DNA of 63,871 bases, counting the filler, from Globobulimina sp. (taxonomy: Eukaryota), in NCBI GenBank assembly GCA_003354225.1. It is 49 parts of 49 records of this genome, joined end to end, with 100 filler letters (N's around TTAATTAATTAA, not from the genome) between each part and the next. Parts side by side here need not be neighbours in the genome. Positions count along the whole stretch, not along the records: positions 27,432 to 28,637 come from PIVH01021005.1; 48 more parts are not named here. One strand, written 5' to 3'. The notes under the pieces were generated by a model that saw only the letters and a list, made by a program, of their open reading frames with translations, was not told the origin of the DNA and searched no databases. Shown in pieces: positions 1 to 63,871 of this stretch. Position numbers and translations under genes: made by a program. Positions within the stretch are counted from its first letter, which is position 1; every line of letters begins with the position of its first letter.

Positions 1-11
1 AAAAAACAACG

Positions 12-1182
12 TTGGAAGCAACAGTTACTGATGTAACCCCTGAACGAATTATTGGTGGTCAGAAATATCTGAACTTACGTTTATTTCAAAAAGATGAGTT
101 AAACAACAGCCACACTTTCAAAGTACGCGTACAAGGCCCGAATATGCGAAAAATGCAACAAGATGATTTGATGGGTGAGCATATTCGAATTACAATTGAC
201 GTATTAAGACAATACACAAAGGAACATTCCACAACGTCAAACATTTGGGGTATTATTCCTACAAAAACGAAACAGATTGTTTTCGAAGTTATTAACAACC
301 CACTAATGGATGTAAATATCATCAATCCTGATTTGAATTCATTGAAGAATCTCACACACAAGGAAAAGATTGAATTTTCGGGATGTAATATCGGGCAACC
401 TGTCATCAAAACAATTAAGAAGGGCAATAAACCGCCGCAAACAATCGTTACATGGGTTTTAAATATAGATAACAGTTATCAAATTAATTTAACTGCATGG
501 AATGACAATCCGAATAAGATGAAGAAAAATGACATTGTCCAAGTTTTTAGATCGACAAATGTAACAGATTATTTGATTAACCCTTCAAACGAACAATGTA
601 CAGCACTGCAATCATTGATCAACTCGAATGCAATTTTAGAGAAACAGACATTTGATTATGGTGATAAATACAATGATATATCTGTTGCACCAATCCGTCA
701 ATTAAAGTATGAAAAAGATGAACTTGGGAAACCATCATCACAACAATATCCTGCAATGATTGGTGATATGAAAAAATTGAAATTTGAGAATAATATTTAC
801 ACAGACAAAGAAGGAAATGTGGTGTCACCAGGTGATGTCAGATATAGACACATATTGTGGGTTCATATAAAGTCTGTGCAATTATGGAACGAAGGGGCTG
901 AGATTCTGTTAGGATTATCTGCAAAACAATGGTCGAACATGTCACCGGATGATCAGGCAAATTACTGGAATACACATGTTGATAATGAAAGTTATTATGA
1001 ATTTTGGGTAACATCTGCTAAGAAAAGGTGGAATAACAAAGATAAATTGGTATTTGTAGCGGATTTTGCGAAACAAATCGAATCATCAGATGTTATTGTA
1101 TTTGATCATTTAGAAAATGGATTTACAGAGGTGTTCCGGATAAGATATACGCATATTATCTACTCATATATATTAGGTTTAA
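12..1182 (+). CDS. RPA1 (RPA70)-like multi-OB-fold ssDNA-binding protein, 5' partial
   Basis: INLTAWND resembles an OB-fold strand. C-terminal YPA..KKL..YRHILWVHI..WNEGAEILLGLSA..YEFWV..W resembles RPA1 DBD-C. Possible terminal intron 1131-1176. Confidence 0.6.
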
Positions 1183-1207
1183 TCATATGGTGGACCTGTC
1201 AAGGGAT

Positions 1208-1307
1208 NNNNNNNNNNNNNNNNNNNNNNNNNNNNNNNNNNNNNNNNNNNNTTAATTAATTAANNNNNNNNNNNNNNNNNNNNNNNNNNNNNNNNNNNNN
1301 NNNNNNN
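1208..1307. other. Artificial contig linker N44-TTAATTAATTAA-N44 (first of 48; recurs every ~1.3 kb)
   Basis: Identical 100-nt spacer with six-frame stops. Flanking segments decrease monotonically from 1207 to 1204 bp. Confidence 0.99.
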
Positions 1308-1771
1308 TTAAGAGATCACATCCTTCATGGCCTGAATTATCTGCATTCGGCATTGTAATTAAAGAGTTGCCAGCAAATGTATCGTCCATTAATATGTCAT
1401 GGAGTTTTTTATTTAAAGAAGTTAATTATGCAATCAATGAAAGATCGGCAACATTGAATCAAAGTAATTATCATGGTTTCACAGCATGTGATCATAAATA
1501 TTTTGATGATTTACAGTATTTAACGATCGTCCTTTTTGCTCATATTACAAAAAATACCGTAATTCAATCTGATGATAGTTGTCATCGACAATATACATAA
1601 ATTATATGTTTAATTGTATCATATTTTAAGTATTATACTTCGCTCTAAATCTAATATTAATTGTTGTTTGCTGTTGTGTATGTTTTTGTTTTTTATTTTT
1701 TTGTCATTCTGTAAATGTTTTTTTATTCTCAAACTCAAACCCCTTTCTTTTTTAATATTCCTTAGTGAATC

Positions 1772-2503
1772 ATGTCAATTAACGTAGTATGCTTACTAAT
1801 TTTTATTATCCAAACGAACCGCATTTTCAGCCAAAATAATCGGGTTAGATCACCAGACACACCGTTAAATTTACCAAAAAGTGAAATACCAATGTTCTTA
1901 ACCATCACAGTGGATGATGCTCTTCATTCAAGCTCCCACGCTCAGACCGACCAAATCTTAGGTCATTTCAACCCAAATAGCGAGCAAATACCACTCGTAT
2001 ACTTTGTAAGTAATGAATTTACAGATTATCGCAGTGTGCAAGCTAGATATTTACAAGGCTGTGAGATAGCTGTTCATACCGTGACCCATAGCACAAGAGA
2101 AGACACCTCAATGATTCAGTGGTATCATGAAATACAAACCTCGCGAGATCTACTCTCTGTTCATGCAGACATACCATTTGATGAAATTATAGGTTTCCGG
2201 GCGCCATTTCTAGAGAAGAATGACTTTTCCTATGACGTCTTACATGGCATAAATCCAGTATTTACTTATGATTCTACAGTGGCAGCGACATTAGACAACG
2301 ATGGTCTGTTTGATTGGCCCTATACTTTGGATGAATATGAAGTGGGTTATTTTTATCGAATCGGTGAAGGACCGGTTCGATCATACCCCGGCTTATGGGA
2401 AATACCAATGTATGACGTATATACCAATATATCCTCGCGAGACACCATCGGACAAATTATGGATTATACCGGCGATTACGACACCTTATTGGATGCATTT
2501 AAG
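1772..2503 (+). CDS. Secreted polysaccharide/chitin deacetylase (CE4, CDA-like), first exon
   Basis: Signal peptide; TVDDA, EIAVHTVTH, GFRAPFL, YDST, WPYTLD and PGLWEIPM motifs; donor GTATGT at 2504. Confidence 0.9.
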
Positions 2504-2614
2504 GTATGTTATATNNNNNNNNNNNNNNNNNNNNNNNNNNNNNNNNNNNNNNNNNNNNTTAATTAATTAANNNNNNNNNNNNNNNNNNNNNNNNNNNNNN
2601 NNNNNNNNNNNNNN

Positions 2615-3821
2615 AAAAATCAAAATCCAGAGAATTTGGAATGGGACAACTCCAAATGTATAATCTCTCAATTTGGCAATATTCCGATTGAAACCGCAAT
2701 GAATAACATGTCGTCCATTGGCTTAAATAATATTCGAACATGGCTCAAACCATTCAATATCTTATCAGCTGGGGAGCAATATCGATGCGCCTTTGCCAGA
2801 TTGTTGCAGGAATCTATAAATACTGACATCGAATGGATATTTTTGGATGAATTTACCTCTGTTTTAGACAGAACAAATGCTCGCTGTATGAGTGCTGCGA
2901 CAAGCAAATGCATTCGGAAAAATAATAAAATGTACAACAACAACACAAGTAATTTCATTTTGGCATCGGCCAATGCCGATATTATAAGGTATTTACAGCC
3001 CGATTTATTGATACTGTTGGGAGGTAGGGACGAAATGAAATTAATTCCTAATCCAAACAATTTGAGTGATGCTAGAAAATTGTTTGATGTGCGAACTGTT
3101 TTGGATTTGCCGCAATTTGCAAAGTTGAAAGAAAATATCGACCAATCTCCAGAGTTTAACAAATCGATCCAGAAATTGACAAAGTTCGATTGTTTGGAGG
3201 CGCTGAAACGAATATCGATTGATAATGAAGTGCGAGAGTTAAAATGTAATGTTTTAATGGATGATCACGCAAAACAAACGAGTTTGATTTTGGATGTGGA
3301 AGATTTCAAAGGAGAGTGCATTACACACATTCCATGCTTACAGAGGAAACATATGAATTTTGTAAATAGTTGTTTTAATATTGGGATAATTGTCGGTCCC
3401 TCGGGTTGCGGTAAAACAACGTCCGGAGAGCGGTTATTTGGGCGACCTCCGGAAATTAAATGGGATTCAAATAGAAACATTGCATCTCATTTTAAATCTA
3501 TTCAAAATCTGTCTGAATTATTTTGTGCGGTGGATTTATCGTTGAATATTGCTTTTTCATTCTACCATTTTCTGAGCGAAGGGGAGAAACACAGAGTGAA
3601 TATCGCGAGGTATTTGGATGGAAATAATAATGTCTTAATTGATGAGTTTACGTCGTATTTGGACCGGATTACCGCTAAGAAAGTAGCCAAAGGTGTAAGT
3701 GATTATATTTATAAATATAATAAACAAAACATTGTATTTTTATGTTGTAAATATGATATTATTTCGGATAAAAATGGAATTTATCCATCCTGGATATTTG
3801 ATGTACAAAATAAGCAAATAA
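2615..3821 (+). CDS. Soluble ABC-type ATPase with two tandem NBDs, partial
   Basis: NBD1 has LSAGEQYR and FLDEFTSVLDR. NBD2 has Walker A GPSGCGKTT, LSEGEKHR and LIDEFTSYLDR. No TM segments. Confidence 0.85.
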
Positions 3822-3921
3822 NNNNNNNNNNNNNNNNNNNNNNNNNNNNNNNNNNNNNNNNNNNNTTAATTAATTAANNNNNNNNNNNNNNNNNNNNNNN
3901 NNNNNNNNNNNNNNNNNNNNN

Positions 3922-4026
3922 CTGCCGAATCTCCGAATTAACTCGGTGAATTTGGGCTCGCCGAATTAAGAAGTTTTTCGAATGCCCCGAACGACTCGGT
4001 GAATTCAGACTCAGTGTTCATCACTG
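3922..4026. mobile_element. Probable end of a DNA transposon/MITE (hAT-like)
   Basis: Ends in GTTCATCACTG (reverse complement CAGTGATGAAC), preceded by repeated CCGAAT and ACTCGGTGAATT motifs. The other end is not on the contig. Confidence 0.4.
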
Positions 4027-4165
4027 CATCTGAATATATTCTTGAATGCTCCAGAATTTAAACATTATTGGAATAATCGAGGATTGTCAATGTATAACAT
4101 TGATATAATGAAAGAATGTCAGTTAAATGAAATACTATCAATTTTATGTTATCAATTTTCTTGTT

Positions 4166-4500
4166 CAGAGGTGTCCAACTGCTCGACTCGACTCGACTCC
4201 TCACCAAACTTGTAGTTAGAAGTCGAGTCGAGTCGGAGCAGAGATGGAGTCGAGTCGACTCAGCAGATGGAGTCAACCAATTAAACATAAAACAAAACAT
4301 ATCTAATACACATTTATTTAATTGTCTGTGCTCCAAAAAGCGAGTCGCGACTCGACTCGACTCCAAGTTTCATATGAAAAGTTGGAGTCGAGTCGAGCAG
4401 AGTTAAAAGTCTAAATGAAAAGTTCAAGTCGAGTTCGAGCAGACTCGATTCCGCTTAACTCGCAACTCCGAACCAAAAGTAGAGCAGTTGGACACCTCTG
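4166..4500. mobile_element. 335-bp MITE with hAT-like TIRs
   Basis: Perfect 19-bp TIR CAGAGGTGTCCAACTGCTC (4166-4184 / 4482-4500; 22/23 when extended). Many internal CTCGA/TCGAG pentamer arrays. No clean TSD. Confidence 0.8.
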
Positions 4501-4666
4501 TATTGTAATATTGAAATCGGCGCATAATGTTCTCTCAAATCGGTGGTCTCGCCGCGCCCTTAAATTATTTTTTGCCTCTTAAACTGTCTTATCAATGCGG
4601 TGAATTCCACAACACTGTAAACCCCCGACTCGTCAATGTCATACTCATCATTGTCCCACGAAAACG

Positions 4667-4996
4667 TTAGTTCGGCAAACTTGTCACCGCAATTCCTTCG
4701 TTTTCCTTGTCCACGACACCATATTTTGAGCCGTTTCCAAAGAGGGAATATCGATATAAATATTTTATCGGGTCGTTTAAATACCGCCCTTTACCCTTCT
4801 GCATGTTCATAAAATAGAATGTAATGCCTACGCGACCCCCAATGATTCGAAAATGCATTCTTTCATGAAATGTGACATCAAATGGGAATTTTTCAAATAT
4901 ATCCTCTAATTTCTTATCTTCATCCATCGACCTTCTTTTATTATACTGCCTGCTCTCTTCAATTCTTGTTTGATCACTTTGCGATGGCGATGTCAC
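4667..4996 (-). CDS. Hypothetical protein
   Basis: 109-aa ORF with no recognised motif. Confidence 0.3.
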   Translation of the reverse strand: MTSPSQSDQTRIEESRQYNKRRSMDEDKKLEDIFEKFPFDVTFHERMHFRIIGGRVGITFYFMNMQKGKGRYLNDPIKYLYRYSLFGNGSKYGVVDKENEGIAVTSLPN

Positions 4997-5330
4997 ATTT
5001 CGTTGATTTTTGCGTGCGCGAAATTGATCTAAGCCGCTAATCGATTGTTGGGTATCATTTTGTTGACTATTGTTGTTTAATGCTCCTCGATAGGATTGAA
5101 TTTTTACGATTGTATCACTAATATACTTNNNNNNNNNNNNNNNNNNNNNNNNNNNNNNNNNNNNNNNNNNNNTTAATTAATTAANNNNNNNNNNNNNNNN
5201 NNNNNNNNNNNNNNNNNNNNNNNNNNNNTAATGAGAACAAATTTAAAATACAAGTTTAAATACTAAAACAATACAATAATGTAAATTGATGGGTTATTTT
5301 TATTATAAGCAGTCAGTATGTCATTTAATG

Positions 5331-6201
5331 TCAATCCTCATCAATTTTTGGAGCTAAATAATATTTTAAATGCCCAATATCATCCACTTTATATTCCGTG
5401 ACCAATGGAACATCGCTACTCATAAATAACGTAACACATTTTGATAATGTCGACGCTTTTGTAAAATATGCCAAATACCTAATTGCAAAATTCTGTGAAA
5501 TTGCTTCATCACATCGTATCAATACAGAATTCGGATTTTTATCCAAATCATCAATATCATCGATATCTGCATTATGGGCGTACGTAATATCTCCACTGCC
5601 GATGTCACCGCGTAAACTAAACTTAACCGCATCTTTATTGCATGCAATACCTAACGAATCCCCAATGGTCGATAAATCACTGCATAATGATTTAAATTCT
5701 TTGGATGACATTCTTATGGTTGACTTGTATTCGGTGTCTGGGATGACCAGTCTCTCTGAGTCAATATCCATTAGTTTCAATTCAAAATTCAATGTTCGAT
5801 TATCGCCTAACATGTCAATCAAAATCAAGATTCAAATTAGGTGCAAGGATCAGATATATAATAAGCAGTAATATCACTTAACTTTGATCAGAAAATATTA
5901 ACTGTAACGTATCAGAATCATCCTCATGTCGCAATGTAATCGAATCCTTTGCTTTTGAACACTTTAATACTTTGTTTAAAGACGCAAAATTAACACCTAA
6001 TGTATGATTTTGATCACATTTAAATTCTGTGAACGATTGTGTGGATAAAAATAAATTTACTAATGATACATGCGATGAATCCATTGCTTGTAAACGAATC
6101 CCTTCATCTGAACAATCAAAATTGGCATCTTGCACTAGGTCGCCAATGGCACTTATCACTTTTTTAAATACATCACCTTCTTCTAATGTAGCTTCAAACA
6201 T
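5331..6201 (-). CDS. PCNA: Proliferating cell nuclear antigen, two exons (6201-5883, 5806-5331), 264 aa
   Basis: LQAMDSSHVSLV, FELKLMDID and YYLAPKI motifs. A 76-nt GT-AG intron (5882-5807) joins the two ORFs in frame. Confidence 0.97.
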
Positions 6202-6958
6202 TTATTTAATTGCAAGTTTCGATCAAATTTCTGGGAACGACGTAGCCGGATGAAGTTTGTGAGAAAGATAAAAAAGGATTTTTGTGTTTTTTAGGTTGAG
6301 CTAAATTTAACAGTGAATTTTGATTATACGTAACCAAATTTTTTAAAAAAATGCAGCTGTCGATTATTTCATTTATTTGACACTCATAACAGTTGGACAC
6401 TTAGATGGAATCCAAATTAAAGCATAGATTGAATGNNNNNNNNNNNNNNNNNNNNNNNNNNNNNNNNNNNNNNNNNNNNTTAATTAATTAANNNNNNNNN
6501 NNNNNNNNNNNNNNNNNNNNNNNNNNNNNNNNNNNCTGTCCATATTAATAAAATAATCTGTTAATATCGCATCAATGCCACCTAACACTCGAACAATTTC
6601 TAATGTATTATCATTGTTATTCTTTCCATTCAATAACTGTTTTTCATGCAAATTGTACAATGATTTTGTGCTAATTTCGCTATCATTGAAAATATCATTA
6701 TTTAAATGATTATCAATGGAAGATTGTAAATTTCGCGCCATGTTGGATCTCAGCAGAAGTTTTTGGTTATATTTTTATATTTTATTTTCTGATTTTTCTA
6801 AGTCAGTAAAACTTTGCATACTTAAATTTTAAACTAGTCCTTGACAAAGACAACATTACTGTCGAAACGTCGGACACATGGTGATTTTCTAAAACGCAGT
6901 GTTTCAAACAGGTCCTATTCTAAAGTAATTAAATCAGTCAGAAACATTGCTTTATTGT

Positions 6959-7741
6959 CTATTGAAACTTCCGTACGAGGTACCCTTGCAAAACAACTTT
7001 ATTGTTCTTGTCGAAAAGTTTAAATCTTGCTTGGCTGTCGTTGACATCTTTTAATATTTTTAGTATTGGCTTATTTGGTAAAAACAATGGTCTTTCAAAT
7101 ATAGTTCCAATAGTTATTATTTGCCCATCTTTTATGTGTTTGTTATTCAATATTTTGTGAATAATTCTGGACACACTCCACATTCCGTGGCATATATTAC
7201 TTTTAAACCCAAATACTTTTGCCAGATATTTATGTAAATGAATTGGATTAATATCACCACAAATGATGCTATAATGGAATGACGTGTTACTTTGTATGTA
7301 ATCCCATTCATATTCATTCTTAACAATATCGCCAATATTAGCAATTTTAAAATAATCTTTTTTTTCTTTTCCGTCCGTTTTTTCCCGATATTTTTTAGGA
7401 GCGCGAATTAAATAAATATCAGTTATTTCCATTACTAAGTCATTTTTATTATTATTATTAACTACAAATATTTGATTAGAAACAGAGAATGTTAAATCGT
7501 GTTTTTTTGTAAAATAAATATTTTTATTGACAATTGTTTTAATAAATATTTTGCTATTTTTATTGTGAATAAATTTATAAATTTTGAATGTGTTTTGATA
7601 ATGAACAGAACCCAATAATTTTAATGGAAATTCTTTTCTTTTTGCCACTGTAAATAATAATAATTTAGAACATAGACAATGAAAATAACCAAACGGAATA
7701 AAATCATTCTTATAATTAATTCCCATACATTCCATATATTT
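6959..7741 (-). CDS. MaoC/PhaJ-like hot-dog-fold dehydratase, 5' partial
   Basis: Hydratase-2 motif CGDINPIHLH...GFKSNICHGMW; FERPLFLP. Confidence 0.85.
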   Translation of the reverse strand, partial: KYMECMGINYKNDFIPFGYFHCLCSKLLLFTVAKRKEFPLKLLGSVHYQNTFKIYKFIHNKNSKIFIKTIVNKNIYFTKKHDLTFSVSNQIFVVNNNNKNDLVMEITDIYLIRAPKKYREKTDGKEKKDYFKIANIGDIVKNEYEWDYIQSNTSFHYSIICGDINPIHLHKYLAKVFGFKSNICHGMWSVSRIIHKILNNKHIKDGQIITIGTIFERPLFLPNKPILKILKDVNDSQARFKLFDKNNKVVLQGYLVRKFQ

Positions 7742-7841
7742 NNNNNNNNNNNNNNNNNNNNNNNNNNNNNNNNNNNNNNNNNNNNTTAATTAATTAANNN
7801 NNNNNNNNNNNNNNNNNNNNNNNNNNNNNNNNNNNNNNNNN

Positions 7842-9014
7842 AACAACTGAATCAAGAACTCCATCAATTATTGAAACCAAGCAAAAATGTTCCAAACTAC
7901 CAACCTGACTGTTACATGTTTTATTGTCCAACAAATCAAACCAATCTGCATCTCCAAACAAAAAAAAATTAAAACATCCATAAATTATACCGCAAATGTA
8001 ACAAAATATCCAAAAAACACGATATAATAATTTTTGTGTATGTGGACCAACAAACGAGAAAAATAAGAATGGTAACAGTATTACGGCAGGGAACAGATAA
8101 CAAGCTGCTATAAATACAAAAATAAATAATTCGTCGAATAACTGCGTATAACTGGTCGAATATGACATATTTTCATAGAAATTACACGAAATCCAAGCCC
8201 AAATAACTAATACGCTAAAAGAAAGAGCAACAAAAAGAGTGAGTAAATATTTTGTTGCAGTGGTATATTGTTCAGCGTCTACATTGATTTTATTGTCATA
8301 GTGATTTAATCTCTTTTCTGTTGTTTTTGGTGTGCTATTAATAATAATGCGAGTAACCAATCGATAACACCAATCATCTATTTCTAAGACGAATACATTG
8401 CCAATGGATGATAGTAAAATATTTGATGGATTATCAATTTTGAGATATAAACCAAATCCAATAATAAATAATGAAAAAGCCCACGTGACACTGATTAATA
8501 TCATATTTGCGATGGCTACGGTGGTTCCATAAATAAAACCAATTTTGTCTAATTGTTTAGGATCAGAACAATTTAAGCATCCAACAAATAGAGTTATAAA
8601 CATATATAATGATGGGAGTAAATAACTGACCAAAACAAATATAGCTGACATTGCACATACAAAATGAATGGGTGCTTCTTGTATAATCCATACCGTTCCA
8701 CAATAATAATGTTTTTCTTCTGTTACAAGAAATTTGCCGAATTCATAAACATAAGCCATGGTTAATGTTATTAAACAAAATAATTGTATCAAATATATAC
8801 AGATTATCATTACCCAATAAACTATTTTGCGATAAGGCGAGAAATCAGGATATTCACTGTTATAATGCATTAAAAAGAAAAATGCATAAATATCTTCGTT
8901 TAATGTAATTTGTGTTGTATCTTTATTCGGTGGAGTTTCCTCAATTTGAAGAACACCTGCATGAGAAACATTTGTTTGGTCCTTTCTCTCTGTCATTTCA
9001 GTGCCAGAACTCAT
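7842..9014 (-). CDS. Multi-pass membrane protein, unknown function
   Basis: Roughly 7 hydrophobic segments; ILLSSIGNVFVLEIDDW motif. Confidence 0.6.
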
Positions 9015-9152
9015 ATCAATGATTGACTAGATCACTAGCTTTTTGATNNNNNNNNNNNNNNNNNNNNNNNNNNNNNNNNNNNNNNNNNNNNTTAATTAAT
9101 TAANNNNNNNNNNNNNNNNNNNNNNNNNNNNNNNNNNNNNNNNNNNNTAATT

Positions 9153-10353
9153 ATGCCATTAATTATGCTCATTTTACATCACAAATTGACATCTTTATCA
9201 TTGAAAGATCCGCCAACACTCATTATGGAAAATATTCACTCGAAGCTGATTACCAATGACATAAATGTGATAATATTAGATTTTAAGAAACTGTGCCAAT
9301 GGATCAGAAATCACCCAAATGGACCAAACTTTGTGATTGATTCATCCCAAATTGACTATGATTCAAACTATTTGCATGATGATGTAATGCGTGGATGGAA
9401 TGATAGGGAAATGGTACAAATCCTCGATATCGAACAATTAGAACAAATCGAAAATCATTGTCTCAGGAAATGGAGACGTTTAACACACCACAAATTGCAC
9501 GCATATGATAAATATATCGGAGAGTATATGCTCAAACAAGGCAATAAAATCGGAGCATTGAGACATTTTGGCTTCATTCCATGGGACGACGACTTTGATT
9601 TGTTATTTTATGTAAAAGATGCAAAACATCAACAGACCGTTTTAAACCTATTTGATGAAATTCCGATACATGAAAAATACGGAAGATGTTCTATGGTGTA
9701 CAGGCGATGTGGTTTTGGCAAGATATACTTCAACAATCTCAGTCTAACAATGGGTACAGTATATTCTATGTGTTTTTGTGTCTGATTGTATGTACAGTAT
9801 AATTAAAATAAGACGTTGAAGGGTTCGGGAATATGGATCCAAACGCCTGGAATACAGAATATACGCATTTGAGCACAAACGAGATCAGATACCCTCTGAT
9901 TGATGTATTTTTTGGTTATTTAAGTGATGATGGAACAGAAATATTGTACACTCTCTGCAGCGATATCACAGATTCGCAGCCTAAGTGTGCCACGACCAAG
10001 TTTGCTGATACATTTCCTGTGCAATATCTGCCAGTAAATGATAAGTATTATCCTTTTGAGAGGAATGTGTTATTGACAATGCATGAAAATAGGAGCGAAT
10101 ATGGCGAAAGTAATCCAATTCGAATTTGTGTGGTTGAAGTAATGGGATTATATACGCACAGAAAAGATACAGAATGGGCTTATGGCGACCCTGTGGAATG
10201 TAAACTGTTTTGGAATGATTTTACATTTGTAAGGATTGATGAATATATTGATGGGGATAATTTGGATCAGCTATCTTGGATTAAACTAAATGATACAAAG
10301 AGTAATTGGTCCAAGCAATTGAAATTTATAAATGTGAGGATATCATTTGACAA
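9153..10353 (+). CDS. LicD/fukutin-family phosphotransferase, spliced, partial
   Basis: GALRHFGFIPWDDDFD signature. Second exon contains YPLIDVFF. Intron near 9754-9811. Confidence 0.8.
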
Positions 10354-10454
10354 NNNNNNNNNNNNNNNNNNNNNNNNNNNNNNNNNNNNNNNNNNNNTTA
10401 ATTAATTAANNNNNNNNNNNNNNNNNNNNNNNNNNNNNNNNNNNNNNNNNNNNT

Positions 10455-10844
10455 ATGTCTGGAAAAGGAAAGCGAGGCAGAGGCAAAGGAAAAGGAAAAG
10501 GAAAACAAGTGTCCCGTTCAGCCAGAGCAGGTTTACAATTCCCAGTTGGTCGCTTAGCTCGTTATTTGCGGAAAGGAGGTTATTCCAAAAGAGTTGGTGG
10601 CGCCGCACCAGTTTATATGGCAGCTGTTTTAGAATATATTGTGGCCGAAGTATTGGAGTTGGCCGGCAATGCAGCCAAAGATAATAAGAAATTGCGAATC
10701 ATCCCAAGACATATCCAGTTAGCTGTTCGTAATGACGATGAATTGAACCAGTTCTTTGGAAATGCTATTATTGCGTCAGGCGGGGTCTTACCAAATATCA
10801 ATGCTGCCTTATTGCCAGAAAAAAAAGGAAAAAAGAAAAACTAA
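10455..10844 (+). CDS. H2A: Histone H2A
   Basis: [37 protein letters not shown] and GGVLPNI motifs. Confidence 0.98.
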
Positions 10845-11534
10845 TTCGATTAAATTCGCATATGCATATAATATTTATTTATTTAATTATTTTATTTTTT
10901 ACCAGGTGTTTTTCAACACCACCAATTTGAGAATATTATATTATATCATTCAATTTGAGAATAACTAGTCAATGATTTGTATGCTTGGTATCTGTATGTG
11001 TATCTGTATCTGTATACATTATGGTTTTTTGTTGATTGGTTTTACTCTGGCTTGAAACTTGAAATTTATCAAAAACATGGCACATACCCTCCATGTACGT
11101 CTGATCAGATAGCACACTTTGATCTAAATATAACAAATGTTGGTGTTGCAATTGGCGCTAAATTATATTTAATTTATTAAATTGAATTTAAGGCTGTACA
11201 ATCGATGGTGTTGCATACAGTGAAACTTGATATGATATGATATCGATATATTAGAATATGATGGTGCAGATCCGATCCACGTGCATGGATTGGATTGGAT
11301 GTCAAATCAAATGAGACACCAACTTTGTAATTATAATGTCATGTGTCAGACCAATAAAATAGAAATTCGTTTCTAATTATTGATAAGCAACATATTGCGA
11401 ATTCTGATATAATATTTGATGTATTTGCAATTGTCTGACATTTCTTCACCAAAACAAAATCAACATCAATCTCTTTCATATTCATATTCATATTAATAAT
11501 TCAATTTTAGTTTAATTTATTATCAATTGCAATA

Positions 11535-11659
11535 ATGTCGGGTCGTGGTAAAGGAGGCAAAGGTTTGGGAAAAGGCGGTGCCAAACGTTTCAGAAAAGGA
11601 GGAAAAGGAAATATTGCAGGAATTACAAAACCAGCCATCAGACGTTTAGCGCGAAGAGG
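11535..11659 (+). CDS. H4: Histone H4, divergent, 3' truncated (absent from ORF track)
   Basis: Translates [41 protein letters not shown]. Confidence 0.93.
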
Positions 11660-11761
11660 NNNNNNNNNNNNNNNNNNNNNNNNNNNNNNNNNNNNNNNNN
11701 NNNTTAATTAATTAANNNNNNNNNNNNNNNNNNNNNNNNNNNNNNNNNNNNNNNNNNNNCC

Positions 11762-12938
11762 AAAGTGCGCAACTTATACGCTGTCTTATTGCATGATTAT
11801 CTAAAACAACACTCAGACGCCTTGGAACAGTATGAATTATGTGTCGAAGACGACGAATTCAACGCATCTGCCCATTATAACTGGGCCATATTATATAAGA
11901 ATTTCTACAAAGACTATGAATCCGCAGAGATTCATTACCGCAAAGCCATCGAATTAAAGCCAAACCACGCCGCCTACCACAACAACTACGGCTTATTATT
12001 GGAGCAACAGTTAAAAAAATACGACGCCGCCAAGAAACAGTTTGGTACCGCCTTATCCCTCGACGACAAAAACGGCCGCGCCCACACCAATATGGCCAAT
12101 TTGTTGAAGAAACACTACAAAGACTACCAAACCGCCAAAATCCATTACGAAAATGCCATCAATTTGGACCCACAAAATCCCACTCGACATTTCAACTACG
12201 CCTTATTTCTGAAACACAACCTCAATGATTACACGTCTGCGGCCAACGAGTACGAGAAAGCCATCAATTTAGACAACAATTACTACCAAGCACACAATGA
12301 GTACAAAAACTTCCTATTAACAGAGTCTCCCTTTCATCGCAAGAACAACGGCAACAAAAAAGAACATTGCAACCGGTGCCTCAAATACGCCCTGATTTTA
12401 CTGTGGAATAAGAAGATAAAAGACGCGAAGGAGATTATTGCCATGGCCTTGAAATGCCAACCAAACCACCCCTTTGCCAAAGTGATCAACGAACCGTATA
12501 ACACCATTGACAATGATATGAGTGTCAACAATGAGCAGTTGTATTACCAACAGTTGGTGTCACAGAAAGAGAATGAATTATACAATTTACACAGCAAAAT
12601 GGACCGATTTCATCGTCGTTTGAGTAATATCACGTCGTCGTTGAAGAAGTTCCAAACTGTAAACGCCAACAATATATTACCCACCATCAACATGGAACAT
12701 TCTGTAGATTCTATGCAGGAAATCGACAAAAACACATCTACGATGAGCAGTGCATCGAGTATGGCCTCACAGCCACAGCCACAAACTATGCCGGTGATTA
12801 CCCCTTTTTCGCCACAGGGCTTTGGTGACTATCACGAGAAACGTAATAGTGGCACATCGTCCGTGTTATCGCAGTCTCAATCGCAGTCTCAGAACGGTGC
12901 GAATGTCAACAATCGGCCGGGCAATTTATACCGCGAAG
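11762..12938 (+). CDS. TPR-repeat protein, partial
   Basis: About five tandem TPR-like units (e.g. AHYNWAILY..A..HYRKAIELKP); donor GTATGT at 12939. Confidence 0.9.
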
Positions 12939-13065
12939 GTATGTTACGCGTGTTTGCGAATTTGCNNNNNNNNNNNNNNNNNNNNNNNNNNNNNNNNNNN
13001 NNNNNNNNNTTAATTAATTAANNNNNNNNNNNNNNNNNNNNNNNNNNNNNNNNNNNNNNNNNNNN

Positions 13066-13639
13066 ATGGTTTTATACCAAAAACCTCCTGACTAACTTTG
13101 TTGCTTTTAACAACACTGTTTCTGCGGTTTGCTTTGTACATATTAATTTGTGCAGTGTTTTTCAGTTTTACAACGCTATTTATTTCGTTTTTGATCATTT
13201 TTGTGGGTGTAATGTCATAGGCGTCTTTTAAATCTTGTATTGATTTACAAAAATCGTTTATATTTTTATAAGATATGCCGCGACGAAATAAAGATTTAAC
13301 ATCTTTACTTTTCAATGTTAAAATGAGATTACATTTATCAATGCATTTAATCCAAGCTGTTTGCTTAAAATGTATTGCAGAAATATTTTTAAGCGCCGTA
13401 ATTCTCATTGTATTTAAGCTATTCTTTGCCTTATCTTTATTCATAATATGATTGTAAATGTTTGCGTTCAACAATGGTAACAAAGGTTTATTTGGTGTCA
13501 ACCCAACACATCTTAATATTTGACAGTAATACGATAGAGAAGATTCATACTGCTTTTGTTTGAAACAATCATTTCCTTTATTCTTTAAGCCACATAAATC
13601 CTGCATCAATTTATCTGTAGCTGCATTCAAATAATTCAT
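13066..13639 (-). CDS. Co-chaperone-type TPR protein, partial
   Basis: LKNKGNDCFKQKQY, NISAIHFK and VKSLFRRG carboxylate-clamp-like TPR triad. Confidence 0.8.
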
Positions 13640-13722
13640 CTGATATGAACTAGTTTACTGAAGTAACTAATATCTGTAAAAAACCCCTTATTTAACACAC
13701 TTTTACAAACACATCCACAGTA

Positions 13723-14194
13723 ATGGCACAACAAGGAGGAGGCAACCAAAAAAAAACAACCGGAATCTGTAAAAGATTCAACGCCGCAAAAGGATTTGGC
13801 TTTATTACCTGCGATGATGGCTCTGGTGATGTGTTTGTCCATCAAACCGAGATTTATGCGGATGGCTTTCGCTCATTACAAGAAGGCGAAGAATTAGAAT
13901 ATGATGTTGTTGTTCAAGATGATGGCAGAAGGAAAGCGATCAATGTAACGGGACCAAAAGGATCGTTCGTAAAAGGTGGCGGTAACCGAGGTGGTGGCGG
14001 CGGCGGTGGTTATGGAGGTAATGGTATTTTATTTTATTTTATTTGTCCTATCCTTGCACACAATTCTTAAACAAAACAAATTGAATTCAATGCATGATGT
14101 GCTAACATAGGCGGCGGAGGAGGAGGATATCGAGGCGGTGGAGGCGGCGGTGGTTATCGCGGAGGAGGTGGCGGTGGATATCGCGGCGGAGGAG
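13723..14194 (+). CDS. Cold-shock domain protein with Gly/YRGG-rich tail (exons 13723-14023, 14111-14194, continues)
   Basis: KGFGFI and DVFVHQT RNP motifs. Intron 14024-14110 with a GCTAAC branch-like site. Exon 2 encodes GGGGYRGG repeats. Confidence 0.95.
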
Positions 14195-14372
14195 GTATTT
14201 TTTCTTATTATATTTGCATTTTGCATGCTATTCAAATAAAACTAATATAATCAACTTTAATTTAACTGTAANNNNNNNNNNNNNNNNNNNNNNNNNNNNN
14301 NNNNNNNNNNNNNNNTTAATTAATTAANNNNNNNNNNNNNNNNNNNNNNNNNNNNNNNNNNNNNNNNNNNNG

Positions 14373-15445
14373 TTGAATGTCGAAAATAGCATTCGTAAAA
14401 CCCGCATATTAGAACGTGGCGACGTCTGTGGCGAATATGCCATTTTAAGCGGCAAACATCGCGACAGCGTAAAATGTCTAACCTGGTCAGAATTTTATGT
14501 CATAGACATCAATGATTTGTTATCCGTACTTCGCAGTAATTTCATCGACGCAAAAGTGTTCCTGACGCAATACCAGCGCATTAAGACTGTGCTGCGAAAG
14601 ACACTCCAAAAAGCGACCAAACGTAAAGTGAAATTCTCAGACAAATTACCAAAGGAAAATGGCGATTTCATCCATGAATTATCGCGCGATGCCACGCATT
14701 CCACCATTCAGGCAGACACCACATACATTCGACCATTAAATATCCCATCAGCACCGGTACGGAATGAAAGAAAAGCAACATTTGCAAGTACTGGCACTGG
14801 AGCAGAGAAGTTGCGGTATCGACATCTGCGCAGCTCCTCCTCCGGATTAATTCGAAAGTTATCCGGCATTTTGCAGCGGCAAAACAGTGCCGGACGACAT
14901 GAGATAGTGATTAAAAAACCCAATGCTTTGTCCATGGATGTGGCGAGATTGGATACAGCGCATCGCGAGTTTGACTATTCTGACCATGAGGATTCCCATT
15001 TTTTTTCTGATGTTAATCACCAGCACGACATCGTACATCATCATCGTGGTCGGCAGAAACAGGTTGCTGTGAATAGGAGAGTGGGCGGGAGCAAGTTTGG
15101 TGCAATAAAGCGACATAAAAACAATAATACGAGAAAGAGCAAGAGTTTTGGACAGAAAATGGGTCAACAAATTGCAGAGATGTTGCATGGCCACCGATTG
15201 AAGACTGACGATATCGATGATTCTGTGGAACAGATCGCGTTGCGCAGCGAGGAAGGCTCTGAAACGATGTCTGTGGGCAGTGATGATCATGATTTATGCG
15301 GTGAAATTGATGGGAATGCGACGATGTCGGTGTTAACTTTGCCGAAACAACAAAGTGTGATTGAGATGCAGCAGAGCATCACGCATACTCCGCATAGCCA
15401 TAAATGTAATAATTATAACTCTGAGCTGGGTGTAATTCCGGCAAA
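14373..15445 (+). CDS. C-terminal part of a cyclic-nucleotide-binding-domain protein (KCNH/CNG-channel-like)
   Basis: LERGDVCGEYAIL...RDSVKCLTWSEFYVI followed by a disordered tail. Confidence 0.7.
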
Positions 15446-15577
15446 GCAGGAGTTTGATGCCGATGCATGAGACTTTTTTATCATCATCCGGCTTGGTGTC
15501 AGCTGGTTAATACATCCGCCGCGATCAGGTGATTCTCCTGGTTCACCGATAGGGTCATAGACTGCACTAGCTTGATA
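15446..15577 (-). CDS. Bacterial DMSO-reductase-family molybdoenzyme C-terminal fragment (pyrogallol transhydroxylase-like)
   Basis: Minus strand reads YQASAVYDPIGEPGESPDRGGCINQLTPSRMMIKKSHASASNSC. Not in the ORF track. Confidence 0.65.
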
Positions 15578-15779
15578 NNNNNNNNNNNNNNNNNNNNNNN
15601 NNNNNNNNNNNNNNNNNNNNNTTAATTAATTAANNNNNNNNNNNNNNNNNNNNNNNNNNNNNNNNNNNNNNNNNNNNCGAACAATCAGCAAAACAGTAAA
15701 AAGCGATTTGATTAATATAATATTTGAAACAACAAAAAAATATACATAGCCGACAATATATGATTATATATGCTTACAC

Positions 15780-16658
15780 TTATATTTTCGTTCTCATTTC
15801 ATTTCTTATTTTCCGTGCAATATCGTTATTCCTTCTCATTATCCGCTCTTTCGTGTCTTTATATTGTTGTATATGTAACTGAAACAACGACAATTTCGTA
15901 ATATTAGTATTGCTCTCCAAAGCCGGTAGAAAATCCTCCTTAATAATCTTAGTGGGGATATCATTTTTATTCTCCTGCCATGAAATATATTTCAAACACG
16001 CCAAATTCAATGAAATCAACTCACACAATTTCTTTGCGCCCGCAATAAATATCTTGCTACAATTAATGGACAATTCCGCCACATAAAAATATTGAATATT
16101 ATCCAACAACACATCCATGAACGGCACAAATAACTTGTCCTCCAGCCACAGATTATTCAATAGCACCTTTTCAACCTTATTATGAATGCGGTTTTTATCC
16201 ACAATGCTATACGCTAAGCATTGCATAAATTGAATGCGATATTCTTGCTTTGACAAACGGTTCAAAACCGCATAGCGATTATTCATATTTAAGGTATAGA
16301 TCTCGCGTTTGTCCTTATTACTAAACTCGTAGCCCAACACTCCGCGGCTCTGTATAATGGACGTTGCGTCTGCTTCGATGGAGGACGATGCAATCAACAT
16401 TTCACGCAAATCTTTATTGACAGTTTCCTGCTTTTCTTCGAATGAATCTTTGTTTTTTATTAAAGCGGATTCCATTTTATGCTGAACACGTTCTTGCAAT
16501 AATTGCTTAGCTCTGCCTTTCGCCAATGAGCCCATTTGGATTTCTTCTTTTCCCTCTTCTTCCAAAATAGTTCGCAACGCTTTTTCTAATCGTTGGATTT
16601 TGGCTGCTGCTGCTTCGATTATTTTATCTTTCGAACGTACTGTACTCTCTGCCATCAT
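15780..16658 (-). CDS. Coiled-coil protein with tropomodulin-like C-terminal LRR
   Basis: RNI-type LRRs ending ALESNTNITKLSL...IMRRNNDIARKIR. The 5' end may extend further. Confidence 0.65.
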   Translation of the reverse strand: MMAESTVRSKDKIIEAAAAKIQRLEKALRTILEEEGKEEIQMGSLAKGRAKQLLQERVQHKMESALIKNKDSFEEKQETVNKDLREMLIASSSIEADATSIIQSRGVLGYEFSNKDKREIYTLNMNNRYAVLNRLSKQEYRIQFMQCLAYSIVDKNRIHNKVEKVLLNNLWLEDKLFVPFMDVLLDNIQYFYVAELSINCSKIFIAGAKKLCELISLNLACLKYISWQENKNDIPTKIIKEDFLPALESNTNITKLSLFQLHIQQYKDTKERIMRRNNDIARKIRNEMRTKI

Positions 16659-17029
16659 TTTATCTCTTTGTAGCTGACTGATTACTGAGTGTTGGGTTCG
16701 ATGTGTTGTATATGTGTGGAAATAATATGGAACAAATTAACGTTGGTTTTTAGCTTTAGTGTCTACAGAATTTACAGCGATTTGTAGTTGTTCAACTTCA
16801 GAAGTGCTCATTTGATGGATTATGTTTTGTGTTTGTTGCTCAATGTCTTCTTGATCGTCGATTAATTTTATCCCGTTATTTTTNNNNNNNNNNNNNNNNN
16901 NNNNNNNNNNNNNNNNNNNNNNNNNNNTTAATTAATTAANNNNNNNNNNNNNNNNNNNNNNNNNNNNNNNNNNNNNNNNNNNNTTAATAATACTTTTCAT
17001 GGCAGTTAATTTATATTTTTATATATATT

Positions 17030-17881
17030 TTGAATAAAAATTTAATTAGAAACGAAACATACAATTTAATAATGAACATAGAAACGAATAATACAGTAAC
17101 AAATGATACTGCTGATTCAGGGGAAAATAGATCATCCGGAACGAATTCATCGGAAACAAATTATATTTTAATAGCAACCGCAAGCTTATTTATATTTATT
17201 TTCTGTGTCGTGGGTATTGTGGCTTGTTGGTGTATTCGCGTTATTTATGTAAAGAAGAAACAAAAATGGATGAGCCATGCAACCGCGGTTGTAAATGATG
17301 TCAAGGTGGCACCAACAACACAGCTCGGGGTTGAAATGCATGACATGGAACGTATACAGTCAGCGTCGAGTTTATCAAAAATGATAGAAGCAGAAAATAT
17401 AATTAATATTAATATAACACAGGTTGATGACGATGATGATGCTTATGATGCTGATGATATTTTATTGACAATACCTTCTTTGCCACAAATGCCAGCTACA
17501 ATTCCTTCTTTACCGAATGAATTGATTATGGCTGGCACATTGGATGGAAACTTACCTTCTTTGCCCAAAGAAATGGATGACAATTATTTAGAGCTTGGTG
17601 GTGTGGTGGATATCATAGTTGAAAAGCAAAAAACAACTGCATTATTACATGAACAACAAACGGAGAACAATATATTGAAAAATGAGATGATATTGAAAAA
17701 AACTAAGCTATTTGCTGAAGGAGATGATATTGAAAAAAAATCTCTTCAACATGGCTCACTTCAGACTGTGTCTGCACAATACATTGAATCCTATGTTTAT
17801 GAATCATATGAGTCTTCAATTGAAGCTAATCATACAACAGCAACAACAATAGGAGGAGGAGGAGGAGGAAATCACGTATGA
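17030..17881 (+). CDS. Single-pass membrane protein, C-terminal exon
   Basis: N-glycosylation-rich stalk, TM helix followed by KKKQK, then an acidic tail. Confidence 0.6.
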   Translation: MNKNLIRNETYNLIMNIETNNTVTNDTADSGENRSSGTNSSETNYILIATASLFIFIFCVVGIVACWCIRVIYVKKKQKWMSHATAVVNDVKVAPTTQLGVEMHDMERIQSASSLSKMIEAENIININITQVDDDDDAYDADDILLTIPSLPQMPATIPSLPNELIMAGTLDGNLPSLPKEMDDNYLELGGVVDIIVEKQKTTALLHEQQTENNILKNEMILKKTKLFAEGDDIEKKSLQHGSLQTVSAQYIESYVYESYESSIEANHTTATTIGGGGGGNHV

Positions 17882-17976
17882 CAATGTATAATAATATAAT
17901 GTATTATATTTTAAGCAAATAACGTTTTAGGCAGCACCGTCCATAATGATTTAGTCAGTTTAATACGGATAAATTC

Positions 17977-18159
17977 CTGGAATTTCAGAAATTGGATAGT
18001 CACGAAAAGTTCTTGTCCTTGTCGTGAATTTTATTTTCTTACTTTTCGTCACGTGACACAGATTTACTTTTCATGACTCATGTATTTTGTTGTGACTTTC
18101 ATATACTTTTAGTGAACTCAAAAAACCCTCTCGTGACTATCCAATTTCTGAAATTCCAG
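17977..18159. mobile_element. 183-bp MITE with perfect 29-bp TIRs and 8-bp TSD
   Basis: TIR CTGGAATTTCAGAAATTGGATAGTCACGA (17977-18005 / 18131-18159). TSD ATAAATTC at 17969-17976 and 18160-18167. Confidence 0.95.
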
Positions 18160-18343
18160 ATAAATTCGCATTCTTGTTTGGTTTAAAAANNNNNNNNNNN
18201 NNNNNNNNNNNNNNNNNNNNNNNNNNNNNNNNNTTAATTAATTAANNNNNNNNNNNNNNNNNNNNNNNNNNNNNNNNNNNNNNNNNNNNTCACACTACCC
18301 CAAAGCACCTTAATCCCTGGCGACCAGAAACAAGAAGAAAAGG

Positions 18344-19092
18344 ATGGGTTTTAGCGCACAAGAGGACAACAAAAAAGATGCAGTTGCAGTGCCTTTCCAA
18401 CACACACATACAAAAACCGCACACGCATTGGAACACGCAAAAATGGTGCAAAAAGGCAAGAAATTTTGGGAAGAAAAAGAAGCGTACGAACATGTATCTG
18501 ATGTGGAATGGTGGCAATTAAAAGCTGCTAAAGATTTTGAAACCGGCATTGGCCAAACATTTTTCCATCAAGGTACCACACAAACAAATACCACACATTA
18601 TAACCTACAAAACGTATAATATATAGGCACATTATCCACGTGGACCGACCAACAAATTGTATCCTTACAACAAGAAATGCAACAAACGCTACAGTTAGCC
18701 GGTTATAATGACGATGATACGGAGCATGTTCGCCTTAAAACGCCTGATCATGAAATCATGCCCGGTCAAAAAGCCGATGCAAATATGGGCGATTTTGCTG
18801 CAGAAATCCAGCGTCAACAAGCAAAGCAAAAACAGACTGAAACGCAAAAAGCAGCAAAAGAAGAAGACGAACATCCGTTGTCATTGTACGAATTTGATGA
18901 TGAAATAATCCATACCGGCAACAGCGATGAGGAGGATTCGGAGGAGAAACGAAGTAAATATATCGGCGATTCCATGATTGAGTTCGACATCAAACAGTTG
19001 ACGTCCATGGATGAGTTAGCCGGCACATTCGACGCAAAACCGCGCGGATCGCATAAACGAACCCGCACAGAGGCATTGCGGGTGAAATTGCA
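18344..19092 (+). CDS. Hypothetical eukaryotic protein, probably spliced (intron ~18572-18627)
   Basis: Two ORFs joinable by a GT-AG intron; acidic/coiled-coil composition. Confidence 0.45.
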
Positions 19093-19495
19093 AAACATGC
19101 AGTCAGAGTTGGACAGACTGTTACCTTTATCGAACATGATCAACCCGCATACAGTGTTGGTGCAAAACGCATTCAAGGGCTTTTTCCGCCCGCATTTGCC
19201 GGTAATTTTTCCGCATTAGAATCTGGCTATCGTTTCGTTCTCGGTGGACGAACTCGCTTAGCGGGTCGACCCAGCCAGTTAGTGCGCATTATTCCTAATG
19301 ATGAGTATCGTTACGGTTATCAAGTATGGTTAGATATGGAAACATCGCTTCCACTGCGTTATGACATGCTGACTCAAGACAAACAACTGTTGGAACAGAT
19401 ACTTGTGGTCGAGCTATTAGTGCTCGATGAAGTACCGGCTATTCTCCATGACGCCTATAAACAGGATTGGCCGAGCGTTCTCTCTCAATCTGAGC
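19093..19495 (+). CDS. rseB: Gammaproteobacterial sigma-E regulator RseB/MucB fragment
   Basis: Open frame AVRVGQTVTFIEHDQPAYSV...YRFVLGGRTRLAGRPSQLVRIIPNDEYRYGYQVWLD..LPLRYD. Confidence 0.85.
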
Positions 19496-19595
19496 NNNNN
19501 NNNNNNNNNNNNNNNNNNNNNNNNNNNNNNNNNNNNNNNTTAATTAATTAANNNNNNNNNNNNNNNNNNNNNNNNNNNNNNNNNNNNNNNNNNNN

Positions 19596-19805
19596 GACTT
19601 TATCAAGAATCTGAACGGTGTTCCGGACCCAATTATTGGCATTTTTGTTATACATGGCAGAGTTTCTATGGTGTAGTTTTGAGCGAAGTCATCTACAGCG
19701 TTTTCTGTTGAGAACTTAAAAAAAGAATAGGTACATATTAAAATTATAATGGCTGCAATTAAAATTTACCATATCGTTCGCCACATTTTTCTTCGGTCTA
19801 GGCAT
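19596..19805 (-). CDS. Putative Polinton-type major capsid protein N-terminus (exons 19805-19770, 19714-19596)
   Basis: Removing a 55-nt GTAAAT..TTTTAAG intron gives MPRPKKNVANDMFSTENAVDDFAQNYTIETLPCITKMPIIGSGTPFRFLIK. This resembles the DLFS...PIEF.I start of Polinton MCPs and lies downstream of the penton. Confidence 0.5.
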
Positions 19806-19947
19806 GTTTGATAGTTCGTGGTTTTTTATTCGGCTTAAATTTATAAGTGTTTTTTCGTTTTTGTTTAGGTTTAGGTTGGGGAACCTGATAGACAAAACGT
19901 TTTATTCCAAATTTTAACAAATCGTCTCCCCGAACAAACAGAGCCAT
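19798..19947 (-). CDS. Small basic 49-aa ORF between penton and putative MCP
   Basis: MALFVRGDDLLKFGIKRFVYQVPQPKPKQKRKNTYKFKPNKKPRTIKHA; overlaps the next ORF's start by 8 nt. Confidence 0.45.
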   Translation of the reverse strand: MALFVRGDDLLKFGIKRFVYQVPQPKPKQKRKNTYKFKPNKKPRTIKHA

Positions 19948-20014
19948 GATTAGTACAGTATAAATCGAACGTTTATATACAAAATATACATCAAATTCAT
20001 CTATCTATGCATCA

Positions 20015-20800
20015 TCATTCATCAGATTTTACAAAGTGCAGCACCACAAACAGGTAGCCGTCTTCCATTTCCAATGGTTGTCCAAGGCTGTTTGTTAACC
20101 GGACTTCGATTTTTCCTGACACATTTCCTCCGAGCCATTTGTGATATGTAGGGTTGGATTTGTGGAATTCGATGGAATCGCCTGCCTCATACAGCTTTGT
20201 ATCCTCGGTTACATCAGTCAGAGCCTTTACAATGGTGTTGTTGGCAAGAACACCTGGGATATTCTGGGAAGTCAAATACAAAATGTCGTAAAAGGAATTG
20301 TTTAGATAGTCTCCTTTTATAGTTATTTCCATAGGCGACTCAACCGCCTCATATTCGTACCGATCCAAACGCAGGAGCATTTTCAAACCATCCGAGAATA
20401 TAACGCTGACCCCGGGTTGGATAACGATTTTTCGTGCAGCGAAACCTGAACCACCAAATTTTACCCAATCCTCTGGTTTTTGTTTCAGTTCTTTCAGAGC
20501 TTCGGTGAGAGCTTCTCTCAATTTGGCGGTCATTTCAGAGATCTTGAACATCCTTTGTCCCAGAATCTCAAAATTTATTGCTTCTGTCTTCCCGGCCACA
20601 GTTCTTTCTAAGTCACATTGAATTTTTGGGGTGGTGTTCCATGTTTTAGAAAGTTTTCCACGGAGAGCGGCCACCTTCCACTTCGTAGTGTCTCCCAAGG
20701 TTTTGGAGTATTGAAAGGGGACCACATTGCTCGCCACCGCTTTGTTCCCTGCCCGACCTCTGTGGCTAGTCAAATACATATAGAAAGATTCGTCGGCCAT
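20015..20800 (-). CDS. Polinton/Maverick (adintovirus-like) minor capsid protein (penton)
   Basis: N-terminal SFYMYLTS, WKVAAL and TWN; C-terminal ILYLTS, NPTYH, IEVRLTNSLGQP and VVLHF; 261 aa. Confidence 0.8.
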   Translation of the reverse strand: MADESFYMYLTSHRGRAGNKAVASNVVPFQYSKTLGDTTKWKVAALRGKLSKTWNTTPKIQCDLERTVAGKTEAINFEILGQRMFKISEMTAKLREALTEALKELKQKPEDWVKFGGSGFAARKIVIQPGVSVIFSDGLKMLLRLDRYEYEAVESPMEITIKGDYLNNSFYDILYLTSQNIPGVLANNTIVKALTDVTEDTKLYEAGDSIEFHKSNPTYHKWLGGNVSGKIEVRLTNSLGQPLEMEDGYLFVVLHFVKSDE

Positions 20801-21172
20801 TNNNNNNNNNNNNNNNNNNNNNNNNNNNNNNNNNNNNNNNNNNNNTTAATTAATTAANNNNNNNNNNNNNNNNNNNNNNNNNNNNNNNNNNNNNNNNNNN
20901 NATTGCGCGAGTGATGTGTATGTAGTGAATTAAAATCAATAATGTGGATAAAATTGTTGACATGATTGGTGACATTGTTTTTGTTGAACTTACTGAGGAA
21001 TTTCAGATTATCCTTGCACACCGGCCGGGAAGGTGGTGATAACGAAATTCTTTGAATTCGGATTACTGCTACGTACATACTTACTATACACAAACACAGA
21101 AACACTGTATACACATCACCACAACACAAGAAAGATTTATATCACATAAAAATATTATTCATGTAGCTTGTC

Positions 21173-21955
21173 CTAATTTAATGTCACCTCGGCATCATTT
21201 ATAACTTCGGCATCATTTATAACATTTAATGTTTCTATCACACCAAAACCAATCACAATTGGTGCATTTTTCAAACCTTCGTCGTCGCCTTCGACTTCAT
21301 TTATTAATTCATTCTTATCACCCTCACAACCATCACCACCTCGTGTTGGAATCAAGTGAAGCGGCCTCACTTCGGGCATTGGTTCGAGCTCAACTGAATC
21401 GACACAGCCAGTCCTGACCCTGGCATTGGGTTTAATATTCTCACTGTCACTATCAATCTTAATAGAAACTGCATTTTTTTTACGATTTCTTGATTCTTCC
21501 ACAGTAAAAACAATCGGTGAACAAACAGGAGCTTCATTTAATTTCCATGAATGTTGTAGAATTTGTGCTAATTGGCCACTTTGTTGAGATTTGCGTAGTA
21601 ACATTTTATAATTTATCTCTCTGCTTTGTATATGATTTAAATGAATATACATTTTTACTTTTAAGCCATTTGGAATTGTGGTTGGTCGCATTACTTCAAC
21701 TAATCTTTCTTGATTTAGTCCCAATACGGACGATATTTGACTTCTAATTTTAGAAACTTGATTTTTACAGACATTCGAGTTTTGTACCATTGCAGAGCCA
21801 GTCACTTCGAACTCAATCATTGCATATCCCGAACTATTTAATATGTGTTTTCCAGTTAGCATGGATGTTACCACAATTGAAATACTTGAAAAAATCATTG
21901 AAAATACTGCAATCTCATTAAATTGCCCAATTTTAACCAAAAATAAACTCTGCAA
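21173..21955 (-). CDS. Membrane protein C-terminal exon, unknown function
   Basis: Last TM helix followed by a soluble tail; acceptor near 21965. Confidence 0.5.
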   Translation of the reverse strand: MQSLFLVKIGQFNEIAVFSMIFSSISIVVTSMLTGKHILNSSGYAMIEFEVTGSAMVQNSNVCKNQVSKIRSQISSVLGLNQERLVEVMRPTTIPNGLKVKMYIHLNHIQSREINYKMLLRKSQQSGQLAQILQHSWKLNEAPVCSPIVFTVEESRNRKKNAVSIKIDSDSENIKPNARVRTGCVDSVELEPMPEVRPLHLIPTRGGDGCEGDKNELINEVEGDDEGLKNAPIVIGFGVIETLNVINDAEVINDAEVTLN

Positions 21956-22216
21956 AATTAATTGTAGGAAATTCTGTGGAAATGTATATATTTATTATGG
22001 TTGTATACATTAAATTGTTTACATTATACCTGCGATTGCATATAAAATTATAATAAATGAAGCAAACCTCAAGCAAAACGATTGAATATCTTTTTTTTGT
22101 TTGAAATNNNNNNNNNNNNNNNNNNNNNNNNNNNNNNNNNNNNNNNNNNNNTTAATTAATTAANNNNNNNNNNNNNNNNNNNNNNNNNNNNNNNNNNNNN
22201 NNNNNNNGTGATCTAT

Positions 22217-22413
22217 CACTGCAGTCACAAGAACTATTGAACTAATTTATTGTGGTGAGCAATCAAATCCAAAAGTCCCATCACCAAAATTAAAATGAGC
22301 TCAATAGTTGTGACTAGTGGCACTGCACAAACACAAAACACGTTATGGAAACACTTTGGTAAATCCGATCATCACAATGAAAATTAGCTCAATAGTTGTG
22401 ACTGACTGCAGTG
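22217..22413. mobile_element. Degenerate ~197-bp MITE-like element
   Basis: Imperfect inverted ends CACTGCAGTCA..AACTATTGA.CTAATTT. An internal copy of GCTCAATAGTTGTGACT lies near 22299. Confidence 0.5.
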
Positions 22414-22827
22414 GAGTGGAATAATTTATTTGCAAGATTCAGTTTGAGGGTAAAAGAAATAATATAAAAGAGAATATTGCTAACGATTGCAATTACTACA
22501 ATCGTAAATACACAAAATATACAAAATATATAATAATAGATCACCCACAAAAAGAAATACGTCGAAGCGATAACTGGAACAAATCACACAAAAACACACA
22601 AAATTTAATTTACAAAAAAAGCTTACAAAAAAAAAAGATTAATAGTAATATTTTCAAAACAAATCACCAAAAATGAGAGGTACAAAGAAACGAGAAAAAA
22701 AAGCTCATGCACAAAAACAATAAATAAAATAAAATAACACTCATTATATTATTTATATTACTTATATAACAGAAAAAACAATATATACTAATGCAAGACT
22801 AATAATTTCATTCTTCGTATCATATAT

Positions 22828-23413
22828 TCATATTATTTGTAGTTGAATAATTTTATCATCTTCGACTATCATCAAACCGTCCAAATTAACAATATCCTCC
22901 TCCTCCGAATACGAACTAAATTTCGCGTTTTGAAGATCATTAAATGTGAATTTTTGCTCAGTTTCATTGGGTGTCGCCTCCATATTTCCTGTCTCCATAA
23001 TAATTGGCGTAGCAGATTTCATTGGCCGTATAATGCTATTTCTTGGTGTTTGCTTCACGCTGCTCGTACGCGAGGTGGCTGTTTTATTTTTGCTTTTCGC
23101 CAAATGCAACTCTTGATATTGTTTCGTGGATATAAATCTCAAAAAAACATCATCGCGAATCAGGCCCCAAATATCATTAAAAGCCACATCAAAACAATGA
23201 TAAAGGAACGTTTTTATCATTAAAATATCATAGTCGTTATCCGCAGCAATTAATTCCTTTTCTTCTCGTGTCAATTGATGGAAATTATGATTGCGAATAA
23301 AATCAAATGATTGCTCTGGTTTTAAGCTAAAAAAACTGACCAAGGAATGTCGAGTCTCGCTGCTTAAATTCACGCACAGCGGACCCGAGATTTGTATATA
23401 TTTCGTGTATAAA
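22828..23413 (-). CDS. RGS-domain protein, C-terminal part
   Basis: YTKYIQISGPLCVNLSSETR and FDVAFNDIWGLIRDDVFLRF. Confidence 0.85.
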
Positions 23414-23515
23414 NNNNNNNNNNNNNNNNNNNNNNNNNNNNNNNNNNNNNNNNNNNNTTAATTAATTAANNNNNNNNNNNNNNNNNNNNNNNNNNNNNNN
23501 NNNNNNNNNNNNNAA

Positions 23516-24544
23516 AGAAAGAAAAATTTCTACAAATGTGTGGTCTCAACGAGTCCGGCTTATGCCTGGCAGTATCTCTGTCCTACTTGTACAAACGATT
23601 TGACTAGTCGTCGTTTATTGTCACCAATGGATGTCCAGGTCTCGCCTTCCTCTGCTGACCCTTCTACCAATATTGATGTTGCTCACGTATCAAAAGACGA
23701 GTTTGCGTCCAAAATTGCTTCTCTAACATCGGTTATAACTGACATTGGCTCACAAATCAAAGAAATAAAATCGTCGCTTGATACCAAAACAACATCATAC
23801 GCTGATATTGCCAAGAAGAACTTAGAAATGTCCCAAACAATGACCAGAACTTTGAAAGAAACAGTCAAATCCGTTGTGAACGATACCGACCCAACCAAGG
23901 TACTCATATTCTCACGGTTACCTGAAACGGGCTCTGTTGAAAGAGATTATAGTTTAATAACGGAATTTATTGATGGTTTGGTACCCGAGGGTGGTGTTCA
24001 GATTGATGAAAGTGATGTTTATGATGTAGTACGACTTGGTCGACCAAGGGATGACTTGAAACGTCTAATTAAAGTAACATTTACCAATGTAAGGTCTGTC
24101 AGACTTATTACGGAATATTATCGTAACAATGCAAAGGATCGTTTCATTCCTGAGTCAGCCAATGTCCTCTTTCCAAAAAGTATTACTCAAAAAGATCGTT
24201 TGTACACCAAGTTCGGTATTAGACCCGATTTATCACAGGAAAAACGAGATATCATGAAAGAACGAGCTCAAAAGGTTTACTGTTGGAATAATGAGATTCA
24301 TACTAAAGCTACAGCCAATGGTTCACTGCCAGAAGTAAGCTACAGTTTGCGCGGAAATGGCAATATATGGAAATTCATCAAGATCCGACTTTCCAGTTTA
24401 CAACAAAGTGCTGAGTTATGTTTTGAACAATTCCGACATCAAATAAAACAGAAGACAAGTGGAGTTATGAATGTTGTTCCCCCTTCACCTAAGGAGAAGT
24501 GGATAAGGGATAAAGATTGGAAATACAATGAACAACAGGACTAA
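23516..24544 (+). mobile_element. Non-LTR retrotransposon (CR1/L2-type) ORF1-like protein, 5' partial
   Basis: PHD-like end WQYLCPTC, coiled coil, SYADIAKK, LIFSRLPE, VVRLGR..KRLIKVTF and IRPDLSQEKR. Confidence 0.75.
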
Positions 24545-25311
24545 ATATTTACTGTTTATAATTATTAAAGTTATCATGTGGCGCCAATGGTGATTGACAA
24601 ATTGTTATTGTTATGTTAAAAAACGGTTTGGGTAAGTGCTAAGGCCACCAAATCGTTTTTTTCGTATTATACGAAAATAAATTTATAAATATATATAATA
24701 TACTATGGTTGATGTAGCTNNNNNNNNNNNNNNNNNNNNNNNNNNNNNNNNNNNNNNNNNNNNTTAATTAATTAANNNNNNNNNNNNNNNNNNNNNNNNN
24801 NNNNNNNNNNNNNNNNNNNAAAACTAGTCTGTTTCAAATCAAATAACTTCATAGTATACAGTATACACTCTGTCCCTCAATCGAGGCTCGTTTAGTGTTT
24901 TCATATTTCAATAAATTTTGAAGTTTAACAAATCAAGTTATTTAGAATTTTTGTCAAATTCAACAAAAAAAAGGGATAGATGACATTGAAAATGGTAATA
25001 TGAAAGTATAGACGATTTTATATTGGCATTTTTGTAATGTATACAATTTTATACTGAATCGTACCGTTTCTGCAGAAAGAGGCAAGTCATGAGCGCGCAG
25101 TAGTTGCAATCATAAAATTAAATTGAATTAAAGGCTATGCTGAATGATTCAATATTATTGATGTTAGTGTAAAAATATTCCATACACAAAAAAAAAATAC
25201 AAGTAATCTACAAAAAAAAGGAATAATAGACACACAACAACGAGAATAGGAACAGTGGAAAAAAAAATAAAGAAAAAAAAGCTCTAACAGAAAAAAAAAG
25301 AAAAAGCACAA

Positions 25312-26019
25312 TCAAACAGGTTGAAATTTAATAATTTTACCATTTTGATCATGCAAATAAAACAATTGAATTTGCAATTTAAGTTTTAAAGAATGAAACT
25401 TTCGTAATAATTTAGTTTTGAATAAAGAATGTAATGACGAATTATACAATTTATGTCTGGTTTGGATTTCCGCATAGGAATAGTTATCAATATTTACTTT
25501 ATCCGCATAAATGCCAACCCCTAAATTTATTTTATGAATCTCCTTTGGAAAATCATCCAAATGGATCCTACACCGAAATAAACCATTTTTTATCTTATTT
25601 TGTACTTCAAAGTGAAAGGCCAAACATTTATTTACATTGTAATTTCTATCAAAATACAAATATATCTTATACTGCACCGATTTGATCCATTCATTATTAG
25701 TCAACAACGATTCAAATTGTTTGTCACTAATTTCCCAATTAAATGTATTGCATTTGCACACATTGCATTTCTTTTCGGTCACTAAATACTTAATAAACTG
25801 CGACGATTTATTGATATTTGTCGGGTTATAATACAACAATGACTTTAATTTTGGCGCCAAATGAATGTATTCCGATTCAATAATCCATACAAATGCTTTA
25901 TTCTGAATACACTCATTAAATAAACACTGCATATAATACGGAATGCGGGCATCATACTTATTATGTTGCGAATTGTTTGCACCTAACATCATATTTATAA
26001 TCATCGCACAGATACACAA
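25312..26019 (-). CDS. Hypothetical protein, C-terminal part
   Basis: 235-aa ORF followed by an A-rich 3' UTR-like region. Confidence 0.5.
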   Translation of the reverse strand: MCICAMIINMMLGANNSQHNKYDARIPYYMQCLFNECIQNKAFVWIIESEYIHLAPKLKSLLYYNPTNINKSSQFIKYLVTEKKCNVCKCNTFNWEISDKQFESLLTNNEWIKSVQYKIYLYFDRNYNVNKCLAFHFEVQNKIKNGLFRCRIHLDDFPKEIHKINLGVGIYADKVNIDNYSYAEIQTRHKLYNSSLHSLFKTKLLRKFHSLKLKLQIQLFYLHDQNGKIIKFQPV

Positions 26020-26530
26020 CTGATCNNNNNNNNNNNNNNNNNNNNNNNNNNNNNNNNNNNNNNNNNNNNTTAATTAATTAANNNNNNNNNNNNNNNNNNN
26101 NNNNNNNNNNNNNNNNNNNNNNNNNAGATCCATGAACATACTGAAAAATTTATGAATGCTTCTTTTGATTCATTGCTTGGTTTGTTATAAAATTTAAATA
26201 AAATCGCCACAATGGCAGTAAATGATGATCGTGTCAGCAATCCTTTATCACGAGATATTATAGCTTTTGGTTGTTTTATCAACCGTGAGGAATTTACTTT
26301 TTTTATCTTTTCAATTTCATCGTTTGATTGTAATTGTATGAATGTATATTGTGAATTGATTGAATTGTAAAATAAAAAGACTGGTAAGCCTGTGACAATG
26401 AGGGCCGCTGTCCAGGTGGCAGGATGTTTCAGCATCGTCGCGTTGATACAAGGAAGTTAAAGGAACTTGATACAAGATATTAGTTTAGTAGTACTAGCTC
26501 TGACATTTGTACAGTTGTCTATTTTTAATC

Positions 26531-26918
26531 ATGGCACAATATGAAAACAACGCAGAACCAAAACCAAAAGATCAGAATGAATATGTAGCACATCAATTTC
26601 ATGTAAACGCGCATTTTGATGGTAAGTCTATGGCAGTAACGATTAAAGTAAGCGACTCAATTTCAAAAAAAAAATGGGAAATAGTATTAACTCAGAATGA
26701 TTATCAAGATATAAAGGGAGTTTATGATCAAATAAAAGTTGCAGTTGATACAAATAGAATGGCCTGTTCCTTTCCAGGTATATACGATCTCATCATTGCA
26801 ATTAATTAAATTGTATATGGATATAATTATAATATAAATAGATGAAGGTAAACCATTGGATTTGGTGTTAATGACACAGCCAAACTATTTCAATTTGGAA
26901 CTTGGAGAGACCTATTAA
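26531..26918 (+). CDS. Small hypothetical protein, two exons (intron ~26779-26841)
   Basis: ATG start, GT-AG intron, short second exon. Confidence 0.45.
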
Positions 26919-27493
26919 TTTACTATCAATATCCTTGCACATATTGTAGCGTTGTTGTTTTTGACGTAGTTTTTTCTCTTTTTTGTAAATATCAAATGGT
27001 CCAACGGCAAGGATTAATTACGTTGAAAACCACTCTAACCAATGCCGCAGTAATCTTTCCAACTCAGCGGTCCTTAAGCAAGGCCGCAGCGGCGTTTTGA
27101 CGGCGTTTTCAAATTCTGATTATTTTACGGGTGGAATAGAAAAAATTGTTTTGTTTATACTAAACACTCATTTTACAAAACAATCCACAAAACGCATGAC
27201 CAAACAAAACATGTTAAAACAAAACATGCTAAAACAAGACATACAAAAACCAATTAACAAATCACACGACATACACATACACACACAGACGTACTAAATA
27301 AATTATTTTATTTTTATAAATATTAAAATCTNNNNNNNNNNNNNNNNNNNNNNNNNNNNNNNNNNNNNNNNNNNNTTAATTAATTAANNNNNNNNNNNNN
27401 NNNNNNNNNNNNNNNNNNNNNNNNNNNNNNNGTTTTATTACAGTTTTATAACCTACAGTTTTTCCTTTTTGGCTCTGTAATAATTCAACTGCG

Positions 27494-28631
27494 ATGAATC
27501 AAACCCAATTGCAAGACGAGGAGATATGGGCTGAAATCGTAAATGTTTTACATCCAGATAAAGAATTACATGTCAAGGCAATAATAAAACAATCTGATAT
27601 TCTTAAAATAGAAAACAAAAAGGCGATTAATCGTTTGTTATACACAGACAAAATAGAGCATGTGATTCAAATACCAGGTCCAAAACCTAAGTGGAAGTTA
27701 AGAAACGGTTATAACGTAAAGAAACAGGACAGGTAAGCCACATAACATTGTTTTGTTTGAAGCATATTTATTTTAATAAAACCAAGCAGTGCAAACGAAG
27801 CAATTGAAAGAAAAAATAACTATGATGCTCCACACATTATTGAGCAAAAAGCAGATATAAAAATAAATGCAAAAATGACAGATAATTATAAATGGCAATG
27901 GCTATGGTATAGCGGACAAACAAATGCTTGGAAAGCTTATAAAAAACAAAACTCTCAAGTTATTTGAACAATATATTTTTACATAACGTATATTAATTCA
28001 GTTGAATTAAATACTGTACAGTTTATTGAATCTAACTTTGGCTCAAAAGAGAACATATTTGTTGATATAGAGGAGAAGTTATATGAAATAGATATGGAAC
28101 ATAAGCAACAAATTGACACCACAAATGGATACAAAACACCAATTAAAAGAGTGGCGTCGAGCTCTATCAATAAAAAGAACTTTCACATTGGATCCGTTCA
28201 TATTTCCAGCTTTATCTCCACTCCATGTACACAGAATGAATCAAACCAAACTGTTTTGTGTTACATTTATCATATTAAGTTCCAAGATGACCCATATGAC
28301 TCTCCAATTGGTATTATTCTGTCAAAGGAAATCGATGCTCGCTATTTAAAAGACATTAGATTTTGTGTATGTTTTACATGTCTTCCTCACTTAATCCATA
28401 TGCATTTAAATGTGCGTTCAGGTACAAACCAAAAAAAATGAAGAGTTAAAATGGAAAGCACTTATTAAGAAATGGGCAGAACAGAACGACAAATCTAAAA
28501 AATCCGTGAAATTCGATAAAAAGAATATTCATAATACGGAGATATCATTGGAATTAATTAAACCAAAAGGAAATAAAAATGCACATACATTGGAAAAAGA
28601 AACATTTCAACTGATTAAACAATCCCCATAA
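27494..28631 (+). CDS. Z-alpha + WWE + Dicer-platform-like protein; exons 27494-27732, 27790-27958, 28022-28366, 28422-28631
   Basis: Three GT-AG introns (57, 63, 55 nt) give one frame. Z-alpha: KKAINRLLY..GPKPKW. WWE: WQWLWY..WKAY..FIE..YEIDMEHKQQID..GYKTPIKR. Platform-like: CYIYHI..IGIILSKEI..ISLELIK. Confidence 0.75.
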
Positions 28632-28989
28632 AATCATNNNNNNNNNNNNNNNNNNNNNNNNNNNNNNNNNNNNNNNNNNNNTTAATTAATTAANNNNNNN
28701 NNNNNNNNNNNNNNNNNNNNNNNNNNNNNNNNNNNNNGAATCACCACCAATATGCCGCCAAATATGCTACGGCGTCCAAACTTCCTCCGAACTCGCCCCC
28801 TTTTGCCCGGTGGCTACGTACGAATCACCACCAATATGCCGCAAAATCGAACCTACCATAACTTCCACCATATGCTGCATTATAATATGTCACTCCGTTT
28901 TTCTTGTTCAACAAGAAATTCAGAGTGTATTAAAACATTTCTGTTGTATATATTTTGTTTATATAAATATACACAATTAAGGAACGAAA

Positions 28990-29070
28990 CAATGGATGAT
29001 ACGGTGCACAGTTTGCAGTGAGAGGCAATGGATGATACGGCGCACAGTTTGCAGTGTGAGGCTATGGATA
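28990..29070. repeat. Short tandem duplication CAATGGATGATACGG.GCACAGTTTGCAGTG
   Basis: Two near-identical ~36-bp units plus a partial third. Confidence 0.8.
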
Positions 29071-29441
29071 TTAAATAAGTTGTTGTTGTTGTAATTGGTT
29101 TTATGTGTGGATGGATCATAAGCTGTTGTTGTACATATTGTAGTTTGTGTGTGTTGATCATCATAAGTTGGAGCCATTGTTGTTGTTGATTTATGTGTGG
29201 ATGGGTCATAAACTGTTGTTGTACATATTACGCAAGGATACTATAATACAGCAATATGCTGTTGCGATTTGCAATGGCATTGCTCGCTGATTCTGCTTTG
29301 CAATTTGTATGACTTTGTGGTTCTGTTGTTGATTAAACCGATGCTTTTCTCGAGCACAACGAAGACATGCTTTCATTGGCTGAGAAGTAACTTTAAAAAT
29401 GCTGATGTTGACTGTAAAGTGGACTTCGTTAATCTGTAATC

Positions 29442-29565
29442 AAAAATATACAAAATATACTAAATATACAAAATATACATCAAACCAGTAGACCAATCAA
29501 AAAATATACAAAATATACTAAATATACAAAATATACATCAAACCAGTAGACCAATCAAAAAATAT
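29442..29565. repeat. ~58-bp tandem duplication
   Basis: ATATACAAAATATACTAAATATACAAAATATACATCAAACCAGTAGACCAATCAAAAAA occurs twice. Confidence 0.85.
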
Positions 29566-30247
29566 ATTTGAACCCAAAAATATATTTGTCAATAGACAAA
29601 ATATACACACATTCTGGTATATTTTGTATATTGTTTTATACTGAGATTCACGTGGAATATACAAATATACTTATCAAATATATTGATGTATATTTTCTAC
29701 TGAAACAAATAGCTCTATCAGAATTCAACCATTGATCCAGCTCATACTATAATTGTGTTGTTGTGTTTTTTTTTGTTTGATGATTCCTCGATTGTCCTAA
29801 TATACATTAATTTATTTTATTGTTGAAATATTAATTCTATTTTATATTATTTATGTAAATCCTTTTTTGTTGTATTTGTTTGTCACTTTATAATTTATAT
29901 TTTTTTTTCAAATGTCCAAAACTGTAAAAGATTCTGGATGAGTNNNNNNNNNNNNNNNNNNNNNNNNNNNNNNNNNNNNNNNNNNNNTTAATTAATTAAN
30001 NNNNNNNNNNNNNNNNNNNNNNNNNNNNNNNNNNNNNNNNNNNAATGTTATATTATTTATAACTTTTTCAATCATTTGGAGTCGCAAATAAAACCAATTG
30101 GCGCCGGCGACACTGCCAAACAAATTTCAAATTTATATTTTCAAACAAGAATGGATTGAGATTGATTGGGGCCGGGATTATATTGATTGATTGACTCATT
30201 TTTTTTATAAAATATTTATTTACAAGTTTTTCTGAACTTTAATCATT

Positions 30248-30650
30248 TTATTGCACTGTAAACCGAGTGAGAGTAACCGCACTATTTTTATATCCCAAAC
30301 TGACTGCCAATTTGTATGAAATGTTGTGTTGTCTTTCTATTTTATATGCAATTCCTTGGTATTTGTCATTTTTATGAAAGACAAAATGTCCCTTTCGCAG
30401 ATTCAATTCCATACAAATCACATCATTGATTTCAAATTCTTCTCCGTAGGCTTTCCATTTATTGCTTGAGCAAATTTCTCCATTTTTGCCGGAATAGCCA
30501 TAATTTATCGAGATTTTATCACGGAAAAACTCTTTCTTTACGTTGTTGTAATCACTTTGAACAATTCCAATCACCATACTTTTATTGCCAATTCCTGCGT
30601 CGATTCGAATGTACCATTTATAAATCTTGTCACTCATCGATGCAGATTTT
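30248..30650 (-). CDS. SPRY/B30.2 domain, terminal exon
   Basis: MVIGIV, YGYSG, YGEEFEINDVICMELNL, FHKNDKYQGIAY and YKLAVSL. Confidence 0.85.
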
Positions 30651-31849
30651 CATTCTTCATATTACACATATTATTTGTTCATCAATTTCGATCCGACAAT
30701 GCTGTGGCTGGCGGGTAGTTGGCGGGGTGGTGGGGACGAGGTGGTGTGGTGGGGTGGTGTGGTGGGAATGTGTTCGTAATAATTCTTTCAATAATATTCA
30801 TATTATTTACCTGGATCGGAATTGTACTAAATTGTATTATTTTTTGTAGCAGCTGACATTGCTAGCTACGAAAATGTGAGAATGTAACTTTACTGTTTTT
30901 TTCTTCTTCTTCTTGTTGTTGTTTGTTGCAGCTCTAGATCTCAAATGTTCATCAAGAGTTTGTCTAAAAAGTGCCCGCTATACATGAAGCATCGTTGTTG
31001 ACCCGTCTGTCGGATCCAATACGTCCATTGGTCAGCTCCTAAAATAGGTTCAGCATTATTTACGGCCAAGCGCTGCCTATGTTGTGGATATAGCGAATGG
31101 GAACTTTTTGTATGGAAATTTGATGCTCTATTTGTTGTATTTCAGGTGTATGTGCAAAACAATTTAATCAACTAAACTGATATTAATTTTTGTACTTTTA
31201 AAATATACAGAAAAAAGTATAGTTATAATTTGATGCACATCAATTAATTNNNNNNNNNNNNNNNNNNNNNNNNNNNNNNNNNNNNNNNNNNNNTTAATTA
31301 ATTAANNNNNNNNNNNNNNNNNNNNNNNNNNNNNNNNNNNNNNNNNNNNTTGGTATTGGCAGTGGCTGCGTTTGATGGTTCATTGTTGGTATTGGCTGAG
31401 GCGCGGATGATGGTTCATTGTTGGTATTGGCTGTGGCGACGGCGACGGCGACGGCGACCGCGGTTGTAGCATTGAGGGAACCATATCGTTGTGTGTATGT
31501 ATAGTATGGTTTGCTTGTGTTGGTGGTGGAGGCAAACATAAACAGACTTAACTGATGGTTTGTTTGTGTTGGTGATGGCGCAAATTCGCAGCAACCAATC
31601 GTATAATGTCGTTGTGTATGGTATGGTGTGGTATGAATGTCCGAATGCCACGGACGCCAAAATGTATAGTTTAAACATAATGCATCATGGTAGCATTCGG
31701 AATAATATCGCGCAAATTCGCAACAGATCCATCGCATAAGTGGCGATTGGATCTATCAGCAAAAAAAGCGCATTATTGTAGGACCCGGACATTATCATTG
31801 TAGGACATTGTAGGACCACGGATATTGTTATTGGCTATGGCGCGTATGA

Positions 31850-32008
31850 TGGTTCAGTTTGTGTTGATATTGGCTGTGGCGTTTGATGGTTCATTGTTGG
31901 CATTGGCAGAGGCTGCGTTTGATGGTTCATTGTTGGTATTGGCAGAGGCTGCGTTTGATGGTTCAGTTCGTGTTGGTATTGGCTGTGACGCGTATGATGG
32001 TTCATTGA
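31850..32008. repeat. 36-bp minisatellite GATGGTTCATTGTTGGTATTGGCAGAGGCTGCGTTT
   Basis: About four degenerate tandem units; related units at 31350-31435. Confidence 0.8.
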
Positions 32009-32842
32009 GTTAATGCATCATTTAGATCCATCGCATAAGTGGCGATTGGATCTATCAGCAAAAAAATGAACATTGTAGGACATTGTAGGACCACGGTTGT
32101 AGGACATTGCCTGTGTATAATGAATGTGTGTGTTCGAATCACTGTTAAAAAGTAACTCTATACCTGCTTGCAGCATGCCAAGCACTCATGTTGAGTTGAG
32201 TAAAGAAGTAAAGATGAAAATAAAGTTTTTAAGAATTATTTTTATTTACAATTTTTAAGAATTATTTTTATTCACATTTTGGTGATGGAAATGGTGATCA
32301 AATGTGCATGGGAATGGTGATTTTTCATCACACAACATCATGGAACATGATTATATGCTTTATTTTGCGTTTTAAGCTCATTCATTCCAAACTTAATATC
32401 CAGACTTAATTCCAAGACTTAATATCCAAACTTAATACCAAGCATAGTTACTAACTCTAATTAATCGAACTGGAGAGATCGACTGATTATGAACTTCATC
32501 GTATTGTACGTGATGTAGGTTCTCAACGGAATTGCTATGATTCAAAATTAATCCTNNNNNNNNNNNNNNNNNNNNNNNNNNNNNNNNNNNNNNNNNNNNT
32601 TAATTAATTAANNNNNNNNNNNNNNNNNNNNNNNNNNNNNNNNNNNNNNNNNNNNGTCAAAACGAAGAATTGAAGTCTTTCCTTTTAGAACCTATCTGAT
32701 TAACACAATACACACACAATACAACAACACAAAAGTCTAGAAAAATGACGAAAGAGTCAGTGTGGTCATCCCTATTTCTATTGAAAATAAGGTGTTTATG
32801 TGCAAGGATATGTTAAAACCCCTCCACTAAGTCTTGGATAGC

Positions 32843-33861
32843 ATGTCTTTCATGATTTTTGTTTTCATTTTTGGAGTATCAATAATAAGCGCTGTAATAG
32901 CAATGAATCGCGCATTAAATGTATCCAAATTAGCCACCACATTCTTTCGAATCATTGTACTATTTATTATAATATGCATTGTCATAACGATTGTCATTGA
33001 ACAGACTGATTTCACTCCACAACCACGACATATTTTCAATAACATACAACAACCAAAGTCTATTAAATTACTGCTGCATAACAATAACAATAACAGCTCA
33101 TCACGAACAGCATTAAACATTCAAACCAACAGCGATCCAGAAGTGATAATATACGATGTACAAAGTAATGAGATAAACAGTATGGACATTGATATAAATA
33201 ATGAAGAAGAGGAGATAAAAAAGGATGAAAATATTGAAATTAACGACAATGAAACTGTGATAGAGCCCGCTATGATGTTAGCACCGGCATATTTACCTAA
33301 AAAAAAAGCTGATTTCACCATATTAAGTCCTCAGGAATTAGAAGAAAATGCAGAAGAATGGAAAATGGATAATATATATCCTGAGTTGAACGATAATGAG
33401 TTATTGCAATGCGGCGATGCAAAGAGATATTATTATGGTCAATCGAATGGAGCGCAGTTGAACTATTTCGATAAAATAAAGTTATGGCCAATACCACAAA
33501 AATTCAAATTGTATACGCATAATCCGGCAATAAAAGCAGCTATGAAATGGGTGTGTAATTGCGGCGAATTAATTGCTACAAATGACATCTTAAACAATGC
33601 AGTGAACAGATATAACTCATTGATGTTTCAACACAAAATCGACAGTGACATAGAAAATGAATATGCGAAGAATAAATATTATTTCGCCACTATTAAATTA
33701 GTGATTGATGATAAAAAATTGACTGAAACAATTCCATCTGAGACAACAGATGAGTGGTACGAAATTATTATCCCATATGACAACATCCAATGTCATAACA
33801 TTTACATTCACAGTAAATCAGTATTCGGCGCATTACGTGCAATAGAAACATTATCTCAACT
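32843..33861 (+). CDS. Beta-hexosaminidase (GH20) N-terminal region with membrane anchor
   Basis: LWPIPQ, ILNNAVNRY, TDEWYEI and SVFGALRAIETLSQ. Confidence 0.85.
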
Positions 33862-33979
33862 NNNNNNNNNNNNNNNNNNNNNNNNNNNNNNNNNNNNNNN
33901 NNNNNTTAATTAATTAANNNNNNNNNNNNNNNNNNNNNNNNNNNNNNNNNNNNNNNNNNNNTACATTATTTAATAGATA

Positions 33980-34750
33980 ATGTTTGAGTCATTTAATGTT
34001 TATGGACTTTATTTAATGCCAAATGCTTTGTCAACTTTATTTGAAACGGACAGAACGAGTGGAATCGTTATTGATTTTGGTTATGAAACGACAGAGGTAA
34101 TACCAATTTATAATAATACTATTTTATCCGAATGCATCCATAAGTTAGACATTGGTGGCAAACATATCACTGATTACTTTGTGGAATTGTGTGGTGAGAG
34201 GGGCTATGATATGACTACTTCGTCAGAAATAACTGAAGCAAACAGGGCAAAGGAATTAATATCTTATGTTGCATTGGATTATGAAAAAGAATTAGAAATT
34301 GCGAGTAGTACATCATCGATTGAGTGCAATTTCGAATGGGAACATATGTCCATTGTGACTTTTGGAGTGGAAAGATTTAAATGTACGGAATGTTTGTTCA
34401 AACCAGATTTATTAAATACGAACTCAAAACAAAATGGCATTCATAAATTAATACATTTGTCAATAATGAAATGTAATGAAAATGTTCGACAATTATTATG
34501 TTCAAATATTGTTTTATGTGGTGGGCCTTCAATGCATCAGGGAATAGATAAGAGATTAGAAAAAGAATTAAAATTATTATTTAAACAAACAAAAATGAGC
34601 ATTGAAATCATTGCACCTGAGACAAGAAAGTATTCGAATTCTTCATGGAATGCTGTATCTACTGTCATGTCTTCAGCCGCTTTCAACGACAAATGGATAT
34701 CAAGAGATGATTATGATATATTGGGATCATTAATTCTCACTCATTTGTGA
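33980..34750 (+). CDS. Divergent actin/actin-related protein, terminal exon
   Basis: MFESFNV, TSGIVIDFG, LDIGGKHITDY, YVALDYEKEL, ERFKCTECLFKP and NIVLCGG. Confidence 0.92.
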   Translation: MFESFNVYGLYLMPNALSTLFETDRTSGIVIDFGYETTEVIPIYNNTILSECIHKLDIGGKHITDYFVELCGERGYDMTTSSEITEANRAKELISYVALDYEKELEIASSTSSIECNFEWEHMSIVTFGVERFKCTECLFKPDLLNTNSKQNGIHKLIHLSIMKCNENVRQLLCSNIVLCGGPSMHQGIDKRLEKELKLLFKQTKMSIEIIAPETRKYSNSSWNAVSTVMSSAAFNDKWISRDDYDILGSLILTHL

Positions 34751-34863
34751 TTTTTGAGTGACTTGGTTAGAATAGATGCTACATTTTATCAATAATTAAG
34801 TTCCTTTTTTTTTGCTTGTTTAAAAAGTGGCAGATATTGTCAATTAAATATGCATAATTAACC

Positions 34864-35166
34864 TCAATATTCACCACACCATGGCACCCAAATGGGACCA
34901 ACAAGAGAATTATTTGGATGAATCACTGCCGGACAATTGTGATCAACAGGCGGCGTTGGATAATATGGAGCTGACTTGAAAATCGCTTCCATTTCACTGT
35001 ATAACTCAAGCACCAAATCACTATGATTCGAACTGATGTCATTATATTCATACGGATCATTACTAATATTATATAATGGCATCATATTCGTAGCATTGTC
35101 ATATCCGACTGACAACATCGGCGGCTTTACCCATCCATTCTCGTCCGGACTCCCTCCGCCTGTCCC
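34864..35166 (-). CDS. Arylsulfatase (ARSB-like) C-terminal fragment
   Basis: LYNISNDPYEYNDIS..DLV...GPIWVPW. Confidence 0.7.
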   Translation of the reverse strand, partial: GTGGGSPDENGWVKPPMLSVGYDNATNMMPLYNISNDPYEYNDISSNHSDLVLELYSEMEAIFKSAPYYPTPPVDHNCPAVIHPNNSLVGPIWVPWCGEY

Positions 35167-35587
35167 NNNNNNNNNNNNNNNNNNNNNNNNNNNNNNNNNN
35201 NNNNNNNNNNTTAATTAATTAANNNNNNNNNNNNNNNNNNNNNNNNNNNNNNNNNNNNNNNNNNNNTTGTTGATATTGTAGTAAATATTGTTGTTGTGTT
35301 GTTGTTGTTGTTGTTTATTATTCTCAGATACATATAATGGCGATGGAATGGATGGAATGGATGCATTATTTGCAATATTTGCTATTTCATTGTATAAATT
35401 AGGTGATGCATTTTGTGAGTCAATGGCCCATTTTAATAAAAACAATTCCCATCCATTTGTAATCCATTTGTCACAAGGTGTGACTTTTCAAACGGAATGC
35501 AAAAAATAAGTTAGTTCGAAAAGTTTTTAGAAATTTGCAGCATTATCGGAGAGGCCTATTGAGTCGAAAATTGATTCAATTGAGTCG

Positions 35588-36436
35588 ATGATAAAAGATG
35601 AAATATTACAGAGTAAAAAAGAAATCATTTCTATTATACATCCATCGCCTGGTTATATGAAAAAATCAGTAATTAATCAACCAAAGGATAGATCCGATTG
35701 CATATCAAATTTAATAAAAATGAACAACGATATATATTGGGTTACCGCAGCACATTGTTTATTTGAGGAAGTGGGAAAAAATTTAACGTTACAATTATTA
35801 AGAAAAAATTATACAGAAAATGCATATTTCAATATTTATCGTGATTTAATATTAATAAAATTAAACAAAAAATTAACCATTTCCAATCATTGGAAATTAC
35901 AAATGATTACGCCGTTATTAGTAAGACCAACGGAATGCAACATCAACAAATTAAACATTAAATTAGTGTGTTGCTGCGAATTTAACTGCAAAGTGCGAAT
36001 ATACACAGATATTATTAGAATAAAATCACAATATACTGTTACCACCAATAACTTATTTGTTTATGGACAATCTGGCTGTGTTTGCACACAAAACAGTACT
36101 GACGGTGCACAAGACGATCCATGTTATTTTATTGTGTCACATAGGATCCCACACCAACCTTTTGAGGCGAAAAGAATCGAGAATTTTTTAGCCTGTTCCA
36201 TTTCATCTGATCTTCGAAGACGCGGATTTTGTTTAGATGTACAAAATCTATTTGCTGCAAATATGAGATCTTATTTAGTGCATGATGCAGATGAAGGTGT
36301 ATTAGGTATTGTATCGTGGAATATATCTGATAATGAATGGATAAATTTGACACAAGCGACATATCATCAACACCGTGTAATATTTGATGTCACAAAACAT
36401 GAAAATGCTATACGAACATCGAAAATATATGTATGA
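35588..36436 (+). CDS. Divergent trypsin-fold serine protease
   Basis: Triad motifs WVTAAHCL, RDLILIKL and GQSG. Confidence 0.65.
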   Translation: MIKDEILQSKKEIISIIHPSPGYMKKSVINQPKDRSDCISNLIKMNNDIYWVTAAHCLFEEVGKNLTLQLLRKNYTENAYFNIYRDLILIKLNKKLTISNHWKLQMITPLLVRPTECNINKLNIKLVCCCEFNCKVRIYTDIIRIKSQYTVTTNNLFVYGQSGCVCTQNSTDGAQDDPCYFIVSHRIPHQPFEAKRIENFLACSISSDLRRRGFCLDVQNLFAANMRSYLVHDADEGVLGIVSWNISDNEWINLTQATYHQHRVIFDVTKHENAIRTSKIYV

Positions 36437-36577
36437 TACAATTAATGCCATGCCAAAATCTTAACTTTTTTNNNNNNNNNNNNNNNNNNNNNNNNNNNNN
36501 NNNNNNNNNNNNNNNTTAATTAATTAANNNNNNNNNNNNNNNNNNNNNNNNNNNNNNNNNNNNNNNNNNNNGCAACA

Positions 36578-37141
36578 ATGGGGAATTTAAATATTATTGA
36601 CGGACTTAGTGGAGGTTTTGGTGATGTTGGCGGTATGTTGGGGAATATTAATATAGATTGTCCGTGTGATCCATGTATGGATATGATCTCATGTGGTAAC
36701 TGTGATTGTGGTATAATTGCAAAGATTGGCAGCTGCGGAATATGTTCAAATTGTGATCACTGTTTAGATGTTATACCATGTGCTGATTGTAATGGTGGAT
36801 GTATTGAATTACCGGGATGTGGCTCAATTGGTGATGTTTGTGAGTCGTGTGGTGGGTGTTTTGGCTTTGTTGGTGATTCATGGTATTGTATACCTCTTGT
36901 TTTTGTCTGTTATTATGTAGTTATGTATGTATTATACACAGTGGGAATTTATGCCGATGTATTCCAGATTGTATTGGTGAAATTGGGTATGTCTTATTTT
37001 ATTATAAAGAGCAGTTTTTTTATATTTTTTTATATTATTTTCATTAGTGGTTTATGTGGAAACATCGGAGAAATAGTTGGTGGACTTTGTGAATGTATTG
37101 GTGAAATTGCTGGCAGTTTATGTGAAACCTTAGACCTTTGA
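36578..37141 (+). CDS. Cys/Gly-rich acidic protein; exons 36578-36882, 36942-36986, 37048-37141
   Basis: Two phase-2 GT-AG introns remove the apparent hydrophobic stretches. Product has about 25 Cys in CxC/CxxC patterns. Confidence 0.7.
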   Translation: MGNLNIIDGLSGGFGDVGGMLGNINIDCPCDPCMDMISCGNCDCGIIAKIGSCGICSNCDHCLDVIPCADCNGGCIELPGCGSIGDVCESCGGCFGFVGDSWYCIPLVFVCYYVVMYVLYTVGIYADVFQIVLVKLGMSYFIIKSSFFIFFYIIFISGLCGNIGEIVGGLCECIGEIAGSLCETLDL

Positions 37142-37876
37142 AATGTTTGTTAATGCTATGAATGTAAAATATTTCTTGCTTACGGGTTACTATTTATTAC
37201 CATATTTAAATAACTTGTCATATTGAAATTATATAGAATTCTTGATAAAAAAAATGTTTCTTGTGCAAGGACAGCGGATCTCTAAACCTTTGAAAACAAG
37301 CAAAACTAATCAAACCAGGTAGAATCTAATTAAACAAACGATAAACAATATATAAAATGTTAAAAACAATATTAACACACTAAGATCTCTTTTAATCTAA
37401 GTATTACCGATAATACATGTTTCCCGAATCATTTTACCATTCTTAGTTTTCGTAAATCTCAAATAAGACGGATACATCAACACTAAAATTTCAATACACG
37501 CACCATCCATAATATTCAACATTTCAGACACATCCGCATCGATATCTTTCCCTGTTTCTGTTGCCTCAACCTCTTCATTCCCATTATTAGTATCACTCTC
37601 AACATGCAACACAACCTCTACATCAACATCATCTTCCTTCTCATTCTCATTTTCTTCCTCCATATTATAATCCAAAATAACCATAAAATCTTCAGGAATA
37701 TCTGCCTCATCTAATATTAATGAAGAAAACGACTCCTCCCTATCATTCATAGTCGCTTCTCAGTCTGACCTAACATNNNNNNNNNNNNNNNNNNNNNNNN
37801 NNNNNNNNNNNNNNNNNNNNTTAATTAATTAANNNNNNNNNNNNNNNNNNNNNNNNNNNNNNNNNNNNNNNNNNNN

Positions 37877-38207
37877 TATTTGTTTTACTAAAAGCAATAT
37901 TATCATTTTGATCTAAAAATGAAGATGTAACACCAATCAATTGTTTCGGTAATTGGACTAATTTAATGTTTTGGCTTGCAATCGGTTTTGGTTTTTTCTT
38001 TCGGGATTGTATGATATTTGATATCGTATTATTAATATTATCAGCCTCAGCTTGTTGATTTACTGATGTATTCAATATTTGATTGAATAATGCATTGATA
38101 ATAATATTATTATTCCCGTCCAATAATTTCGTAACAAATTTAAGTGTTTCTGACTGTGTTAATTGGGCAGCTAAAAAACGAAACTTGACTGCTTTGCAAA
38201 GTGACAT
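37877..38207 (-). CDS. Hypothetical protein N-terminus with F-box-like motif
   Basis: KLVQLPKQLIGVTSSFL. Confidence 0.45.
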
Positions 38208-38307
38208 GATAAAAAGTTGTTTTATTTGTCGAAAACTTGTTTATTGCAACATAAACCGTTAACAAAAACAAGAAACATGCGAGCAAATCTGAATCAATAT
38301 ACAACAA

Positions 38308-39081
38308 TCATGCTTCTTTCTGAACCACAGCATTCCTATAAATTCCCTTTTCATTTCCAACATACATAATATTCGGTGTATAAGGTTGCCAAACATTGAT
38401 TTTACCCAACTCATCTTTATTGACATGATAGGCATATATAACAAACAAAACATTCCCCACAATAAACAAAACAGCGCAGATCGCAGCAAAATAGTTATCC
38501 ACAGCCTCGGCATCATTGAACAATCCCATTTCATTGTAACCAACCATGGTGGACTCAATTGTTATCAATAAAACAAAACTGAATGTAAATAAATTATATT
38601 TATCCAATAATGTCATATAATTGACTTGCGGCAATTCACTGGAGATCACAAACTGAAAAGCAACAATGGTTAACGCCATAGTTATTGCATAGCTCAATCG
38701 ATCACCGATGTTACTGGCGGGGACAGCAAATGTTGACCATGCCATAATGCCTAAAAACAATAACCAGAGCATCAATCTTTGAACAATGCCTTTCCATTTG
38801 CGTCGAACTTGAATTCGAAAGGTGACAAACTCATAAAATTCATCCTTGTTGCTGTCATTTTTATTTTTCGACATTGATTTCAATTCAGCAATGGAAGCAT
38901 CCACGTTTAGTATATCCCAATTTGTTATGGAGCACCAGGTTTTATTTAATTTGATATATTTGCTCCATAATTGCGAAGGGGAATGGCGGATTTGTTTGGT
39001 TTCAATGGTTTGCTGAAATACAATGCTTAAATCCTGAACATCGAATGGAAAATTTGCAACTTCGAATTCTTCGGTGAAGGT
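38308..39081 (-). CDS. Cys-less pentameric ligand-gated ion channel, 5' partial
   Basis: Frame extends upstream to NFPFDVQDL (Pro-loop). Four TMs with DRLSYAITMALTIVAF and LPQVNYMTLLDKY. Confidence 0.9.
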   Translation of the reverse strand, partial: TFTEEFEVANFPFDVQDLSIVFQQTIETKQIRHSPSQLWSKYIKLNKTWCSITNWDILNVDASIAELKSMSKNKNDSNKDEFYEFVTFRIQVRRKWKGIVQRLMLWLLFLGIMAWSTFAVPASNIGDRLSYAITMALTIVAFQFVISSELPQVNYMTLLDKYNLFTFSFVLLITIESTMVGYNEMGLFNDAEAVDNYFAAICAVLFIVGNVLFVIYAYHVNKDELGKINVWQPYTPNIMYVGNEKGIYRNAVVQKEA

Positions 39082-39181
39082 NNNNNNNNNNNNNNNNNNN
39101 NNNNNNNNNNNNNNNNNNNNNNNNNTTAATTAATTAANNNNNNNNNNNNNNNNNNNNNNNNNNNNNNNNNNNNNNNNNNNN

Positions 39182-39693
39182 GCACTACAAAAGCTTTTAC
39201 AGCAACTGCTATGACGGTTAATTCTCGTTGGACGGTTAGTGTGCTTGGCAGAATAGGTCGCGATGGTAATTTGGTCTGTTTTTTACAAACTGTTAATGAA
39301 GTGCAGCAAGCTGTGGATGAATCAAATATTAATGATGATGATGGAACAAATATTAATAGTGATGATGGAACAAATAGTGATGATGTAACAAATAATGATG
39401 ATGCCACACGTATTGGTGGTGGTGTCCCTGGTGTTGGAACCAGATATGTACGCGATTCAGCATACTATTTAAGGAGACTTGGCAATGTGAATGGTAATAA
39501 TTGTCGTTATAATGATTTCCATGTAATCCAACTGCAAAGTACCGGTAATACGAATGAAGGACATTTCTTACACGCGGATGGCGAATTCGAAGGTGCTTCT
39601 CATTCCTTATTGGATATTACATTTGGTGCTATCGGTGGAAGTGTTGAGACTTTGTTGGAATGTGATATTGTTAGATTTAAGTTTGCATTTTAA
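39182..39693 (+). CDS. Hypothetical protein, C-terminal part
   Basis: Open frame containing a DDGTN repeat insert. Confidence 0.4.
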
Positions 39694-40486
39694 AATCGTA
39701 AATATGATCCCAATTAATGATGACATGAAATATGTTTATTCACATTTCCCATTGAATTATTTAACATTTTAAAAATCTTCAAACTTTTGTTTCGTTACAA
39801 AGTTTGTGATCATATATAACGAACTATAACAACAGCAGAAAAGCAATAGGATTGAATCATAACAAACTTTCCAAAATTGGTAACGTAAACATATATATTC
39901 ATTTTTGATTTTTAGCAAACAAAAAAATGTAAATTCAAGTACTGTATTTAATTAGACTCGGTATACAATAAAAAATCACGATTTGTGTGTGAGGTTTATG
40001 GAAGTTGCCATATATTCTGATGATTTTCTCGTGATTCTGCAATATTTTGATCATTCTGTGTTTTCACCAATTTTGCAAATATCGCATAAAGCCGAAATAT
40101 TCATTTTTTTTAGTTCTTTTCATGATTTTTAACATTTTATCATTTTTTTACCTTTTGGGTAAATAAAAAAGGGGTACATCGTTTCGAAATCCGTATTAAA
40201 AAATAGAAAGATGTGGCGTCACAATTAGAGTTTTCCTATTTGACCTTGATTTTGCTCATGATCAACTTTTTTTAATCATTTGCGAATTTTTAGAGAAAAA
40301 GCTTAAGTAAATGTTCGTCTAATCCTTATTTATAATACAGTACGATCTTTATTTACAGTTTCCAATAGATATGATAAGATGAGACGNNNNNNNNNNNNNN
40401 NNNNNNNNNNNNNNNNNNNNNNNNNNNNNNTTAATTAATTAANNNNNNNNNNNNNNNNNNNNNNNNNNNNNNNNNNNNNNNNNNNN

Positions 40487-41519
40487 TTCTTCATATAACC
40501 GTCATGCTGCCGCAATAACAGCGCATTCTGTTTGCTCATCGCGACCAACATTTCAAAGGCCAGTTTCCTGCTATCTGTGCAGTGCAAGGATAAACAGCAC
40601 AATTTAATATATTTAAAGGATGTTTGCCATGATCAAAATGCAAAATATGTTACATACCAAATTCGAGATTGTCGTCGCGGGCAATTTTAACCACACAAAG
40701 TAATAATTGGTCCAATAATGGCTTAAGTAACACAAACCGATGTGATACGATGTCGATAGTACTCGACAGTATTTGTGTTAAGACTCCTTCGTCTTTGCAT
40801 TTGCTTAATAAGTTAATACATGATGGGATCACATCTTTCCATTGGTTCAGCTCATTCATATTATCAATGGATATCACAATACTAACAAAGGATTTGTATG
40901 CCTGCAATACAATATTCATGTCATTCTCATCCCGTATGGCAATGTTGATAACTTTATAAATATTTTCAAAATGCGGTTTTAGAAATTCAATGCAATATTC
41001 AGCCAAACAATCCAATACACGCAAAAAACCTTGTTTGTGGTACGTATTTGCTTTGTTTACTAATTCTAATAATTGCGATAGCAAATTTTCCCAATATCCA
41101 GCAGGAATTATACGCGATGCTAATGTGCCAATGGCGTCGCATATTAATAAATAGGTTGTGATGTCGGTCTCTTTGCTCATTGCGGTCAATAAACCATTTT
41201 CAAATACGTTATACGCGGATATTGGTATTTTGCTCCATTCGTCGGAGGTGGTATTGTTTGGTTGACACGATTGCCGGAACATGACAATGGATAATTGTTT
41301 GATCTCATTATTGGAGGAATTTAAAGTTAATTGCAATAAACATTCCAGATATAATAATAAATTACTGGTTTTGGCTTCGGATAATTTAACTTCTGCGGAT
41401 GATCGTAGTGCGGCTGATGTTGCACGGACTAATGCGTCCATCAATGATTCAAATTGTGATAATATGTGTTGTTGGGAGTTGGGATTTGCATTGCTTGGAC
41501 TGTTTCCTGTGCTGGACAT
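40487..41519 (-). CDS. Importin-beta family (IPO5/IPO4-like) HEAT-repeat N-terminus, spliced
   Basis: LRSSAEVKL, IKQLSIVMFR, ICDAIGTLA and WENLL. Next exon reads RKLAFEMLV. Confidence 0.8.
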
Positions 41520-41792
41520 TGTTAACGTCAATAACAGAGCAAAAGATTACAGTTTTTTATAGTGGTGCCAGTGTAAGGATAAATATAAAATCAAACACCA
41601 ATACGAGAAAACGAAAAAAATAAATATACGTAGGGATTACAAAACAAATAACACTTTAAATAATCAAAGATTGCGAAATAGAAATCTCCAANNNNNNNNN
41701 NNNNNNNNNNNNNNNNNNNNNNNNNNNNNNNNNNNTTAATTAATTAANNNNNNNNNNNNNNNNNNNNNNNNNNNNNNNNNNNNNNNNNNNNC

Positions 41793-42699
41793 AATTTATG
41801 GCAGAAAACGTTTGTTTTTATACCCACCAAACACGTCACCGGTTGGTGGTTATGCTCCAGGTTTTACTTCGTTACATTGGTATAAGTACATTTATAAACA
41901 TTTGCATTTGGAATATAACGACTTGTATGTACATAATGATACATTTAATAAAGAAACATTTATTAAGCCTCGTTCATCCATATTTGCCCGAAATAATGGC
42001 AGTGGCAAAATAATATTAGACTCACAAAGTAAGATTGTAGATATATTACGGACTGATTCCATGGAATATAATGATAAGAAAATATATGGATCGATATTTA
42101 AACCGCTTGAATGTATGTTGCGTGATGGACAGATGTTGTATTTGCCGGATTTATGGTGGCATCAAGTAATAAATCTTGGTGATACACTTGCTGTGGCCAT
42201 ACAAATTAACAATGTTTATTCTGGTTTTACTGCATTAGCAAATTGGACTGCATACTATGTTCGGATACGGACAAATTTGAAAAACACACAATTCCTAAAT
42301 ATATTAAACAAAACGGATTTAGAATTGGATGCACTGAAAATTGATAACTTGATAAATGTAAATAAGCAGATTTTGCAGCAGCAAGCACCATTTAATGCGT
42401 TTCATGAATATTTGATGGGGATAGATTTCTTTTTTATGGGTGAAAAATTCTATGAAATGTGTAGAAAACATTTAGTAAATGCAATTTTAATGGATCCGAG
42501 CTACATTGCATCATATCTTGTTTTAGCACGAACATATAAATTAAATATTACAATGGTACAGAAAATATTAGAAATTGCATATGTGCTAAATCCGCATCAT
42601 GAGGTTGTTTGTAAAAAATTAACAAAAATCTTTACTCACACCAATCAAACAAATCTTCTTCAAGCTGTCTTGAAACATAAACCATTATCTCCTCATTAG
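41793..42699 (+). CDS. JmjC/cupin-like hydroxylase with C-terminal TPR-like helices, 5' partial
   Basis: YGRKRLFLYPP and ECMLRDGQMLYLPDLWWHQVINL. Confidence 0.85.
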
Positions 42700-45167
42700 C
42701 AACATTTAACTTTTTTGGCTTAGTTTCGTTTCATTTAAACGATTCGTGTCAGCTCGAGCTTTAATTTTTACTCTATCCAGCACACTTAGTAGAAAATGAA
42801 ATGATAAAATTCTTGATAAAAAAACTCGGGAGGTTTTTTTTTTAAATACAATACGGCTCAACCTCCCATCTTTGTTGGAGGGTTAAGCGGTTGCGCACCA
42901 GAACAAATTCAGATGTTTTATGAATTGATAATTATTTTAAAAAAATTATATTTAAAAAAAGCCGGAGATAATATCCACTTAACATCCTGATTTGGTNNNN
43001 NNNNNNNNNNNNNNNNNNNNNNNNNNNNNNNNNNNNNNNNTTAATTAATTAANNNNNNNNNNNNNNNNNNNNNNNNNNNNNNNNNNNNNNNNNNNNAAAA
43101 CACAATCGATTCGACCATCTGGGGGATTTTGCCAAAGAGTTATTGCCCATGGTCAGCATACTTAGTTACAAAGTGAAGCACTCAAATGTTAGTAAAAATA
43201 GAAAATTTAAATGTTAATTGAAGAAATGAACTAAAAGCAAAAACCCTAATGTGAATGAAGCAATCTCCAACAAACAATTCAATACGTACATCAATCTTTA
43301 TTCATCAGACATGCACAAAATCTCAAAATTTAACACAATTACCAATATCCATATAAATGCGAAAAATCCTGCACAAAAATCCTGCACAACAACAGCAGAA
43401 CCCACAAAAGCAGTACCAACAAGAGCAGAACCAACAAAAGCAGTGACAACAAAAGCAGTACTCAATTAAATCATCATATTGTGCTTGTTTACCTGTGAAT
43501 GTACCAACAGATAATTTTACTATTATTTGAAAAAAATTGGTAATCATTCGATAAAATATAGTTTTTTGCCCGCGCCGAATAACATGCAGCGCTGTTTTTT
43601 GCCCGCGCCGATAAATGTTATCGATGCAGAACTGCAATTTGTGAATTTTGTTCATTTAATTGCGATAATCCGCGGTGTAAAATAAAATATTGTTATGGTG
43701 GTGATACAACATCATTTACATCAGGTTGTGGTGAGAGATTTTTATCCGAAATTGAATGTTTGGCATGTGAGACAGAATATACATCAGTGGAGTTTCAGTC
43801 AAAATATCCAAAAAACAGCTGCTCAAAAAAGCCGATTTTTTGGACACTAAAAAAAGCACCTGCCAACAAAAACTGTATAATATAAAAATGAGAAGAATAA
43901 GAATAATCCATTCACAGAAAATACCAGCGAAAATAAAGAAAGTGAATTCAACATTAATACTGATGTACAAGGAAAGATATTGGAATGGGCAACAAAACCA
44001 ACTGTAGCAGAAAGCGCAGCCATCATTGCATTATCTCAATCGAATGCTAAACAAAGAGATTGTATTGCAGCATTACAAATTACATTGGAAGGTAAAGAAG
44101 CAATAATAGCAACCAAAGACACAATGATAAAATCAGGTTTACAGCGAATACAATTGCTTGAATCAGAATTAAGTAAATCACAAACGATGAACACAGAATT
44201 GAAACATTTAAATACAAATTTACGAAAAAAATGTAATTATAATATTGATAAAAAATCTGAATATAAATCGAAAGCATTAAATACACCGAGTCGGCCATAT
44301 GNNNNNNNNNNNNNNNNNNNNNNNNNNNNNNNNNNNNNNNNNNNNTTAATTAATTAANNNNNNNNNNNNNNNNNNNNNNNNNNNNNNNNNNNNNNNNNNN
44401 NAAAACTTTTTTTTGCAGTGCCTTTTGCCTAAATTTTTGTGAAGTTGTAGTAAAAAACTTTTTCCCTTCTCATATTCCCATATCCTACATTCACATTCCC
44501 ATTCTCAAGTTGTAGTAAAAAACCACATTCACATTCCCATATCCCTTCTCCATCATTTTTACTGGACTTGTCAGACATGAATTGTCAAGATTCACCAAAA
44601 AACTTTTTTTAGTACTAAAGTGCTTTCCTGCCCGCCTTACAATTTCAAAAACAGAAAAATAAACTTTTTTTTGCATTGCTTGCGTGCCTCACAGAAAATA
44701 TTATCAATATTGACATGATATATACAAAAAACTTTCTTCGTCCTCCTTTGATGCAGTATGAACGCAAAGGATGCATTGCGGATAATTTAATTGGATGTTC
44801 TGAACCGTTTCCCTGTACATTGAATTGAGATGTATTTGTGATGCAGTATTCGTTGTATAGTTGCGCGTTATATATATATTTCACAGAGATTTAGTCATTT
44901 TAGTCTACTTAAAAAAGTTCACAGTGCTTAAAAATACTTTACATGCTGAAAGTTGATCATTGGAAATTGCATATATATGTCATAGCTTCTTTTACAGCAA
45001 TTTGAAACAAATGATCAATATTAACACAACATTTGGCACTGCATTCAATATAAGGCGCATTATAATATACTAATATGCCTTATTTATCAATAGAGATTTT
45101 TTTGGACTTTGAAAAAATTGTATCTAAGTCATTAAATTTAAAGAATTATATTTATAATGAGTTTGTC

Positions 45168-45557
45168 TCAGAAATCAAATTGATTTGACTGTAACATAAC
45201 AAGAGTACAATCATAAATGAAAGGGATCCCTTCACTGGATAAGTTTTTTTCTAATTGTTTTGACTCTGTCCCTGGGTTAAAAATTACACGGCGTGGTTTT
45301 AATGCGATAATGTCATCTATCATAGGCAGACTTCGTTCTGCGCCAACATATAAGGTCAATGTATCGACAGGAATGTTGATATCAGACAAATTGGCAACCA
45401 CTTCATGTTCATCAATACGGGTCAGTTTGGGGTGCACAGGGATGACGGTGTGATTATATTGCAACAATAGTTTAACCGCTTTGTAAGAATAGCGTTGGGG
45501 TTTTACACTGGCCCCTAAAACAACCACTGTTTGTTTTACTATTTTAGTAGATTTCAT
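45168..45557 (-). CDS. Bacterial CoA-binding protein (YccU-like)
   Basis: VLGASVKPQRYS, VIPVHP, VDTLTLYV, RVIFNPGTE and CTLVML; complete and intronless. Confidence 0.9.
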   Translation of the reverse strand: MKSTKIVKQTVVVLGASVKPQRYSYKAVKLLLQYNHTVIPVHPKLTRIDEHEVVANLSDINIPVDTLTLYVGAERSLPMIDDIIALKPRRVIFNPGTESKQLEKNLSSEGIPFIYDCTLVMLQSNQFDF

Positions 45558-46314
45558 ATTTGGAAACTCGTATCTGGAAGCTCATATTTGAAAAATATCA
45601 TCATCTNNNNNNNNNNNNNNNNNNNNNNNNNNNNNNNNNNNNNNNNNNNNTTAATTAATTAANNNNNNNNNNNNNNNNNNNNNNNNNNNNNNNNNNNNNN
45701 NNNNNNGTATAAAGATGGACTAATATTCTTTTTTCAATTTTTGCTGAAACGACAAATATCAAATAACAATTGATGTGACCAACACAAATAAAATTGCACA
45801 GCACATAAATGTGTACCTTTCACAACTTGGTTCTTTATTTAATTTCATTATTCACTGAACGTTGAAACGTTTTCTACATCATTGATCGATTTGCAATACA
45901 GAAACACTGTATGCCACAAACACTTTTCCGCTGGCCGCCTAGTAGTTCCATGTTTTGAGGGAAAAGTGTTAGTGAGCTAGTCATCCTTTTCCTACCCTTT
46001 ATGATTACTGAAACATGACAGTGAAGAAGCTGAGTTCAACGTATTCAACGATGTGTTGAACTGGAACAACCCACTATATACCAGTTGTTAGTGTTCCAGT
46101 TGTGGCTTTGAATTTCGATCGAGCTTAGAAATGATGAAGCCCCTTTCCTGATTCTGATCACGTTTGTTGGAAACACAAGGGAAATATTCGGTATACAGTG
46201 GGTTATCTATCTGACTATATCATAAGTTTAAATTACAATCTTAATAAATTACAATCTTAATAGATGACACAGCAAATACAAGGATTTGTTTTATTTTGTA
46301 TGCCATATCTTTTT

Positions 46315-46911
46315 TTAATCTTTTGCAACTGAATGCGAATCATTTTCCATTGCAGCAGCACACATGGTTTCATGCAGAATTATAGAGTGTGCCGTTGGTT
46401 GTTGATCGGTAGGAATAGGATACTTTATAAAAATATAACAAATCACTACCAAAATCAATAAGAAACAACTTATTCCCAAAACAAATGAAAATACAGCCAG
46501 ATTATATGGTGAATAACTTGAAATCTTTGCTGATTTGCCGAATATTGCTGGATATCCTGTTGGCGATATAACAATTGATGACAGGCATGAAACATTAACC
46601 GATATTTCTGGAATCGCAGTTGTTGGAGATTGAGTCCATTCGAATTCAACTTTTCCATCTTTAATACGAATCGGAGGGGATAAAATATCGTCAATCGATA
46701 TTGAAACCATAGAATGCGATCCATTGCTAACTGTTTGGAGAATAGTTGGCGGAAATTTGTTTATATCAAATCTTACGTTCAAATTACATGTTGAGGTTTT
46801 AGTAAATTTTGTCCAAATGATTGGGTGAGATAAATTTTGTGAATGAACTTTAAATTTTCGTCGAAGATTCGAAATTAAATGATCCGGTGAACCTATATTC
46901 GTCACTTGATA
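46315..46911 (-). CDS. Single-pass membrane protein C-terminus
   Basis: TM segment LAVFSFVLGISCFLLILVVICYIFI. Confidence 0.45.
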   Translation of the reverse strand, partial: YQVTNIGSPDHLISNLRRKFKVHSQNLSHPIIWTKFTKTSTCNLNVRFDINKFPPTILQTVSNGSHSMVSISIDDILSPPIRIKDGKVEFEWTQSPTTAIPEISVNVSCLSSIVISPTGYPAIFGKSAKISSYSPYNLAVFSFVLGISCFLLILVVICYIFIKYPIPTDQQPTAHSIILHETMCAAAMENDSHSVAKD

Positions 46912-47690
46912 NNNNNNNNNNNNNNNNNNNNNNNNNNNNNNNNNNNNNNNNNNNNTTAATTAATTAANNNNNNNNNNNNNNNNNNNNNNNNNNNNNNNNN
47001 NNNNNNNNNNNAGTTGTGACTGTTTGATGATAAAAATAATTTTGTTTACTGCATTGGATTCAGTTTTCGTTTTTTAAGTGGTGGTTGTGTATATTCATCT
47101 TGATTTGATCGAATTTGTCCTTGCGCTGAATTGACATTTCCTAATCCTCTTTTTATGCCATTATTACGTTGCACATTATACAATTTCAAGCGTTTCTCAG
47201 CTGCTCTTTCTTTGCCTTTGAGAAGCCATGACATGTTTTTTGATGTTTTGAAGTGCCCAATCTCAACAACTTGGAAATCAAGTAACAATCCCGTCATTAT
47301 TGGGTTTAAAGACATGGAATTGGCATGGATCGATACAGAATGAACGAGATTAGGATTTGGGACTGAATATATTTGGTCGCATTGGAGAAGCCATTTAAAG
47401 TATGTTTGATTGAAGGTAATGAATTTGAAAAAACAAAATATGTGACATAAACATCTCTTATAGACGTGGTTTAATTTTTTTCTTGATCGCGTCTTTAGAT
47501 ATTTTTTTCTCTCTACATAGGTATAACGCGATTATAACGGAGAAATTCAGAAACTAAAGGAAAACGGTAGCGGAATTGGGTCGATTTATAATGGACATAA
47601 GTTAACAACATGTCTATTAAAATGTAATTTTTTTGAATAATAAGTTAATAACACACATAAATAAACAGATTATGGGATCAAATATGCCAT

Positions 47691-48000
47691 TCATGGATAT
47701 TCCATCTGGTGATATTTTAATCCGCACCGTTTCCATGGCTTTGTGCGAGAGTTAATTTGTTTGACGTTCAGTTCATTTTCGATATGTACATATTTATTTG
47801 ATAATGGCCAAACTTTCATAAACTCCGTCATATTTTCATTAAATTCATGTTTTATTGTCGCCAATTTATTTGTTATAAAATCCAATCTATTTTGATCTGT
47901 TTCTTTTAATTTCACACAATTTGCAATCAAATAAGCAATAATTATTGTGGCTGACCGAGACATTCCGACGGCACAATGAACGAATATCTTATTCCTAATG
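47691..48000 (-). CDS. Dual-specificity phosphatase fragment
   Basis: IFVHCAVGMSRSATIIIAYL. Confidence 0.85.
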
Positions 48001-48316
48001 GTAAATGCCATTATTCATTGTACTTTTGTAGCTTTGCTGAGTCTTTCATAAAACAGTAATGTCCATGACGATGGTGCACTGCTTTACCATTAATTAATTG
48101 TCTTAATGCAGCTGCAATATCATTAGGAATGGTTGCCAATCATTTGGGAGTCAAGGTGGTGATTATTTGATCGTTTACATGGATTGCAAATGCAAACGAT
48201 ACGTTTGCAAGCGTTTNNNNNNNNNNNNNNNNNNNNNNNNNNNNNNNNNNNNNNNNNNNNTTAATTAATTAANNNNNNNNNNNNNNNNNNNNNNNNNNNN
48301 NNNNNNNNNNNNNNNN

Positions 48317-49009
48317 TAAACCAACCATTATCGCAATGCATTGATAAACAATCTCCTTTCGAATGGAATAGACGTCATTTACTTTTCGCGCCTTGTAAAA
48401 TATGATAAAAGAGCAGATAACCGGTATGGATGCAATTATTAATTGTACAATATCTAAGACTATGGGGTCATTCACAGAAAAAAATACAGCAACGGTTGTG
48501 TTTATAACTACTGATATTACAAATGGTATCGTCAGATATTTAGCACAGACTATGGGGTTTCCGTATTTATTTTTGTTTATAATAAACCAATTATCCGTGA
48601 CCTTTGCATTTAAGCCTTTTTTCCATGCTGATTCTGCAATTCTCGTCGCGTACTGTTGTTCATAATACAAAGAAAAAACTTTTACTAGAAATAAAAAGAA
48701 TGCACTCCACCACGCTACGCTAAATGTTAAATGATAGAGCCAATTTATCCTTATTATTAACCATATACTGACTGCGGAGGCATACACTCTCTCAAATAAC
48801 AGTGTAAACAACATCATTATGTTCAATATGTAAACAATTGTTTTATTTCGGAACTTCATTACAGATCCATTTGGAGGGAGTTTGTGGAATTTGTACAGGG
48901 AATACATCATAACTGGACATAAGAACATATAATTGAATACTACCCAGCATATTCCTGCTGTGTCGAGCGCATCAATATTGCTTTTATGTTGAAAATCCAA
49001 TAACGGCAT
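48317..49009 (-). CDS. 7TM-type membrane protein N-terminus (7TM-RGS-like)
   Basis: Five to six TM helices; KFRNKTIVY and NDVYSIRKEI motifs. Confidence 0.6.
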
Positions 49010-50435
49010 TATTATGATGATGCTTTTTAATTTAGTTTTTTCTCGAATAACGTTAATTAATTACACAGAAATAGAATATATTGCATAATCCCGATATAAA
49101 TACATTTAATATTCAGCAAACACAAACTGTCCGTTGTATACGCAAAAGTAAAAAAAATGTAATCATACAATTTGAGTAATTTCTAATATCAATCAAAAAA
49201 ATTACAGTAATAATTTCTAATATCAATCCAATAATCTGGCAAATCATACTGATACAATATACACGTCATTATAGTTCCAAATAACATCATAGCCAATGGA
49301 CATGCAGCTGCAGTTTGCTTCATAAGTACATAAGTCAGCATAAGTACATAAACCAACAGATAATGTTAATACAGCAATAGCAACAAACATTGCAGATTGG
49401 TCTGTAGGGTGTCGTTGGCTCCTCATTATTTGTGGCACTGTCTGCTACCACATCTCCTGGTGTTGTCGCAGTGGTTGCTCCTTCCTCATCTATATCTATT
49501 GGCGAATACTGGAAGGCTTGANNNNNNNNNNNNNNNNNNNNNNNNNNNNNNNNNNNNNNNNNNNNTTAATTAATTAANNNNNNNNNNNNNNNNNNNNNNN
49601 NNNNNNNNNNNNNNNNNNNNNTGTTTCCAAAAGGTAGTATTCTAAAATCTAAAATATATTTTTTTAACTGATCAATGGTGATATCACTCATACAATTAAT
49701 GATACAAACGTGTAAAAATCTGATATTCTGATACTGGAATATAACTTTTATGCAACACATAAAACAATGTGCAACAAAATACATTTAATACAATGACACA
49801 AAATTAACATAAAAATATAAATTACTAACAAAATTATAATAACATAAAAATATAAAATTACTACACCATTGTCATTTATTGGTGTTTATCATTTCCAGTT
49901 TCCTTTTTTTTACCAATATTTTTTGTTTTATTTCTAAATGCATTGAGCATTCTGCTCATAAATGTTGTTTTTGGTGTATCTGCATTTTTGGCATTTTTGG
50001 CGTTTTTGGCATTTTTGGCATTTGCTGGATCATGAAAATCCCAGGAAAGTGAGTAAACCGCATGGTTGTCGTTATTGGTCATATGTTTACTTTTATTTTC
50101 ACTCTTTTTAGGTGTTTTGGGCCAATCATCATCAGATACTTCGTCATCAGAATTCGAATCCATTACATACATATTACTGTTGTTTATTTTATATAAGCTG
50201 TATTTAAATTGCTTACTATTGCGGGAAAACATAGTTTATGATCGAGTAATTGCTGCAATGTTCGAAAGGATTAGGAAAGATAAAAAACTCTAAGCTAGTA
50301 TAAAGATAAACGTTTTTGAAATATTCACTTAGGGAAAGAAATCAAGCAAGTATTAATAGTATGAGTAGTATCCAGTCGCACAACAAAAAAAGGGCAATGT
50401 GCCTTATTTTAACTCTAAAATGAATATTGTTAATG

Positions 50436-50780
50436 TCATTGTGCACTTTTTTCATCATTATCATTGTTTTTATTATTCTGTCCTTTTTTTAATTGATAAT
50501 AATTAATTGGATATCTATCATGTGGCAAATCCGCACAATATCCTAATTTTATAGGTAGCCGACCTTTTCCTCCATATTTTGCCGGTATTTGATCGATCTG
50601 AATATATTTTTGCATCTCAACTAAAAAATCACTCCCAACCACTTTTATCTTTCCATAAGTTATTGGATCAATAAACGTGCCCAATATTCTCCAAATCATT
50701 CGAAATGCGAAGGGTGCATTTATTAAAAACAACACATGCAAAGTCTCTGGAAATACATTCCTATTTATTTTAATTACAAC
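50436..50780 (-). CDS. SEC14/CRAL-TRIO domain, terminal exon
   Basis: FPETL..LFLINAPFAFRMIW..FIDP.T..KIKV..IPAKYGG. Confidence 0.9.
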   Translation of the reverse strand, partial: VVIKINRNVFPETLHVLFLINAPFAFRMIWRILGTFIDPITYGKIKVVGSDFLVEMQKYIQIDQIPAKYGGKGRLPIKLGYCADLPHDRYPINYYQLKKGQNNKNNDNDEKSAQ

Positions 50781-50926
50781 AAATGCGTTTTTACAGCGCC
50801 GCAATATATTAGTTAGCTGCTATATANNNNNNNNNNNNNNNNNNNNNNNNNNNNNNNNNNNNNNNNNNNNTTAATTAATTAANNNNNNNNNNNNNNNNNN
50901 NNNNNNNNNNNNNNNNNNNNNNNNNN

Positions 50927-52131
50927 CGTCGGATAATTTACAAACACAAACACAATCATTGTTTCCTCCATTAATCACAAATAATAATAATAATGGATCA
51001 GATCGACCAGCATCGATATCAACAGCATCCGCATCGTCATCTTCATCTTCGTCATTAAATGCAACATTAAACAATCATCGAAACAGATTGATAAGTTTAC
51101 AAACAATACATTCGAGACACTCTACCAACACCACATCGAATGCATTACCAAATAACAACGGCAACAGCAACAGCAGCACCACCACCATCTCCTTTAATCA
51201 TATTTCATCCGTCGGCGTCGGCCAATCGCCACCATTATTATCCCGTAATTATAGTCATAATAATTTTGTTCAACAAAATCATGATTTCCAACGTTTAGTA
51301 TCTTTATCACCACCGCTCTCACCGTCATTAAATGCAAGTAATACAAATAATAATAATACAAATAATAATAATAACAACAACAATCCGCCATTACCACAAT
51401 TTTTAGTTGCACCTAATAATAATAATCATCATCTTCATCATCATCATATGGGGAATATGAATATGATGGCAATCAATAATCCAATGTTAAATGCGGGCGC
51501 CTACCATCACCAAATGATAAATGACGAGAAACAGCAACAGCAACAACAACAACAAGAAGAAAAAAAAGAACAAGTTTTAGAGTTGGTAGTAGAGGAAGAA
51601 GCGGAGGAAGAAGAAGAAGAAGAGTAAGAGGAGGAAGAGAAGAAAGAGTTGAAATGGCAATATAAACATTGCCGATACTTGGCGTGCGCAGTGAATTTTG
51701 GTCCGAGTAACTTGCGAAAGATTCGCCTGACCGGTGTCTCCATATTAACACAGTCATTAATCAGAGTTTTATCTTGTTTGTCCTTTATTGTCCATTTAGA
51801 ATTGGCGCATTTTCATGCATATAAATTGGTGACAATGTCTTTAGCGCATTTACAGCGAGTCTCGCAATTGAAAATGATCCGACAATTAAAGGTTTTCCCA
51901 GTGATACGCAATAATTCATATAAATCCGCTATGTATGACGCAGTGGCGGTGGCCACATTTATCACACAAATTGGGAGCACGGCCTTGACCTTGGGTATAA
52001 AATACGAAAGTATTGAGATATCCGCAGAAGAAGAAGCATCACTAAAATTATCCAAAACTGTCGACGCAGACAACACAAATACAAATACAAATGTCGATGT
52101 TGATGATGTTGATGATGTTGATGATGATGAT
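50927..52131 (+). CDS. Low-complexity (N/Q/E/H) protein with one in-frame TAA at 51625
   Basis: ORFs 50959-51627 and 51649 onward share a frame; the TAA sits inside a GAA/GAG run. Confidence 0.5.
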
Positions 52132-52838
52132 NNNNNNNNNNNNNNNNNNNNNNNNNNNNNNNNNNNNNNNNNNNNTTAATTAATTAANNNNNNNNNNNNN
52201 NNNNNNNNNNNNNNNNNNNNNNNNNNNNNNNTGGCAATCATTTTGTGCTTTAATTGTTGTGTCCACTCTTTGTAGTTTACATTGGAATGAACAGTTACTT
52301 TTGTCACCAAATCTTTCAATGTTGTATGTTGAGTGCAGTTTACTATGGCTATGGATACACCAAATAAATATCGAATTATCTATACTTTATATTTGATGTT
52401 GAATATATTTGTTTGTGCGCATGCGTTATAACATTAACTTGAGCAATATCCAACGGTAAGATAGTAATATTCGCAATCGTGCCTTAACATTTTATTATAA
52501 ATTAATATACAATGATGTTGCATTGATGATGAACAGTACCTCTTTTGCCAGAATATGAGATTAATAGATGTGAAATAGATTGATGGATGTCGTTATTTGA
52601 ATGTGATAACATTTGAGATTGTAACAATGACATTAATAAATCAGTAGGCACAGAACACGACATTAATGCTTGTAATTCTTTTAATAATCTTGTTTCTTCA
52701 TTATGAGCAAAGCTCGGTGAATCATTCCGTTTGCTATCTGAATCTTCCATTATCTCAACTACTTTACTTACATCCAACTGCTGTTTTTTTAACTCGTTTT
52801 AAGCATAGAAACTGTTTGGTTTTGCAACAAACTCAAAT

Positions 52839-53144
52839 ATGGCCATGGAGGCAAAACAGAATGCTAATAAATTATCGTTTGAAGTGACATATTGTCGGAA
52901 CTGAGATGGTGGTGGGCAGGAAAGAGATACTGCAAAAAATGCAATTTTAAGTGTATTTCCAAATGCTCACGTTAAAACTACGCAAATTAGTAACTATCCA
53001 ATCACAGTGACCATCACTAATTTATCTGATAATAACACAATAATATGGTCTAAATCTCAAAAGAATTTATTTTCGAAACATCCATCAAAACGAAAGCAGT
53101 CGATTAAAGAAATAAAAAATGAATTAAATAAGATTAAAAAATAA
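52839..53144 (+). CDS. Rdx-family (SelW/SelT/SelH-like) selenoprotein, 101 aa, UGA-Sec at 52902-52904
   Basis: FEVTYCRN-UGA-DGGG (CxxU after the first beta strand); frame stays open for 79 more codons to TAA. Confidence 0.8.
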
Positions 53145-53188
53145 AATAATTTGCAATTTTTTTGGTTTTTATAGCAAAATTAATGGAT

Positions 53189-53272
53189 ACATATTACAAA
53201 TAATTGATTCAATGTGATAAAAAGAAAAAAAATCTTTTTTGAAAATATGCAAGCAATTTATTTACAATATGT
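53189..53272 (+). promoter_or_regulatory. Candidate atypical SECIS element
   Basis: GUGA (53214)...UGAA (53240) core, AAAAAGA/UCUUUUU upper helix with A-rich loop, outer stems ACAUAUU/AAUAUGU and AAAUAAUUG/CAAUUUAUUU. Confidence 0.4.
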
Positions 53273-53542
53273 GTGCTTTGAATTTGTTTTGTTTTTGATG
53301 TTAACCAAACCATTATGATCTGTTTTGATTTATATAAATTTGTTAATTGTCTTTGAATGTGTTTTTTACCCGTTAACATTCATATACTTACTTTAGAATC
53401 GGACCTGTTTGATATTCATTATCCTTGCACTGCATANNNNNNNNNNNNNNNNNNNNNNNNNNNNNNNNNNNNNNNNNNNNTTAATTAATTAANNNNNNNN
53501 NNNNNNNNNNNNNNNNNNNNNNNNNNNNNNNNNNNNACATAC

Positions 53543-53995
53543 CCATTTCCCAATTGTTTTTGTATTATAACCAACTTTTTTCAATACAGTAGCAAATGAT
53601 GTTTCATTTGTAGGCAGTCCACCAATTGCTCCATTCGCCAGTACACCACCTGACCATCCTCCACATGTTCCTGATCTTACACATAATCGACCTGTTAACA
53701 TAGCAGCGCGTGAAGGTGAACATTGATGGCCGCCACTGTACCATGTTGTAAATATCATTCCTGATAAAGCATAATAATCAATATTGGGCGTGTATATGGT
53801 GGGATGCCCAGTATATGATAAATCTCCATATCCCAGATCATCAGCAAAAAATATGATAAAATTTGGTTTGTTATCTGCCTTTGCTTCTTGTAATCTGTTT
53901 AGTTTCTCTTTTGTGCTCCATTTTCGAATAACTAATTCTGATTCGAATGTCGATGATACTATTTGACACAAACACAACAAGAAAATCGACGCCAT
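53543..53995 (-). CDS. Arylsulfatase (ARSA-like), first exon
   Basis: Signal peptide; KPNFIIFFADDLGYGD, CSPSRAAMLTGR and GYNTKTIGKW; GTATGT donor. Confidence 0.95.
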
Positions 53996-54067
53996 GGATG
54001 AGATTTAGATTTGTGAAAGTTTTTGAGGTTCAACATCACAAAACAACGTACTTAGTTTAATTTAAAC

Positions 54068-54622
54068 CTAAAAATATACAGTTTCATAAGATTTAATTTG
54101 TTCATTATCAGAATCATGTCTATCCTGATCATTAAGCATTGTTTTTGTTTGTTGATACCATTTCAAATGTGGTGTAATTTGGATAAATGCTGCCTTATCT
54201 GTTGCAAATAATGTTGAAAAACATTGTTTAAATACAAATATCGCAACTATTTTCCCAGAAGTAACCATCATCGTTTTTAAAGATATTTCAATTCCCAAAA
54301 TATTTACAATCGAATCACCTCCATTTGGTATTGTAAATTGTGCCCACAATGTTTGCGTTGTAAATATTATTGCAATGAGTGCGGAAATAAGAATTTTCCA
54401 TTTCCGATCGGTTGGAAATCCATCAAATAATGAAGCAACAATAAGAGCAATGAATAATGATAATATTTGACAACAATATCCAGTGAGATGCCACCATGGC
54501 AAACTATTATGAACAAAGGAATATATAATATCTGCAATAAAACCAGCAAAGCAATAATAAAATTTGAACCAGAATTCAAAAGTTCTAATAATGAAATTAA
54601 AAGCTTTTTTATTGACTGACAA
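54068..54622 (-). CDS. Multi-pass membrane protein C-terminal part
   Basis: Four hydrophobic segments. Confidence 0.5.
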   Translation of the reverse strand: MSVNKKAFNFIIRTFEFWFKFYYCFAGFIADIIYSFVHNSLPWWHLTGYCCQILSLFIALIVASLFDGFPTDRKWKILISALIAIIFTTQTLWAQFTIPNGGDSIVNILGIEISLKTMMVTSGKIVAIFVFKQCFSTLFATDKAAFIQITPHLKWYQQTKTMLNDQDRHDSDNEQIKSYETVYF

Positions 54623-55244
54623 TAAACCTATGGGAGCGGTAACGCTCAGAAACCCCTGGAAATCATTATTTGGCTTTGGGTGTGATAGAATTGCAGCTGC
54701 AATTCATAATCAACGGTCATCGCAAATCACAAGTTAATTAANNNNNNNNNNNNNNNNNNNNNNNNNNNNNNNNNNNNNNNNNNNNTTAATTAATTAANNN
54801 NNNNNNNNNNNNNNNNNNNNNNNNNNNNNNNNNNNNNNNNNAATTTAAAATTATTGACACAAACATAATAATTCATGTACAAAACAAAAAGAAAAATCAC
54901 AAATCACAAAGAACACGATGCAAATAAACCAAATAATTTCTGCATCATCCAACTTTGAGTTATATGGAACTAAAGGGATATAACTCCAGTTATATAGGCG
55001 ATGGATACATTATGATTTGACAACATCAATACGATCATAATCATGACGTATTGAATCTGTGATTGAAAATACATAAACTCGTTTCTTCCTTAATATTTTT
55101 TTTAGGAGAATGAAACAACAAAGTCTAAGTCTAAAAAGAAGTTTTTCGCAACTAAGCACAAACAAAAACTTCCCTACACACAAAAGACATAAGCCAACGA
55201 ACAAACACAGGCAAACAAAGAAAGCGATACAAAAATTAGGCAAT

Positions 55245-55637
55245 ATGAGCGATAATGAGCAATCTGAGTCGAAACAGAATGACCAACAACAAGTATCACC
55301 ACCACCACCGCACGAAACGGAGGCGGAAGCATGGGCGAGAGATCGAGATGAAGTAATCGCAGCATTACAAACAACATGGAATGCAATCCGCGAAATCAAC
55401 AATTGCGAGCAATTAATGGGACAATATTTACGATGTACGCCATATCAACGTACCATTTATATGATGGGCTTGAAAGCCAATCAAGTGAGAATGATTAGAG
55501 CTGAAGTCAAGAATGCGATTCATCGACAAACCGAGCAAGCGAAAGAAATGCGACAGCAACAGCAGCAAATATCGCAACAAGAAATTCAACAATTGGTTGA
55601 ACAACGTAACCAGAACCAATCTGGATTCCAAGTTTAG
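55245..55637 (+). CDS. Hypothetical Q-rich coiled-coil protein
   Basis: Open frame with no recognised family. Confidence 0.4.
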   Translation: MSDNEQSESKQNDQQQVSPPPPHETEAEAWARDRDEVIAALQTTWNAIREINNCEQLMGQYLRCTPYQRTIYMMGLKANQVRMIRAEVKNAIHRQTEQAKEMRQQQQQISQQEIQQLVEQRNQNQSGFQV

Positions 55638-55884
55638 TAAAACAAAAATCAATTCATTGAGACGCTTGACGTCATGGAACGGAAAAAGCGGCATTTTTTA
55701 TACGCAAAACATAAAATTATATATGATAGTTAATGGCAAAGGCGGTGGATAAAATGGGTGGAACCATGGGAGCATTTGCTACGGCCATAGAAACCCAAGG
55801 AAATAACATGCAGAGAGTCACCCGCCATATGACCACCATGACAGAGTATCGAACCAACAAAGCGTTATTATATAAAAACGCATA

Positions 55885-56030
55885 CATTGAGTTGTTTAGA
55901 ATGAATCTCGGGCTCTGGAATTACGTCAAGAACCATAACCCCAAAACAATTGATCGCAACGCGAAACGGGACCTGGTTTGGCTGAATTATGTTCCCGGAG
56001 TGAGGGAGAGCCGGCGACTGATGGGTGAGG
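55885..56030 (+). CDS. Bacterial FAD-dependent oxidoreductase fragment
   Basis: ELFRMNLGLWNYVKNH...LVWLNYVPGVRESRRLMG; GC content rises here. Confidence 0.65.
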
Positions 56031-56146
56031 CGCTGATGGCAGCGGCNNNNNNNNNNNNNNNNNNNNNNNNNNNNNNNNNNNNNNNNNNNNTTAATTAATT
56101 AANNNNNNNNNNNNNNNNNNNNNNNNNNNNNNNNNNNNNNNNNNNN

Positions 56147-56505
56147 ATGACGAAGGGGCGGGCACTATGTCGCTGCCGTGGTTGTTACATGTTAATGTCA
56201 GAGGGATATTTGTTATTGACACCAAAGGATATGCCAATGTTGGATTGCTCTGCATCGTAGCCATTGGAATGGGGGAGGTTTCCTCGGTTCTTTTTTATCC
56301 AAAGGTTGGCGATGCAGTTAAAAAAGGTGAACCGTTTGGCGCCTTTCAGTTTGGAGGCAGTTCGATTGTTGTGATGAATGAGGATTTATCCAAATATGGA
56401 AAGAAATTAACGTATCATTCAAGATTCAAACAGCAACCAAAAGAAAGTGAGCATATTGAATTTTTAGTTGGAGAAATTATGGCAAATATTGAATCAATAA
56501 AATAA
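56147..56505 (+). CDS. Phosphatidylserine decarboxylase C-terminus
   Basis: AIGMGEVSS and VKKGEPFGAFQFGGSS (GGS autocleavage motif). Confidence 0.9.
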
Positions 56506-56904
56506 GAAAAAAATGATAATTTCATTACTGTAGCTGACCATTTTTATTTTTTGCGGAATATACTATATTCATTGCGCAAAAAATATTTTTTGTTTGAATG
56601 GCTTAAGCTTCAAATTTTAACTTGTATTATATTTATATCGCGTGTATTACCTAAATATCATTCTTTATAGTTTATATATAATCATATCTCACATTTGCAT
56701 TATCCGAATGGCCGACTAGACTGAGCGGAAGTGACTTTTTTTGTATATATAAAGACACGAGAGTTTTTTACATGGCTCATTTGGAAGCGTTGCTTGTCGG
56801 TGATGATTCCTATTCGAGTGTAGTTATTTTCATACTATTAATCTCGATGGGATTGGGGTGTATTTTATCATGGATTTTATTCGTGTATTTTGTGATTAAA
56901 AGTC

Positions 56905-57351
56905 ACGTCATACAAATCCCATTTATTGCGTTGATCAACACCCAAAGTCGGCCAGGTGGGCCATATGCCAAAAACATCATATCCTCCAAACAGATTTTTA
57001 CCTTCTTCCAAAAAATGTTCGAATTGATAACCTCCATTATTGGTATCATAAAACTTTTGATCCCATGCAAATTGTAATGTCATCAGGTATTGATTTCTGA
57101 TCCAGCTCAGGTCTTCACGTGTGTATAGGGTATCATTAAAGTTTTCCAGGTCGAACAAATAATTTTCCTGAAACATCAACTTGACGCCATTTTGCCATTC
57201 ACCCTCATATTCGTCGATATAGATTTCATAGTTGACTGATCCCACAGGGTAGAGATAAGTTTTGTACCTGTGCTTTTTCCCATTTTCAACTTCTTTTCTG
57301 CGGGCAATGGCACAGAGCGAAATATCTTCAGATAAATGTATAGCACCATAA
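56905..57351 (-). CDS. Bacterial fragment resembling large FGE/SUMF1-family proteins
   Basis: FAWDQKFYD..FGGYDVFGIWPTWPTLGVDQRN.WDLY. Confidence 0.55.
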
Positions 57352-57451
57352 NNNNNNNNNNNNNNNNNNNNNNNNNNNNNNNNNNNNNNNNNNNNTTAAT
57401 TAATTAANNNNNNNNNNNNNNNNNNNNNNNNNNNNNNNNNNNNNNNNNNNN

Positions 57452-57558
57452 TCAAATTTCTGTGCTAAATGGCCTAATCTGTTTTGTTTCAACCATTTTG
57501 TTGTGCCATCTTCATTTGAGCCGCTTGTTTGGCCTTCAGCTTCCATATAATTCGCCAT
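57452..57558 (-). CDS. N-terminus of a probable SAM-domain protein
   Basis: TKWLKQNRLGHLAQKF. Confidence 0.5.
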
Positions 57559-57665
57559 GCAAAAAGCTGAAAACGTTCCAGCTACACAGCTTACGGAAAA
57601 ACGGACGTTAATTGTTGCGTGCATCAAACAACCTCACTCCACTCATAAAACAAAACAAACTCACA

Positions 57666-58057
57666 ATGCAACAACAAAAATCATCTGAAGCGTTAACAAA
57701 CTCATCAAAGAAATTTGATTGTTACAGGTTCCCGCAAAAATCTGTCAACTTATTGGATTTCAGTCCATCGATATCCTATGCTCGAACAAATGAAATCTGT
57801 GCTAATTTATTGGACAGAACAGCATTCTCACACAAATATGCTGAAGAATTGTCAAATATTTCTGAATTGCAAGAGCTTATCGATGAGTCAAACTATTACA
57901 TAAATATGTTGTATACATACCGGTCAATCTCAAAGCCATTACCAATGATCCCGGCCCATTTAGAGGACGCAGAAAAAAAAACGCTTTATAACATCGTATT
58001 TGATATCTTAACTCCGAATGTACTCAAAATTAAAGGTTTGATGGAATTCAATGATAG
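57666..58057 (+). CDS. CYFIP: CYFIP/Sra-1 (WAVE complex) N-terminal exon
   Basis: DRTAF..KYAEE..YINMLYTYRSISKPLP..ILTPNVLKIKGLMEF. Downstream in-frame sequence appears unrelated. Confidence 0.8.
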
Positions 58058-58755
58058 GTTTGTTTATAAGTTCGCAGCTTCGTATTGGTTGATCAAAGCG
58101 TTCACTTCAACCACTTTTGTGATATGCACATTTCGGTTTATTCATAGTTTAGCATTCTTCAATGAATCAGTGGCACCAAAGAAATGGTTTCAGCTCGAAA
58201 GTGTTATCAATCTTATGACCAGATATTGTTGGCTATGCGCATTATTTTTATCGCTCCACGCGACGAGAATTGTATTAAATTATGCTGACAGAAACCAGTA
58301 TGCTGCAACCAATGTAATTGACAAACTGCAAGCAATTGTCTGCTCTTTGTTGTTCTCGTTTGGTGAAAAGCAGTATTACAAAATATTTGGGTTCATCAAC
58401 AAACGGACAATATCTATGTGGAGAAGAAAGCATAGCAGTATCTATGAATCGGTTTTAAAACAAGTCGAAGAGCAGAATCAGCAGAAAACATTACAAAATA
58501 TAGAAATGAAAATGTGTAGCAGAATCAAGTATAGATCGTCAAAATCTATGAAACTGGGCAAGCTATATCCAATTACTGAAGAGGAAGAGTCATTCCATTC
58601 AGTTACTGCAGCTTCACGATCAATTAGTTATTGGGAAACGAACACTGTTCCCGCTNNNNNNNNNNNNNNNNNNNNNNNNNNNNNNNNNNNNNNNNNNNNT
58701 TAATTAATTAANNNNNNNNNNNNNNNNNNNNNNNNNNNNNNNNNNNNNNNNNNNN

Positions 58756-59763
58756 TGAAATGATGAATTTAATAAAAATTCTCTTCTTTCAGATGGACTT
58801 TTTGATTGGTAATCATTTAATGCTGAAACGGGATCAGTTTCTCCATTTTGTACATAAGCGGCCCATACATTATTACATGTTAATAAGTGCCGTGTTGCTG
58901 CTGTCGATCTGCCACAAATACTTGTGCTATTTCTACGTTTTGAATGTGCCAATACCTGGTCTTGAGGTTGATTGATACATTGCTGCAAACTCAAAGACAT
59001 AAACATTTGAGCATTTTTATCACATTTTGTTTCTGCACCCGATGCATCTTTAAATCTACATTGCTGTATATTGACAATATTTTTATTTGTCAACATTTTA
59101 TAGTTTGCTGACTTTCTTATTATTTCCGTTTTTTTATTTTTCAAATATTCTATTTTCGATACCAAATGTTTCCGTGTCACAATATTTTGTTCACGTATTT
59201 CATCCGCTAAATCTGATTCATACTCATCATCCAATAATGCTAATTGATTTTGTTTGTTGTGTAGCAATTTCTTCTTTTAATAATAACTTATTTGCATTTT
59301 TATATTGGTTTCGTCGAAATTCAGATACTTTACGTATTTTTAATACGTTTCTAACAAAACCATGTCCAAATAATTCCTCCGCAATTTGTTTAATTAATAA
59401 TGTTGCTGCTCTATTATTTGTTGATTGGGCGGACTTCAATTGTTTTTTTATTAATTTCGCGATTTTATCTCGATTATTTGCATTGTTTATAATCAATTTA
59501 TGATTATAATTCACCATAAAATTAATCAAATTAAACCAATGCGCAGTTGGATTATTATCTGGAAAATTTTTTAATGTGCAATATTCCATAAATTGTATCG
59601 GTTTAAATGTATTAAATAGCGGAAACGTTATAGCGATGGTTGGTAAATACGATAAAATCCGCCGTTTCAATATGGTTGAATCACTAACATTTTCTCTAAA
59701 TAATGATACAATTTCACGTAAAATTATCATATTTTTCAATGTCGACGAATTTAAACGATCCAA
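58756..59763 (-). pseudogene. Hypothetical gene split into two overlapping frames
   Basis: ORFs 59763-59227 and 59267-58756 overlap by 41 nt on the same strand. Confidence 0.3.
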
Positions 59764-60602
59764 TACAGCTAATTTTGATGCGATTTTATTTGGGCATTTC
59801 GCATTTGGTAATTTATTACATAATGAATTATAGATTTTATTGGCACATTTTTTGCGGAACAGAATTGTGGAGTTTTTGCTATGTTTTATGGAACAATCAT
59901 TGAGGAAATGTCAACGTGATATGTAGTTAGTTTATGGAACAGGTTTTTGAATTGCGGAANNNNNNNNNNNNNNNNNNNNNNNNNNNNNNNNNNNNNNNNN
60001 NNNTTAATTAATTAANNNNNNNNNNNNNNNNNNNNNNNNNNNNNNNNNNNNNNNNNNNNTTGGACAAGAAATATCGCTGGTCGAAAAACAACAAAACCTT
60101 TCATCGATCAGGCCATGCGTGCTCTGAGAAAATTGTCATAAAAACCCTAAAACAATTCCAAAATTCTCCTGACAAGCAATTTACCAAAGGCATTAGTAGT
60201 AGAAGACAGGATGTGGAATCCATGATAATAATATGCAAAGTTTATCAACTTACAATGCAACTTTTAGTGAAACACACCGTGGTTGAAAATGACAACTATG
60301 CAAAAACGGGCAACACAAACAAGAACTTTCAACAACTTTTGAAACATCTGGATGGCTGTAGAACACAAAATGTTTACTTGAAAAATATTATGCTTGCTAT
60401 TTCGGACGGTACAAAACTATTAAACCATCACAAGAACTAGCTTACTTTACTTTAAACGACCCAAGTAATAACGAATTACCTTAAAAACCAAATATTTACA
60501 AACTAAAGTGCAACACCTGTTGTAAACTTTGCTATCGCAAACAAAGCTTATCACTTATTGCTTATATACATGCATTGTTAAATGTTAAAACAAAATATTT
60601 AT

Positions 60603-61058
60603 TCAATGTTTCGGGATTATCCAAGTAACATGGTTTTCCAATACACATATCAAATCACTTAGCCATTCATCTTTGACTAAACCAGGACTGAAAGGTTTTG
60701 TATCAATTAAAAATTGGTCCACATTTGCATCTTGAAGTCTAATCTCTTCGCAGTGCTCTTTCATTGAAAACATTATTGTAGCTTGAGAATCGGGGTCGTT
60801 TGCTACAGCTTCCATAGCTTTCCATCCCCAGCAATAAAAGGCCTCTGTTATTGTTTTATATATGTCACAGTCACAACCGAAACCATTTGCTTCACACATT
60901 TCCGCCATCATAGTTTGTATTTTTCTTTTAATTTCAAGTCCATAGTAAATGTTGAATATATGGTAGAGTACTAAGGGGCCATCTTTATCTATACATTTAA
61001 ATATATCTGGACCCAATTCAAGACTAGCTTCACTGACGAATGGATGCAACAAAGCCAT
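60603..61058 (-). CDS. Hypothetical 151-aa intronless protein
   Basis: ATG-to-stop ORF preceded by TATA-like AT tracts; no recognised family. Confidence 0.45.
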   Translation of the reverse strand: MALLHPFVSEASLELGPDIFKCIDKDGPLVLYHIFNIYYGLEIKRKIQTMMAEMCEANGFGCDCDIYKTITEAFYCWGWKAMEAVANDPDSQATIMFSMKEHCEEIRLQDANVDQFLIDTKPFSPGLVKDEWLSDLICVLENHVTWIIPKH

Positions 61059-61476
61059 AATGATAATCGACTGAGGTGACTTTCTGCTTTTATACCTATC
61101 CTTATCGGATATAAAATCATTGTTTCATAATGAATGACAACACACGGTCTGTTCTGTGAAAGATATGGTATGGCAAGGGTGATAATTTAGCAGCTTCGTT
61201 TGGTGGACCTTCTAAACTGTACCACGAGGCAAAGAAGTTTTTACCAGGACTAACATTGACTACNNNNNNNNNNNNNNNNNNNNNNNNNNNNNNNNNNNNN
61301 NNNNNNNTTAATTAATTAANNNNNNNNNNNNNNNNNNNNNNNNNNNNNNNNNNNNNNNNNNNNTTTTTAAGGTAGTGCAGGATTTGGAAAAAGTTGGATT
61401 TTTGCAGAAATGTTTTATAATATAATGCGGTCCGTTAACTCTTCCAAATCCGAATTATTTATATACGTTAAGTCTG

Positions 61477-61893
61477 GTGAACAATAACTTGATTGGGTAT
61501 GAACAAACCACCGTTAAAAATAAGAATATTGTCATTGTCATCGACTTGCATACATTTACTTTATGGCAAACTCAATTTATTATTCGTTATTTAATTGGAT
61601 TTAAATTGTCCAAATTGTTGGAGACATCACCTGAAGGGTTGTGGATTATTGTTGGCAAAGGGAAACATAGAGAGGGCAAAGGGAATAATCAAGGCATATT
61701 ACGAAACTTTGTCATCAATGAGCTATCGTCCTGGAATCCAGCAATCAAATGTAATGTGCAACATTCAAATAAAGGCATGATTTTCATAAATAAATCTCAA
61801 TTAATCTCATATTTGAATAACGATAATTATGCAAAACAGAAATTAATCATACCATCAAAAGATTGGTTTTATGAGGATCCTCGTGCCAAATAA
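61477..61893 (+). CDS. Smr domain (C-terminus, PPR-SMR-like)
   Basis: IDLH, IIVGKGKH, LRNFVINEL and NKGMIFI. Confidence 0.8.
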   Translation: MNNNLIGYEQTTVKNKNIVIVIDLHTFTLWQTQFIIRYLIGFKLSKLLETSPEGLWIIVGKGKHREGKGNNQGILRNFVINELSSWNPAIKCNVQHSNKGMIFINKSQLISYLNNDNYAKQKLIIPSKDWFYEDPRAK

Positions 61894-61984
61894 TGTATTA
61901 AAGTTATAACATTTACAACAATCAAAAACCTCACTAGCACGAAAACTGCAAAATCTCAAAAACGGTCATACCATCGATAGCACA

Positions 61985-62567
61985 ATGAGAGTGTTAATTG
62001 TATTTTTATTTGGATTATGTTGTATATTCGGTGAGGAGAGTAAACGACTATGGATCACGGATTACATGCCAGAAAATAAAAATGCGACTGATAATCAATT
62101 GGGAATATGTTATGGTTCCAGTACGCAATGGGCCACGTATCCCTATGCAGTCGCCTTACGCTATGCCTCGGGCTCAGCCTGTTGTTCAGCATCCATTGTA
62201 TCATTAAACCCGCCAGTTTTATTAACCGCAGCGCATTGTAATGGATGTGTAGGTGCAGCACGCATTGGTTGCAATAATCCGAGTACGTGTGGTAATGCTG
62301 ATTCATATACAGTTGCTGGCTTCACTCAACATCCTAATTATGGCCAAGGTACCCAATTTTCCAATGATATCGCTCTCGTTACATTAAGTCAGGCAATAAC
62401 AACCAGTGGAGCTGCTGCGGTCACAATTCGTTAAGTTATTTGCTAATTACATCTGCGATTTTGCGTACAAAGGAACAAATATTGGCATGGATACACATTC
62501 CACAGCATCGTCGGAAGGGAGCGTTGCTAAAAGAGCTGTCGGTTATGGGATAACTCAATCCGGTGCA
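61985..62567 (+). CDS. Secreted trypsin-family (S1) protease, partial; intron 62430-62505
   Basis: Signal peptide; ICYG activation-like site; LLTAAHC, HPNY and NDIALV. Confidence 0.92.
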
Positions 62568-62667
62568 NNNNNNNNNNNNNNNNNNNNNNNNNNNNNNNNN
62601 NNNNNNNNNNNTTAATTAATTAANNNNNNNNNNNNNNNNNNNNNNNNNNNNNNNNNNNNNNNNNNNN

Positions 62668-63853
62668 AGTGAGTGTTCAAATCCATTTTTGGTGCATCGT
62701 ATAAATTATCTCTACGTTTCCACCAAATATAGAAAAAAACCTGACTTTGTTGAATGTCATTGATGAATTTTAACTTTTTATTATTTGGATACAACCAATT
62801 CATCCATTCCTCCCTTTTTTCCATATTTAAATATTTTTGAGTGTTCCAATCATCCTTCAAAACGCGCAAAAATGTTTTTATTTTATGTTGTGATTGAATT
62901 TTAATTATTTTATCGCCAGTCTTTGTAAATTTATTCAAAAATGTTCTAAAATGTTGACTTAATACATTCCAATCCGATAATTGTTGGATCATCGAGTCCA
63001 ATTGTTTATGATTGAAATATTGTTTATGATTATATTGATTATATTGACAATCTGCAACCAATTGTTTCATATTATGTTGATTTATTAACTCTAAACATTC
63101 CATATTGATTTCTTTTTTTGTTATCCGATCATTTAACTGTCTCAATTGCAGCAATACAAATTTGATCAATGCATTGAATGGTTCAATATGTTTGTTTTTG
63201 ACTGCGAATAATAGCCATTTATGCATTGACAAACAATATTTTAAATTATGTATCAATTCAGCATCGCCATCGCCATCGCCATCTGGCTCACCCACTTTGT
63301 CATAGTTATATTTTTCATCTTGTTTTCCATCCTCTTCGTTGATAATAATATCTGTATCACTCTCTGTATCCATATCGCTGTCACTGTTGTCATTATTTTG
63401 TTCAATCGCAATATATTGCGGCAATACGATTAATTCCATTAAAATCCCGCTCCATAATTTTATGGCAGCTTTATTCTGCGGTTTTGCATGTTTTGTTATT
63501 AAATTTTGGATTTGATTTATTTGGTTATGATTCCATAAATGTATTTCTTTGTTATTTCCGTTCATTACTATTTGGATAAAATATCGATGGACGCTCACGT
63601 ATTCATAAAACACTGTACATTCCATAAACATTGATATCCGTTCAGGAACATTATAATTTTGGCAAACTACTTTATTCAATACAGTTTTAAATATTTTTTG
63701 TAAGTTTTCGTTGTTTGAATGCAAAAGAACTCGGCCCATAACAGTCAATGCAGTGTTTTTGGAGTGTCTGTCTTGCAGTAATTTGGTGGCAAATATTATT
63801 AATTCTGATCTGACGGTATTACCCACAGTTTTTTTTACCAATATTATCTTCAA
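62668..63853 (-). CDS. Hypothetical helical protein, partial
   Basis: Open across nearly the whole contig; acidic insert. Confidence 0.55.
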
Positions 63854-63871
63854 AATATTTTGTATATTTCC

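Follow-up and report, generated by a model that had tools for sequence, protein, structure and literature searches.

A transcribed, spliced gene of Globobulimina sp. with a putative Z-alpha-type domain, a predicted WWE domain and a conserved C-terminal module

Does a contig of little more than a kilobase from Globobulimina sp. (GenBank assembly GCA_003354225.1, contig PIVH01021005.1) carry a genuine gene and, if so, what kind of protein does it encode? A sequence-only reading had proposed a fusion of a Z-alpha domain, a WWE domain and a region resembling the platform of Dicer, an arrangement that would join recognition of left-handed nucleic acid to ADP-ribose signalling in a protist. The window analysed here is the whole stretch of 63,871 nt, which consists of 49 unlinked contigs of 1204-1207 nt each, sorted by length and joined via N runs around TTAATTAATTAA. 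The gene-bearing contig occupies 27432-28637 (1206 nt, 31% G+C), and the genomic context of the gene is this interval only; neighbouring contigs in the window are not neighbours in the genome.

Several other contigs of the window encode recognizable proteins. Pfam assigned histone H2A on other contigs (E=3.9e-16 and 1.1e-15), an actin-family protein on another contig (E=3.4e-49), and an ABC-transporter piece and TPR repeats on further contigs. The ORFs with these H2A, actin-family, ABC transporter and TPR assignments lie on the plus strand at 10455-10841, 33977-34747, 2615-3820 and 11762-12964, products and coordinates being listed here independently of each other. No Pfam family was assigned to 5 of the 10 longest ORFs tested, and Rfam and tRNA scans of the whole window gave no match. 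With its eukaryotic histone H2A and actin-family gene, its short introns and its many ORFs outside any family, the window plausibly derives from a protist. The contig next to the gene-bearing one contains near-identical direct repeats at 28738-29260, among them two copies of a ~20-nt GAATCACCACCAATATGCCGC-type unit, a repeated unit CAATGGATGATACGG.GCACAGTTTGCAGTG and a duplicated block GTGTGGATGG.TCATAA.CTGTTGTTGTACATATT. At 29433-29560, a short tandem array with a repeated KYT in one frame and a larger ~58-nt unit, repeated twice, were observed. When the spliced protein of the gene under study was searched against the other 48 contigs (tblastn), only chance-level matches were obtained, with E of at least 0.04.

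Gene structure and splicing

The gene starts with an ATG at 27494, with an in-frame TAA upstream at 27449-27451, and its four exons join into a 963-nt frame of 320 codons and a single terminal stop. Part of this stretch is present in seven public runs from three studies, four of which were aligned (X1, X2, X6 and X7). X1 stems from one study, X6 and X7 from another, and their contigs are 90-99% alike to the window. The features of the gene are as follows.

27494-27732, plus strand: exon 1, 79 codons and 2 nt; putative Z-alpha-type winged-helix domain
27733-27789, plus strand: intron 1, 57 nt, GTAAGC..CAG; skipped by X1 and X6 (57 nt) and by X7 (54 nt), with GT..AG ends
27790-27958, plus strand: exon 2; linker, then the N-terminal third of the predicted WWE domain
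27959-28021, plus strand: intron 2, 63 nt, GTTATT..CAG; skipped by X1, X6 and X7
28022-28366, plus strand: exon 3; 28022-28150 is the C-terminal two thirds of the predicted WWE domain, 28151-28366 the start of the conserved module
28367-28421, plus strand: intron 3, 55 nt, GTATGT..CAG; skipped by X1 and X6
28422-28631, plus strand: exon 4, backed by transcript contigs (X1, X6) up to 28623; lysine-rich stretch, then the strings compared with Dicer
28624-28637, plus strand: last 14 nt of the contig, holding the apparent stop at 28629-28631; supported by no compared run

The sequence-only reading had spliced four pieces into one frame via three canonical introns and had allowed for RNA that contradicts these splices. 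The run contigs show instead exact GT..AG joins at the predicted introns in X1, X6 and X7, and the introns are kept in the DNA run X2, which has 0 differences from the window, is unspliced through intron 2 and reaches into introns 1 and 3; the window may have been derived from X2 itself. X6 and X7 are labelled as RNA by guess and X1 is unlabelled, so that none of the three is on record as RNA; because their contigs join exactly at the introns, we infer that all three are RNA. The same joins would result if near-identical strains had precisely lost all three introns from their DNA, which is a far less likely account. The gene is thus confirmed as real, expressed and spliced. At the end of intron 1 (27784-27789), a tandem acceptor AAG/CAG is present, and the join in X7 lies 3 nt before that in X1 and X6, which adds one codon; this reflects either NAGNAG-type alternative splicing or a strain difference. 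Intron 2 is in frame, contains one TGA and splits the WWE domain.

A contig of only 1206 nt, and comparisons that had earlier been drawn without computation, could raise the suspicion that there is no gene at all, the open frames having arisen by chance and the motifs having been picked by eye. This suspicion is refuted, and retains next to no probability, because three runs, which stem from two studies, have exact GT..AG joins, removal of intron 2 yields a complete WWE domain that exceeds the Pfam cut-off, and a relative, the metagenomic protein P0002, is significant on the scale of a whole library (both described below).

Differences between the runs were also informative. The 35 differences listed for X6 are all exonic, with 12 synonymous and 23 nonsynonymous changes, and correspond to a per-site ratio of ~0.43 (over 176.7 synonymous and 783.3 nonsynonymous sites); the tally covers the differences listed, and 10 further differences over all four runs stand outside it. 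We count the X6 differences as a probable sign of coding constraint. One insertion of 3 nt (ATC) in X6, at 28191, is in-frame and lies in the linker after the WWE domain. Taken by themselves, the X1 differences (2 synonymous, 8 nonsynonymous) would suggest little constraint, in numbers too small to weigh.

The stop at 28629-28631 is not supported as the end of the protein. From 28624 on, X1, X6 and X7 no longer match the window but have a different sequence in common, over 233, 102 and 85 nt, respectively; there is no GT at 28624. Thirty letters of this continuation, read by hand, keep the frame of exon 4 open for 10 codons. Since the transcript contigs leave the window at 28623 with the frame open, the protein is longer than 320 residues. 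The caution that had been voiced over a stop so close to the contig end was therefore justified, as the last 14 nt are unsupported by X1, X6 and X7. The 30 continuation letters are absent from the 63,871-nt window, and an exact 32-nt stretch from the end of exon 4 is absent from the JGI metagenomes.

A Z-alpha-type domain in exon 1

Z-alpha domains are of the winged-helix type and bind left-handed Z-DNA or Z-RNA. With exon 1 alone, the best of 177,635 PDB sequences was 1sfu_A, the Z-alpha domain of 34L of the Yaba-like poxvirus (E=0.053). In the same search, unrelated Merlin chains were nearly equal (E=0.055-0.1); since they score almost alike, the single-sequence match to 1sfu is at noise level, and the case for a Z-alpha domain rests on a two-sequence profile and on the register of the motifs. 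The profile combined exon 1 with the colinear segment of P0002. It gave 16 PDB matches at E<=10, the 13 best of which are all Z-alpha chains or constructs that hold one: 34L (1sfu) was matched with E=1.3e-4, ADAR1 with 0.013-0.019 and ZBP1/DLM-1 with 0.19-0.23. The other three matches are two annexin XII entries and one yeast protein, none of them named as a winged helix. The hhalign probability for the Z-alpha assignment of exon 1 was 77.8% over 63 columns.

Pairwise comparison with 34L pointed in the same direction. BLASTP of exon 1 against the 34L domain (from an IMG/VR contig) gave 34% identity over 67 of 79 aa with a pairwise E of 3e-5, in an alignment that begins close to the first Met of either protein. 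The Smith-Waterman score is 62, while shuffles gave a mean of 28.4 (sd 5.4) and none of 5000 reached 62.

The string KKAINRLLY..GPKPKW, on which the sequence-only reading had based its assignment, is present in exon 1 and aligns residue for residue with Z-alpha chains. K42, K43, N46, R47, Y50, P65 and W67 align with K169, K170, N173, R174, Y177, P193 and W195 of ADAR1, so that all the equivalents that had been named are kept. The N-x-x-x-Y motif of helix 3 is present, with N46 and Y50 aligned with the N and Y of both ADAR1 and 34L. In the beta-wing motif p-P-x-W, K64-P65-K66-W67 stand opposite P-P-L-W of ADAR1, the less conserved first P (P192) being replaced by K64. None of the differences listed for X6 affects K42, K43, N46, Y50 or W67, and those in R47 and P65 are all synonymous. 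N-x-x-x-Y and p-P-x-W are the motifs used in a published study to separate Z-alpha from Z-alpha-like domains (PMC11298590). P0002 has a K where the key N stands. A scan of IMG/VR with a degenerate Z-alpha motif returned only the contig of the Yaba-like poxvirus.

Other approaches were less clear. The Pfam model z-alpha (PF02295) gave no match to exon 1 at E<=10; for P0002, z-alpha was the only Pfam family at E<=10 (E=0.043, below the curated cut-off). AlphaFold2 returned a mean pLDDT of 43.8 for exon 1 with one sequence as input; with a shallow alignment of three sequences, pLDDT rose to 64.8 in a model that implausibly turns residues 21-58 into one long helix. Both models are of low confidence. 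The look-alikes of exon 1 in the ESM Atlas are unnamed small proteins, and the named ones are FUR, MarR and DsrD, i.e. generic winged helices, all scoring <0.9. Taken together, membership of exon 1 in the Z-alpha type is supported at the level of sequence, and a domain of this kind may bind Z-form nucleic acid.

Potentially, the N-terminal domain is derived from, or merely similar to, Z-alpha and does not bind the Z-form, as is the case for Z-beta of ADAR1 and for bacterial Z-alpha-like domains. Such a protein would serve as an adaptor in ADP-ribose signalling, its winged helix being of a generic kind that binds nucleic acid or protein. The missing score of exon 1 with Pfam z-alpha fits such a domain, as do the K at the position aligned with P192 and the K of P0002 in place of the key N. 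Predicted Z-alpha-like domains can indeed fail to bind the Z-form, and the failing ones lacked N and Y (PMC11298590). It is on this point that the present domain differs from them, because N46, Y50, P65 and W67 are kept both here and in X6; furthermore, 13 of the 16 profile matches in the PDB are Z-alpha, and the remaining three are not named winged helices. We therefore consider a non-binding domain unlikely, if the most serious of the alternatives. Even among binders, specificity may vary, as two viral Z-alpha domains are reported to convert DNA but not RNA (PMC11298590).

The closeness to 34L raises a second question, that of exchange with a large DNA virus, in which the Z-alpha part or the whole gene would either have come from a pox-like or giant virus or have passed into such a virus. 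With 34% identity to 34L, the closest Z-alpha domain is poxviral and well ahead of ADAR1 and ZBP1, and Z-alpha has been argued to have moved repeatedly between giant viruses and their hosts (PMC11298590). Against this stand three spliceosomal introns and spliced RNA, and the lack of any viral relative beyond the 34L contig in three protein-guided scans of IMG/VR; the comparison covers three family members. We regard such an exchange as very improbable; it would be compatible with the explanation that we favour below.

The WWE domain and the conserved C-terminal module

WWE domains that have been characterised read poly- or iso-ADP-ribose. Exon 3 alone matched the Pfam WWE family (PF02825) over profile positions 23-67 of 67 (E=0.0028, 18.4 bits). 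In a read-through from exon 2 across intron 2 into exon 3, the match extended over positions 1-67 of 67 (E=4.4e-5, 24.2 bits, with a cut-off of 21.1), in a translation that has an X at the intron TGA and still holds 21 intron-encoded positions. Removal of intron 2 restores a WWE domain of normal length, a result in favour of the splice as well as of the domain. The WWE pattern that had been noticed in exons 2 and 3 is thereby borne out over the full profile and above the Pfam cut-off, and the two exons are supported as a predicted complete WWE domain, which may bind ADP-ribose like its characterised relatives. In a phmmer search of the exon 2-3 read-through against the PDB, no WWE chain was matched.

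From 28151 on, the WWE domain is followed by a module with an ISTP..CY[IL]YHI.F..DP block. A scan of 1.84 billion representatives with this module found P0002 (E=7e-5; pairwise 43% identity over 56 aa, E=7e-14), a singleton of 392 aa from a metagenome contig of 3869 nt. The best match of the same scan, P0001, is a repeat protein of bacterial type in which CFIYHI recurs many times, and was rejected as a summed chance match. P0002 consists of a Z-alpha-like segment, a low-complexity linker in the place of the WWE domain, and the conserved block; it has no WWE domain. Since Z-alpha and module stand together in two proteins, they form a co-travelling pair, to which the WWE domain is an addition in the Globobulimina protein. 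The motif best conserved between the two is DP[FY]..P. The similarity of P0002 to exon 3 ends where intron 3 starts and is followed in P0002 by a VC-initial tail, VC being also the start of intron 3 when read through, which suggests that the position of intron 3 may be shared. Upstream of its Z-alpha-like segment, residues 100-145 of P0002 resemble by eye a small helical domain of the UBA/CUE type, for which Pfam gave no match at E<=10.

No known family was found for the module. Neither a Pfam family at E<=10 nor a PDB chain was matched with the exon pieces and the profile with P0002. Word-index searches for homologues found none with exon 3, and with P0002 found P0002 alone. Protein-guided scans of the JGI metagenomes, GTDB genomes and IMG/VR revealed no relative (in IMG/VR, none beyond the 34L contig). 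In the ESM Atlas, the look-alikes of the module are fragments of START domains (0.90), a recognition below the threshold. By its sequence, the module thus appears to be conserved, to run past the contig end and to lie outside known families.

Could this module nevertheless be a Dicer platform? The full protein would then be expected to continue into PAZ and RNase III domains, and to be a Dicer-like enzyme of RNAi or antiviral defence that senses Z-RNA and poly-ADP-ribose. The four Dicer strings quoted in the sequence-only reading do have counterparts in exons 3 and 4, in unchanged order, and according to the transcripts the protein continues past the contig, which leaves room for further domains. 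The 10 codons of the continuation have a pattern like that of an amphipathic helix and may fit the place in Dicer where the earlier comparison stopped. Computed comparisons did not reproduce this similarity. No Dicer family was matched in Pfam at E<=10 with exon 3, exon 4 or the piece after the WWE domain, and no Dicer chain in the PDB at E<=10 with either of these exons, with exons 2 and 3 read through or with the P0002 profile; exon pieces are a weak test, the region being cut by intron 3 and by the contig end. The ESM Atlas look-alikes are START-domain fragments and not Dicer, and a strand of the type CY[IL]Y.I recurs by chance, as P0001 with its CFIYHI repeats was matched as well. The spacings of the blocks differ widely from those of the earlier comparison, and DP[FY]..P, the motif best conserved with P0002, is not among the Dicer strings that had been quoted. 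Moreover, the N-terminal DExD/H helicase and DUF283 are not found where Dicer has them, the protein starting with Z-alpha at Met1, and Pfam detected no helicase family in any exon. The platform assignment is therefore left without computed support, and the role as an antiviral RNAi factor that had been attached to it is speculation. We consider a Dicer platform in this protein to be quite unlikely. The same doubt, to the same degree, applies to a Dicer-like enzyme without helicase, in which Z-alpha and WWE replace the front end and which would dice Z-prone dsRNA under the control of ADP-ribosylation. In a milder version, the combination of Z-alpha with the CY[IL]YHI module may define sensors of Z-nucleic acid that form a new family across protists and carry an effector of new fold.

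Proposed role and comparison with known systems

The explanation that we favour, and hold to be reasonably probable, is that an AT-rich microbial eukaryote transcribes and splices a nuclear gene whose product combines a putative Z-alpha domain, a complete predicted WWE domain and a conserved C-terminal module. From what was observed, i.e. the gene model, its expression, the domain membership by sequence and the co-occurrence of Z-alpha and module in two proteins, we infer whatever biological role is suggested here for the protein. It is tempting to speculate that it acts as a sensor or adaptor. Its Z-alpha domain might recruit it to double-stranded nucleic acid that is Z-prone or unusual in some other way, the WWE domain might link this recognition to signalling by ADP-ribosylation, and the conserved C-terminal module could be the effector or the part that binds a partner.

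The sequence-only reading knew of no such architecture, and full-text literature searches likewise found no description of a protein with Z-alpha and WWE, co-mentions being judged incidental from titles and the openings of abstracts. Nothing was found there on Zalpha together with Dicer and protist, and in the literature on Dicer, WWE and platform, the term 'WWE domain' was absent among the matches listed. The arrangement of two known domains with a conserved module thus appears to be new and was not found in print. To our knowledge, no protein domain other than Z-alpha has been described that reads left-handed nucleic acid. These domains are familiar above all from innate immune proteins of vertebrates (ADAR1, ZBP1, PKZ) and from the viruses that act against this defence. 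The present candidate has all the key contact residues, is encoded by a microbial eukaryote in an expressed gene with introns, and is coupled to a domain of the ADP-ribose-reading type and to a conserved module that accompanies Z-alpha in a second protein. This suggests that sensing of the Z-form may be wired into other pathways outside animals, and a domain as small as ~75 residues is directly testable.

Among known systems, the Z-alpha domain of 34L of the poxvirus E3L family is similar over nearly the whole domain, with the KK.IN..LY helix and the P.W wing in register. Its structure, 1sfu, was solved with Z-DNA. 34L differs from the present protein in being an intronless viral ORF of 185 aa with a different C-terminal half, which we take to be a dsRNA-binding domain, whereas a WWE domain and the module follow here in a spliced cellular gene.

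With the Z-alpha domains of ADAR1 p150 and ZBP1, the present domain shares the signature of helix 3 and wing, and the equivalents of N173, Y177, P193 and W195 are kept (numbering as in PMC11298590). Significant alignment with ADAR1 and ZBP1 is confined to the second half of the domain, and K replaces P192; the deaminase, RHIM or kinase context of these proteins is not present here.

The gene also resembles the predicted Z-alpha proteins of non-metazoans and giant viruses, in that it is a non-animal candidate with both N-x-x-x-Y and p-P-x-W as defined in PMC11298590. Among the architectures described there are Z-alpha with a p15 transcription activator, Z-alpha with an acetate-CoA ligase, one with domains of tRNA metabolism and the viral types already known, and none of these includes WWE (PMC11298590).

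In the case of Dicer, the similarity lies in four short strings that were compared by eye, in the same order as in the platform; the N-terminus is a Z-alpha domain and not a helicase, searches with exon pieces gave no computed similarity, and neither PAZ nor RNase III was seen up to the contig end. WWE proteins in general include RNF146, several PARPs, Deltex and HUWE1. The present protein is similar to them in its full-length WWE match above the Pfam gathering score, and differs in that Pfam found no RING, PARP catalytic or HECT domain in the available part of the protein, where the WWE domain instead stands between a putative Z-alpha domain and the conserved module.
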